Under the pieces are notes generated by a model. That model saw only the letters and a list, made by a program, of their open reading frames with translations, did not search any database and was not told the DNA's origin. DNA of 64,000 nucleotides from a virus. This document shows positions 1-64,000 of the stretch, in pieces. The translations under genes were made by a program, and so were the position numbers. Positions within the stretch are counted from its first letter, which is position 1. Each line of letters starts with the position of its first letter. The stretch is from positions 129,181-193,180 of IMG/VR virus record IMGVR_UViG_3300040786_000030; one strand, written 5' to 3'.

Positions 1-1797
1 CATTTAGTTTAATAAATGAGGGTAGTGGACAAGGTATTGTGATTAGAGCTAGGAACCCACTAAATTATGGTGCAATTGGTGATTTAGCTTTTGATATTAG
101 TAATTCTAGTAATGCTTCGAATACAGTTGGAGCGACAGGTACCGCCTCATTTGCTCAAGGTTCCAATACGATAGCTTCTGGTATTGCTTCAGTAGCTTTT
201 GGTAGTAACACGATAGCTGGTGGTACTGTAAGTTTAGTTTCTGGTGTTGGTGGTGTTGAAACGGGTTACGCTAACTTTCTTACTGGTGCCTATAATGTAG
301 TTACTGGTGGTGCTTACGCTACAGTAGTTGGTCAATTTGCTAATAGTGTGACTAATCTTATAAGTGATGTTAATAATGGTATAAATACTATGTTCGCAGT
401 TGGTAATGGTACAGCTACAGGAGCTGGAACACCTTGTACGTAGTACAGCCTTCAGGTTTATAGAAGTGGTAGTATATTAGCACCTACATTATCAAGGACC
501 TTAATTAATGCGGAAACTACTGGTAAAATTTTAGTAACCAAAGAATACGTAACTGGTCTTACAGGTAATGGTATTGTTACTGGTGGAACTTATACAGCTG
601 GAACTGCTGTATTTAGAAATAATACTGGTGGTACATTTAACGTAAGTGGCTTTAGCACAGTAGCTAACGACACTGTTGTTACTGGTGGAACGTATTCTAA
701 CGGAACCGCTGTATTTAGAAATAATACTGGCGGTACATTTAACGTAACTGGATTTAGTACTGGTGGTGGTGTTGATGTATTTGTTACAGGTGGAACTTAT
801 ACAGCTGGAACAGCAACATTTAGAAATATTACTGGTGGAACATTTAACGTAACTGGATTTAGCACAGCCATATCATATTGGTCAGCTGGTACTGGTACAT
901 ATGGGATATCTACAATTTTGGTGATAACGTAGCTAGTGGTCTTCGTTCAGTAGCTATTGGTTATTTAACAACTGCTAGTGGTGTATCTTCGTTCTCTCAG
1001 GGTCAAAACACTAAAGCTAATGGTGATGGGTCACATGCTCAGGGTGGCACTACAATTGCTAGTGGAATATATTCACATGCTCAGGGTAATGCTACGACTG
1101 CTAGTGGGATGTTTTCACACCTCAAGGCCAATATAGTTTAGCTAGTGGTGGTGCTTCACATGCTGAGGGTGATTCAACAATTGCTAGTGGTAATTTTTCA
1201 CATGCTGAAGGTACTCAAACTAAAGCCACTAATACTGGTAGTCATGCTGAAGGTGATACAACTGAAGCTAATGGTTCTGCTAGTCACGCTGGTGGTCTTA
1301 ATAGTAAAGCTAATGGTCAAACATCGTTTGTTCATGGTGTTAATTCACAAGCAACTGGTACTAACACAATAGTCTTTGGTTCTGGTATATCAGGTACATC
1401 ATCTGACACTATGTACGTTGATAATCTTAATATAAAACATTTACTGGTAGTTCTAGTGTTAGTACTTTAGGTGTTACTTCTACTGGTAAAGTAGTTATTG
1501 CTGAAATTATGCAAAAACAATTACTGGTAGTTACACTTTATTAAGTGCTGATAATGATTATACTATTATCGTTAATAATGGGGCTACGAATATAACAATA
1601 ACAGTACCAACCTTATTAGTAAGTAAATTTAATGCTGGTTTCATACAACAAGGTAGTGGTACAGTTAGTTTTGTTGCATCTGGTACTACGATTAGAACAC
1701 CAGTTGGTTTAAAAATTAAAGGGTTAATTATAATGCGTATATTGAAAAAGTGGGTACAACTGAAGTATTTCATTTATTAGGTAATTTAATAGTATAA
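1..1797 (+). CDS. Tail fibre/adhesin-like structural protein (5' truncated, frameshifted)
   Basis: YadA/Hep_Hag-like repeats (ASGxxSHAQG, SHAEG) and three GGTYxxGTAxFRNNTGGTFNVxGF modules at about 574-868; Gly/Thr/Ser rich; stitched from ORFs 39-443 and 878-1141 and adjacent frames. Confidence 0.7.
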
Positions 1798-2311
1798 TAT
1801 GAGAAATTTTAGAAGAAATATTTTTAGTAGTGAAATTGAAAGTGGTGGTGTATCAGGTACGTCTTATCAGCTTCAAAACGGAGGACAATCTGACGCAACT
1901 TATAGCTACAGAGAACCAGGAACTAATACGCTAATTAGTACATTTTAGGTGGATTTGAAACTACTACAATTTGTGCTGTAAATGGTTCAGTATCAGCAGA
2001 AAGCGCAATCAACGTATCAGAACTTGGGTCTTGTTAATAATTAAATAAATAATGATTAAATAAAGAGATAAATGGCACAATTATTAAAAAAAATAGAAGG
2101 AGAATTTCTAACCAATGTTGAAACAAAAAATTGGCTTAAAAGCTGTATTGGGCGAAATACAAGACCGAGATTTTATTAAACTAAATGGTTTAATTGCTTT
2201 ATTACAAAATTTTAGTAATATTGAGGAAACAATAGAATTATCTAAACCAATTAATTTTGGGTTAGTGAATAGTATTAACATGGCTAGAATAGAATTACAA
2301 ATTAATTACTA

Positions 2312-3734
2312 ATGAGATATCAAGAAAGGATATATATACAAAACAATAACGATGCAGTTAGAAATAAGGACATATTAAGCTTTAATATGAGTTCTGATAT
2401 GTCAATATTTGAAGGTCCATTATTTAACGTTTCTGGTGCCTCTAAAATCGATTGTACTGGTATTACAAGTTCATATGTTATATCAACAGGTACTACAATA
2501 CCATTAACATTCGTATTCACGGCAAATACTAATAGTTTTACTGCTAATACAACATCATTTAAATATGAAGTTTATAAATTCGATAGTAATTTAACTGCAT
2601 TTACAACGATACCAGTTTATAAATCTAACTTATTAGAATATTCTGGTTTTAGCGGTACAAATAGTACTTATCAGACAATACCTGTAAATCAACTTTTATT
2701 AGATGGAGAATATTTAATAAAAGGTTATTATGAATATTCAAATACTACTGAATACCTAAATAAACTAGGTATAAAAACAGATACATTATTATTTAAAAAT
2801 GGTGTTGAGTATGGTATATATGATAAAATGTAGATTATTATTTTAATGCGATAAAGTCAGCGAGTATACCATTATTTTCGAACAATGGTTCAAACGTTCC
2901 ATTAATTAACTCATTATTCCAACAATTAATTTTCCCAGAAACAATTAGTGCAAATACTATAAATGTAACTGTTGGTTATGTTGGTGCTGTTATTTTAACT
3001 TTAAATGGTGCTGTTTTAGCGCCAACATTAGATTATACTATTGATGGTAGTGTAATCGTTTTAGCTGGAGATGTATCACCTGATGATTTATTAACGTTAG
3101 TTTATACTACGAGTAATGTTAATAATTTATCCAGTGATATACTTTACATTACAACACCTATTGCTAGTGGTTCTACAGATAATCAAGGTAGTAACACATC
3201 ATATTATAATACTACTACTGGTAAATATGAAATATATACTGATACAACACCACTAGAGGGTAATTCAATTTTAGTAATGTTAAATGGTGTTACATTGGCG
3301 AATGGTGGTGACTATTACCAATCAATTTCTAACCCTAAAAGGATAATATTAGAGGTGATTTATTAATTGAGGATATAATAACAATTGTTTATTATCCTAC
3401 TACAACGGTCATTAATGGTTTAATAACGTCAAACCCTATTGTAAGTTGGCGAATAGCTAACTCACCAGAATTAGTAAATGGTAATTTTATATTAGAAGTT
3501 AGTGATAACAATATGTTTAGTAGTTTTATATATACTGGTGTAACGGATTATGTTATCGGTCAGCTAGAATATAACGATAATTTTATTGCTAGTGGGTCAA
3601 TTGGTAGTAAATTATATTATAGGGTAAAAAATGTTAAAGATTATATCACATTTTGTGGTAATATAATTAATAGTACTGTTTACAGTGAAGTAATACCATT
3701 AACAATACAAACTAACGCCATAAATTCATACTAA
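2312..3734 (+). CDS. Virion structural protein, probably baseplate/tail (frameshifted)
   Basis: ORFs 2312-2833 and 3513-3734 join across indels; LNG..L..DY repeats; Thr/Ser/Asn rich; structural gene context. Confidence 0.5.
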
Positions 3735-3814
3735 AGGTTTACTATTAGATATTTATGACTAAAATATCTGGTATAAAATAAAGTATCTAATATTTATAAT
3801 AAAAACATAAAAAC

Positions 3815-5936
3815 ATGTCATACATAATTAACGGGACAAACCCATTCGTATCGATAAAATTAACTGAAAAGGGCGTGAGCAACTTAGTATGGGTCAACTT
3901 ACGTTTTCACATTGGATTGGTGATTCTGAAATTAACTATAATAGAGAAATAATTGTAGATGCTAATCCAAATGATGTTACATTATCTGCTAGTAGCAAGG
4001 TACTTAGACCATTAGATAAACAACCTAATTGTAAATATTTTATTACACCAATAGGTGCTTCAAGCCCTATCAAATTTTAGATGGTGGTAGTTTAAACGTT
4101 ATAAAAGCTGTTGTTAATAATGAAGCGACTGAAAGAGGTTTCTTTTCAGGGACGACTTATAAAACTTTAACTGGTAGTACTTATTCACCATATTCAACAA
4201 CCTTCTCAAACAGTTACTTAACTGGTGGTACGGTAATGAATGGTTTTACAGCTACAACTAAATTTAATGTTGGTGATTTATTATTAAATTAAATAATAAT
4301 AGTTTATCAGGTGCGCCAGCTGTAAATACTAATACAGTACCAAGACCTAATATTTGGTATAAAATAATTGGTGTTAATAGTACTTCAATAACTGTTGATA
4401 GAAAATTACCTAATTACTCATCACAAAATAGTTACTTATCAGAATTAATTACATATAAAAGTGGTGAGGTTTATGATACAATTGCTACTGGTAATACAAG
4501 CGCATATTGGGATAGTGGTACTTTGTCTTTTGATTCTGCATCTAATATAACGTGTCATGATGTTCCAGTTTGGAATATGAATACTGTTTGGTGTGAAAAT
4601 CTTGCTGGTATAACTGGTTTAACTACAACAAACTTATATGAAGATTACACTAAATTTGGTTCATATCAATATTTGGGTGATAAATCACCATATTTAGATT
4701 ATCCTTGTGGTTCTGACCTAACAAGTACTGCGTCAACATGTAATACTGTTGGTTTAAGTTATGATGATGAAGTATCAAAATCGATATCTATTTTACATTA
4801 TACAAATAACGCTATTTCAAGTCTATATGGGGAATTCTTATATATTGATGCTACAAATAATAAAATAGTTAAATTAATATTTCCAGATTTAATGTACCAT
4901 AGGTCTAAATTTGCTACAACAAGTGGTGTTACCATGGGTATGTCATTTATAGCTACTGGTTCAACAAAATATGTTACAAACACAAATATAGAGTATGTAG
5001 ACTTAATCGAAGACTCAACATATGTTTCAGGAACACCTTTAGTTATTGGTAGAGTATATACTCAATTAAAAACTATTGTAATTCATAATGATGAAATTAT
5101 AGCTGCTCTATCTTACAAATCAAATAGAAACTGGACATTACCAAAATTAGCAGCAACAGTAGCATCACCAAGTGGTGGTACATCTACTGGTATATTATTA
5201 GTTGATAGTACAATTTACTTAACATATTCACTTGAAAGCACAATAGATGGTTTACAAACTAGTCTACCTTGTCAAGATTATGTTAAATTAACAAATACTA
5301 CAAATGCACCTAAAGATATTGCATTTAGAATTAGTCAAACTGATTTATTACCTTTTATGCGTAAAATAGAAGGTGGTTATGATGGTCTAGGATTTTATGC
5401 TGATAAATTTAAATTATTATATCAAATTGTTAGTGATGAAAATACTCGCCCCGACCCAGGCGCTTGGAAATCTTATGATTATACATCCACAGCCATAACT
5501 GGTAATGTTGGTGAAACAATTGACCCTAAAAAATTAGAAATACAAACACCAACAATAACTGGGTTTATGTTAGATACGATTAAAGATTCTACGGCTACAA
5601 TTTTGATTTAACAAAATCATTAAATATGGCGGCAAATTCTTCACCTACAAGTTTACAATTTGGTGATGAACGTTTTTTCTATGGTAATATAAAACATATA
5701 TTGGTGCGACAATTTTCAAAACGATATTTGATATTAGAGTTAACTCTGGATTATTCAACGCAACAACAAATCCAACAAGAAGTAAAGATTTATCAACAAA
5801 CCCACCTAATATTAAAGTGAGTGAAGTTGGGATATACGATATAAATAAAAATTTAGTTTGTATTGGAAAATTAAGCAAACCAGTAGCTTTAATAACTGGT
5901 GATACGATAATGATAGAATTAGCACTAGACTTTTAA
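3815..5936 (+). CDS. Large structural protein, baseplate/tail-collar-like (frameshifted)
   Basis: Starts MSYIINGTNPFVSIKLTEKG; ends with SEVGIYD..NLVCIGKL..P tail-collar/baseplate-like motif; preceded by ATATTTAT motif. Confidence 0.55.
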
Positions 5937-5939
5937 AAG

Positions 5940-7145
5940 ATGGGATATAACACAACAGCCGCAACACAAACATTAATAGCTAAGCTTACACCGCTTGGAA
6001 GACAATTATTAGTAACTTCAAATAATACTTTGATAACTAGTTTTAGTCTTGGTGATTCAGATGCTAATTATAACGCACTATTACCTTTAACTACTGGGCA
6101 AATACCAGCAGAATCTGGGGAATTATTAATCAATGGTTTACAAAGTAATAGTACTCAAGTAAACACTAGAATTAAGAGTTTATTAAAATTTGATACAAAT
6201 GGGGCATTACAAAACCAGTTGAATCACAATCAAGTCTTGTGACAAGTGAAACTATCACAAATGGTCAAACATTAATTAGTGGTGCAAATATATCACAAAT
6301 TACTGTAGCTAGGTCAAATTTTTTAACTGATAGTTATGTTAATTTATTTTATTCTTTTGGGCTTCCATTAAATAGTGTCGATGATAATAAATATACTGGT
6401 ACAACATATGTAAATGGTGGTTATTCAGATACTGCTTTAAGCGCTGTAGCTAAAACTAAGATAGTTGTTATCAGTGTTGATACTTCACAATATGGTGAGA
6501 CTATAGATGGTAAATCAATTAAAATATCGTTACCAACATCTGGTGGTACTTATAATATATATAGCACATTCCAAAATAAGGGTATACAAGCAACTGTTGA
6601 GGATGCAAACCTTAGGGAAACATCTACACTTGGTAACCCATTTGGTGATAATGTAGCTTTCTTATTCTCTGACGAGATATTAAAACCAAACGGTGGAAAT
6701 CCATTATTAAGTTGGGGTACTGGCTATGGAACTGTTAAACCTTTTAGTTTAAATAATAAATTGTTATATAATTTACAAACAAATAGTAATATTGGGGTAA
6801 GTGCTGATACAATGGTTGGTGTAGCTTACTTAGATAAGGGTTTAATAGTAATCACTGACCCGACAATAATTGCTAATTATGAATTAGCAACAGGTATGAC
6901 TTCAGGTGTAACAGTAACTCTTAGCAGTGTCTCAACCTCAGTTTTCAAAATATTACATGTATTGCTGGTAGAGGTGAATTTGGAACTTCAACTAATCCAT
7001 CTTTTGGGTTATTAGATAGTCCAAGAATTAGTGAAGTTGGGTTATATGATACTAATGGTAATATAATCGCCATAGCAAAACTGACCGACATATAGTTAAA
7101 AATATCAATGAATTCATAGCTCTTGGTATAAAAATAATGATTTAA
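5940..7145 (+). CDS. Structural protein paralogous to the upstream gene (frameshifted)
   Basis: AKLTPLGRQ..FSLGDSDANY N-terminus and SEVGLYD.NGNIIAIAK C-terminus mirror 3815-5936. Confidence 0.55.
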
Positions 7146-7185
7146 TATTTACATTCTATGTATTAGAATTATTTTAAATGAAAAA

Positions 7186-7812
7186 ATGGAAGATAAAAAA
7201 TATTTGTTAGCTTTAGATGTTAGTACTAGTTGTATTGGAATAGCATTATTTGAAGATTTAGGGACAAAAGGTAAATTAACACTACTTAATCATGTAGCAC
7301 CTAAAGTAAAACCATTACCAACAAGTAAGATGGAAGAATTATTTCGTAAAGTAGAAATATTTGAAAAAGAATTTTTAACAAACTGTGTCGGTTTTAATAT
7401 CACAACAGTGGTAATAGAAGAACCATTATTACAGTCTAATAATGTTAATACAGTCGCTACTTTATTAAGATTTAACGGTATGATTTCTAAATCAGTATTT
7501 GATACGTTAGGTGTTGTCCCAGATTTTATTTCATCATATGATGCTCGTAAATATAGTTTCCCAGAATTAATGAGTGTTAGGAAATTTAAAAAATGGAACT
7601 GCATTAACTGATAAACAAATAAGTAAAAATGTACCAGTATTATTTGGTAATTATCCATTTGATGCTGATAAAAATATATCCTTTGGGAAAAAGTTTCAGA
7701 ATTAGAACCACAAATTATATGGTTTTGATAAAAAAATAAACTAAAAAAGAAACATTTGATATGAGTGATGCATATGTTTGTGGTTTAGCATATTTTAATA
7801 AAAGAAATTTAT
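7186..7812 (+). CDS. RuvC-like Holliday junction resolvase
   Basis: LALDVSTSCIG, VVIEEP and C-terminal DMSDAY acidic motifs of the RNase H fold. Confidence 0.7.
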
Positions 7813-7830
7813 AAATTTAAATTATTTATT

Positions 7831-7840
7831 CGTATCTTTG
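7831..7840 (+). promoter_or_regulatory. Representative Bacteroidota sigma70 -7 element TAnnTTTG (many copies)
   Basis: gtatctttg/gtatatttg recurs ahead of replication, RNA and metabolic genes (about 7832, 8818, 11082, 15582, 16091, 27453, 28588, 35997, 37926, 39416, 40764, 49336, 54016). Confidence 0.7.
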
Positions 7841-7844
7841 CCGA

Positions 7845-8789
7845 ATGAATATACTTTTAGTACACATACTTGAATCTTTTTAGGTGAAACTCGAAAACAT
7901 AATGAAGACACAGGACAAATCGCATTTGATTGTCCTGTATGTTCAGGCGAAAAGGTTTAATAGATGGTGATGGTAAAGGTAATCTAGAGATTAATTACAA
8001 TAGGAATATGTTTAAATGTTGGGCTTGCCCTGACACTAACTACATGCATGGCCCTGTAATTAAATTATTAAAAAACATGGTACACCTAAAAACACTAGAG
8101 ACTACTTGCTAGTAAAACCAGATGCTGATATAATAATTTCTAAAGAAAAGAAGAAATAATCGTTGAACTTCAGAGGGTTATCAAAAACTTTCAGATTGTA
8201 CACCTAAAGACTATGGTTATGCTAACGCTATGTATTATTTAAAATCTAGGGTATAACCAATGATATAATAAAAGAATTTAATATTGGTTATACTACACGT
8301 GGACCTTTATAATAGAATAATAATCCCATCATATGATTTAAATGGTGATTTAAATTATTTTATCGCTAGATGGTACCCAAAAGAATACAATAAACTTAAA
8401 TACATCAACCCAAAAGCTGAAAAGCAAGAGATAATTTTCAATATTGGCAAATTAAATTTAGATGCTACAATATATCTTGTAGAAGGTGTAACTGACCATA
8501 TAGTAACACCTAATTCAATACCATTATTGGGTAAGGTTATATCGTCAGATTTATTAGAATTATTACACGATAAAGCTCAAGGGTTAATTGTGATTCTTTT
8601 GATGGTGATGCGTATATAGATGCAAAAATATTATACAAAAGCTAAATTTTGGTGATTTAACTGATAGAATTAGAATTTGTGTACCATCAGAAGATTATGA
8701 CCCATCAAAAATATTTGAAAAGTTTGGTAATGCTGGTATAGTAAACCTTTACGTAGTAGCCATAAATTAAACTACTTAGAATTATAATA
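7845..8789 (+). CDS. DNA primase (Zn finger + TOPRIM), frameshifted
   Basis: FDCPVC..FKCWAC zinc finger; RIIIPSYD; YLVEGVTD and DGDA TOPRIM motifs. Confidence 0.8.
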
Positions 8790-8838
8790 AAATGTTGTTA
8801 CTTTTATAAAATAATCGTATGTTTGCAATAAAAAACAT

Positions 8839-9617
8839 ATGAGTAAAGCAAAACTATGGGTTGGTCCAGTTTATTTAGAACCAATAGCACATAAATATAT
8901 ACATAGAGAAACGAATAAGAAATATTCATCTGTTACTACAACTCTTTCTTCAATCGAACCACATTTTGACGTGGAAGGTGTATCAGCTGCTATCGTAAAA
9001 CAACAGGATAGTGCAAAACAAGAAAGATATATTGACTAACACAAATGCAGATAATAGATTATTGGCAAATGCTTAACGATGAGGCAAATGTTTATGGTAC
9101 CATGGTACATGATATAGTAGAAAGATATTTATTGGCTGATAAGTGGTATTTCCCACCTGATACTGAAGAAGGAAAATTTGAACAAAAGTAATTGATGGGT
9201 ATAATAGCCTTGAAATTGATGAAGGTATAGCTGTTTGGCCAGAACGTATACCATTTGCTGAGCAATATGAATTAGCTGGTATGTCAGATTTAATTATCGA
9301 TATTGATGATGTATATTTTGATGTTTTGGACCATAAACCAATAGAGTATTTAATTTTATAACCCATTTGGTAATGAAACTTTATATAAACCGTTTGACCA
9401 TTTGCAAGCATGTCAATGGTCTATTTATACATTACAATTAAGTGTTTATGCTTATATGTATGAATTAGAATTCCTAAACGTAAATGTCGTCAAATAGTGG
9501 TATTATATTGGGATAAAACTAAAGATACTTTTGAGAAGATACATATTATGTTCCTCAAGCACGAAGCAAAAAAAATTAATTGAATTACATCATTATAACC
9601 TTATGAAAAATGGTTAA
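8839..9617 (+). CDS. PD-(D/E)xK exonuclease-like protein (frameshifted)
   Basis: HKY..SVTT, GTMVH, AGMSDL, D.K.N and YTLQLSVYAY motifs. Confidence 0.7.
9551..9617 (+). repeat. Direct repeat copy 1: current 3' end of the nuclease gene
   Basis: Encodes FLKHEAKKLIELHHYNLMKNG*; near-identical to 11101-11166. Confidence 0.9.
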
Positions 9618-10265
9618 AAAAATCTTTTGATATCTCGATTAAAATAAGAACATAATGGTTGGAGATTACTGAAGTGATTTAATTTCAGTAACTCTTCTTC
9701 TGTTATTGCTGATGAACTAGGTATTATGTGGTCAATATCCCAACCATATTCTGGTGTACCGTTGTATAAACCATAATTATCCCATATCATCCACGGTTAA
9801 AACCTTGATTCAAGGTATTTTCTAAATTCTTTAATACTGCAACTTAATATTTTATTTGTTGTGTTATTTTTATCAAAACCATTTCGTTTAATAGAGTTTC
9901 TTATTAAACATCTAATATATTTGATAATTTAAAAAGAAAATCGGTTTTACTACGTTCTTTAATATATTCGTTATAGTAATTAGGTCTTTTTTTCTAACTA
10001 TCTTTTTTAGTTTCTTTAACTTTATTTGGATTATTTTTAAACCACTCTTTTAGAATTTTGTTAGTTTCTAAATTATTTTTAACCCACTCTTTTTACGAAT
10101 AATTTCTTTTTCTGATTTAGCTAAATCTTTTAAAATAATTTGGGTTGTTCTTAACCCAATTTGATTGTAATTTTTTATTTTTTCTTTATTTTTTTCTCTG
10201 TATTCCTTATTATATAAACGTTTGGCTTCTTTACGTTCTTCTTCGGTTAAATATTTTTTATTCAT
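9615..10265 (-). CDS. HNH homing endonuclease (frameshifted)
   Basis: Lys/Glu-rich N-terminus, then WDNYG..WDIDHIIP..LNHFSNLQPLC..N HNH motif on the minus strand. Confidence 0.8.
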
Positions 10266-11010
10266 TTGTATCTTTATTTATTAATGTTCTTAAGTATTCA
10301 GATAATGATAAATCTAAAATTAATAATTTTTTCGTTAAATTAATATATAATTCATCATTTACTCTAAAACTTAACAAATGGTCTTTATTTAATTTTATTT
10401 CTGGTGAGTCCTCCAAATCCATCTCAATTTTAAATGTTTCAGAATCCACAATGAGTTTATATTCTTCATATTTTTAATGTTTTCTTCATCTATACTCCAG
10501 TGTAAATTATTTTAATAAAATTATTTTCATTATCGTTAAATAAATTATTAAAAATGAACTCCCTTTTGTTAGAAGATGCTATGATTAATTTAGAGTTAAA
10601 TTGACTACTTAATACTGGTATGGTATATGATATTATATCATCTAAACGATTAATAAACATGCATTATCGATAATGACATGTGTAATTGCAACCTCTTAAA
10701 CCATCTAAAGTTGAAGCTATTTTATTAAATTACCATTTTCTAATTGTAATGTAGAAACAGTATCTTTTATTTTTTTAAATCTGATATTCTACCATCAAGT
10801 CTAATTTTATTTAATAGATGTTTAGCTGAGGCTAATTTTTCTGTGAATAAAATAATTGTGTTATTACTAGTATTATTTTGTTCTAATAAAGTTTCTATGA
10901 TAAATTCTGCTAAAACAGTTGAAACACCCATCTGTCTAGAGTGTTTTATAAGTGAAAATTTATTAGTATGTAAAGATTCTAATAGTGTTGTTTGATAATT
11001 TTAATTTCAT
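10258..11010 (-). CDS. Terminase-like ATPase domain, apparently fused to a C-terminal ribbon-helix-helix domain
   Basis: Minus-strand reading: YQ..LL..KHSRQMGVST (Walker A-like), GLRG..IIDNA (Walker B-like), then SFRVNDELY..LSEYLRTLI (RHH-like, ORF 10258-10449); joined across indels. Confidence 0.55.
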
Positions 11011-11100
11011 TGTAATACATTTTAAAAATTTGTTATACAAATAAATATGTGTAAAATCTTGTAAAGACCAAAATTATTTGGTATATTTGTATTTCGATAG

Positions 11101-11166
11101 TTTTTAAAACATGAAGCAAAAAAATTAATTGAATTACATCATTATAACCTTATGAAAAATAAATAA
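11101..11166 (+). repeat. Direct repeat copy 2: displaced 3' end of the nuclease gene
   Basis: Encodes FLKHEAKKLIELHHYNLMKNK*; its stop abuts the ClpP-like ATG at 11167. Confidence 0.9.
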
Positions 11167-11725
11167 ATGGATATAGATTTTAAATTAGAAGATAGAAATA
11201 TTTTTCTATCGGAACAAATAACTCAAGAGTCGGTTAAGTCTGTAATCGAAAAATAATTTTAATAAATGAATCAGATAAAGAATTAACTAAAAAAAGCTAA
11301 AAGATTTGGGTTTAAATATAAAAGTAGTCCAATTGTAATCTACATTGACTCATATGGTGGAAGTGTTTACCAATGTCTTGGGTTAATATCGGTAATGATG
11401 AATTCTAAAACTAAAATACATACAATTTGTTGGTGTAGCTATGAGTGCTGGGTTTATGATATTAATTTCTGGACATAAAAGATTTTCATATAAACATTCA
11501 ACACTATTGTATCATCAAGCTAGTAGTTTTAGTAGTGGTGAACTTAAAAAGATAGAGGAAGATGTTGAAGAAATGAAGATTACAAACACTATTAGAAATA
11601 ATAGTGTTAAGTAGAACAAATATAACTAAAGCTAGATTAACTAGAGTCTATGTTGAGAAAATAGATTGGTTTATTAGTGCGGATGAAGGTTAGAGTATAA
11701 AATAATTAATAAAATTTTAGGGTAA
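11167..11725 (+). CDS. clpP: ClpP-like protease (copy 1, frameshifted)
   Basis: YIDSYGGSV, AMSAG (catalytic Ser), LLYHQ (His), DWFISADE. Confidence 0.8.
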
Positions 11726-12530
11726 TGGTAAAAAAATAGTACATCTTGCAGATATTCACATTAGAACAATGAGAATGCATTCTGAATATTTAGATAGTTT
11801 TAAAAGTTTAATGGTAGATTTAAGAGAACTTTAAAAGATTATGAGAGAGAAGAAATTAGATTGTTGTTGCTGGTGATTTGGTTCATCAGAAGATAATTGT
11901 ATCTAATGAACAAATAATGTTGGGTGCTTGGTTCTTAAGGAAATTAGAGGAAATTGCACCAGTTGTTCTTATTGCTGGTAATCATGATTTATTAGAAAAC
12001 AATAAAGACCGTATGGATTCATTGACACCAATGGTCCAATTTTTACCAGATAAAGAGATTAATTATTTTAAAGAGTCTAAGTGTTATTTAGATAATAATA
12101 TAGTATGGTGTGTTTATTCTATTTTTGAGGAAAACGCTAAACCAGATATTGAATCTGCTAGAGTACAATTTGGTGATGATAAAACATATATTGGATTATA
12201 TCATGCAGCACTACTTAACGCTAAAACCGATATTGGTTATGAAATAGACCATGGTGCTGGGTTAGAGATTTTGATGGTTGTGATATTGCTATGTTGGGTG
12301 ATATTCATAAAAGACAATCATTCAACCATAAAGGTATTATAATCGCCTACCCAAGTTCACTAATACAACAAAACTTTGGTGAAAATATCAGTGGGCATGG
12401 TTTTTATTGTGGATGTTGAGCAAAAAATTTTACTGAGCATGATGTTGAAAATAAAACACCATACTACCAATTTAAGATAAAATCAATTGATGATATTGAA
12501 ACTGGTTCTGAAAAATTAACAAATGGGTAG
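11725..12530 (+). CDS. SbcD/Mre11-like metallophosphoesterase (gp47-like)
   Basis: HLADIHI, AGDLVH, AGNHD, GLYH, LGDIH motifs. Confidence 0.85.
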
Positions 12531-12688
12531 ATATATTAAACAACCAAAATATTTTTATTTCATTTATGGTGAATTAGGTTATTTTGGCCCTTACTTAAAA
12601 AACCAGATGGTTATACTAATATTAAAAAATTTAAATTAGTTGAAATAGTTGATGAAAATAAAATAATAGAAAAATAAAATAAAATATA

Positions 12689-12934
12689 ATGACATTAAGC
12701 GAATTAAAAGGGTTTATAAATAACCTACCAGAAGAAATGGGTGAATTTACGGTTGTAAATGGTGAAGTTAGGTACTTAGATGTAGAAGACGAAAATAGTG
12801 CGGTATATCGCTTAGATAAACCAATAATAGCATTATATGTTGACGAGAAGGATGAAGAAATTTGTTTTTTCCACCAAACGCAAGATGACGTAAAAGAAAT
12901 GTTAGTAAAAGACGATAAAAATGGTACTGAATAA
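12689..12934 (+). CDS. Hypothetical protein
   Basis: Intact 81-aa ORF with an A-rich start context. Confidence 0.55.
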   Translation: MTLSELKGFINNLPEEMGEFTVVNGEVRYLDVEDENSAVYRLDKPIIALYVDEKDEEICFFHQTQDDVKEMLVKDDKNGTE

Positions 12935-13219
12935 AAAATTAGAGAAAGAGATATTAGATTATTGTTTAGTTAATAATATTATTAATGTTGATAAATTTTA
13001 AATGATATTATTAGTCGAGGATTTACGATAGCAAATACGGTAATAATCCAAAGTTTACTAATAATGTTTTAGATAAAACCGTGTAATTGAGGAAATAAAT
13101 CCATTACCGTTAGAAGTAACTGACCCGATTAAAAGGTTAAGGAGATAAAAGAAAAGATTAATAAAGTAATTGAAACTGGTGAATTAACAAAAATACCAAA
13201 AGAATATTTTGGTAAAATA

Positions 13220-15558
13220 TGTATGGGGAATAATTTAAATGTGGTCTTACTATACCACCATATTCTAAAATTAAAGTTTATTGGGACGAAAAAGCTGAAA
13301 ATTATAGTAGAGCAGCTAAAAATAAGATAACTAATTATTTTGCCACTAAATATGGTGTGAGTAAAAATAATATAAACGTCCAATATAGGCGAGTTATGGT
13401 TAATGGTAATGGTGATACTATTGAGGTTACGGGTGCTGGTATTGAAAATATCATGGATATAAATTATCAGCGTTCATTAATGAAAGAGGTCTTGAAAAGA
13501 GACGAAAAGACCGTTGATTTTAATCGTTTAATTATGTTAGATGAAAAGTTAATGCTGAGTTAAACGTTGATTTAAATGCTCCACAACAAAGGAATTGGAC
13601 TGTTAAATGGCTTATGGTTGATAATTTCTTATCTTTGGTGAGAATAACTATTTACCATTCAGTAAACTAAAAGGGTTAACCATAGTAAATTCAATACCTG
13701 AAAATCAAGGTGGTAAAACAACGTTAACGATTGACGCTATTAAATTTTTATTACATGGTAATACCACAAAACCGATACTAATGATGAAATTTTAATACAT
13801 TTAGTGGTAAGAATGATTTAGTTGTACGTGGTATGATTGATATTGAAGGTGATGAAATAATTATTGAACGTAAGATGAAGCGTTCAGCTAAAAAAGATGG
13901 TGGTTGGAATATAACGAATAGAGTAAACTATTATAAATTATTACCTGATGGTGAGGAAGACCCATTAAACGAAGAAGATTCAGAAGCAAACAACTAAAAA
14001 AATAAGGGAAAGTGTAGGTAGTGAGAAAGATTTTGAAATGTTAGTTTTAGCTACCGAGAAAAACTTAGAGGATTTAATTGGTTTAACAACTACTGAGTCT
14101 GGTAAAGTGTTAACTAGACTTATAGGTTTAGAAATATTAGAATTAAAGGAAACAGCTGCTAGAGCTATGTATAATGAGTTTCTAGAAGAAAAATCAAATA
14201 GTTATGATGTAATTACTTTGGGTGATGAAATTGAGGATTCTGAAAAAATTATTGAAAGTACAAACTTATTTTCACATTTAACAAAAGTTAGCTGAAAATA
14301 AAACTAATATTGGTTTATTAAGTCTGGAAAATGATAGATTATTAAATAGTAAGGAAAAAATAGATGTTACAATTTTGAATTGAACCCATCTAAATTAGAT
14401 GGTGATATTAAAATATTAATTGAAAATGGTATTACTTTATCTGAAAAGTTAAAAAAATAAAGTTAGAGATTGATAATTTTGGTTTAATTGATTTTGATGA
14501 AGATAAGTTACATGGGTTAAATAAATTATATAACGAAAAATTTACTGAAAAGGCATTAAAGAAGCAGACCTTAATAGATTAAATAAAGTTATTACTGATT
14601 TAATTTCTGGTGGTATTTGTCAGTCTTGTAATAGGAAGCTAGATGATGTAGATAATACAGAACATATAAAATCTCATGAATTAGAGGTAAAAAAAATAGA
14701 AAATAATATATTTATTATTGTAACCCTATTAAATACCACTAAATTATCTATTGACCATTTAAATGAAACTAAATTATTAATTGATAATAGGTTAGATTTA
14801 GATAAAGATAGAGCTGAAGTTGAAATGGGTTCATTAAAATACAATAACTGACAAGAAAAATGATTTAAAGAAATATAACCTTAATTTAAGTGCTATTGAA
14901 TTAAATAGGAAAATCGATTCTGAGGTATCTAAAATTAAAACTGATTTGATAGTTTGTGAGTATTCTAAGACTGAAACAATTACAAGCTTAGAACGAGTTT
15001 CTAGAGATATTACATTAAATGAGGCAAACGTAATAAACAAAACTAAATTAATTGATACAATAAAGAAAGAAGAAGAAGTTGATAAAATATATAAAACATA
15101 TATTGAGTTGGTTGGTAAAAAAGGTATTAGTAAATTAGTACTTCGTTCTGTTTTACCAATAATAAATTCTGAAATGGAAAGATTATTAGAAGATGTTTGT
15201 GATTTTGCTGTTGAAATTTTTATTGATGATAAAAATAATGTACAGTTTCTGATAGTTAAAACGGTGTAACTAAAAACTTAAGTCTGGTAGTGGATTAGAA
15301 AAAACTATTGCTAGTATAGCTTTAAGGTGTGTTCTAGGTAAAATATCAACATTACCTATGCCTAACTTTATCACCTTTGACGAAGTATTAGGTAAAATAG
15401 CCCAAGTTAATTTAGAAACCTAAAACAACTTTTGATAAAATTAAAGATATGTATGAAATTGTTTTCTTTATTACGCACAATGATAGTGTTAAAGATTGGT
15501 CCACTACTATATTAACAGTTATTAAGGAAAACGATATTTCAAAATAACATTAAAATAA
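13220..15558 (+). CDS. SbcC/Rad50-like ATPase (gp46-like), frameshifted; start approximate
   Basis: NFLSF, NQGGKTT Walker A, CQSC zinc hook, SGSGLEK signature, FDEV Walker B, ITH loop. Confidence 0.85.
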
Positions 15559-16140
15559 CGATACTAATTAAATATATTATCGTATATTTGTTAAAAGATT
15601 ATTATATATGAAATTTAGAAATTACTGTGTTATTATTTTAGGTAACACATCTGATGCAATAAGTGAAATTGAAAAGTTAGTGATAGTAAAATAAACATCC
15701 TTGATGCTAAGGGTGTTTATATCGCAACATTACATCAAAAGTCTCACCAAAGAGATTACCAATTTTTTATTTTAAATAAAAGAAGTTTTTTTGTTTTGAT
15801 TTAAACGAAAATAATTCTGGGTTTAACATAACTAGAAAACCAGTTCATGATGGATTATTTGAATTCATAAATGAAGCTGATTTAATTGAAAAAAAAAGAA
15901 TCAGATACACCAATAATTAAAGTAAAAGAGATTAATGAAGATGATATTAATAAGATGAGTATTAATGAAAAAAAGAAATGTTCGATAAAATATTAGATAA
16001 AGGTGCTGATAAACTAACCGAAAATGATAAGAAGATAATACCTTTTGATAAAATAAAGAGTTAAAGGCATTGACTTTATGAATATTTGTCGTATATTTGT
16101 AATACTAACATAACAAAATAAAAAAAGAATTCAGGAATAA

Positions 16141-16958
16141 ATGAGTACTAAAAATGTAAATTATGACGTTGAAGATAGTATTGGAAAATACTTTAAAGAT
16201 GTTAGAAAATCAGTTATTTTAACTTCTAAAGAAGAAGTAGATTTAGCTAAAAGAATTAAAAGGTGATGAAAAGCTGTTGATTTATTAGTAAGTGCAAATT
16301 TAAAATTTGTTATTTCTATCGCCAAAGAATATCAAGGTCAAGGGTTATTACTTTCTGACTTAATAAGTGAAGGTAATTATGGTTTATTAAAAGCTGCTAA
16401 TAGATTTGACCATACTAGAGGTTTTAGATTTATTTCTTATGGTGTATGGTGGGTCAGACAAGCAATTTTACAAAGCTTAAACGATAACGCTAGAATGGTT
16501 AGATTACCAGCTAATGTTATTAATAAATTAAGTTATTTAAACAGGGAAATAGCTAAGTTTGAATTTATAAATGAAAGAGAACCAGTTTATGGTGAAATTT
16601 TAGATAAAGATAACGTTAAAATGGATTTACTTTATTTCCCTAAATGTGTATCGTTAAATGATGCTATAAATGAAGATGGTGATGAGTTAATTGATTTAAT
16701 AGCTGATGTTGATTCAGATGAAAATCAAGTTGATATTGATTACAAAATAAAGGAAGAATTGAATAAAACATTATCAGTATTAGATGATAGAGAAATAATT
16801 GAAAATTATTTTGGTATTAACACACTTTGAACCCATGACACTTGAAGCAATTGGTGAAATATTCATTAACAAAGGAAAGAATTAGACAAATAAAAGAAAA
16901 GGCAATTAGAAAATTAAGGCATAACTCGAATGGTTTATTCACATTAATGAATCATTAA
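16141..16958 (+). CDS. Sigma70-family RNA polymerase sigma factor (RpoD/RpoS-like)
   Basis: ANLKFVISIAKEY, DLISEGNYGLLKAA.RFD..RGFRFISYGVWWVRQAI, TLEAIG..LTKERIRQI. Confidence 0.9.
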
Positions 16959-16992
16959 ATTAAAATGGGCCTAATGCCCATTTTTTTATATT

Positions 16993-18111
16993 ATGAAGAT
17001 AGAATTTAGATACGTAGTTTTAATAATGGCACTTTCAGTAGCTGGATGTGCCGCATATTTTCAGTTTGGGGTCTTAGTCAATTATTTGCTGGGGCTGCTT
17101 TATCTGTTATTTTAATGGCATCTGTATTAGAGGTTGCCAAGTTAGTGATAACAACAGCCCTACACTTATTGGGACAAATTAGCTAAATCACTTAGAGGTT
17201 ATTTAATATTTAGTATTATAACTCTTATGTTAATAACTTCAGCTGGTATATATGGTTTCCTATCCAATGCTTACCAAAGACTGCAAATAAATTAGAAATA
17301 CATGATGGTGAAGTGGGATTATTAGATGGTAAAAATTAATATATCAAAAATATTGATAGTAACGATAAAATAATAGCAACTAAAATAACCGCTTAAATCA
17401 GTTAAGTGGTCTTAGGACTAACCAAGAGGTTAGAATAGATGGCTCCAAATCAAATAGAGATAAAACTGCGATTAGAAATGATATTAAATCGTCTAATAAT
17501 GAAATACAATCACTATCAATTGAAATTAGTGAGTTAAATACTAAAAATAGTGTACTATCAGATTCTATTGGTAAATATGAAATGTTAATATTAGGTGTTA
17601 AAAGTAATAGTACTGTTTCTGGTGAGGTCGGACCGTTAAAATACATTGCAGAACTTTCAGGTGTATCAATGGGTAGAGTTGTTAGTACTTGATATTATTA
17701 TTAATTTTGTCTTTGACCCATTAGCTATTGCGTTAATATTAGTTACCAATAGAATTTTGAATTAGATGGTAAAAAAACACCATTTGAACCAAATTTAGTT
17801 GGTGTAACAGAAGTTATTCCGCAAGTTATGCCGCAAGTTATGCCACAAGTTATGCCGCAAGTTATAGATGATGCTGTAAATGATGGTGTAACAGAAGTTA
17901 TGCTGCAAGTTATGCCGCAAGTTATGCCGCAAGTTATAGATGAGGGTACAAATGAGGGTACAATTGAGGGTACAATTGAGGGGTAAGTGATATTCCACCA
18001 ACTAGAAAAGTAGGATTAGATTAGAGGATATCAAAGAAAAACCCAAATTATAGAGGTTATTCAGTACCAATACCAGCCGCTAGACCAAATAACGGAATTT
18101 CTAGAGTTTAA
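16993..18111 (+). CDS. Membrane protein with coiled coil and low-complexity repeat
   Basis: Hydrophobic N-terminal helices (ITSAGIYGFLS), EVGPLKYIA, FDPLAIAL. Confidence 0.6.
17808..17985 (+). repeat. 12-bp in-frame tandem repeats (gttatgccgcaa; tgagggtacaa)
   Basis: Two blocks of four VMPQ-type units, each followed by IDD/IDE, then EGT units. Confidence 0.85.
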
Positions 18112-18123
18112 ATAATATTAATT

Positions 18124-18730
18124 ATGAAAATAGATGATAGATTTTATTACCTATTGGTAATTTTATTAAAGTTGAGAGTATTAAAAAAAAGATAATAATA
18201 GGTGATACTTTTAATCATGATATGCAACATGTTATTAGTTGGACGCATAGGTATAATGGTGAATATAAAAAAACAGCACCATTTACTATAGGTAAAGATG
18301 GTGTAATTTATAAACACTTTAACCTAAATATCAATCATTATATTTTAACGATTTAGATTTAGATAAGAACAGTATTCTTATTTTATTAGAAAATGATGGT
18401 TGGTTAATTAAAATGAAGAACAAAATAATTTTATTTCATGGTTAGGGTATATTTATAATGGGAAGATATTTTTAATCGAGGATGGAAGGGTTATAATTAT
18501 TGGTGTGGTTATAGTGAAAAACAAATGGTTTCATTAATTTTTTTAGTTAGAAAGTTAAGTAAAGAGTTTTCATACCATTAAACGCTATGAGACATAATAC
18601 TAAAGTTGAAGAAATAGATGATTCTATTGGTATTGTTTATAAAAGTAACTTAAAAGTTATTATACTGATTTAAACCCATCTTTTGATTTTGAATATTTTG
18701 CAAATAATATTAATATAAAAAATAGAGTAA
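18124..18730 (+). CDS. Amidase_2-like protein, possibly catalytically degenerate
   Basis: FTIGKDG.IY.HF, ILLENDG, YS.KQ..SL..L and DLNP.FDF pattern; His ligands not evident. Confidence 0.45.
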
Positions 18731-20826
18731 TTATGAAAGAACGTATCGATGAATATGATATGGCTAAAAAAATGATGAGCATTCTTAGAGGTGGTTACAA
18801 ACCATTACTTAATGAATTCATAAATGCGCCTGATTTAAACACAGACCAAACACAAGGTAGTGTTAATGACAACCCAGCTATGGGTGATGACCAAAATAAT
18901 ACTAATAATCAAAACAATAATCAAAATATGGCAAAGCGCCTAGTGAAGGTCGTGAATCATTAGTCCCATTAACTGATAACTATTTTGAACTTGAAAAAAA
19001 TGATGATAGATATAAAGCTTTAGTTAATAATCTAACTAATATTGTACCTCAAGCTAAAGTTACAAGTGTGTATATCTCAAAAGAGGGTGGTTTAGCTATA
19101 AATGGTAATGCACTAACTTTTGGGGTAGTGGTGGTTTATTTTTACTATGATGTATTCTGACGATACAGTTATTGTTAATAGTGAAGAAGTTCAAGGTAAG
19201 ATTGGAGCTGAAGTGCAATTATCTTTACAGAGATTTTTGACACTCTAAGGGCTGATGTTGCAAACGCAAAACAATATTTGTATGACCCAATGATTGATAA
19301 AATAAATAAAATTAAAACAAATACGATGAATTTAATAAAATAGGTGATTTTTGAAAAATATAGTAGTATTATATTATTACTAGTTGGGTTTTTAATTGGT
19401 TCGTTAATGACATGGAATCATAACAAACCATCAATTAAAACAACAGTTGAAACACAGTATGTAATAAAAAACCGTATAGATACTATAATTACTAAACCAA
19501 TAGTAAAATATAAGTATAAAATAAAATAGTCCGTATAACCAATAAAGACACTGTTATTAATAATTTTAAACCTATTAATTATGAGTGGACTTATGTTAAA
19601 ACGGATACAACTAAAAATAAAAAAAAGTATTATCACTGTCAGTGCTAATGGTTGGGGTAATTTGGATAGGTTAGATTATGTTATTACAACTAAAGATAGT
19701 ACAAAAATAATAACTAAGACAATTGAAAAAACTATAATAAAATACTAATACGCTATATTTATCAGGGACATACAATACTAAAAGAATTTTGGTGTTGGTG
19801 TAGATTGGACGATTAAAATAAACTGATAATTGGTAGTGTTGTTGAATATGATAGAATAGACAAAACACCAATAGCTGGAATTAAATTAGGTATTAAATTA
19901 TGAAAGAAAAAAAATTAAATAGAATAGTTGAAAAACGTTTTGAAGATAGAAAACTTGAAACACCATTATATGACCCATACAGGTGAAGTTAATGTTGATT
20001 ATGAAAATTAACAGGTAAGTAAATCCTTTAATAGATACCCAAAACCCTCTATATTACTCAAAAAAAATTAATGATTATAGGTTTGAGAATTCAACACATT
20101 TTGATACTAGTAATTTAATTCCGATAACCTTAAATTTTAAAAAAAAATAATAGATTTTAGTTAATTTACCAACTGATTTTGAAATAGAGCCATGTCAAAT
20201 TGAATCAGTATCTGAAATTAAAATTTCATTAGATTTTTTAAATTATGTGAAATATGAAAACATTAATTTTGTAATTAGAGAGTCTGAAGATAAATCATAT
20301 TTAAATTTTATCATGGGTAAAATAATAAATAAAGAAAAATAATTTTATCGATAGATAAGGTAAATGGTAGAATATAGTAATGATACAGTATATATCGAAG
20401 GTATAGTAACAGGTGCTTCAACTAACAATTTAAATTATTCAAATGATGGTATTTACACTTTAACAATGACTTTAATGCCACTTTCCGTTAAAAGTATCTA
20501 ACACACAACTAATAAAGAAAGCCCAATTATGGGTTTTTTTGTTTTATCCTATATATTTATAATAAAACAAAACGATGGTTAAAATGGTATTATATTAAAT
20601 GAAGAGTTAAATAAAACTGATATTTCTAAAGAAGTTAAGGTTTATATGACTAGTGATGAGTTTAAAACAAAAAATTGAAAAAATCGTCAAAGATAAATTA
20701 AAAATAATAAAGAATTAGAGGATAAAGTCGTTGAAATAACTAGCAATGTCCCTAACTCAATTATTTAAAACACTTTGGGTTAAAAGAGGTGTTTGGAAAA
20801 CTGGTTTAACAAATAAAATAGTTAAA

Positions 20827-22160
20827 ATGATAAAATTAAAATAACCGAAGAACAATATGCTAGACTAAAGAGTGCTGGGTTGATTAAAGAATCGACTAAA
20901 ACTTCTGATGAAAACCAGAACCAAAAGTTGATGACCAAATGACTAAAGAGACTAGAGAATTGATTAAATATTTTTATAGAGAGTCAAAAAAAATTTATCT
21001 GAATTTTGGGGTGAACATGATTTAACTTATGATGATATTTGTAAAGCTTTAACTAGTAAAACCTTATAGTGAAAAAAGGTGATAAATATATGGTACCTAG
21101 AACTCTTGGTTCAAATGAGGAAGCCATAAAAAGAATTGAAAATGAATTGAGGTTATTAACTAAAATGCCAGAAAATGAAAATGAGATGACAATCTCTGAA
21201 GAAACTGATGATATTGAAGAAGTAGTGGTAAACAATACTGGTTATGATATTTTCGTGTATAATGATGAATTGATAATATTAAAATCTGTAGCTGATAATA
21301 AATTCTTTTATTAGATTTAAACCATGAAAATATAATTAATTATGAAGGTGAAGAATTAAGTGAGGAAGATATTTTCAATTTTTTTAAATTCTGTTGAGGA
21401 CAAACTCCCATCAATATTAATACCTATTGATTTAAACATATTAAGTGAGTTATCTAATATGTATGATATTAATAAATACTTCACATCAAAGCTAGAAGAA
21501 CTTAAAACATTAATTAGTGGTAGTATAAATGAAGATTGGGATGATTATAAAGGTAAACTTTATAGACATAAAACACCAGAAGAAGAAAAAATAGAAAAGG
21601 CTAAGATAAAACCAATAAGAGATAAAGAATTAGCTAGTAGAAAACCAATGGCAACTAAAACACCTGAGGAAGAAACCCCAGAAGATTTAGAAGAAACTAG
21701 CGCTATGGGTGGTGGCGGTGCATTTGGTGGTAGTAGTACTGGACAATTTACTGGCCCATTAACACAACCAATTAAAGGGAAATTAAAACCGTTAGTGAAA
21801 CAACTGTAGCTGGTGCTGGAAATTTTCAATACGATGCGCCTGGATTGGTAAATATTGGTAGAAATGGTGAATATAAAAAAGGTCCTAAAACAAAGGCTGA
21901 AGTAACACCTCAAATATCTGGTGGTAGTTTTGTTGAACAACCTGAATGTTCAAACTAAATAATAATAAAGAAGCGCAAAATGGGGTTGTAGTTCTGGTGC
22001 GAGTACAGCAAAATCTAGAAAAGCTAAAGGGTCGATAACAACACCATCATTAGGTGAAAATAAAATATTTGAAGAAGTTGCTAAACAAACAGGTAAAACA
22101 ATTGAGGAAGTAATGGGAATAATCAAATCAAAAAATAATAATGATATTAACTTTAGTAAA
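20827..22160 (+). CDS. Large acidic hypothetical protein, probably a virion component (frameshifted)
   Basis: KITEEQY N-terminus; stitched ORFs 21069-21314 and 21360-21809; ATATTTAT upstream. Confidence 0.4.
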
Positions 22161-22192
22161 AAGTTAGATATTTATAATAAAATCGTGTAAAG

Positions 22193-23870
22193 ATGGATAA
22201 AAATATAATTAAGAATATTTTAAATGCTAGATTCATAAATGAAGAAAGTACACCTGGAATTGATGTTACTAAGAAAGTTCAAAAGCTTCTGAAAAGATTA
22301 ATAAAACTGGTATTAGTGACATGGCTAAAGGTAATTTAGAATATGATAAAGCAATTAAAAAAACAGATAAAACACCTAAACCAGATAATAAATTTAATTA
22401 TAATGGTGATAAAGAAAAGAATACCATGATGAAATGGAAATTTTAACGGTCAAGAAATGATTCAATACGATAGAGAACCCAACGAATTGTTTAAAGCACG
22501 TGCTAAAGAATCAATAGAAGGTAGTTCTAGAATGGGTAATAAAGGTGGTCCAGGAATGGGTAACGCAGAAGCAACATGGGGCGCATCAAATGATGACTTT
22601 GGTAAAACTTAGTTAAATTAGCTGCTGATTCAGCTAAGAAAAGACAAGAAGCTGAAAGAGGTATTATTAGTTTTGGTGATGATATTGAAACGGTACCAAA
22701 AAATAATAAACCTATGTCAAACATTCAGCATTTAATGAAAACACTGAACAAGCTAGTAAAGATATTGAATCTAATAAACCTTATGGTTCAGAAGATGAGT
22801 ACGAGTTTAATAATGACGAAAATAATAAACCAAAAAATAAAGAACCAAAATAAAAGAATCAATGAAAAGACTTAAATTTAATAAAGAATTCAATGGCGTT
22901 GAAATGCCTTAAAAAATGATACCAGAATCATATAGAACGGATAATAAAGAATTCGAAATGACTGATGGTGTAGAATCATATAGAATCCGTTGGGAAGGTA
23001 CTCTTCTGAAGGTAAAGCTATAATATTAACCGCAGCAAATAAAACTATGGTTAATGAGGATATGGAGAATATGAAACGTCTTATGGGTTATAAATCACAA
23101 GATACTCTTGGATTATCTAAGGGTAAAACTAGATTAGATGAAAACGCTATTTTAGTGACATCTATAATAAAACAAAGGCACTTTTAGAGGGTGAAGATAT
23201 CGAAGACCAAGACGCTGCAACAGGTGACTTAGATGACGCTGTATCACAAGCTAAAGAAGCTAAAAAACACGTTGAAGGAAGTGTTTCTACTGATAAAGGT
23301 ACACAAGCACCAAAACCTAAAACAGGTACTATGGAATCATTAGATGATACAGTATCACAAGCTAAAGAAGCAACTAAACATGTTGAAGGAAGTGAAACTA
23401 GTGGAGTTGGTGTTGGATTAGGTGTTAAAGCTAAAACAGGTGAATGGGATAAAATTAATGTACCACAAGCGGCTGATGCTAAAAAACACGTTCAGATGAC
23501 TGAAGGGTTTAAAAAAAAAAATAAGGTAGGTATTTTAATAGGTGAATCCTATTTTGAAGAAATGGAAGACCTAGATTATGGGGATATGTCAGATTTTAAA
23601 CATGAGGGTTATGGTGACGATAATGTATTAAGTAGATTATCTGCTGAAGAGAGAAGAAAAATTGGAAACACAACCAGTATATTCTGAAGAATTGGAATGA
23701 ATGATAATGATTAATTCGTAAATTTTTTATTCTTAGATTCGAAAGACAACCAGAACAAGATATTAGTTATTTTGAAACTTGGAAGGAAAGATTAAATAAA
23801 CCTAACCCAGAAGGATATATGGACAATAAAAGTATGGAAGTCTGGAACAGATTAAAATACGGGGAATAAA
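22193..23870 (+). CDS. Large hypothetical protein with internal repeats (frameshifted)
   Basis: LDD.VSQAKEA.KHVEGS repeated at about 23226 and 23337; ATATTTAT upstream; terminator at about 23884-23912. Confidence 0.45.
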
Positions 23871-23942
23871 TTAAAAACAAAAGAAAAGCTACCTAATGGG
23901 TAGCTTTTTTCTTTATAGCATATTTATAATAAAAGAAATATT

Positions 23943-24550
23943 ATGAGTTTAATTAAATTACAAGAAAAAATTGGTGTTAAAGCAGATGGGGCATTTGGTC
24001 CAGCTACATTAAAAGCGGCAATGAAATATTACAAAATGACACCTGAAAGAGCTGCACACTTTTTTGGACAAACAGCACATGAAACAGGTGGTTTTAATAC
24101 TTTAGTGAAAACCTAAATTATTCAGCTACTGGGTTACGTGGAACCTTTAAAAATATTTTCAAATGATTTAGCAGATGACTATGCTAGACAACCAGTTAAA
24201 ATTGGGTCTAGGGTTTACGCTAATAGAATGGGTAATGGTGATGAGAAATCACAAGAAGGTTATTTTTTTAGAGGAAGAGGTGCTTTGCAAACTACTGGTA
24301 AAATTAATTATTTAGCATTTTCAAAGTTTATTAAAGACCCTAAAATAATGAAAACACCTGATTTACTTGCAACTGATTATTCTTTGAGGCTGCTTTATTT
24401 TTCTTTAAAGAAAATAATCTTTGGGTTATTTGTGATAAAGGTGTTAATGCTGATACTATTTTAGCTTTAAGTAAAAGAATAAATGGTGGGACTAACGGTT
24501 TAGAAGATAGAGTTTCTTTAACTAATAGGTATTATAAATGGTTAACTTAA
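23943..24550 (+). CDS. GH19 endolysin with N-terminal peptidoglycan-binding motif
   Basis: ADGAFGPAT; AHFFGQTAHETGGF; ENLNYS; RGRGALQTTG..NY; INGGTNGLEDR. Confidence 0.9.
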
Positions 24551-24601
24551 TAACTATTTATTTTATTGATAATATTGTATATTAATTAAAACAATTAATC
24601 A

Positions 24602-25060
24602 ATGAGCAGTAATAATGATGGTTTCATGAATTATATTAATAAGTATATGGATAAGGGTGATATAATTATGTTATATAACCAAAACAATATAAAATTTCAA
24701 AAATGTGAATTATATAATGATTTCACACAGTCATTACTTATGACAATATTTGACACATATCTTGGTGATGATGTTACTAATATTGAACACCAAGTTATTC
24801 ATTTTAATTGGGCTTGGAATAGAACTATCGATAATTTTATAGATGAAAGTCTGGACTTTGAAGAAGATAAATTATATAATTATTTTTTAGAGTTTACATT
24901 AGAGATGTTCTATTCGATACCAAACAAAACTAAATGGGAAAATAATCGAATATTAAACATATGGGTTGAAATTTTGATTATACCAAAAGAAAGACTAATT
25001 CTGATATAGATGTGTTAATAGAAATCTATATTATTTTGAAAAGCGTTAAAAATCATATAA
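24602..25060 (+). CDS. Hypothetical protein
   Basis: ORF 24602-25009 extended across an indel. Confidence 0.5.
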
Positions 25061-25344
25061 AAAAAAGGTTTTACTATTTATTTTACCAAAAATTTACTTA
25101 GTATTACAATATGGAAACAAATAGACTCACACAAATTATTATTATGAGTTTATCGTTGGATATTATTAAAGCTGAAAATTCACTAGAACAAGAAATCAAT
25201 TCAACTAATAATATTGACGCTAAACTAATTAAAATTAAAGAATATTTAGATGTTTTAATAATGTCTGAAAATAGATTAAATAAATTTAATAGTATGATGG
25301 GTTTAAATAAACCAGAATAAAATAAAAACTAAAAAAAAAAACAA

Positions 25345-25513
25345 ATGGAAAATTTTAATGAATTAAAAAATTAGTAGAAGATATGCAAGAAGATATCACT
25401 AAATTTTACGAAAAGATAATAAAGCCGCTGGTTAGAATTAGAAAAGCTCTACAAGGTGTCAAAGAAACTGCTCAAATTATGAGAAATGAAGTTTCAGCTA
25501 AAAATAACGCATA
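25345..25513 (+). CDS. Small histone H1-like (Hc1-like) nucleoid protein
   Basis: DITKFYEKDNKAAG.RIRKALQ..K..AQ..RNEV resembles the Bacteroidota histone H1-like family; frameshifted. Confidence 0.65.
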
Positions 25514-25729
25514 ATATGATTTTAGAAATTCTCAATAAAATATTAACACTTTCTTTTTTCTTAGCGTGTCTTACAACGTTTAGACATGGTTATTATTTTA
25601 TTCAAGCTTATTTATCGTCAACGGACGAACCAGTTAAGTATAGATTATCAAATAGAGCGTTATTATTATTGGGTATCTCTATAGCATATTTATTTACAGT
25701 AATTTTTACTGGTGTAAAACTATAAAAAA

Positions 25730-26535
25730 ATGAACATACAAAAAACACTTGATTCACTCCAACCATATGTTATTGGTATTCGCTATTTAGATGGTATACC
25801 TTTAGTTGATGTGGTTTTAAAGAGGGTTGGCAACTACCAGAAGACACTAAAATACAAAAAATAAAGGTAATGAAGAAATGAATTACTATATGTTATTTAG
25901 TGAAGTGGCTGGTGTTGGGTTAGATGAATTATTAACTTTGTTGAAAAACTATAAAGTTTAATATTGAACGTGAAAAGAAACATGAGTTATTACGAACTAT
26001 GGTAAATGATTTAAAAGAGATATTTAAAAAGAATTCTTTAAGTAAAATTAAAACACTTAAGTTCGTATTCACGGAAGAAGACTTAGTACCATCATTTAAT
26101 GATTTTGATATTGACATTGACGATGATATAACTATTCCCGAAACTATAACACCACCAGTAATAGATGAATTAGAACCTATTGATTATGTTGAAAATGAAT
26201 TAGAACCTATTGAGTATGTTGAAGAACAAAAGAGTCAAGGTAATGATAAAGAACAAATACTAACCAAACAGTTAGTTATTTAGATGAAAACGGAGAACCA
26301 ATAATGGGTTCAGAAGAAGATGCTGAATTATTAGAGGAAGAACTTAGAGCTGAAAGAAATATTGCAATTTTAGAGAATAAAAGAAAAAATCGGTGATTAA
26401 GAATGGTAATAAAGTGGAGTTACCACCTAAAAGAAAAATGCCACAAATAGTTTCAACACCAACATCATCATCAGGTGGTTATTGTGACTGTGGACCAGAA
26501 GATGCCTGTGAAAATGTATCGATAGTAAATATTAA
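25730..26535 (+). CDS. Hypothetical protein (frameshifted)
   Basis: MNIQKTLDSLQPYVIGIRY start; C-terminal CDCG..C motif. Confidence 0.45.
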
Positions 26536-26561
26536 AAAGGGCCTTATAAGGGCCCTTTTAT

Positions 26562-26910
26562 TTATAAGTATATTGTAGTTGTTATTATGATTTTACTCTC
26601 TAAAGCCTCTTGAAGTGTATGTGTTAACCATACACCAGCTGTTGAAACTAAACCATTTAAGAAAATCATTAAATATGTGTTAGTAATCATTCCCATAGGT
26701 GTTAAATTAGCATAACCAAAATAGTATAGTAACCCTGAGACCATAAATCCATCCATGTACCTAAACACATAAAACAAGTAAATAGTTTATATAAACTATA
26801 ACCACTAGTCCCTAGCTTACTTAAACTTTTCGAAACCCTTCAAATAAAGAGCCATAAATAATATTGTTACATGCACCGTAACAAATCAAAATAAAAATAA
26901 TTGTATTCAT
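26562..26910 (-). CDS. Small membrane protein
   Basis: Hydrophobic; LFTCFMCLGTWMGF motif; TATAAATAT upstream. Confidence 0.5.
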
Positions 26911-27464
26911 AAGTTTTTTATAAATATAAGTAATAATGTTTGACTAATCAATAGTTTTACATATATTTACCAAAAACATAATTATGGGGTAACAGATAAG
27001 ATGATTTCAAAAGAAGTTGTAGAGTCAGAAAATGAGAAAAAAATGTTTGCTGATAATAACGAAAGAAAGAAACAACAATTAATTAGTGAGATTAAAAGTG
27101 GGTTAGGTGTTAACATCATGAAAACCCAGGTAAACCAAAATCATTAAAAAACTAAAACGAAACAATAACTGACTGGTTTAGAAAAATATTTAATAAATTT
27201 TAATATGACATACGAAAACTTAATAAATACGGTATCGGTTATCGTTGAAAATGAAAAATACTAAAAGAAGGTTTAACTTTAGTATATGAATTAGAAGAAA
27301 AACCATAAAAGCAATGAATGAAATTCTATTTTATAAATCAAACCCAAATTCAGCAATAATAACACCAACAGATATTTTGAGGTTGAAATAGGTGGTGTTT
27401 TAATAAAATTTACGAAAAGGTATAAAATATTCTGATATTTAAAATATTAATTGTATATTTGCAT

Positions 27465-27710
27465 ATGGAAATAAACGATATAATAGGTTCAATTGGTGTA
27501 CTAATGATGTTAGTAGCCTTTTTTAAATATAATTGATATTGTTGATGATGATGACATTAGTTATATTTTATTAAATTTATTTGGTGGGGTAATGGCTTTT
27601 ATCGCATCATATTTAATTAATTATATTCCATTTATGGTTTTAGAGTCTGCATGGACAGTAATATCATTATGGGGATTATATGATTATATAATACGAAAAA
27701 CAAATGAAAA
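27465..27710 (+). CDS. CBU_0592-like small membrane protein
   Basis: IGSIGV..LVAF, Y.LLNL.GG, PF.VLE..W pattern. Confidence 0.55.
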
Positions 27711-27953
27711 AATTAATTTAAATGATTGTAAAAGGGTGATATCTTAATCAGCTCTCAAGGTGCAAAATTAGAATATGTTTCTAAAACACCTTGAAACATT
27801 ATACATATTTAGACCACGTTGTTAAATATGTAGTAGATAAAGATAATGAAACATTTGATTTTGAAAACTACGGAACTAGAACTAACGATGGATTTGTATT
27901 TGCTAAAATAGAAAACCTGAAACCGACCATGACATTATTGATATAATATCAGT

Positions 27954-28555
27954 ATGAAATTAGATAAAACATTAGAGTACGGACCAGAACACTTAATTAA
28001 ATTTGAATATCTTTGTGGTATTGATGAGGTTGGTAGAGGTTGTGGGGCTGGACCAGTTGTTACAGCGGCAGTTATATTACCAAAGGTTTTTCATCACCAC
28101 TATTAAGAGATTCTAAAAATTGTCCGAAAAACAAAGAACTGAAGCGTATAAGTTAATAATTGATAACGCATTAGCTATTTCTTGTGAGGCTGGTTCGGTT
28201 ACTGACATTAATGAGTTAGGTATAAACCCAGCAACTTTTAAAACTATGCATAAATGTCTTGACAAATTAACAATGACACCAGATTATGTGTTACTTGATG
28301 GTACTGTTTGGGATAATGTTGGTAAATATAAAATTGAATTAGTCACAAAGGTGATGATACATACCTTTCAATTGCAGCTGCGGCTATTGTAGCTAAAGTT
28401 AGACGAGATGAGTATATGGTTAAATTACATGAGTTATTTCCATCATATGAATGGAATTCAAATAAGGTTATTTATCACCAACTCATATATCGGCAATAAA
28501 ATATCGGTGTCTGTAAGTACCATAGAACACAATATGTTAGAAATTTTTAAAATAA
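27954..28555 (+). CDS. rnhB: Ribonuclease HII
   Basis: [40 protein letters not shown] motifs. Confidence 0.9.
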
Positions 28556-28631
28556 ACGTAAAAAACTTGACACGAGTATAAAAAAAGTATCTTTGCTTCA
28601 CTTAAAAAAAATAACTTAAAAAATAAATATC

Positions 28632-30053
28632 ATGAGCACTTTAATACAAGCAATTCAAACAAAAAATTCTTTAACAGAAAACGGTATGGTTACAAATTCT
28701 ACATCGTCAAATAATTGTGTTGATTTGTTTTTCAGATTGGACTATGAGAGGTCAAGATAAACAGCGTTTGATAAATTCATTTACAAAGGCATTTGGTGAA
28801 AACAATTAACAGCTATGAAGTTATTATTTTGGGCACGTGATGTTCGTGGTGGTGCTGGTGAAAGACAAGTATTTAAGGATATTATCAATATCTTGCAAAA
28901 AATAGAACTGAAACTTTACGTAAAATTTAAACCTTATTCCAGAGTTTGGAAGATGGGATGACTTATTGATATTAGTTGGAACACCATTAGAAAAGATGCG
29001 TTTAAATTAATCTCTAAGGCTTTAAGTGAAAAAAATGGTCTTTGTGCTAAATGGATGCCACGTCCAAATGTTACTAGTATTGAAAATAAAAAATACGCTA
29101 ATGCGTTAAGAATTTCTTAGATTTATCACCAAAAAATTATAGAAAGTTACTTGTTGAAAACTCTAATACAGTTGAGCAATTAATGTGTTCTAAGTCATGG
29201 GATAAAATTGAATATTCTAAATTACCATCAAAGGCTATGTCTGACCTTATGAAAGCATTTTCTAAAAAATGACTTAGTTAGGTTCCAAGAATATTTAAGC
29301 TCAGTTGAAAAGGTGATGCTAAAATTAATGCTGGTGCTATATATCCGTATGATGTATTAAAAGTCTTATGCAAGGATAAAGGTGCTAACGCACAATGGAA
29401 TTCATTACCAAATTATTTAGAAGGTAGTCTTGAGCGTTTTATCCCAGTTGTTGATACATCTGGTTCGATGTTTTGGGAAACTGCTAAAATTAGTGGTGAT
29501 TTATACGCTGGGCACGTGGCTATGTCACTAGGTATGTATATTTCAGAGAGAAATGAGGGTGCATTTAAAGATGCTTTTATCACTTTTAATAACCCAGCTT
29601 TACAAGTAATTAGTGGTTCATTATCCGAAAGATATAATCAATTACAACATTCAAGGTTGGTGGTAGTACTAATCTTGAAGCTGTGTATACGTTGCTATTG
29701 AAAAAGCGATTGAGTCTAATGTGCCTGAAAGTGAAATGCCAACAATGATTATGATATTTTCGGATATGGAATTTAATCAAGGTACTAGTGGGAATTATTC
29801 TTTAACAGCTCAAGAGATTGCTGAGAATAAATATGCGATTGCTGGTTATAAAATACCTAAAATTGTTTATTGGAATTTATCTGGTAGAAATGATGGTAAC
29901 AAACCAGTTAAATTTGATAAAAATGGTGCTGCTTTGGTGTCAGGGTTTTCACCATCTTTGTTATCAAATCTATTAGGTGGAAAAGATATGACACCTTATA
30001 GTATGATGATGAATGTGATAGATAGCGAAAGATATCAATCAATTATAATATAA
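28632..30053 (+). CDS. DUF2828-family protein (helical domain + C-terminal VWA; Ro60/TROVE-like architecture)
   Basis: TENG, FWARDVRGGAGER, FGRWDDL, AKWMPR, VVDTSGSM (MIDAS), IFSDMEFN, IVYWNL, VSGFSP. Confidence 0.85.
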
Positions 30054-30060
30054 AAAAAAA

Positions 30061-30241
30061 GTTTGTTAAGAAAGATAAGTTCAGCAAAAAAAAAAAAAAA
30101 CAAAGCTAAACTATAAAAACGTGCGTAACTTGATTACGTAGAAATTGACCCAGTAAACTAATATTAGTTTACAAAACTTCTTAATAAGGTTTTATTAGGG
30201 TAACCTAAAAGAAGTAAAAAACCAACTATCTTGTAACAAAC
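30061..30241 (+). ncRNA. Putative structured ncRNA, family member A (Y-RNA-like candidate)
   Basis: Closing helix gtttgtta/taacaaac plus aagata/tatctt, 5' gttcagcaa motif and internal hairpins; follows the DUF2828 stop and precedes a terminator. Confidence 0.6.
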
Positions 30242-30244
30242 AAA

Positions 30245-30270
30245 AGACCCCTTTATTGGGGTTTTTTTAT
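30245..30270 (+). terminator. Intrinsic terminator
   Basis: agacccc-tttatt-ggggttt hairpin followed by a T run. Confidence 0.7.
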
Positions 30271-32677
30271 GTCTTTAATTAGTGTTTACAATTTGTTATT
30301 TTTTACTAAGTTTATAAAAATTTAAAATATGAAATTAAAAGAATTATTAGATAATATATTTGATTCTGGTGTAAGACATTATAGCGAGGGTAATAATAGT
30401 GATTATTATTTATCACATGTTATGTTAGATTTATTACGTGATAAATTATTAGAATGTGATGAGTTTAAAATGTATCATCATTAACTATTATCGCTAGTCC
30501 GAATACAAATATATCAGGTAAAGACTTAACAATTAATAGTATGAAAATACCCGATGGTTTTACATTTTCTGGAGATGTATATATTAATGCGATATTTTTA
30601 ACGCCATTAATTTACGACCCAAGTAATCTTTTGATTTCTGTAAAGATGGTGCTAATATAACACCACAATTTTATGATACAATAACCTTTGCCCCTATAGG
30701 AAAATTATTATACCATATAAAACATGTGATAATATTGGTTTAAGTAGAGCTGAAACCCACAAATTATTAGATAAAATATTAGACAATGAAGATGAATATA
30801 TGACAAAAGGTACACGAGGTATTATGATAAGAGGAATATTTCTTTAAATATTTATAAATACTCTTTACACATAAATATAAAATAAGTAACTTTAGTTATT
30901 AAATAGAAAATATGAAAAACATTATAATAAAAGAGGTTGATAGACTATATAGTCAAATCCATAAAGATAAACAGATTAGCGAATATTTGATATATTTGAT
31001 GGAAGGTGATGTTAAAGTTAGTTGTATTAATGTTATAGGTGAGAAAAAAAAATGCATTATTTATCTTATACATGGTTGGTAAATAAAAATAACGTAAAAG
31101 AGGTTAATTACGAAGAATTAAATAAAGAATAAATGGAAGAACAATTATTAAAAAAAATGGATAGATTAATAGATTTATCACATAAATTTTCGAAAAGTAA
31201 GGAAGAATTATTTTCGGATGATATCTCAAAGACCACACTAGTATTTTTTCTGGTAATATAACTATTGGTAGTCAAAGTAGTAATATTTTTACTATAAATA
31301 ATAGACAGATATATGTGGATGAATATGGTAATGTAAAAGTAAAGATAATACACCATTATCGTTAGCTAATAGTATTAGATTTAAATATGAAATTAAAGCT
31401 ATTTTAGCTGATGAATTTGATGAATATAACAATTTAAGGAGGAACTTAAAAATTATTTCTCTGCCTTAACAAAATAAAAAAATAATATGAACACAGAATA
31501 CCCATTAATAGCCTTCTATATGGATAGAGATGATGACATCAGAATTTATGCCACAGTATGTTGAATCAGTTAATCATATGATAGCTGAGAAAAACCTTAA
31601 TATGCTTGCATTCTTTTACCATGTGCAGAGGGTGAATCAGAAAGGTTAGAATGTATCAATCCGAAACTTGTTGAGAAAACAGAAATGGATAGAATTAATA
31701 AAATTGTTTTAGATATTAAGACTAAATTTTCAATCGATGCAGACATTAATATTGCAGATGTTGAAATATTACTTGATGATAAAAAATGTGAATGCAATAA
31801 TAATTGTAAATGTAAAAATAAATAGAGAATATGAGAAATGACGAAAAGCATTAATATATGATGAATGTATTAGAGAGCGATAATTTACAAAGAGTAAATT
31901 CTAGATTAAAATCAGATTTTGTTGGTAATATACCGCCACATATCCAAGAACAAATAGATAATAATGATAATCGGTTACAATTTTTAGTTAAACGACTTGA
32001 AAGTTTATTTAGTTAATTATGAATAGTGTGGATAGTAAATTTAAAATAGTTTGGGATAATAAAGGTATTGATAAAGATTCACAATCAGATTGGTCCCAAA
32101 CCTTACATACCATAATTAATGAAATAACTGTAAAAATATATAAATCTACATTTTATCTTGTAACCTAATTACCATACATAGTTCATTACTACCTTTATTC
32201 GAAAGGTTAAATTATTATTCTAATGAGAAAAAAATGTTAAATGGTAGGTTTAAATTAAAATTAGATGACACGTTAGACACTAACAAAATTTTTATTAGTA
32301 GTAAACTTAATAAACGGTTATCAATCCCTTTTATAAAATAATTGTTGATGAATATGGTTTAGAGACTGAACATCTTCAATTTAAACCAGATAACAAATGC
32401 ACTTTAGGTGAAGTTGAGGATTATAAAACAAAATCATATGGTGTTATAACTATTGAGAACTATGAAAACTAAAGAAGATTTAAACATCCTAATAATAGAC
32501 GATAAAGGTGAAGTACATACCATTGTAAATAGAAATAAAAGATTAGAACAATATTTTTTAATAAAACCCACAATTAATTGTGGGTTTTTTTATGGTCTTG
32601 TACTTGTTTTACGTATTTTAATATATGGCCAACCAGTTTCTTCATGTATAATATCATACATTCTAGTTCTAGTTGCT

Positions 32678-33243
32678 TTAGTAGCTGTACCCATAAATAA
32701 AAGGTTTTAATTTTTTGTTTTTACAAATTTTACTTAAAGTATGGTGAAGTCTTTGTGCATCTTCTAAGTTTTTACAAATAACCATATCAAATTGGTTTTC
32801 ATTATAAATTATTAATTTATTATAAACAACGATAATTTCTTTAACCATCTTCTTACCATGAACACCAATCATCAACCTTTTCACTATTTCACTAATTGTT
32901 GACCTTTCAGTTGTATTATCTAAACCATATATCCAGAATGTTTCCTCAATTTGATATTTTGAAGCGGATAAAATTGTCCAATCACCTAAAGGTTTTCTGT
33001 ATATAATTTACCATAACCATCTCTTAATACTCTAAATACATCATCTTTTCGGTTGTTTTAGTTACACATATTTGATATTTAACTGGTTTAATACCGTTAC
33101 TATTAATAAATACTTTTGGAAATAATATTTTATTATTTTCTTCTATTAATTCATGGAAAAAATAAAAGACGATTCTATTTTCATAGATTTATATAATGTT
33201 TTTTATATTCTCCATTTTTAGTAAAATTACTCTATATTTCATT
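32678..33243 (-). CDS. Hypothetical protein (frameshifted)
   Basis: Minus-strand coding stretch including ORF 32678-32884; TATAAATAT upstream. Confidence 0.5.
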
Positions 33244-33329
33244 TTGTTTAAATTATATCTTATAAATATTATAAATTTATTGTATTTTAATTTAATTATA
33301 AGTAAATTTGTAGAAATATAAAGAATCTT

Positions 33330-34349
33330 ATGAGTAAAAAAATTATTATGATATTCTAGGTGTTAAAAAAGACGCTAACCCTAGTGAGATAAAAAAATCA
33401 TATAGAAAATTAGTTAAAGAATATCATCCTGATGTAAACCCAGATAATAAAGAAGCTGAGGAAAAATTTAAGGAGATATCATCAGCGTATGAGGTTTTAT
33501 CAGATACAGATAAGAAATTAAAGTACGACCAGTTTGGTGATAGTGATGGAAACCAATCTAGAGGCTTTGGCGGTTTTGGTAATGGTTTTGGCGGTTTTGA
33601 CTTCAATTCCAAGAACAAAACCACCACAAAGAGTTGGTTTAAACATGACCCTAATTTTAAAATTGACACTTGAAGAAATCCATAATGGGGTAACTAAAAA
33701 ATTTAAATACAAAAGAAATGATACTTGTAAGACGTGTCATGGTCATGGTGCTATGGACATTACAAATTGTGAGGTATGTAATGGTAATGGTGTTATAAAT
33801 AGAATTATGCAGACACCAATAGGTGTTATACAACAAAGTTTCCCTTGTCATAATTGTCATGGTGTTGGTAGTACGTTTGTTAATAACTGTCTTGACTGTA
33901 ATGGTACTGGTAGTAAAAGTATTGAAGAAATTATCGAAGTTGTATCACCGCCTGGGATTAGGGAAGATAGTGCATTTATTATGCATGGAAAAGGTCAAGC
34001 GATTAAATCTGGTAAGTGTGGTGATTTAATAATTAACGTTAGTGAAATTTCACATGATGTATATGTTAGAAGTGGACATAATTTAAATTTGAATTTAAAG
34101 TTAAACTACCCACAATTAGTGTTGGGTGATAAAATTAGTTTAGATACCATTGATGGAACTAAGATTTTAGTTACTATACCAGAGCATAGTGAAGTCGGTT
34201 CTAATTTAAGAATACCATCTAAGGGTCTTAATATTTTAAAAGGTAGTGGTAGAGGTGATATAATAATAACATTAGATATTACTATACCTAAAGATGTATC
34301 AGATGAACTTAGAAGTATGCTAATAAATTTAAAAGAAAAACTAGAATAA
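33330..34349 (+). CDS. dnaJ: DnaJ chaperone
   Basis: YYDILGV..YHPD J-domain, G/F region, four CxxCxGxG repeats, C-terminal domain. Confidence 0.92.
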
Positions 34350-34420
34350 GTTGTTTCTTATTAATTTTAATAGTATTTTGTAATAATAAAATAACAGATT
34401 AATTAACACAATAAAATAAA

Positions 34421-34829
34421 ATGGCAAAATATCAACAACCATTCGAAGAGACCCAAGCATTATATGATGAGAAAATAAGAGCTAGTGGTCTAGACGCATA
34501 CATCAACATTACAATTCTATCTAGCAATAAAGCTAAAGAAATAGTAACATTAGTAAAACCTAATGAACTATTTAATTATGTAACTAAAAATGATATCTAT
34601 ATCATTGTTAATGAGAAAATTTTGACCAATTACCAGAACCGCAAAGACATATAATTGTTGAAGAATCGTTAGCTGGTATTCATTACGATACTGAAAAAGT
34701 AAACTAATATTAACACAACCAGATGTTAAAGCTTATTCAGGTATTTTATCTAAATTTGGATATGAAACTTGGAATGTACTTAGAGAATCAGTTAAAACAT
34801 TATATAAAGTAGATAAAGACGAAGAATAA
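34421..34829 (+). CDS. Hypothetical protein (frameshifted)
   Basis: ORF 34421-34654 continues across indels. Confidence 0.5.
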
Positions 34830-35272
34830 TGACTATTGAGCAAATAGATGGAATTAACCCTAACGCAATAGTGTGGGATGGGTTAGATGAAGCAATAGTT
34901 GGAATGGCAAATAAAGCTGTTAACGGTGAGATAATTATTTTAGATGGCGATGGAGAAGAAGTTATAATTGATTCATCAGATGATGCTTATTTAGAATATG
35001 GTGACGATGTTAATATAGATAGATGGGATAGAGATGAGTTCGGACCAATAGTTGCATATGATATCGATAAAATGATAGAAATTTTAGCTAAAGATATGGA
35101 AGTAGATTTAGATGATTTAGATGAATATGAAACAGAGGATGAAAGAAAATACACTTTGGCTTTAGAGTTTTACGATTACAACACAAATGGTGCTTATGTT
35201 GGTGAATTTACACCGTTACATATTCATGTAAAAAAAATTAAAATAGATAAATATGGGATTAGATTATTATAG
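34829..35272 (+). CDS. Acidic hypothetical protein
   Basis: DGLDEAIVG..AYD..KMI..A.EF..YN..GAYVGE.TP motif common in phage hypotheticals. Confidence 0.6.
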   Translation: MTIEQIDGINPNAIVWDGLDEAIVGMANKAVNGEIIILDGDGEEVIIDSSDDAYLEYGDDVNIDRWDRDEFGPIVAYDIDKMIEILAKDMEVDLDDLDEYETEDERKYTLALEFYDYNTNGAYVGEFTPLHIHVKKIKIDKYGIRLL

Positions 35273-35956
35273 TGAGTTTCAAAACTACGCAATAAAACAC
35301 ATGGGTATGAGTGGAATGGAATTCTACCAATGGGAGCAATTACAAAACACAATTTACTCAAACGTAAGTGTTCAGTCAAGTTTAACACCTTATATCTTAG
35401 AAGAAAGAGAATTAAGGGTAACGCAAATGGATATCTTTTCACGTTTGATGATGGATAGGATTATTTGGTTAGCTGGTCCTGTTAACGATAGAATGAGCAC
35501 AGTTGTTCAAGCGCAATTATTATTTTTAGATAATTTAGATAACAAAGATATTACTTTTCATGTTGATTCACCTGGTGGGTCTGTTAAATCTGGTCTTTCA
35601 ATTGTTGACCAAATGAATTATGTTAAATCTGACATTATTACGATAAATACAGGTATGGCTGCAAGCATGGGTAGTATATTATTAGGTGCTGGTACCAAGG
35701 TAAGCGATTTAGCCTACCATCTAGTAGGGTAATGTTACATCAAGTATCAACAGGTGCTTCGGGTAATATTCAAGATATTAGACGCTCAATTGCTGAGGGT
35801 GAAAAATACAATACAAAATTATTTGATTTATTAGGTGATTATTGTGGTAAATCACGTGAACAAGTATTAGAAGATGCTAATCGTGATTTATGGTTAGATG
35901 CTGAAGAAGCAAAAGCTTACGGTATAATCGATGGTGTTATAACAAAAAGAAAATAG
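35253..35956 (+). CDS. clpP: ATP-dependent Clp protease proteolytic subunit (copy 2)
   Basis: MDIFSRLMMDRII, DSPGGSV, AASMG, MLHQ, RDLWLDAEEAKAYGIID; one indel; ends in TAG. Confidence 0.93.
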
Positions 35957-36066
35957 AAATAAATTGTAAAATACTTGATTTAAGTAAATTAATGTAGTAT
36001 CTTTGTATAAATGTGTGGGTTTATTAAAACTCACATATTTATTACAAATAAGTTCTTAAACATTAT

Positions 36067-36436
36067 GGGGTACACGGTTTTGACTGGATATAGTCGTAAA
36101 TTGTAAGCATGTAGTGCTAAATTGAAGCACTTAAAACTATCTATTAAAACATTGAATTGACAACGATTATATCGTATCAGAAAATTTCCTTAATGAAAGC
36201 AGCGTGTCTGTTTTCGAAGGAGAGGTTGCATTTGCCTAACAATTGTAAATGGTAGTAAACTACCTATGGTGTTGAAACACCAAAAAATACGTTTATAACG
36301 TGTTTAAATATATATAGGTTGTTATAGATATGGAACCATAATCATCTTAAAAGGATTGCCAGTTTATGAATTGGATAAACATGTAGAAATCGTTGAAGAA
36401 TATCTTAGGACAGGGGTTCGAACTCCCTTACCTCCA
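36067..36436 (+). ncRNA. ssrA: tmRNA
   Basis: 5' GGGGTA..GGTTTTGAC, GCATGTAG/AAACATGTAG pairing, 3' GGACAGGGGTTCGAACTCCCCTACCTCCA; tag ORF 36159-36239 DNDYIVSENFLNESSVSVFEGEVAFA*. Confidence 0.92.
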
Positions 36437-36551
36437 AATTATCAAAATTAACTCACCTCCACGTGGTGATAATTGGAAACAGATAAAGCTGGCAAAGAAG
36501 TTAATAAAAGTGGAGATATTCGGTTTTCTAAATATACACATATTTATATGT

Positions 36552-37080
36552 ATGGAAGTGAAAATAAAATATCATAGACCACAAAGCGAAGTTAAATGTT
36601 ATTGTTGTGGTAATATTTTAAAAGATGGTAGTGAAATAAGACGCACTGAAAAATTAGGAAAGAACACTATTGTTCGTTTACTTGTGTTAGAACGGGTAGA
36701 GTTTCAAATATTAAAGGTAATGTCTCATTTTTACAATCAGATAATAGAAAAGATAAATACACAGGTTTACGAGAACATTTAAATAGAGCTAAAAAACGAG
36801 GTAAAGAAGTTAGTATTGATTTAGTGTATTTATTAGAAATATGGGAAAAAAAAAAGGTATTTGTCCATATACTGGTATAATTAACCCACCTAAAGACGCT
36901 AAATCAATACCAATGATGTACAAAGCATCTTTAGATAGGATTGATTCATCTTTAGGGTATATAATAGGTAATATTCAATTTATCAGTGCTACAGCCAATT
37001 TAGGTAAAGGTTCTATGACACATGTTGAAATGATAATGTTTTGTAAATTAATAAGGGATAATTGGAATAACGTAGATTAA
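36552..37080 (+). CDS. HNH-type endonuclease (frameshifted)
   Basis: N-terminal CxxC..YCS..C, GICPYTG, SLDRIDSSLGY..GN..F....N motif. Confidence 0.75.
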
Positions 37081-37221
37081 TCCTTACCTCCACAAATTAT
37101 TAATAATTGTTCAGAAATGATTCTATCCATAACACCTTTTGGAATAGAACTAACAACCCTCGATAAATCGCTTTGTCGGGGTTAATTTTTTTCATTTTTT
37201 GTATATTTATAATTAAAAGAA

Positions 37222-37538
37222 ATGCGAAACTTTATAAATAAATTACTTAGTGGTGAATCAGAAATATCTAGCAAAAGGTTTATAACACTTGTTGCTTTTT
37301 CTTAATGGGAACTGGTTTTATTACCAATTTATTTTGGGGTTTAACAGTTGAAGAATTTATATATGATTCAATGAAATGGATTGTAATTGGCGGTTTAGGG
37401 TTTACAGCTTCAGAACAATTTAGTAAAACAAAGAATGATAAGGATAATAATACTAAACAAGACACTAACGACGAAGAACCTATAGATTATTATAGTGATA
37501 AAAATAAAGGCCCATATGGGCCTTTAAATTATTCTTAG
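37222..37538 (+). CDS. Small membrane protein, holin-like
   Basis: SSKRFITL..F, second TM segment, GGLGFTASEQF. Confidence 0.45.
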
Positions 37539-37962
37539 GTGGTTTGCACCCACAATCTTTTGTGCTTTCATAGTTATATTTTTAGTTAATGTTATGTTAT
37601 TTATAAATACTTTACAAAGTAAAAATAGTTAATATATTTATATATGTTAAAAGAAGAATATACGGTATCAATACTAGATAGTAAATGGAAAGAGGTAAAA
37701 AGAAATATTAATATTTTATTTATACCTAGAAAAAATGAATATATATACTTAGATGAACAATATTATGAAGTAATAAATATTGTACATGTAATTAATGAAA
37801 AACAAGATATTTTATAATTATTGACGAGGTAGTTAAAAAGAAGTACCATAAAATGCTGATAATCAGGTGTTTAATAAATAAGTTAAAAATAAGGTAAAAA
37901 AACTTGACATAACACGTATTTATTAGTATCTTTGTATATAATTAATAATAAACGTTCTTAAA

Positions 37963-38163
37963 TATCTAAAAATAGTTTCGGCATACAAAAAAAACAATTA
38001 GAGAAAAGTTGTGAGTCTTGGTTACTTATTTAACGGAAATACAATGTGTTTTCTTATAAGTTCACGAAAGTGTAATAAAACTCATCATGTTATGGTATCA
38101 TGTAAAAGTTAACCCATGAGCACGTTAATCATGTAAAATAATACGAACCACTATTTTGAGATA
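37963..38163 (+). ncRNA. Putative structured ncRNA, family member B
   Basis: tatct/agata plus aaaatag/ctatttt closing helix, tttcggca motif, internal hairpins; just downstream of a TAnnTTTG promoter. Confidence 0.5.
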
Positions 38164-38169
38164 ATAATA

Positions 38170-38226
38170 TGGTAAAAGAATCAGTTCAGCAATTAAAACT
38201 TATAAAGTAAAAAATGATTCTGACCA
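38170..38226 (+). ncRNA. Putative ncRNA, family member C (minimal)
   Basis: tggt/acca plus agaatca/tgattct helix, gttcagcaa motif, A-rich loop. Confidence 0.55.
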
Positions 38227-38232
38227 AATAAA

Positions 38233-38294
38233 TTACTATTTGCACCGATATGTGCGACACTGAAAAGTGAGAGGTGTAACCCCTTTATAGTAAA
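38233..38294 (+). ncRNA. tRNA-like RNA with a GAAA tetraloop in place of the anticodon
   Basis: ttactat/atagtaa acceptor, gcac/gtgc arm, cact-gaaa-agtg, T-like arm. Confidence 0.45.
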
Positions 38295-38300
38295 CTAAAT

Positions 38301-38374
38301 AGCGGAATAGAGCAGTAGGTCAGCTCGCAAGGCTCATAACCTTGAGGTCGTAGGTTCGAATCCTTCTTCCGCAA
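38301..38374 (+). tRNA. tRNA-Met(CAT), initiator-like
   Basis: Cloverleaf; caagg-ctCATaa-ccttg; 1:72 mismatch. Confidence 0.9.
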
Positions 38375-38400
38375 CAACGTTGGAGAACATAAACTCATAT

Positions 38401-38468
38401 GGGGAAGTCGTCTAAGATTAAGAACCACCATTAGGTGGTGATAATGGTTCAAGTCCATTCTTCCTTAC
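38401..38468 (+). ncRNA. tRNA-like RNA with a 4-nt loop in place of the anticodon loop
   Basis: ggggaag/cttcctt acceptor, D-like arm, accacc-atta-ggtggt, GGTTCAAGTCC T-arm. Confidence 0.6.
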
Positions 38469-38473
38469 TAAAT

Positions 38474-38546
38474 TGCGAGGTAGAGCAGTAGGTAGCTCAA
38501 CAGGCTCATAACCTGAAGGTCGGTGGTTCGAGTCCATCCTTCGCTA
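38474..38546 (+). tRNA. tRNA-Met(CAT), initiator-like
   Basis: Cloverleaf; cagg-ctCATaa-cctg; U1:U72 mismatch. Confidence 0.9.
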
Positions 38547-38548
38547 CA

Positions 38549-38613
38549 AAAGAATAGTTACAGCAAATAAACAAAACTTTAAATCTTAATTAAACTAAAA
38601 ACATACTATTCTG
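38549..38613 (+). ncRNA. Putative ncRNA, family member D (minimal)
   Basis: agaatag/ctattct helix plus 3' g, ttacagcaa motif; followed by a terminator hairpin. Confidence 0.55.
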
Positions 38614-38620
38614 AAACACA

Positions 38621-38648
38621 AATCCTCACTCAAAAGTGGGGATTTTTA
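38621..38648 (+). terminator. Intrinsic terminator
   Basis: aatcctcact-caaa-agtggggatt followed by a T run. Confidence 0.7.
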
Positions 38649-38676
38649 TAATAATAAAGACTAAAACAAGTAAAAA

Positions 38677-39355
38677 ATGAAAACAATTCATTTAGAAATC
38701 AGAGATGGTAACGGTGGGTCCGATGCAAAGCTATTAGTAACACAAATGCAAGACATTTACACTAAAACAGCTAAAATTAACAATCTAGAATGTTCAATAG
38801 TTGACGTTAGAGATGGTTTTGTTCATCTATGTCTTTAGCGGTTCTGACCCAAAAAAATATTTAATAATGAACAAGGTGTGCATTCTTGGCATCGAGTCCC
38901 ACCAACAGAAAAAAAAAGGTAGAGTTCATACAAGCTCCATAACAGTTGTTATTTTAGAAGATAATAACTATAAAGAGAAAAACCTTTCAACTAATGAAGT
39001 TAAAATCGAAACAACTAGAGGTCAAGGTCCAGGTGGTCAGCATCGGAATACCACAGATTCAACGGTTGTAATAACTCATGAATCCACAGGTATCAAAGTT
39101 GTTAGGAATGGAAGATGTCAACATAAGAACAAAGCTGAGGCTTTAATTGAATTAACCAAAAGAGTTAATGAATTTTATAGATGTGGACATAATTCTATCG
39201 ACATTGAACATCGAAGAGGTCAGATAGGTAATGGTGAAAGAAGTGATAAACGAAGAACATATCGTGTAAAAGATAATTCAGTCAGTGACCATATAACAAA
39301 CAAAACAGCGTCACTAAAAGATATACTTAGAGGTAAAATAGAATTATTATCATAA
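38677..39355 (+). CDS. RF1-type peptide chain release factor lacking domain 1; candidate programmed +1 frameshift at CTT-TAG-C (38833-38839)
   Basis: LEIRDGNGGSDA, EQGVH..HRVPPTE..GRVHTS (PxT = RF1 specificity), GPGGQHRN (GGQ), RSDKRRTY. Confidence 0.85.
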
Positions 39356-39820
39356 TTAAATTCCCCAATTGGGGAATTTTTTATTTAAAAAGTTAGAATA
39401 TTTAAATAAATAAATGTATCTTTGCTTTATGATAAATATGTTATAGATATGGGTATGTTTGATTTTTTAATAAATAGTAATAAAAAGCTAAGGTTGGTAT
39501 AGAATATATCTATCTATCAAATACAGCTTGGGTAGGTGGACTGAAAACCAGTCAAATATGGGTCAATTATGGTAGATGTTATTAAACTACCTAATGATTC
39601 TTTTGAGTTTACCGATAAATTGAGTGGAATTAGATATACAACTAATTATGGGTGGTCTTTAGCTGAAAACACACCAGAGAATATAATGAGTATTAATGAT
39701 TATTTAGTATCTAATGCTAAATTAGAAATATTAGAAAGAAGTACAAGATTATTACGTAAGAAAATAAATGACTTAAATGGTCCTAGTAAAATAAATAATA
39801 ACGATTTAAAATAGAAAAAT

Positions 39821-40332
39821 ATGAATAATAATAAATTTCCTAAATTACTCTTGGTTGGAAATATGAGACATGGGAAAGATTCAATGGCTGAAATACTAGG
39901 TGAAAATTTTGGTTTAAAATTTAAATCGTCATCACAAGCTGCTGCTGATATTTTATATATGATAAATTGAAGGTTAAGTATGGTTATAAAACATCTGAAG
40001 AATGTTTTGAAGACCGAGTAAACCATAGAAGTGAATGGTATGATATGATATGTGAATATAATTTAAATGATAAGGCTAAATTAGCTAAGGGTATTTTAGA
40101 AATCACTGATTGTTATGTTGGAATGAGGGATAGAAATGAAATAAGCGAGTGTATTAATCAAGGGTTATTTGATTTAATTGTTTGGGTCGATGCTAGTGAT
40201 AGATTACCGTTAGAGGATAGTTCATCGTTTAATATTGATAAAGCATGTGCTGATGTTATATTAGATAATAATGGTACTTATGAACAATTTGTTGAGCGTG
40301 TTATTAGGTTTGGTAAAGTTTTAATAAAATAA
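39821..40332 (+). CDS. P-loop dNMP kinase-like protein
   Basis: LVGNMRHGKDS P-loop; GMR..E; D.ILDNNG. Confidence 0.6.
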
Positions 40333-40900
40333 TTATGGCATATATAAGTAATGTTGAATACGAAAATATAAAAATGGTGCTATGGATGGTACCAAGGAAA
40401 ACCCAGTTATTGGGAGATTTGATAAAACTATAAATTAGCTCTATATTTAGGTTACAAATTAAAATGGGATTATGATTATAGTTATAATAATTCAATTAAT
40501 GGTTATTTTCATGTAATAGAACCAATGTTTAAAAAAATCATATAATAGGTTTGACTTTGAATACGTGTCTGATGATACAATTAATTATACTTGGGATTTC
40601 ATCATGGTAGAGGTTCTGCCTAAAATTAAAGAAGATGGTCTTTACGATGATACTATGAGTAAATCGTTAAATGATTTAGATTTAGTATCTCTATTTAATG
40701 CTATTATGGTAGTTATAAATAAAAAATATATTTAATATTTACTTGTATATTTAAAATATAGTTGTATATTTGCACAAGATAAATGAGGTGGTAACTTTTA
40801 CTAGGATAAAAATCGTTGAAGCTAATAAGACAATTAGGTTGGTAAACAATACGTTGGGAGCTAATAGTTGAGAAAATAAAGCGGTAATAAATAACCAAAT

Positions 40901-40972
40901 GGTCTATTGGTCGAGTGGTAAGATAGTAGTCTCTAAAACTAAAGATGGTGGGTTCGAGCCCCACATAGACTA
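40901..40972 (+). tRNA. Amber suppressor tRNA (anticodon CTA)
   Basis: ggtctat/atagact acceptor, D-loop GAGTGGTAA, tagt-ctCTAaa-acta (anticodon 40933-40935), GGTTCGAGCC T-arm. Confidence 0.85.
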
Positions 40973-40985
40973 CAAAAAATAAGAT

Positions 40986-41056
40986 TCCGTGTTGTGGGTA
41001 ACGGCAACTTAACCTCGAAAGCAGGGGTGATTCTGGTTCGAATCCAGAGCACGGTA
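40986..41056 (+). ncRNA. tRNA-like RNA with a GAAA-type loop in place of the anticodon
   Basis: ccgtgt/gcacgg acceptor, ttctg-GTTCGAATC-cagag T-arm, cctc-gaaa-gcagg hairpin. Confidence 0.55.
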
Positions 41057-41119
41057 CAAATTAACTTGACTTTTAATTAAATGTCATATATTTATTATTA
41101 ACAAACAAAACAATAAAAA

Positions 41120-41468
41120 ATGAAGTAGGTAAACGAAAAATTAAGGGTAGTTACAAGACGAGATTTAAATCTTGCACATCAAGCAGTTCAATCTGGACAT
41201 GCAGCTATTGATTTTCAACATGAACACTTAGTTGAAGCAAAACAATGGCAAACACAATCAAATTATTTAGCATTTTTAACGGTAAACGATGAACCAGAAT
41301 TAATTAAATTAATTTCTAAGGCAATACTAATTGGTATAAAGCACACTATTTTTTAGAGAACCAGATATAGGTAATCAAATAACAGCTGTAGCGTTTGAAC
41401 CAAGTGATTTATCTAGGAAATTAACTAGTTCATGTAGTTTATTAGGGAAGGAGTTATCCAATGCTTAA
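41120..41468 (+). CDS. Peptidyl-tRNA hydrolase Pth2-like, with in-frame TAG at codon 3
   Basis: ATG AAG TAG GTA then KLRVVTRRDL..AHQAVQSGHAA..FREPDIGNQITAVA (one extra T near 41350); missing from the ORF track. Confidence 0.8.
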
Positions 41469-41720
41469 TATATCAATACAAAAGAACTGATATTATTTTA
41501 CACTTTAATAAAATGCATTTACAAGATGCTAACATCCCAATGTGGGTAATTAAAGCTAAGGTCAGACATATTATGTAAATCATGTTGATATGGATTCTGG
41601 AATTGGTTTTCAACAAAAGAAACACCAGATAATCCATCAACAAAGGGTTCATTAAAATTTAAAGGTAAGTTAGATATAACTGATGAAAATAATACCGTAA
41701 ACGCAAGGATTTACGGTTAA
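41461..41720 (+). CDS. Hypothetical protein coupled to the Pth2-like gene (frameshifted)
   Basis: HFNKMHL.D..IPMWVIK.KG.TYYVNHV..TKETPDNP.TKGSLK. Confidence 0.55.
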
Positions 41721-41725
41721 AACAA

Positions 41726-41794
41726 GGCGAGGTAATCAAATGGTAGGTACAGTTTTGAAAGACTGGTATGTTGGTTCGAATCCAGCCCTCGCCT
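41726..41794 (+). tRNA. tRNA, anticodon uncertain (probably Phe GAA with a lost base)
   Basis: ggcgagg/cctcgcc acceptor; cagtt-ttgaaa-gactg 6-nt loop; canonical T-arm. Confidence 0.65.
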
Positions 41795-41830
41795 CTGATA
41801 ATAATAATAATAATTTAAAAAATAGAAACT

Positions 41831-41857
41831 ATGAAATAGATACGAAAACCACCTTAA
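41831..41857 (+). promoter_or_regulatory. Candidate leader minigene M-K-(amber)-I-R-K-P-P-stop
   Basis: ATG AAA TAG ATA CGA AAA CCA CCT TAA after an A-rich start context; about 70 nt upstream of a gene at about 41930. Confidence 0.5.
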
Positions 41858-41929
41858 GTTTTATTACTTTACATGACTCGGATATTCAGTTATCAATAAA
41901 ATAAAATTATAAAACTTAAAAAAAACAAA

Positions 41930-42299
41930 ATGAAAACACAAGAACAAAAAATGAAAGAAGCAAAAATTATCTTACTACGTCAGCACAACATTTATTTATC
42001 GTTAATGATAAATTTATTTTAAACTTATAGAATTTGAAGTAGATGGTAAATTACATTATGCTAAATTAATGGTTAACCCACAAAGTGTGACAATTACAAA
42101 TATTGTTACGACTTGGTATAAGCAGAGTTATAAACAAGATTTGTTTCCACAATATTTAAAAAAAAATCGATACCTCATTTTAAAAAAAATGAAAGAAATT
42201 ATAGAATTAGTTAAACGTGATATTAGTTTAACTGATAATAAAGTTTTAATTGAAAAGATTAAATTATTAGCCAACAAATTTGAAATTGTAAAACAATAA
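41930..42299 (+). CDS. Hypothetical protein (frameshifted)
   Basis: MKTQEQKMKEAK start joined to ORF 42069-42299; terminator after. Confidence 0.45.
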
Positions 42300-42364
42300 A
42301 ATAATAAATTAAAGGACCTTATGGTCCTTTTTTATTTATCTGTATAATTATAAATAAAAATAAG

Positions 42365-42830
42365 ATGAAAAATTTAATCAAATTTATATTATCATTGTTT
42401 AAGGTTAATAAAAAATTACCTACGAAAACTTATACAATTAAATCACGTAACCCTGATGTATTTGAGAGTAAGGTTTTAGCTTTAATAAATGAATATAGAA
42501 AACCTATTAATCTTCCTGAATTGAGATGAATAAAATTGTTTGTAATGTATGTTTTAAGAACAATGAGAGGATGATTTTAACGAATAACTTTTCGCATGAT
42601 GGTGCGGTAGAAAGATTTAATGAAGTCATGGCAATTTGTGACAGTTATTATGCTGCTGAAAATTTAGCAAAAAAATTATAATACAGCTGAATCGGTGGTA
42701 AATGCTTGGATAAAAAGTGATACACATAGGAAAAATTTAGAATGTGCTAAATGTAATAGTTTTGGTATATCAGTTACAAAGATAGTTCCAATATCAATTA
42801 TTATACAACAATGTTTACTATAATTGATTA
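42365..42830 (+). CDS. CAP/SCP domain protein
   Basis: LINEYR, FSH, AENLA, VVNAWIKSDTHRKNL. Confidence 0.75.
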
Positions 42831-42907
42831 AACCATTCGTTTACAATTATTAAATTTGAACTACATTAATTAAATGGGCCTATTATGGGCCTTTTTTATT
42901 TATATCG

Positions 42908-42917
42908 ATATTTATAA
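42908..42917 (+). promoter_or_regulatory. Representative phage late-type promoter ATATTTAT(A) (many copies)
   Basis: Found shortly upstream of structural/lysis/HNH genes (about 3790, 20553, 22168, 23920, 36540, 37203, 42909, 48764, 52791) and as TATAAATAT before minus-strand genes (about 11040, 26918, 33260, 57171). Confidence 0.65.
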
Positions 42918-42919
42918 TT

Positions 42920-44872
42920 ATGAAATTGTTAATTAAAAAATTACTTAGAGAAAACATACAGTTAGCTGATAAACTTTATTTTAATCAAAATAAATTATCA
43001 CCACAAGCTAGAGAGCTTATCCTTAGAATAACTAATGGTGACCCCTATACTAAACTAATAACTGATATGTACTATTATCAATTATTTAAAAGTCATAAAA
43101 TGGATAGTTCTGCTATGGCTGGTGCTGACCCAAATTATAAAGAAAGTGAAACTCCTGAATCTGATATTTTAGCTATGCAAGATATGAAAGATATTAAAGG
43201 TTTATATAATATATTAAAACATATAACAAAAATATTTTCCCAATAAAGAGTTTCAATATCAATGGTGTTGATGACATTGGTACTTTTATGCGCACATTGA
43301 AAAATAGAGAAAAGATAATACAAACTTTAAATAGTTTACCATCAATAGCTATTAGGAATATGAAAAATGATATTCGACAAGAAAGAGATTTTAGCGAAAC
43401 TAAAGATTATATGCAAGAACTAGACTATTTTCAAGGGTTATTTAGTCAATTGGGTAATAGAGATGTTGAATTAAGAAAAAATATTGAAAAGAAAATGTTT
43501 AGGTCTAATATTACGTTAGAAGATTTATTAGATTTTGCACAAGAAAAGGAAAACTTATTAGGTGGTGTAGAATTCACAAAGCAAAAGATAATCGAAATTG
43601 TTAAAGAAGAAAATAATGAATACGATGAACTTAAAATAAAATTTAATAAGGGTGATGTTATGGTGATAGAAGTATCTGGACCTAACGGAATAAAAAAAAT
43701 TGGATGTAATTCATTGTGGTGTTTTACATATGGTAGAAATGGGGCGATGAATTATAATGACTGGTATAATTATTCTACAAATGACTTAGTATATGTTATA
43801 ATTGATTTTAAAGAACCAACTGATTCGCCAGACTTTATGCACGTTCTAATTAAACCTTTAATGGTTGATTACTCGGTTGTTGGTAGTGATGGTGACGATG
43901 TTTTATTTAATATGGCAAATAGTGGTGAGGAAGAACCTAATTCCATAATTCAACATTATTTTGACTTTGATTTCGCTAAAGACTTATGAATTTTGGTGTC
44001 AAAACCAGAGAGAACCCCAAAACCTAAAAAAAATAGAACAGACCCAAATCAATTATCGATTGACTTTAACCAACCAGCTGAAATAAACGAATATGATGAT
44101 GAAGAAGATGACTACGAAGATGACGAAGATGAATATTATTATGGTGATGAAGAACAATATTTTAAACCTAAATTAGATGCTGATGTTAAAGCAAATAGTT
44201 CTAGATATGAAGGTAGAAACGTTGTTTGGTATGGTTCTATTGGTAATATGATTGTTTTAACTAGAGATGAAGTAGATGGTATGACTGGTAATATCTACGA
44301 TGAGGAAAAATTAGCTTATTTAACCAAACTAATACGTGATTACCCTGAAAAGGTTGAGTTAGAATGTTCTTACGCTCACGGTCATGTTATTAATCTTATA
44401 GATATTAAAGAAGAATTAGAATCATTTTATAATGATAGATTTGTTGTTGAATACGATGGGCATGAAGAACCCAACCGTACTGGTGATGAAGAACTTGATG
44501 AATATATTGGTAAAGACCTTGATAATAATTATTGGTATAATTTAGATTATGATAATGATAATATTGAACCATTTTTTTGAAAAATAGAACAAGTGTCGCT
44601 CAAGGTAAAAGTGTAGATGAATTAACATTAGAGTTTAAACAATTAAACCCAACAGAAAATGAAATCGATACCTTTAAAGAATTTATTAATATGGAGAACA
44701 AATTAAAAGATGCTCAAGCTAATGATGAGGGTGATTTTAATAAATTTAAAGTACAATTAGAGATGGTCACCATAGAGTATTCGCAGCCTTAATTCAGGTG
44801 AAAGATATGTTTGTGTTGATTTAGTTGATGATGGTATTAAAAAATATAAAGGGTATTATAATTTAGTTAAAT
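42920..44872 (+). CDS. Large hypothetical protein (frameshifted)
   Basis: IKKLLRE N-terminus, WCFT motif, acidic tract, C-terminal DGHHR ParB-like motif. Confidence 0.5.
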
Positions 44873-44873
44873 A

Positions 44874-46285
44874 ATGGAAAATTTTATAAAAAAATTACTA
44901 AGAGAGTCTTTGATTAATGAAGGTGTAAGTGATATTACATATCATTTTACTAACACCTATAAACTTGATGAGATTCTAAAACAAATAAGATTAATTTATC
45001 AGCAGCTTTTGGTTCACCTTCTGATAATGAGATAAATAAAAATAAATTATTTTTCTTATCTACTACTAGTTCAAGAAATTCTGATATTGGATACGCTGCC
45101 TCATTACCTAAAGATAATATGGTTAGAATAACCTTAAATGGAAGGTTATTAAACCAGAATAACAAATCTACTAGGGTTGACTATTGGCAAAGACCTAAAG
45201 ACCCTAGAAACAAGCTCTATAACCCAAATGATGTGCCTACAACTGGTAAAGACTTCTATAAAAAGTATCTAGACAAGATGAATTAGAAGATAGGTTTATT
45301 AGTGATAAAATGAGATTAAACCAGCTAATAAATATATAATATCTATTGAAATTTTAGTGATAATAATATGGGTAAGTTGAAATATTTAAGTGATAATCTA
45401 AACATACCATTTTCGTTTATGATAATATAAATTATTTTAATGGTTCAGTTAAGAATAAAGCTATTGAAGTTGCTTCTGATAGTATACCTAATGATGTTGA
45501 AAAACGTAGAGGTTATCTTGATACTAATATTATTGCATATTTAGTTTTAGAGATGATAAATTAAGAGCTAAAATATTTAATGATATACAAGCTTTGATAT
45601 TGATATTGATTGGGTTAAAAATAAGGTTGATGATAAATGATAAATTAAATTATTATTTACGAAATGGAAGTGAATTTTATATAAATGATTTTGCGAGCAG
45701 TATGAGTGCTGATGTACATAATATGAGGTCGAGTTCAAATGAATTTGATAGATACCTAATAAAAGAATTGGGTATGGATATGAAAAGGAATAATGTAAAC
45801 TCAATCAAGGGTTATTTAAATTATAAAGTTTGAAGGGTAAAAAACTCAAAATGATTATAATAAAGAGCTAAACCAAAAATTTATGAACTTTATTGAAGAT
45901 AATTTTAAAGAACAAATTAGCAACTATACAAATTACTCTTTTGATGCTGATGGTGTTGAATATGAAAATATTTTAGATTATAAACCAATTATGGATTTAT
46001 TTAATAACTTTTAATAAAACTAAAAAAATATGTTTCAGATTATATGTTAACTAATGATGATATGTATAGATTAAAATATGTTTTAGATAGCTCACATATT
46101 AAAGAAACTGTAAATATAAGCAAACCTGAAATCAATAGTATACTAGATAATATTGATTTTATGGTAGTAAATTTACTGCCGATGATGTTAAAGCTATATT
46201 ATATTATATTGTAAGTGATTTTAGTAATTATGCATATGATGAACTAGAACAAGCTAAAAAGAATTTAATGAACAATTCACATAAA
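44874..46285 (+). CDS. Large hypothetical protein (frameshifted)
   Basis: IKKLLRE N-terminus, YHFT, FLSTTS, ELEDR motifs. Confidence 0.45.
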
Positions 46286-46324
46286 ATATTTGTTTAATCA
46301 ATAATTTAGTAATATCTTTGTTGC

Positions 46325-47500
46325 ATGAAAAATAAGATAGAACAAATATTAGGTGAAGGATTAGTTATTGGTAAACGAATTAAATTTGATTTATCAATAC
46401 CTGAAGATATTAGTGAGTTAAACCATATCTTTAAAAGAAATGGTTTTGAACTATTTATTGTTGGTGGTGCTATACGTGATGCTTTATTAGGTAAATCACC
46501 AAAAGATTACGATTTAGCTACCAATGCTTTACCTGACAAGGTTGAAGAAATGATGAATACAAACAACATTAGAACTATAGCTACTGGTAAAGCATTTGGT
46601 GTTATTAATGTATTTACCAACCAAGGGGAATACGAAATAGCAACCTTTAGACATGATATTGGCTCTGATGGTAGAAGACCAGATAGTGTTAAATTTACTA
46701 ATATTGAAGGGATGTTAAAAGACGGACCTCACTATCAATGCACTTTTACGATATTGAGAAAGGTGAGATTGTTGACCTTGTTGGTGGTATTAATGATATT
46801 AAAATGGTGTTGTTAGAACGGTTGGTTTAGCTGAAGATAGATTTGGTGAAGATAGACTTCGTATTCTTAGAGCAATTAGATTTGCTGCTAGGTTTGGAAG
46901 TGAATTAGAGACAAAACTGATATAGCGTTACAAAAAAATGCAAATCTTGAAGGTATTTCCAGTGAACGTATTAGAGATGAATTCATCAAGGGTATTAAAT
47001 CGGCTAAATCAACATCAGCTTTTTTAATGTTGAATGATAAATACGAATTGTTTGATTGGATATTCCCAGACTTAAAATTGTCAAGAGTATGTTTAATAGA
47101 GGTGATGATTATATGTTTAATGATTACTTAGTTGTTTTAGCTAGGTTATTAAAAAACAATACCGTTGAAACTATTAGAGAAAAACTAAATATTTTAAGTT
47201 ATTCTACTACAGAAATTAAAGGTATTATATTCTTAGTTACGTTATTAAAATTAGATTCTGATAATGCGTATTCCTGAAAAATCCCATTTAAAATCTGGTA
47301 TTAGTAATAACCAAATTAGAGATTTTGGTTCAAGTGAAGGTATTCCATCTCAATTGCTAGATGCTTTTGAGGAATTTACATTAACAGTTTCTGGGTCAGA
47401 AATTATGTTTGATTTTAATTTAAAGCCTGGTAAAATGTGGGTGAATTGATGCAAAAAATAGAAACAGAAAACTTTAACAAAATATTAAAACCTTATCTAG
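46325..47500 (+). CDS. cca: CCA-adding tRNA nucleotidyltransferase / poly(A) polymerase family
   Basis: VGGAIRDALLG..PKDYDLAT, EIATFR, RRDLTINA, EDRLRILRAIRF, ERIRDE. Confidence 0.9.
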
Positions 47501-47557
47501 TAAACTCTAAATAAGGTTTATTTTAATTAGAAAATAGTTATAATTATAAAAAAACAA

Positions 47558-47908
47558 ATGGCAAAATACTTAGCAACATTTAGTGATGTAATCGATGAAA
47601 CCGAAATTAATGGTTTTACTATTATGTCTGATAAAGAAATCGAGAAATTAGAAGAACTAGCATCAAGTATCACTTGGGCAATCTATTACAAATTTGATAA
47701 TGGTAGTGAATTAGAATATTCTGATGGTGAAGATTTAATATCACGAATTGAGTTTAAATTACTATCAGCAAGTGATGTTGAAACAATTGGTAAATTATTT
47801 AATGATAGTTTTGGGGTTTTATTGGGATGGATTTTTATTAAGTATTATTAACGATGTTGATGATGAAGAAGATATCGAAGACGATGACGAAGACGATGAG
47901 TATTAATT
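47558..47908 (+). CDS. Acidic hypothetical protein
   Basis: ORF 47558-47851 with acidic tail after an indel. Confidence 0.5.
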
Positions 47909-48329
47909 TCTTTAAACAACCGACTGGTAATACTTGGTCCAACATGTTTAAAAATGGCGCAATCAACTATACTAGGTTTAACGGATTCTAACTTTCCAAC
48001 TATAGATGAAATTGCTATAATTTGTGGTACTGACTGGTTTGTAGGTACACCACCAGATAGAATGAAAAGGTATGGAAGCATTAAAAATGGTGTATACTGA
48101 ACATATTGGCTCTAGATACCCATTTTATTATTAAATAGTGTTATAAATGATGGTAATATAGCTATTATTAGAACAATAAGCACTGGTGTTCCACATTGAT
48201 AATCCCAGTTAGTTATGTAGATAATATTTATAATATTAATGACCCATGGTTAGGTAGAATACAATACAGTATAGAGGAATTAAAAGTAATTTGGGGTATA
48301 AGAGATTATCAATTTTTGAAATTAAAACA

Positions 48330-48760
48330 ATGGAGATAAAATAGGGGTTCCAATAGAAAAAAGAGTTGAATTTGCTAACTGGGCATACCCTCATTTTAAA
48401 CATGTTATTGGTAAAACAATCTTTGATTTAGTAATTAATGATAGCGTAGATTTTCGAAAATCAGCATATATTATACAAGATGATACACTTTTAGGTCTTT
48501 ATCTATTAGGCCCTACCCAAATCTATAACCCAATCTTTAGTAAATTATTAGGGATTGAAGGTGTGTTATTAGCTGTAGATGAGTCGATTAGAGGTATGGG
48601 TTGGGGTAATAAATTAAAGATTACCCAAAACACTTAACGTTGATTATATTTGGGGTTACCAAGCTGCTGGGTTAAATAATATAGAATATTGGTTAAAACG
48701 TAGGGTTTTAGTTAATAAAGAAAATAATTGTTACGTTACTTGTGAGATTTTGCTGATGAC
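48330..48760 (+). CDS. GNAT-family acetyltransferase
   Basis: LAVDESIRGMGWG acetyl-CoA binding motif. Confidence 0.6.
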
Positions 48761-49424
48761 GTGATATTTATTAATAAAAACTAATGAGAAGATTTGATAA
48801 ACAAAAAAATATCGCTGCTGCTAATTTATTATCAGAGCAAAGACACTTAACAGATAGAGACTCTGTAACTGAAGATTGGAAAACAAATGTAGCTGCTGGT
48901 TTAGCAACTATTGGTGGTGTGGCTGGAGCTAACGCTCAAACAAATAAACCAATGGCACCACAACAAGGTAAAGAGATTCAATATTCACCAAGTGAAAACC
49001 CACTTCAAATATGGCTAACCCATATGGTACAAAGGATGATTCAACTATTCACCCAAGAACAATACCAATCGTTGGTATACAATCAGGTGTGACTGATGGT
49101 AAGAGTGGACAATCAGCTGTTTATGTTTATCATAATCATTTACCAAGTGACCCTAATTTTAATGTTAAAAGAGATAGGAAACAGTTTATACTAAAATTTA
49201 TCTGACTTATATAAAACACAAGAATATCAAGAATATAAAAGAAGTCTTAATAAATAGTAGTAATCTAATAATCAAGTAATTACAAAATAAAATAAAAATA
49301 ATTGTAAAAGACTTGCTTTATCTAAATAACCTTAGTATATTTGCATAAGAATTAAAACAAACAAAATAGTCTTTTATAAAAGACATATATTTATAACAAA
49401 TGGAGAAATCAAAAATAAAAAAAA

Positions 49425-49580
49425 ATGAACACAATTAACATACATATGATATCGATTAGCAATTGGAGACGTAATAGTCATCTAATGTCGGGTATGTTAA
49501 ATACTGGTGGTACTGAAGTATAAATTTTAGAACACTTATAACAATATAACCCGACTAGAGAAATCTAAGTCGGGTTTTTA
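49425..49580 (+). promoter_or_regulatory. Leader peptide plus terminator/antiterminator (attenuator) upstream of the tRNA array
   Basis: 32-aa leader 49425-49523 (..ISNWRRNSH..); terminator aacccgact/agtcgggtt + T run; gtcgggt at 49487-49493 can pair with its 5' arm. Confidence 0.65.
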
Positions 49581-49763
49581 ATTTAATTAAGTTATGGAAC
49601 ATGTAAGAAGATTAGGTAGAGAGAAAACTATAAATTTTAAAAAAGATTTTTATTTAATAGTTGATAAGTACAGACTGATTGCAAATGCAAGTGGTTATAA
49701 TGGAGAATTAAGATTTCAAAAGAAGGTGGATTTACAGCTATTTTCGTTGAAATTAAAAATAAT

Positions 49764-49846
49764 GGAGAGGCAAGCCAATAGGTGGTTGCCACAGTTTTGA
49801 AAACTGTTCGGAGACAATGGCTCGTGGGTTCGACTCCCATCCTCCG
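49764..49846 (+). tRNA. tRNA-Ser(TGA)
   Basis: acagt-ttTGAaa-actgt, long variable arm. Confidence 0.8.
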
Positions 49847-49853
49847 CAAACAT

Positions 49854-49930
49854 GGTGATTGTAGCTCAGTTGGTTAGAGCGTTGGACTGTGAATCCAAAG
49901 GTCATGGGTTCGAACCCCATTTTTCACCCA
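49854..49930 (+). tRNA. tRNA-His(GTG)
   Basis: ttgga-ctGTGaa-tccaa; G-1. Confidence 0.88.
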
Positions 49931-49966
49931 AAAGTTGTTCGTTGACATATCGGTAAATATAAATAC

Positions 49967-50037
49967 ACGTCTATAGTGCAATGGTAGAATACGGGTCTCC
50001 AAAACCCTAGATGTAGGTTCGAGTCCTACTAGACGTG
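49967..50037 (+). tRNA. tRNA-Trp(CCA)
   Basis: gggt-ctCCAaa-accc. Confidence 0.9.
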
Positions 50038-50047
50038 CAAAATAAAA

Positions 50048-50119
50048 GATTTGGTAACTCAGAGGCAGAGTGGCTGTTTGTTAGGCAGCGGGTCGAGATT
50101 TCGAAATTCTCCCAAATCG
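50048..50119 (+). tRNA. tRNA-Asn(GTT), atypical T-arm
   Basis: gctgt-ttGTTag-gcagc; gagat-TTCGAAA-ttctc. Confidence 0.75.
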
Positions 50120-50126
50120 CAAAAAT

Positions 50127-50200
50127 TCTTCAATAGCTCAGTTGGTTAGAGCAACGCACTGTTAATGCGTGGGTCCTAGGTTCGAGTCCTAGTTGGAGAG
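50127..50200 (+). tRNA. tRNA-Asn(GTT)
   Basis: acgca-ctGTTaa-tgcgt; canonical D and T arms. Confidence 0.92.
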
Positions 50201-50310
50201 CAAAATAAGTGAAAATAAATTAGGTATATATGTAAAAGTTATATCTTTGCAAAGCAAACTGAGCGTGGTGCTCGTATATTATCCATGTCTAGAAATGGTA
50301 CACCACTAAT

Positions 50311-50396
50311 ACTATGCTTGACTGAGTGGCCTAAAGTGACTCCGTTAAAGGAGTGCCCTGTAAAGGGGCCGTAGGTTCGAATCCTACACATAGTCT
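50311..50396 (+). tRNA. Type II tRNA, anticodon unresolved (loop reads GTTAAA)
   Basis: actatg/catagt acceptor, long variable arm gccc-tgtaaa-gggc, canonical T-arm. Confidence 0.65.
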
Positions 50397-50402
50397 AAAA
50401 AT

Positions 50403-50488
50403 GGCGAGGTGTCAGAGTGGCCGATTGAGCTGGTCTTGAAAACCAGAGGCCGTGAAAGCGGTCCAAGGGTTCGAATCCTTTCTCGCTT
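50403..50488 (+). tRNA. tRNA-Ser(TGA)
   Basis: ctggt-ctTGAaa-accag, variable arm ccg-tgaaag-cgg. Confidence 0.88.
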
Positions 50489-50558
50489 CAGTTTAATTAT
50501 CGCAGTGATTGCGGCAATTATCACCGCAAAGTGATTAAACTATAAACATAGGGTAAAA

Positions 50559-50644
50559 TTCATTGGCAATCGGCTCGGAAAGCGCATCGAGAGTTAGATA
50601 TACGACTTAGTATGGAAAAAGTGGTTCGAATCCACCCAATGGAG
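50559..50644 (+). ncRNA. tRNA-like RNA (acceptor + T-arm, non-canonical core)
   Basis: ttcattgg/ccaatgga, gtgg-TTCGAAT-ccac; no recognisable anticodon arm. Confidence 0.45.
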
Positions 50645-51013
50645 CAAGAAAAATAAAATATTAGTAAATAAAATTAATAAATTATGAGTAAACAAAATGA
50701 TAAATGGCTTGCCACCTATGCACTTTATTTTAGATAGTGAAACACGTAGGATATATGAAGGAGACTTTATTCAATATTTTGGTTCAAAAGATGTTTATAT
50801 GTTTAAAGCAATATATTTCCAATCAATTGTTGATATCAACCTAAAAGTACTAGAGGTTGGTGATGAAGTGTGTTATGTCTTTGGTACTGGGTTAGATAAA
50901 GGGTTATAGAAAGTATCACACCATTTGAATTTGGTACAAGTGGACCTAGGATTAAAATTAAGGGTAAGAAAAATTAATTAACGCATTTAATATTATGAAA
51001 ATATAAAAATAAA

Positions 51014-51095
51014 TTGAGATATATCGAGGCACGCTGATAACGTGTATATTCGTAACTGGTTATTGTAAATGTGGGTTCGAATCCATTGTCTCAAC
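51014..51095 (+). ncRNA. Atypical tRNA-like RNA, anticodon hairpin GAT (Ile)
   Basis: ttgagat/gtctcaa, gcacg-ctGATaa-cgtgt, T-arm; no D-arm in the normal position. Confidence 0.55.
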
Positions 51096-51100
51096 TAAAT

Positions 51101-51183
51101 TGGTCTGATACCGAGGCACACTCATAATGTGTATAGTCGTAATTGGTATGTTGTAAATGTGGGTTCGAATCCACTTGGACCAC
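51101..51183 (+). ncRNA. Atypical tRNA-like RNA, anticodon hairpin CAT
   Basis: tggtctg/tggacca, gcaca-ctCATaa-tgtgt, T-arm; paralogue of 51014-51095. Confidence 0.55.
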
Positions 51184-51822
51184 AAAAAATAGGTTATTAA
51201 AATTATTTAACTTATATTTGCATTTATTAATTATAAAAAAATAAGGATATGAGTTTTACTGGGTTTATGTTTGCTTTTATGTTAGCATTATTAACATTCT
51301 ATGTTAATCAAAGAATAGCGAAAATGACTAACATTAAAATATTAATAAATACATTATTTGACATTTATGGTGGTGAGCAAGCGTTTGATGATTTTGATAG
51401 TAAAGAAGTTGCTACCAGATTAATGAATGAAATAATCAATATTGAAAAGATGAATGATAATAATTTTATGTTAATTTAGAATTAGAAACTTTAAAAGAAT
51501 TAAGGTTAGTCTATTATCGTTTTACAGATAAAGAGATAGCTAAAGAACAAATTAATTCTTTATGTTTTAATAGGTTAACTAGGAGTTTTATAATATTAGC
51601 TTTTTAGATATAATCCCACCAAACATTAGATAATTAAATGATGAAACAATGATAAAAATAGAACAAGAAAAAATTGAAGAAGTTTACGCTTATTTAGATA
51701 AAATGGGTTTTAATTACACGATAGATAAAACCCTACACCTGAAAAGATTGCTAGGATAAAAGCGCAAATAGAAAAAATAAAGAAAGGTTTATTATTAATA
51801 AATAAATCCTTATACTTGTAAT

Positions 51823-52365
51823 ATGGAGATATTAGTAGTAGATATAGAAACAACTGGGTTTTAGTAAATTCAGATGCAATTGTTGAGATTGGGATTAGCC
51901 TTGTCAACACACAAACAAATGAAATAAAATTAGTTTTGATAATGTTATCAAGGATAAGAAGTTTAAAAAATGGAAACATAAAACGCTTGATTTTTAATAA
52001 TACGACACTTGAAGTTAGTGACGTTGAAAAGCTAAAACTTTAGAAAGTTATTTTGATGAAATTCAATCCCTTTTAGTAAATATAAAATGACCGCTTATAA
52101 TTCAGCTTTTGACTTAAGATTTCTTAGGGTGCTGGTTTTATTATTGACGATATTAAATGTTTAATGAAAACAGCTACTAAATATTCTAAATATAAGGATA
52201 AAAATGGTAGGGTTAAAACCAAGTGTTGAGGAAATTTATAATCAATTTTTCATGAAAAAAGGTCAAGTTTATATCGAAGAACATAGGGCTGGTGCTGATG
52301 CACTTGATGAGGGTAAAATACTTTTACATATGGTTAAATTAAAGAATAAAAGATTAAAAAAATAA
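51823..52365 (+). CDS. DEDDh 3'-5' exonuclease (DnaQ-like)
   Basis: VVDIETTG, AYNSAFDLRF, HRAGADA. Confidence 0.85.
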
Positions 52366-52368
52366 AAT

Positions 52369-52437
52369 GCCGAGACTTATTGGAAAGAATTACCTTTCAT
52401 ATGGGTAGTCAAGTCGGTTCAACTCCGATACTCGGTA
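52369..52437 (+). tRNA. tRNA with CAT anticodon (Met/Ile2), short D region
   Basis: tacct-ttCATat-gggta; tcgg-TTCAACT-ccga. Confidence 0.6.
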
Positions 52438-52452
52438 CTATATTAAATACAT

Positions 52453-52525
52453 GGCCCTATCGTTCAACTGGATAGGACTTAGCAGTACGATTGCTAGAAT
52501 CAGGGTTCGAATCCTTGTAGGGTCA
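52453..52525 (+). tRNA. tRNA-Arg(ACG)
   Basis: tagca-gtACGat-tgcta. Confidence 0.85.
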
Positions 52526-52546
52526 CAATTTTAAAAATATTAAAAG

Positions 52547-52619
52547 GCCCCTATCGTTTAACTGGATAGGACACAACTCTTCTAAAGCTGTAATCTGGGT
52601 TCGAATCCCAGTGGGGGTA
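52547..52619 (+). tRNA. tRNA-Arg(TCT)
   Basis: caact-ctTCTaa-agctg. Confidence 0.88.
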
Positions 52620-52668
52620 CAAATGGATAATTACGAGAGTGGTCATTAGAACAGCTCAAAATATTAAT

Positions 52669-52752
52669 GGAGAGGTACCCAAGTGGTTAAGGGCCTGTTT
52701 GCTAAATAGGTAGGGCTCGTAAGGGTCGCATGGGTTCGAACCCCATTCTCCA
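52669..52752 (+). tRNA. tRNA-Ser(GCT)
   Basis: cctgt-ttGCTaa-atagg, long variable arm. Confidence 0.82.
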
Positions 52753-52827
52753 CACACACTTACATAACCAGAACTTTTTAAATTATTTAGATATTTATGA
52801 TTAATGTAAATCAAATATTAAATAGTT

Positions 52828-53493
52828 ATGAAAAATAAAATACAATCAATATTAAGAGAATCATTAAATAAAACAATTATTGAAAATTTAATAGATGAGG
52901 ATTACCCAATAAATTTTAATATGGATGAATTTAAGGGTTTAATAACATTTAAAGATAGAATAACATATTGTGATAATAATTTAAAGAAAATATCTTCTGG
53001 TAGCGGTAGAATTGTTTATATGATTGATGATATAAAAGTATTAAAATTATCTAAAAAATAGTAAAGGTTGCTCAAACTAAAACTGAATCAGAATGGGGTC
53101 AAGATAGTTATTTTTCAAATATATTAGCACACACATTTGATTTTCACCCAGAATATTTATGGATTGAAATGGAGTTAGCTAGAAAGGTTACAAGACGTAA
53201 TTTTATAGAAATTGCTGAGTGTAGTATTGACAATATGTCTTATTATTTAAGAAATGACTATTCAGAAAGAAACGGTCAAAACCTTTATTTGGTTTAGATA
53301 AAGATATCAAAGCTGAATTAGACGAAACCATTTTGTTAGTTTAGTAAAAGATTTTATGGGAAATACACAATCTGATGTTGGTGATTTTGGTAGATTAAAT
53401 AGTTACGGTCTTGTAAATAGAAATGGTGTTGACGATATTGTAATTATTGATTTTGGGTTAACTAATGATATATATGATACCTATTATAGTTAA
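52828..53493 (+). CDS. Protein kinase-like fold protein (frameshifted)
   Basis: SSGSGRIVY, VLKL, GDF..LNSYG, IIDFG. Confidence 0.6.
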
Positions 53494-53924
53494 CGAATAA
53501 AGAATTCATTTATTTGATGTAATACGTTTAATTCTTGATAAGGTTGGTCTGTTTTAATATTAGTAACTTCTTTATATAAAAGTTCTAAAGAATCAGGGCT
53601 TTTAACTATATAATCATTTGCTCCACCCACTATATACTCAAAACCACCTTAATATCTTTTGGTTTGATAACACTATAATTGGTGTTGAAATATCTGTTTC
53701 TCTAATTTCTTTCAAAACGTCTAAACCAGTTAACCCATTTAAATCATTTAAAGTATGGTCCAATACTAGTAAGTCTAATATTGTGTCTTTATCGTTAAAA
53801 TATTCTTCACGTGAGGTATATTTCAATATCTCTACATCTTTATCTTTCTTTAGTATATAACTAATCATAGCTGAATATAGTTTACAATCATCAATTATCC
53901 CAACTAAAATTTCGTATTATTCAT
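53490..53924 (-). CDS. CheY-like response regulator receiver domain
   Basis: IIDD, LLVLDH (phospho-Asp), TGLDVLKEIR..TPIIVLS, VK.P. Confidence 0.8.
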
Positions 53925-54027
53925 TGTTACAAGTTATTAGGTATAACTATAAATACCTTAAAAAATATAAAATGATAAAATATAGTTAAAATTAATATTA
54001 TAACAATAAAAAATAGTATATTTGCAC

Positions 54028-54966
54028 ATGAAAAATAATATAAAAGAGACATTAATAGATAATACCGTTAAAAATTCAATGGGTATTAATATTACAAAAC
54101 CAAATTCAGAATTGATAATTTGTCGTGGAATCCCAGGCTCTGGTAAATCTACAAAAGCAAAATCTTTGGTTAAAAATGGTCGAATACATTCGACTGATGA
54201 CGTAATAGAGGCCAGTGGTGATTACAAATTGTTTTTTGAGACTATGATAGCATCAGAAGATTTTAGGGGTTTAAATAGAGCGCATTCAACGAACTTAAAA
54301 AACGCTATAGAATCAATGATTAATGATGTATCACCTATTATTATAGATAATACAAATATTAAAGCCAATGAATCTAAAGCATATGTTGTTAAGGCGCTAG
54401 AGTTAGGTTATAAAGATAGTAATATTTCTGTTGTAGATATTGGTACTGGTGGTTTAACAGCTAAAGAATTATCTGAAAGGAATACACATGGTGTTCCATT
54501 TGATAAAATAGAAAAGATGATTCAAGTATATAATTCAGTTGGTGAGTTGACAATTAAAAGATATTAGATTCAGCTGATATGTACAAAAAGTCAGATATTC
54601 TATATTCTGCGGTTGTGTTAAGCCAAGCGACTAAAAATAAATTATTAGAGGTTGTTGGTGATAGAATACCAGAGGGTTGGAAAATAATTGCACACCATAT
54701 GACAATTTCGTTTGGTAAAGGTGTTAAAAACAAAGAAGATTTGGGTAAATCAGTTAATTTAACTGTAACCGATTTAGGTTTAAGTGATATGGCTATGGCT
54801 GTAAAGTTAATGGTTATGATAGTTCTAATGATATAGCACACATAACTATCGCTATAAATCCAAATGGTGGTAAACCAGTTATGTCAAACCAAATAACCAA
54901 ATGGCAAAATATTAAACCATTTATTGTAGTTGGTATTGTAACTGATATAAAAAAGGTGCTATATAG
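54028..54966 (+). CDS. AAA_33 polynucleotide kinase fused or coupled to a 2H cyclic phosphodiesterase
   Basis: RGIPGSGKST, IIDNTN, RNTHGVP; then HHMTI and HITIA (two HxT motifs); frames join by one indel near 54560. Confidence 0.8.
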
Positions 54967-55048
54967 CACCTTTTATTTGTTTAATTAGGTTAAATATTAA
55001 TATCTTAAAATATAAGATTAAAGGAATGTTAAATAAAAATATTTTTAA

Positions 55049-55666
55049 ATGGAAAAAACGAATTAGCTAATTATGTTCTTAATGAACTTAACATAACAGA
55101 AGAAATTCTAAACATATATCCTTATGGTAGTCGTGTTTATGGGACATTTGATAAAGATTCAGATTCGGACTATATTATAGTCACAAAAGTGGTATACTTA
55201 AAAGTGGTGGATTTAAACAAAATGCGATATCAAATAAAGATAGGACTATTCAAGGTGTATTATATTCTAGGAGTGGATTCATTGATGCTATCAATAGGTA
55301 TGATATTTCAGCACTAGAATGTTTATCATTACCAGAATCTGATGTGGTAAAAAACTTTGGAACTTTAAAGTTCAAAAATGGGATGATAAAGAATTTATTA
55401 AATCGATAATAAGTAAAATGTCTATGAGTTGGTTTAGCGCAGATGGACATTCTAAAGATGGATATAAAGATTTAGCCAAAAAAGGTTTGTTTCATTCAAT
55501 TAGAATCCTTATGTTTGCAAAACAATTAAAAGCGACTAAAACTGTTACTGATTTTACGGTTGCGAATAATTTTAAAGTGTCATTAAAATTAATTAATGAC
55601 ACTGATTTTGATGTTAGGGATTTTATAGGTATTAGAGATAAATTAGTAGATGAATTAAAACAATAA
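55049..55666 (+). CDS. Pol-beta superfamily nucleotidyltransferase
   Basis: YPYGSRVYGT..DSDSDY; KKGLFHSIRI. Confidence 0.75.
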
Positions 55667-55678
55667 CATATATTATTT

Positions 55679-57080
55679 TTAATTCGAAATATAACTTACA
55701 CTAGCTACCCAACGAGAATTAGCGGTTGTTGTTGGGTAAAATTGAACGGTTGCTGATGAAGTATTACCTTGAACAAACCCTGTACTATAAGGAGCTACAC
55801 TACCAACGACAGAGCCAATATATTGGGTTCCCTCACCACTATTTATGTTAAATGGTATAGTAGCAGTCAAACTAGTATTAGTTGAAGCTGATATCGGTTG
55901 AACAAGAAAATCAAATTTTAGGGTAACTATATTACCAATTTTAGTCCAAGTACCTAATCTATCTGTTGATGAACTACTAACATTAGTACCATTCACAAGT
56001 ATTGGTGTAAAAGTCCCAGATGTTATATTAGATACTGTACTAAATCCAGTTACGTTAAATGTTCCACCAGTATTATTTCTAAATGTTGCTGTTCCAGCTG
56101 TATAAGTTCCACCAGTTACTCTAATATCAGTTGGTAAATTTAAATAAGTTGTTGCTGATATTGTATTTGCACTTAAATCACCATATAATCTAGTGTTACC
56201 ATATATTTGTAATTTATTAACAGTATCATCTACTCCACCAACTGATAAATTACCAATATTAGAGATACTAGCTTGTTTAGTACTATTAGTGTAGAATGAT
56301 AAACCACTAAAATGTCTCGCTCAACAGCTACATCAGTAATGTTGAAACCACCAAGACCCATTTCTAAACGCATGTTTGGGTATGAATTTAATCTAAACAT
56401 AGGGTTTTCATCAGTTAATGAAGCAAACCCCTCAAAATGTGAACCAATTTGAGTTTTAACAGATGCTACAATACCTTTTCTATCAATTTCAAAACAGTTC
56501 TTTCATATGCAACATCATCACTATACATTATTCTAATTTCTGGGTCTCCATCTCCAGCTTGTATTATTCTACCAATTTGAAATATAGGATTTGTAGATAT
56601 ACCTGAACCTGTTTGTACACCTGAATTTTCCCCAGTGGTACTAAAGTCACGTTTAAATTTTTGGGCTACTTCTCCACCACCTTCAAGTAACATATTACCA
56701 TCACCAATATGAAATAATTCACCAGGTATATTAACTGAACCTAAACCGATATTCCCACCTGTTTGTGCAAAAGCTATCACCTAATGTATTACCACTAATG
56801 AAAAGTGGTAATCGATTAATAGTGCCTTGTGAAAAGTATTACCAGTGCTAAAACCGCTTACATTAAATGTACCACCAGTATTATTTCTAAATAATGTAGT
56901 TCCATTTGAGTATGTTCCACCTGTAACAACTGTATCATTTGACCCTGAAAAATAAGGCCCTAATGAGTTAACAAGAGTGTTAAATGTTGCTTGCGATGTA
57001 ACCCCATCTGACACAATAGGTAAAATAGTTTGTTGATTGAATAAACCTTGAGGTAATTGAGTGATTTTACTATCAGCCAT
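55679..57080 (-). CDS. Tail fibre-like protein (frameshifted)
   Basis: MADSKITQLP start; two GGTY..FRNNTGGTFNV.GF modules shared with gene 1-1797; C-terminal G.WTKIGN.VT domain. Confidence 0.65.
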
Positions 57081-57258
57081 GATTATAGTTTAATTTTAAT
57101 GTTGTTTTATGTTAGTTTTAAAGTCCGTAATTAATAATTTAAATCAGTTTATAAACTACACATGATTTACTATAAATATAATTAAAAAGTAAATAAAACT
57201 TGTTAGTATTAAAAAATAGATTACCTTTGTAATATGATAAATTAATAAATAATTATAT

Positions 57259-57907
57259 ATGATAACAGCACAAGTAGTTTTAATAAATCCAGATGGTTTA
57301 GTATTAGGTGTTTCCAGAAAACATGACCATACTGATTTTGGGTTAATAGGTGGTAAAATGGACCCAGAAGATAATAATAACCAATAAACACAGCAATTCG
57401 GAGTGTAAAGAAGAAACTGGTTTAGATATCACTAATTTAAGGTTAGTTTTGCGATACATAAAAATGGTAATATGGGTTTTACCTATTTAGCCGATTATAC
57501 TGGTGAAATTAACCATGATGAACCACATGTTGTTGAATGGTTGCCATTTGAGGTATTAGTAAAAGGTAGTTTTGGGAAATATAATAAAATGGTTTCAGAA
57601 TCACTTACTGATATGGGTATAAAATATATATTTGATATTGATATGGACCCACTTGTTGAAGAATTAGAAAAATTTATAAATTTAACCATTAGGAAGGGTT
57701 ATATAAAACAGTTTATATTCGATGGAATATATCGAAATTTAAGTGGTTGGGGTAGTGATTTTAATATTACGTTAATTGATTGTAATGGTGATGATTTAGA
57801 TAGTGAATGGGATGATTACGATGACGAATATGAAAATAATATTATTTTAATTGGTAAAAAAATACCATATTAATATTGGAATACCATCATACTATTATAA
57901 GAAATAA
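57259..57907 (+). CDS. NUDIX hydrolase (frameshifted)
   Basis: GGKMD..TAIRE.KEETG Nudix box. Confidence 0.8.
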
Positions 57908-58382
57908 TGGACGTAATAAATTTCACTAAGAATAACTTACCTTATGGTTGGTTAGGTAATATGTCACAATATCCAATAGATTTTGGTGGTGTTATATGGA
58001 AAACAACGGAAGCCTTATTTCAAGGGTTAAGGTTTAGGATAATGACATTAAAGAGTTAATAAGAAACGAAAAGTCACCAATGGGTGCTAAAGAGGTTATG
58101 AGGTCTAATTTTAAAGATATTATCGTTACACCCCATTCTAAGAAAGATATTTCAAATATGAAAATGTGTTTAGTATTTAAACTAATGCAACATCCAAAAT
58201 TAATTGAGGAATTAATAAATACTGGTGATTTACTAATAGTTGAAGATGTTACAACTAGGGGTAATGTTGGTGGTAATCTATTTTGGGGTGCAATGTTAGT
58301 TAATAATGAATGGGTTGGTGAAAACACTTTAGGTAAAATATGGATGGATTTACGAAATGAGCACAAAAAAATTGGAATTTAA
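57907..58382 (+). CDS. NADAR (YbiA-like) protein
   Basis: LGNM, TTEALFQ..RF, KLMQHP.L..L..TGD..IVE, FWG, GEN.LGKIWM.LR. Confidence 0.85.
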
Positions 58383-58749
58383 TATAATTAGTTATACCTT
58401 TGTAAAAAAAATAGTATGGAAAATATAGATAGAAGGTTTGAGTTAAGTAATAAATTTACTGAAATGGGTATGGCTTTGATAAAAGAAGGTAAAGAAGATG
58501 AAGACGTAATAATTAAATTTTCTGGGTCATTTTGAATTTTTATCTAATTTAATGTATGATGAGAAACAAATGATATTATTTTCAACTTTTGTAATATGTT
58601 TTCAGCTAAAAAATACTTGAAAATATGGAAGAAACTCAACATGATTACATCGCTTTTTTAAAGGGTAAAATGTTGGTGAAACTGATAGTGAATTTTAAAA
58701 CGATTAAATGATTTGAAAACAATCAAGGTAACAATGATATATTATAATT

Positions 58750-59874
58750 ATGGAATTAAAAATAGTAGAATATTTAAAAAAAATGGGTTAGAAAAAACAA
58801 TTCAGGATTTTAAACTTAAAAGTAGGTTATACGATAATAAAGTACTTTTAAAATATGACCAATTAGTGTCACCAACACTTATGGCATTACCAGAAATGCA
58901 AGAATGTCGTGGTTAATCCTTGAGTTAGATACTTGGAAAGTTATGTCATTAGCGTTCAAGAAATTCTTCAATTCAGAAGAAGGAAATGCACATAAAATTG
59001 ATTGGAATACCGCTAAAGTATTAGAGAATTAGATGGTTCACTTATACAAGTGTATTATGATGGGTTTGTGGATAAATGGTTTGCTGGTACTACTGGTACA
59101 GCTGAAGGTGAAGGTGAGGTAAATAATAAATTAGGTACTACCTTTAATGATTTATTCTGGGATACTGTTAAAAGTAAATATGAATTAACTGAAGATAAAT
59201 TAGATGTTACTAGGGTTTATATTTTTGAACTTACTACACCGTATAATATTGTGGTTAAACCACATGGTGAATCTTCTGCGACTCTTTTGACTTGTAGAAA
59301 CATATTCACGTTAAATGAGGTTAATTACGAAGCTTTATTTAGAATTGGTCTTGAGTTAAATGTGCCAGTAGTTAAAACATATGATTTAAACAAGGGTAAT
59401 ATGGGTGCCATTTTAAGGACATTTGAGGGTATGCCATGGTCAGAAGAAGGTTATGTGGTAGTTGATGATAACTTTAATAGGGTGAAGGTTAAAACCCAGC
59501 ATATGTGGCTGTACACCACTTAAAAGGTAAATCAGCTGAACATAATATATTAACAATTGTTAAAACTAATGAAATTGAAGAGTTTGCCACTACTTTCCCA
59601 GAAAGAAAAGAAGAACTATATAAATTAAAAGTTAATTATGATTTATTAAATGTTAAGTTAAATATGGTTTGGGACGAGTTAAAATTACATAAACCAAAGA
59701 ATATACAACCATCAGAAAAGAAACGTTTTGCTGGTGTAGTATTTGAGATATGTAAAAAAATATGAGATAAATAATTTTACTGGGTTATATTTTGGGTTAG
59801 CTGAAAATAAGATATCTAGCATTGATGATTTTATGTTTAAATATGATGATAAATTATTATATAAACTTTTATAA
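58750..59874 (+). CDS. RNA ligase, T4 Rnl1-like
   Basis: ECRG, FKKFFN, E(K)LDGS, FEL..P.NIVV, EGYVV, RVKVK.P.Y. Confidence 0.85.
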
Positions 59875-60620
59875 AAAAATGACATAACTACTTGGTTATG
59901 TCATTTTTTTTAATATATTTGCTCTAAATAAAAACTATGGGAACAATTAAAGATTATGAGGTTAATATAGGTAAAGAATGTAAAAAAAAAAGACAGACCA
60001 TTTAAAAGTACCTTTAAGAAAAATACAATTAAAGGTGTAATTAACCATCCACATTTAAATATACCAGCTTATGTATTCCATGAGGATGATAGTTATGTGG
60101 AATGTAGAAGAATAGAAATTTTAAATTAAAATTTTATTTTGACATGGATGAAAAATTATACGACCACAAGAATTAAGAGAAGGTGAGGAATGTGTTATCA
60201 CACATTGGGTTAACCAACCGCAATATGTGGGCGATAAACTTAGAGTTGAAAACCGCCAATTTATTAGAACGACTAAAGATGGGCTTGATACAACTAGTGT
60301 TGATATGCGATACCCATCATATTGTAAATTAGTGTTATCTAGAAAAAAGGTTAAAATTTTAAAAATTAAAAATATGCGAGAAGAAATTAATGCAAAATGG
60401 GCAAATGAACAGGCTACTAAAGTTTTAGGTGAAAAATAAATAATCAAATAAATACTTGTTTAAATAAAATAGAGGTAGCTGTTAAAGAAAATAAAATGAA
60501 TTGTATCGTTTCTATTTATGCTGAAAGTTTAACGATGTCAGAATTGAGAAAACGTGGTTTTGTTCTTAGACAAGAAAATACACAAAAGATGGTAGTTGGT
60601 TAACAATAAATTGGTAAGTT

Positions 60621-61315
60621 ATGAAAGAAGATTATAAAAAATGAAAATATCACTAACATATTGGTTGTTAGGTAGGGATATTACAATGCGTATAATGCGA
60701 TGATTTTGCTGAAAAATTACATAATGGTCTTCGTAAAGATGGTGAGCATGAGTTTTCACATCAAATTTCACAAGCACTGTTAGCTAGAACGTTAATAGGT
60801 GATGTTATGTATAAAGAAGAGTTGTTTATGGTTATATTTTTTACATGATGTGTGTGAGGATAAGGGCATTTCCTATGAAGAAATTGAAAAGTTATTTGGC
60901 GTTTGGTTATGAACTCGGTTAAATTAATGACCAAAGTGTATCAAGGTGTTAAAACTCAAATAATGAGTATTATGCTAAGATGATTGATTGTCCGATAACT
61001 AGTTTGGCAAAGGGTTTTGATAGAGTACATAATTTAATGAGTATGTTGGGTGGTTTAGAAAAAAAAAGAATTAGTTATGTGAATGAAACATTAGAGTACA
61101 CCGTACCTATGTTAAAATTAGGTAGGCGTAATTTTCCAATGCAAGAATCGGTCTATGAAAATATAAAATTCATAATGACTAATCAAATAAAATTATATAA
61201 CGCATTAAATAATGCTGAAACTGTAATTATTAGCTTGAAACTGGGAATTAATATAAGTGAAGAAACATATTTGGAAATGTGTAATTTAATTACACATTAT
61301 AAAATGTTCAATTAG
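60621..61315 (+). CDS. HD-domain hydrolase (SpoT/Mesh1-like)
   Basis: HNGLRKDG..FSH, LHDVCED, KGFDRVHN. Confidence 0.75.
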
Positions 61316-62043
61316 GGATACATGAAGCTAATGATGATGATGGTGTTGAACCACCTTACATAAGAACAGCAACGGTTGATGTTCATTATACGTATAACCC
61401 AAAATTTGGTGACTATAAGGAATGTGAATGTGGTCATGATTATCATCGTCATTTTGATGGGTATGATAATAATGAAGCTGTGGGTTGTAAGTATTGTGGT
61501 TGCTATGATTTTAATGTAAAACTGTTTATATGATGAATGAAAAATTAAAAACGTTGGAATTGGTGTTGTTATATTGTTACTTTCATGGGTATTCATAACA
61601 AATATTATCCAGTCATTTTATGTCCAAAATGACACAAACAGAATTAGTTCTACATTTTTCTAAAACTATTTTATTAAATTGGTCGAAGTGTGAATAATTT
61701 AACTTATATTTGCAGTCAACAAACGAAAAAAAATAATTATGGCAGCTGAAATCATTGGAGAAGTATTAATTAGTGCCCTTGAATATATTGGCACCGATGG
61801 TGGTGATTCTAAGGATAAAAAAGGTTGTGGGTGTATGATTGTTATTATATTAATTATAGGTGGTTGGCTTTATTATGATATGACTTATACCAATCACGAA
61901 CCATTAAAGGTATTATAAACAATAAATTACCAAATAATAAGGTATTGGTAAGACTGTTAATGGTGAAGATGTTTATGTCATAACAAATGAATTATATTTA
62001 AATAAAAAGTGTGAGATTCAATAACTATAATAAACGATTAAAT

Positions 62044-63418
62044 ATGAAAATTAAAGAAATTTTAGATGAAATCGCTAACATTAGCGGTAAAACGATAAGG
62101 GTAAAGTATTAGCCAAATATAAGGATAATGAGTTACTTAAACGAGTAATTTATCTAGCACATTCACCTAGAATAAAATTCTACATAAAACAAATACCAGA
62201 ATATGTTAAAGATGATTTTGAATTAAATATGCCGTTAGAGCAAGCATTAGTTACATTAGAAAACATATATTCTAGAAAAGTAACTGGTGGTGATGCAACA
62301 GTTGTTTTACAATTTTAAATAGCGTATCACAAGATGATGCATATGTTATTGAACGTATTATCGATAAAACCTTAAATTGGTATGGACTCTGGATTAATAA
62401 AATAATTCAAAAGCTCATCGAGGAAACACCATATCAAGGGCTAAATCATTTTCGGTTAAAGGTGCTATGAAATTATTCGAAAAGGGTAAAGCTGTAATGT
62501 CAAAGTTAAAGCTGATGGTACATATCGTAACGCTATTATCAGAGGTGGTGATGTTGAATTAATTTCAAGACAAGGTATCAACACTTACTGGTGCTAAATT
62601 CTTAGTAGAATTAGGTCAGATGGAAGATTGTACTAAATGGTGAGTTAACAATAGATGGGTATAAGAGAACGATAGCTAATGGTATGGTAAATTCTATTAT
62701 GGATATTGTTGAAAAGCTGAAGAAAGAGGTGAAGTTGAAACGGGTAAGAAAATCGCTGCGTTTGAAGATAAGCATGGTCCAATGGCTGATGCATTAGATA
62801 AAATGAGGGATTACTGTTTGGGATATGATTAGTGTTGATGATACTTTGAGGGTAAATCAGTAACTGAATATCATATCAGATATAATTCACTTAGAAAGAT
62901 GGTTGAGAATAAAGCTTGTGTTCAAGTTCAAGTTGACCTTATTGAAACACGTTTCATTACAACCTACGAAGAAGCAATGGACCACTTCTTAGATACTCAA
63001 AAAAGGGTCTTGAAGGTACAATTATCAAAGCTGCTAACTGTTGGAAGGATGGGAAACCAACATATCAAATCAAAATGAAACTTGAAATGGATATTGACCT
63101 TAGAATAGTTGGTTTTAATTATGGTTCAAAAGGTACTAAGAATGAGTCTGTAATTTCAGTATTACAACTAGAAAGTGAGTGTGGGTTATTGAAGACAGCA
63201 CCTGGTGGGATGACTGAAGCTATGATGGCTGATATTACTAATAGACAAGAAGAATTAATGGGTACAGTTGTACAGATTAGATGTTGTGGTCTTTCAGAAA
63301 CAGATAAAGGTTGGTCAACGCAACACCCATCAATTGAAGAATTAAGAACAGATAAAATACTTGTGATACTTTAGAGTCTTGTATTGAGATTGAAGAAATG
63401 GCAAAAAAAATTAAAATA
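62044..63418 (+). CDS. ATP-dependent DNA ligase (frameshifted)
   Basis: VKADG, SRQG, NGEL, WD, EGTIIK, W..GK..QIKMK, OB-fold with HP..RTDK. Confidence 0.88.
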
Positions 63419-63654
63419 ATATGACTGTAATTTTTATAATATTAGGTGTAATACTTTGTTTAGTTGGTTTAGTAATCTTATTTTTTTCTTAAGGTTGGTT
63501 TATTTCATTTATAAACTTAAACAAAAAAAAGTAGAATATATGAAAATTAATACTGAAAATTATTTAAAGAACATGTGAAAAATCTTAGTGATTTATACGT
63601 ATTTAAAAATAACTTAAATAGGTAAACTACAATAACAATTAAATAAACAAAAAA

Positions 63655-64000
63655 TGAAAAAATAATATTTTATTCTTAACTTTAGTAAGCTTAAGTGTAT
63701 TTTCGCAAACAGATTCAAAACAAGTTAAAACAAGTATGTACATTGGTGCGGGTTTATCAATGGCTAATTCAAAGGGCAAGCGTTTGACGTAACATCATAT
63801 CAAGTATTGAGTTTGGTATTACACGTAGTAATTTGTCTTATGGTCTTGTATTAGGTCGTGGTAATTTAATAGGTTTAGCTCAATCTGGTGATGTATTATC
63901 TAATTACTTTTACGAAGTTAAAGTATCACCATCATTTCCTATAGGTATTGTTAATGCTAATATTATTCTTGGTGTTGGTAGTTATTTTATTACTAGTAAT
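63655..64000 (+). CDS. Secreted/outer-membrane-like hypothetical protein (3' truncated)
   Basis: MKKIIFIL..SVFSQ Bacteroidota-type signal peptide; beta-strand-like Gly/aromatic pattern. Confidence 0.45.

Follow-up and report, generated by a model that had tools for sequence, protein, structure and literature searches.

The DNA analyzed here is a 64,000-nucleotide stretch of a virus record (IMGVR_UViG_3300040786_000030, positions 129,181 to 193,180), hereafter called the window. In one region of it, this giant phage carries a release factor 1 (RF1)-like gene interrupted by a UAG (amber) stop codon, a tRNA whose anticodon matches UAG, a gene of the Pth2 fold with an early amber codon, and an amber-interrupted leader upstream of a further gene. 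The features are as follows.

38677..38838, + strand: RF1-like gene, first frame; 53 codons, starting at the domain-2 motif EIR..GG.D and ending in CTT-TAG
38833..38839, + strand: CTT-TAG-C, predicted +1 frameshift site; no upstream Shine-Dalgarno (SD) sequence
38837..39355, + strand: RF1-like gene, +1 frame; 172 aa with an HRVPPTE loop and GGQ; the window has two homopolymer errors, at about 38850 and 38909
40901..40973, + strand: tRNA with CUA anticodon (ARAGORN, Rfam); loop CUCUAAA, G1-U72, A73, short variable region
41066..41093, + strand: candidate sigma-70-like promoter (TTGACT...TATATT), read by eye, between the tRNA and the Pth2-like gene
41120..41468, + strand: Pth2-fold gene; ATG-AAG-TAG plus 112 codons, TAG at 41126-41128; window error near 41350
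41461..41720, + strand: 87-aa gene; start overlaps the Pth2-like stop; absent from some loci
41726..41795, + strand: tRNA-Cys-like gene (U73); 6-nt anticodon loop here and in locus L024, GCA anticodon in most close relatives
41831..41857, + strand: amber-interrupted micro-ORF MK*IRK(K)PP*, member of a sequence family
41854..41864, + strand: 5' arm, spanning the micro-ORF stop codon, of a predicted long-range RNA helix
41909..41919, + strand: 3' arm of the predicted helix, spanning -21 to -11 relative to the downstream ATG
41930..42299, + strand: 123-aa gene (MKTQEQK...), predicted output of the leader

The window is rich in indels (coding density of 26.5%; no ORF longer than 411 aa across 193 kb; 85 gap positions against contig L001 across 8.6 kb). 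Four contigs of the same phage (L001, L002, L021, and L022; 98.9% identical) carry the neighboring genes whole and lack the window's frameshifts. All four UAG features of the initial annotation were present in these accurate contigs: the RF1-type gene, of which CTT-TAG-C is the sole remaining break; the tRNA with a CTA anticodon (Rfam, 58.1 bits; also called by ARAGORN); the Pth2-like gene starting ATG-AAG-TAG, now free of its frameshift; and the amber leader, with the corrected reading MK*IRKKPP*, three A residues being missing from the window. A contig from run X1 (depth 75), possibly the source sample, covers 38606-40925, and among its listed changes the RF site is unaltered. Given this persistence in the accurate and depth-75 contigs, a sequencing artifact was rejected as the source of the UAG features.

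The gene downstream of the tRNA encodes a Pth2-fold protein (Pfam PTH2, 30.2 bits against a cutoff of 23; AlphaFold pLDDT 97; Foldseek match to Pth2, E 6.9e-8, TM 0.74-0.80); an earlier fold prediction from 10 sequences (pLDDT 55) was set aside. Its role as a peptidyl-tRNA hydrolase is putative. The Pth2 catalytic set is Lys/Asp/Thr, and our literature search found no support for the catalytic residues; the protein here does not retain the archaeal GK-motif Lys, and the DAG Asp aligns with an invariant Glu77. Among the Pth2-like clusters, which were collected by protein similarity, 66 show their start; every one of these has a stop at codon 3 to 8, this stop is always TAG, and none of the 66 has a sense-codon version at that position. 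The leader before TAG spans 1 to 7 codons, which weakens the two-codon minigene reading of the initial annotation. The base after TAG was a purine in 61/62 of these starts, compared to 66/115 ordinary TAG stops, and the next codon was ATT in 46 of the 62, GTT in 6, and GTA in 5, with AAC, AAT, ACC, ACG, and AAA also occurring. The following 87-aa gene, without a match in Pfam, PHROG, or Atlas, is likely translationally coupled to the Pth2-like gene. Neighbors in this phage include tmRNA and ClpP; elsewhere the cassette lies beside genes that, by eye, we take to be TROVE/Ro60, RNA ligase, and PNK. The gated genes likely help to clear stalled ribosomes.

The tRNA-CUA travels with this gene. It was found near 56/68 Pth2-like clusters and was not found in the fetched DNA of the other 12, several of which have short flanks; three loci (L131, L202, and L226) lack it despite kilobases of sequence on at least one side. 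There are 72 distinct tRNA-CUA sequences; position 73 is A in 55/71 of the tRNAs, and the variable region is short in 68/71. tRNA-Pyl has a small D-loop, a 3-nt variable loop, and a 6-bp anticodon stem; the tRNA here is a canonical cloverleaf matching RF00005, with a variable region of 4-5 nt. "Pyl" is in this case ARAGORN's label only. A73 together with U35 favors lysine in Escherichia coli amber suppressors (PMC9976931), and charging by a host synthetase, with LysRS as the leading candidate, is a roughly even prospect. Some database proteins carry Gln at the amber position; these were left out of the residue assignment, since they may be code-15 gene calls.

The arrangement is kept across dozens of phages, and the gene-tRNA pair also occurs in the cultured phages Bxz1, XacN1, BF, and pT24. 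We examined 21 phage records in GenBank, and 16 of them have the early TAG; our searches identified a tRNA-CUA for 14 of these 16, that of RsoM2USA is given in its paper, and LR756502 is uncertain. In three phages without the early TAG (RaK2, S-CBWM1, and Aeromonas phage 65), a pattern scan gave no confirmed tRNA-CUA, calls that are soft because the same scan missed the RsoM2USA tRNA. Of 206 Mycobacterium phage records with the gene, five from cluster C were inspected; all five pair it with the tRNA and read start-TAG-GTG, annotated from GTG. The same gene is amber-interrupted in phages infecting Mycobacterium, Proteobacteria, and Tenacibaculum. Such genes are missed or cut short by gene callers, and several GenBank records leave the Pth2-like gene unannotated or start it past TAG. 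Our literature searches turned up no description of the cassette or the RF arrangement.

The second amber target is the micro-ORF, with the pattern M-x-TAG-I-x-R/K-x-P-P-stop, found in 51/68 Pth2-like clusters. The family ends in RAPP, RGPT, RPP, or KPP before the second stop, the window's own version being KKPP. The frame after TAG was kept in 28/28 cassette-linked matches compared to 41/92 others (Fisher P = 1.7e-8), and codons past TAG showed synonymous changes and whole-codon length changes; the loci are related, so that counts and P values exaggerate their independence. Matches to a loose pattern numbered one in each of five genomes and four in genome G002, only one of the four at the cassette. 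The end of this upstream ORF is a conserved peptide-level motif of the RAPP type; the peptide is merely 8-10 residues long, and the majority of RAPP-like motifs within ordinary proteins cause no stalling (bioRxiv 10.1101/2023.09.02.556018). The two helix arms form 11 Watson-Crick pairs in the window. Across loci, arms paired with their own partner gave a mean of 9.8 bp, compared to 7.0 with other loci and 6.2 when shuffled (0/2000 permutations reached the own-partner value), and in locus L312 a change of the stop from TAA to TGA is matched on the opposite arm. The helix falls below 9 bp in 21/66 spacers, with distant spacers reaching 4-5 bp only. The micro-ORF and helix are likely an attenuator of the next gene. 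That gene gave no usable match in Pfam, PHROG, or Atlas, and unrelated-looking genes take its position in other phages.

These genomes are read with the standard code, as initially annotated. Treating TAG as a sense codon raised coding density by 0.6 to 3.7 points, comparable to the TGA control. TAG terminated 6/62 ordinary ORFs in an accurate 41-kb contig and 28/393 to 48/403 ORFs in four relatives (7-12% of ORF ends), in genomes where most genes end with TAA. The earlier statement that TAG still ends ordinary genes stands for these ORFs but not for its clpP example: the TAG at 35954-35956 reflects 6 nt missing from the window, and clpP ends with TAA in the accurate contig. A scan for internal stops across five genomes revealed no further conserved in-frame TAG genes. 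The unfiltered scan was swamped by shadow frames; in the filtered version used, the Pth2-like TAG was the only convincing shared case, judged by eye. Genome-wide recoding of TAG or TGA was rejected on these grounds, and a step toward or away from recoding, as first proposed, found no support in coding density or the scan. As for the host, two GTDB matches do not place the cassette on a bacterial chromosome, one being a phage-like 6.7-kb contig with the cassette and the other a weak match (L231) excluded from all counts. The gene for bS21, sought as a host clue, was present in 0/5 genomes, and A-rich, SD-less starts tentatively suggest a Bacteroidota host.

The RF1-like gene is likely a switch separate from the amber cassette. 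Its first frame matches Pfam PCRF positions 100-144 (E 5.7e-5) and lacks domain 1, and its +1 frame matches Pfam RF-1 (76.5 bits) and, in the PDB, RF1 (E 1.9e-31) ahead of RF2 (7.9e-17) and PrfH (1.6e-9). With GGQ and a PxT loop it belongs to the RF1 type, in a form of 225 aa rather than ~360 aa; in its loop, His replaces the Gln of E. coli RF1. All 75 relatives have GGQ; most have PPT, and the variants are PST, PPN, and PPS. The gene is interrupted in 73/75 relatives. CTT-TAG-C, which the initial annotation had singled out, recurs at the same site but is a minority form (7/75 distinct relatives, this phage included), TGA alone being found in 58/75. On the RF tree, TAG and TGA forms intermingle, and the RF of L117 carries both readthrough and frameshift interruptions. 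An opal suppressor behind the TGA forms was rejected, the single TCA call among five genomes resembling tRNA-Glu by eye. Distant locus L143 has one TCA tRNA call. Frame 0 ends 2 codons past the TAG here, and frame-0 readthrough was a dead end in 12/12 TAG shift sites examined; therefore, in-frame suppression by the tRNA would lower, not raise, RF output. It is highly likely that ribosomes shift to the +1 frame at CUU-UAG-C.

Known systems resemble parts of this locus. In stop-recoded phages (code 15; Lak and crAss-like), a phage tRNA-CUA is likewise proposed to gate genes with in-frame TAG, and a "code change module" of tRNA, synthetase, and RF is described for Jade phages (Borges et al., bioRxiv 10.1101/2021.08.26.457843). 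Here, in contrast, the code is standard, there is no density jump or wealth of in-frame-TAG genes, the two amber targets found lie beside the tRNA and near start codons and are not lysis or structural genes, and the RF is of the RF1 type, not RF2 as found with TAG recoding. Like prfB, the RF1-like gene joins two RF halves in the +1 frame at a conserved CUU-stop-C; unlike prfB, it is phage encoded, of RF1 type, without domain 1, and uses TAG rather than UGA with no internal SD 3 nt upstream, and the family swaps frameshifting for in-frame TGA at the same place. Distant RF relatives do carry SD-N3-CTT-TGA. SD-less shifting has been described for Flavobacterium (PMC10798248). In the work of Prince et al. 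(PMC12421855), TAG occurred in 0/8,164 prfB motifs, and prfA showed no programmed shift. The Mimivirus/Megavirus eRF1-like gene is also decoded past internal stops by readthrough and frameshifting, but it is a eukaryote-type RF, and the sections consulted describe no suppressor tRNA or gated cassette (Jeudy et al., PMC3521657). PrfH, a class I RF paralogue without the N-terminal domain, is linked to repair of damaged ribosomes (PMC6514570); the RF here is far nearer RF1, has a PxT loop, and has no RtcB-sized ORF in the neighboring gene list. Phage PTH2 genes of the same fold and Pfam family as archaeal/eukaryotic Pth2 are known and proposed for ribosome rescue, and the portion consulted mentions no early amber (Iyer et al., PMC7824862); the gene here also differs in its active site, where Lys is not kept and Asp is replaced by Glu. 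The leader shares a short upstream ORF, a RAPP/RGP-like end, and a stem over the start region with arrest peptides such as SecM, ApdA/ApdP, and the RQH family; it differs in its length, in placing the motif directly before the stop, and in an early amber codon that must be passed first. TnaC belongs among such leader attenuators as well.

Taken together, these observations describe two separable devices, and the probable explanation as a whole is a tRNA-gated cassette beside a separate backup-RF device. Phage tRNA-CUA would out-compete release factor 1 at the amber codons just after two start codons; readthrough of this kind is quite likely, and would yield the Pth2-fold protein directly. In the leader, readthrough would carry ribosomes to the Pro-Pro-stop sequence, where they would likely pause, and the paused leader is predicted to open the RNA stem over the next gene's start, a stalling and opening step that we hold to be reasonably probable. 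The odds are about even that the switch responds to weak termination or translation stress during infection rather than to timing alone. The RF1-like gene would make a backup release factor under weak termination, by +1 frameshifting here and through UGA in most relatives.

The earlier interpretation joined all of this into a single circuit of RF and suppressor. Conservation, co-occurrence, and the unity of tRNA-CUA, amber Pth2-like gene, and leader as one cassette have held up; the single circuit has not. In such a circuit, phage RF1 would oppose the suppressor at all amber sites, autoregulate through CUU-UAG-C, and shut the cassette, while the tRNA lowered RF by filling the shift site. Four features within 3.2 kb, the PxT loop, and the dead end in frame 0 fit that scheme. 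RF and Pth2-like genes lie within ~5 kb of each other at 16 distinct loci, of which 5 have the TAG shift site; however, the RF is TGA-only in the other 11, as in most relatives, with the two stops interleaved on the tree. The loop His also speaks against it, and four of the five cultured amber-gene phages lack this RF (Bxz1 has a partial match in a 141-aa frame); the phage RF as an obligate UAG competitor is not supported. We regard the integrated circuit as unlikely, although the coupling may hold locally as a secondary link.

Alternatively, ribosomes could terminate at TAG and re-initiate on the codon that follows (ATT, GTG, or GTA), the mini-ORF only delivering them and the tRNA having another role. 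The frequent ATT, GTT, and GTA, the GTG of the five mycobacteriophages, and an in-frame ATG five codons past TAG in XacN1 mean that re-initiation could bypass the tRNA. Nevertheless, the stop is always TAG where most genes end with TAA, tRNA-CUA tracks TAG across unrelated phages, and codons such as AAC and AAA follow TAG too, making this quite unlikely. A pure timer or leak guard, in which the tRNA gate delays or dampens an early-harmful protein with no stress input, shares its readthrough step with the cassette model, needs tRNA accumulation alone, and is akin to the model for late genes in recoded phages (bioRxiv 10.1101/2021.08.26.457843); it is very unlikely, as it leaves the rescue-type cargo, the Pro-Pro-stop leader, and the repair neighborhoods unaccounted for. 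Finally, the error-rich window and the proposal that suppressor gain precedes recoding would suit an artifact or a relic or intermediate of genome-wide recoding. That reading is already largely refuted and exceedingly improbable: the features survive in accurate contigs, coding density behaves like the TGA control, five genomes hold no other conserved in-frame TAG gene, and the same gene is gated across phage groups.

Joined together, the tRNA-gated cassette and the backup RF could form a sensor of translation damage that is widespread in phages; we rate this tentative proposal somewhat below even. The suppressor would beat RF1 only if release factors were tied up or host tRNAs cut, unlocking the Pth2-fold rescue protein and, via the arrest-peptide attenuator, a counter-defense gene; RF1 genes without domain 1 would read host RF2/RF1 shortage through switches that have changed repeatedly between UGA and UAG in the course of evolution. 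The gene-tRNA pair supplies a target for phage suppressors whose papers named none, and an RF1-type gene with a CUU-UAG-C shift would be the mirror image of prfB, a form not found in a survey of 12,753 bacterial genomes. If the tRNA-gated cassette is real, natural amber suppression would serve as a two-gene regulatory switch without a change of code, giving phages a reason to keep a suppressor before recoding evolves.

Numerous single-base indels mar the source record (193 kb, 29% GC; coding density, 26.5%), and therefore every stop codon had first to be cleared of being a sequencing error. Accurate contigs of the same phage (L001/L002 and L021/L022) had whole ORFs and matched the window region at 98.9% identity; the alignment contained 85 gap positions, most of them at homopolymers. 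All four UAG features described in the initial annotation were retained there: CTT-TAG-C was the sole remaining break in the RF1-like release factor (RF) gene, the Pth2-like frame started ATG-AAG-TAG, the leader micro-ORF read MK*IRKKPP*, and tRNA-CUA was called by both ARAGORN and Rfam. The clpP gene, cited as an example of an ordinary TAG stop, was a mistaken choice, as its stop codon in the accurate contig is TAA.

Features in the window
35253-35956: clpP; its split and TAG end are window errors only (single ORF of 231-243 aa in relatives)
36067-36505: tmRNA gene, with an HDV-like ribozyme directly after it (Rfam RF02682, 46.2 bits)
38677-38838, then 38837-39355 in the +1 frame: RF gene
40987-41055: tRNA-like element just 3' of tRNA-CUA; its anticodon arm is irregular, and ARAGORN labels the window copy Leu-aag but gives a 4-base call for that of the accurate contig
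41726-41795: tRNA-Cys-like gene with a 6-nt anticodon loop
41854-41864 and 41909-41919: arms of a predicted RNA helix, in the leader stop region and just upstream of the next start

The window phage and its relatives are standard-code phages. Five genomes were compared: the accurate 41-kb contig and four relatives (233 to 369 kb). Reading TAG as sense raised their coding density by 0.6 to 3.7 points, similar to the TGA control, and TAG ended 6/62, 48/403, 67/632, 51/567, and 28/393 ORFs. In each of the five, a scan for ATG, 1 to 4 codons, a stop, and then a long open frame recovered the Pth2-like gene; eight further matches were unshared, one of them with TAG. A cross-genome test for other conserved genes with an in-frame TAG gave no further convincing case.

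By protein similarity, we assembled 105 Pth2-like loci (L177-L230, 49 from a further search, L118, and L131; the weak match L231 was left out), which formed 68 clusters at 95%. The anticipated conservation and co-occurrence were borne out: an in-frame TAG lay at codon 3 to 8 after ATG in all 66 clusters with a visible start, and the fetched flanks held tRNA-CUA in 56/68 clusters and the micro-ORF in 51/68. A purine directly followed TAG in 61/62 distinct starts versus 66/115 ordinary TAG stops; in 46 of the 62, TAG was followed by the codon ATT. The protein has a Pth2 fold (pLDDT 97; Foldseek E 6.9e-8, TM 0.74-0.80; also a Pfam match) and belongs to a wider family of 2,223 clusters at 50% identity. 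Aligned with AF2095, it lacks the GK lysine and carries an invariant glutamate at the DAG aspartate; both positions belong to the Pth2 catalytic set, and its hydrolase activity is therefore only putative. In L223 (near 4985, minus strand), a second Pth2-like start, MTH*ISNKEK..., continues as an unrelated ORF, as though an insertion had broken the gene.

Stems were highly diverse among 72 distinct tRNA-CUA genes; of 71 scored, G1 was kept in 61, A73 in 55, the loop CUCUAAA in 52, and a variable region of 4 to 5 nt in 68. A tRNA-Pyl identity was rejected on shape. Among amber suppressors of E. coli, those combining U35 with A73 are mostly charged with lysine (PMC9976931), and our guess at the charging enzyme is accordingly LysRS. 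The tRNA-Cys-like gene of the window recurs with its 6-nt anticodon loop in a different phage (L024 5601-5670), where relatives have a GCA anticodon and often unusual loop bases. Odd elements similar to the tRNA-like one at 40987-41055 follow the mycobacteriophage Pth2-like genes. Two Lak phages and one standard-code relative have an ochre-matching tRNA, with a UUA anticodon, close to their Pth2-like gene (L241 2240-2312, L245 1847-1919, and L188 near 1919). Theta ribozymes have been proposed to trim phage tRNA 3' ends, and the HDV-like ribozyme possibly trims the tmRNA 3' end.

Leader variants before the second stop included RAPP, RAPT, RGPT, RPP, KPP, KAPP, and REPP, with synonymous changes. 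In a pattern scan permitting any spacing (119 loci), the frame after TAG was kept in all 28 leader matches within 1.5 kb of a Pth2-like gene or tRNA-CUA versus 41/92 others (Fisher P = 1.7e-8, for loci that are not independent). From sequence, such selection on codons behind a stop is the strongest indication that ribosomes get past it. Between the leader stop region and the region just before the next start, the mean length of the longest Watson-Crick helix in 66 spacers was 9.8 bp with a locus's own partner, 7.0 bp with other loci's partners, and 6.2 bp when shuffled; 45/66 reached at least 9 bp, and 0/2000 permutations matched the own-partner mean. L193 and L312 carry changes on both arms, that of L312 falling in the stop codon itself; in distant loci, the helix is only 4 to 5 bp. 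A ribosome that reached Pro-Pro-stop would sit over the 5' arm and expose the next gene's start; termination at TAG would leave more of that arm uncovered. We predict an amber-gated attenuator, apparently undescribed before. RAPP-like motifs are known arrest motifs, yet most occur without stalling (bioRxiv 10.1101/2023.09.02.556018).

The two RF frames join into 225 aa with the PxT loop and GGQ present and domain 1 absent; the nearest match was RF1 (E 1.9e-31), followed by RF2 (7.9e-17) and PrfH (1.6e-9). The RF survey covered 84 loci: 78 of the 79 retrieved for the top 80 of 347 matches (L002 being omitted as a duplicate of L001), two from another search, and four GenBank records. Among their 75 distinct proteins, 73 were interrupted, one was intact, and one was ambiguous; the interruption was TGA only in 58 (26 CTT-TGA shifts, with an SD in most, and 32 in-frame TGAs), TAG alone in 11, both stops in 3, and TAA in 1. 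Around the clade of the window, TGT-CTT-TAG-C and TGA-CTA are found at one and the same position and are interleaved on the tree. Frame 0 past TAG ended within 1 to 56 codons at 12/12 TAG shift sites checked. Within L130-L174 (39-68% GC), RF1-like genes of phages form a large clade with a prfB-style GGAGG-N3-CTT-TGA shift site, which holds TAG in five and TAA in one. What is conserved is not UAG itself but, as predicted, production that depends on a stop codon being bypassed. If the specificity is of the RF1 type, the TAG version would be autoregulatory, and the TGA versions would act as sensors of a shortage of host RF2.

An early TAG was present in 16/21 GenBank records inspected.

Records with an early TAG
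Mycobacteriophages Bxz1, Catera, IkeLoa, Phabba, and ScoobyDoobyDoo: start-TAG-GTG closely behind a promoter-like site (by eye)
Others: pT24, XacN1, RAS14, BF, RsoM2USA, ME3, Arash, and four huge-phage assemblies

We found tRNA-CUA in 14 of the 16 (LR756502 uncertain); the RsoM2USA paper reports one for that phage, though our pattern scan missed it. By the same scan, RaK2, S-CBWM1, and Aeromonas phage 65 had no confirmed tRNA-CUA, and they lacked an early TAG; Lak-A2 and Lak-B7 lacked an in-frame early TAG at the Pth2-like gene. In XacN1 and RAS14, the Pth2-like domain forms the C-terminal part of the protein, behind a longer domain, and in pT24 a longer domain is fused C-terminally to it; the amber is at codon 3 of the fusion in all three (L250, L235, and L238, respectively). 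A 735-kb phage (L233; LR756501) has two tRNA-CUA genes and the micro-ORF MS*SRPP*; its RF gene is interrupted by two TGAs, both in frame.

In the proposed mechanism, tRNA-CUA would compete with RF1 at both ambers. Readthrough would yield the Pth2-fold protein with its probably coupled 87-aa neighbor and bring ribosomes to the leader end, which would open the gene that follows. It competes chiefly with three other readings: re-initiation after TAG (in XacN1, an ATG lies five codons past it), a plain timer, and the initial annotation's single UAG circuit. The features of that circuit are real, conserved, and broader than supposed, but they belong to two devices: the RF was TGA only in 11/16 distinct loci having both it and the Pth2-like gene, and no RF of this family was found in the cassette phages XacN1, BF, pT24, and ME3 (Bxz1, partial match). 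Our full-text literature search, which covered few subscription papers, listed no account of an amber-gated Pth2-like gene, the leader, or an interrupted phage RF1 family; annotations of these genes could stand in supplementary tables such as those of Al-Shayeb et al.

We rate the cassette (tRNA-CUA, Pth2-like gene, and leader) as a putative variant of known suppressor-tRNA gene gating. Its cargo and neighbors (tmRNA and ClpP in the window; TROVE-, RNA-ligase-, and PNK-like ORFs at other loci, by eye) point to translation rescue as its probable purpose, and the cassette is open to direct testing in cultured phages.
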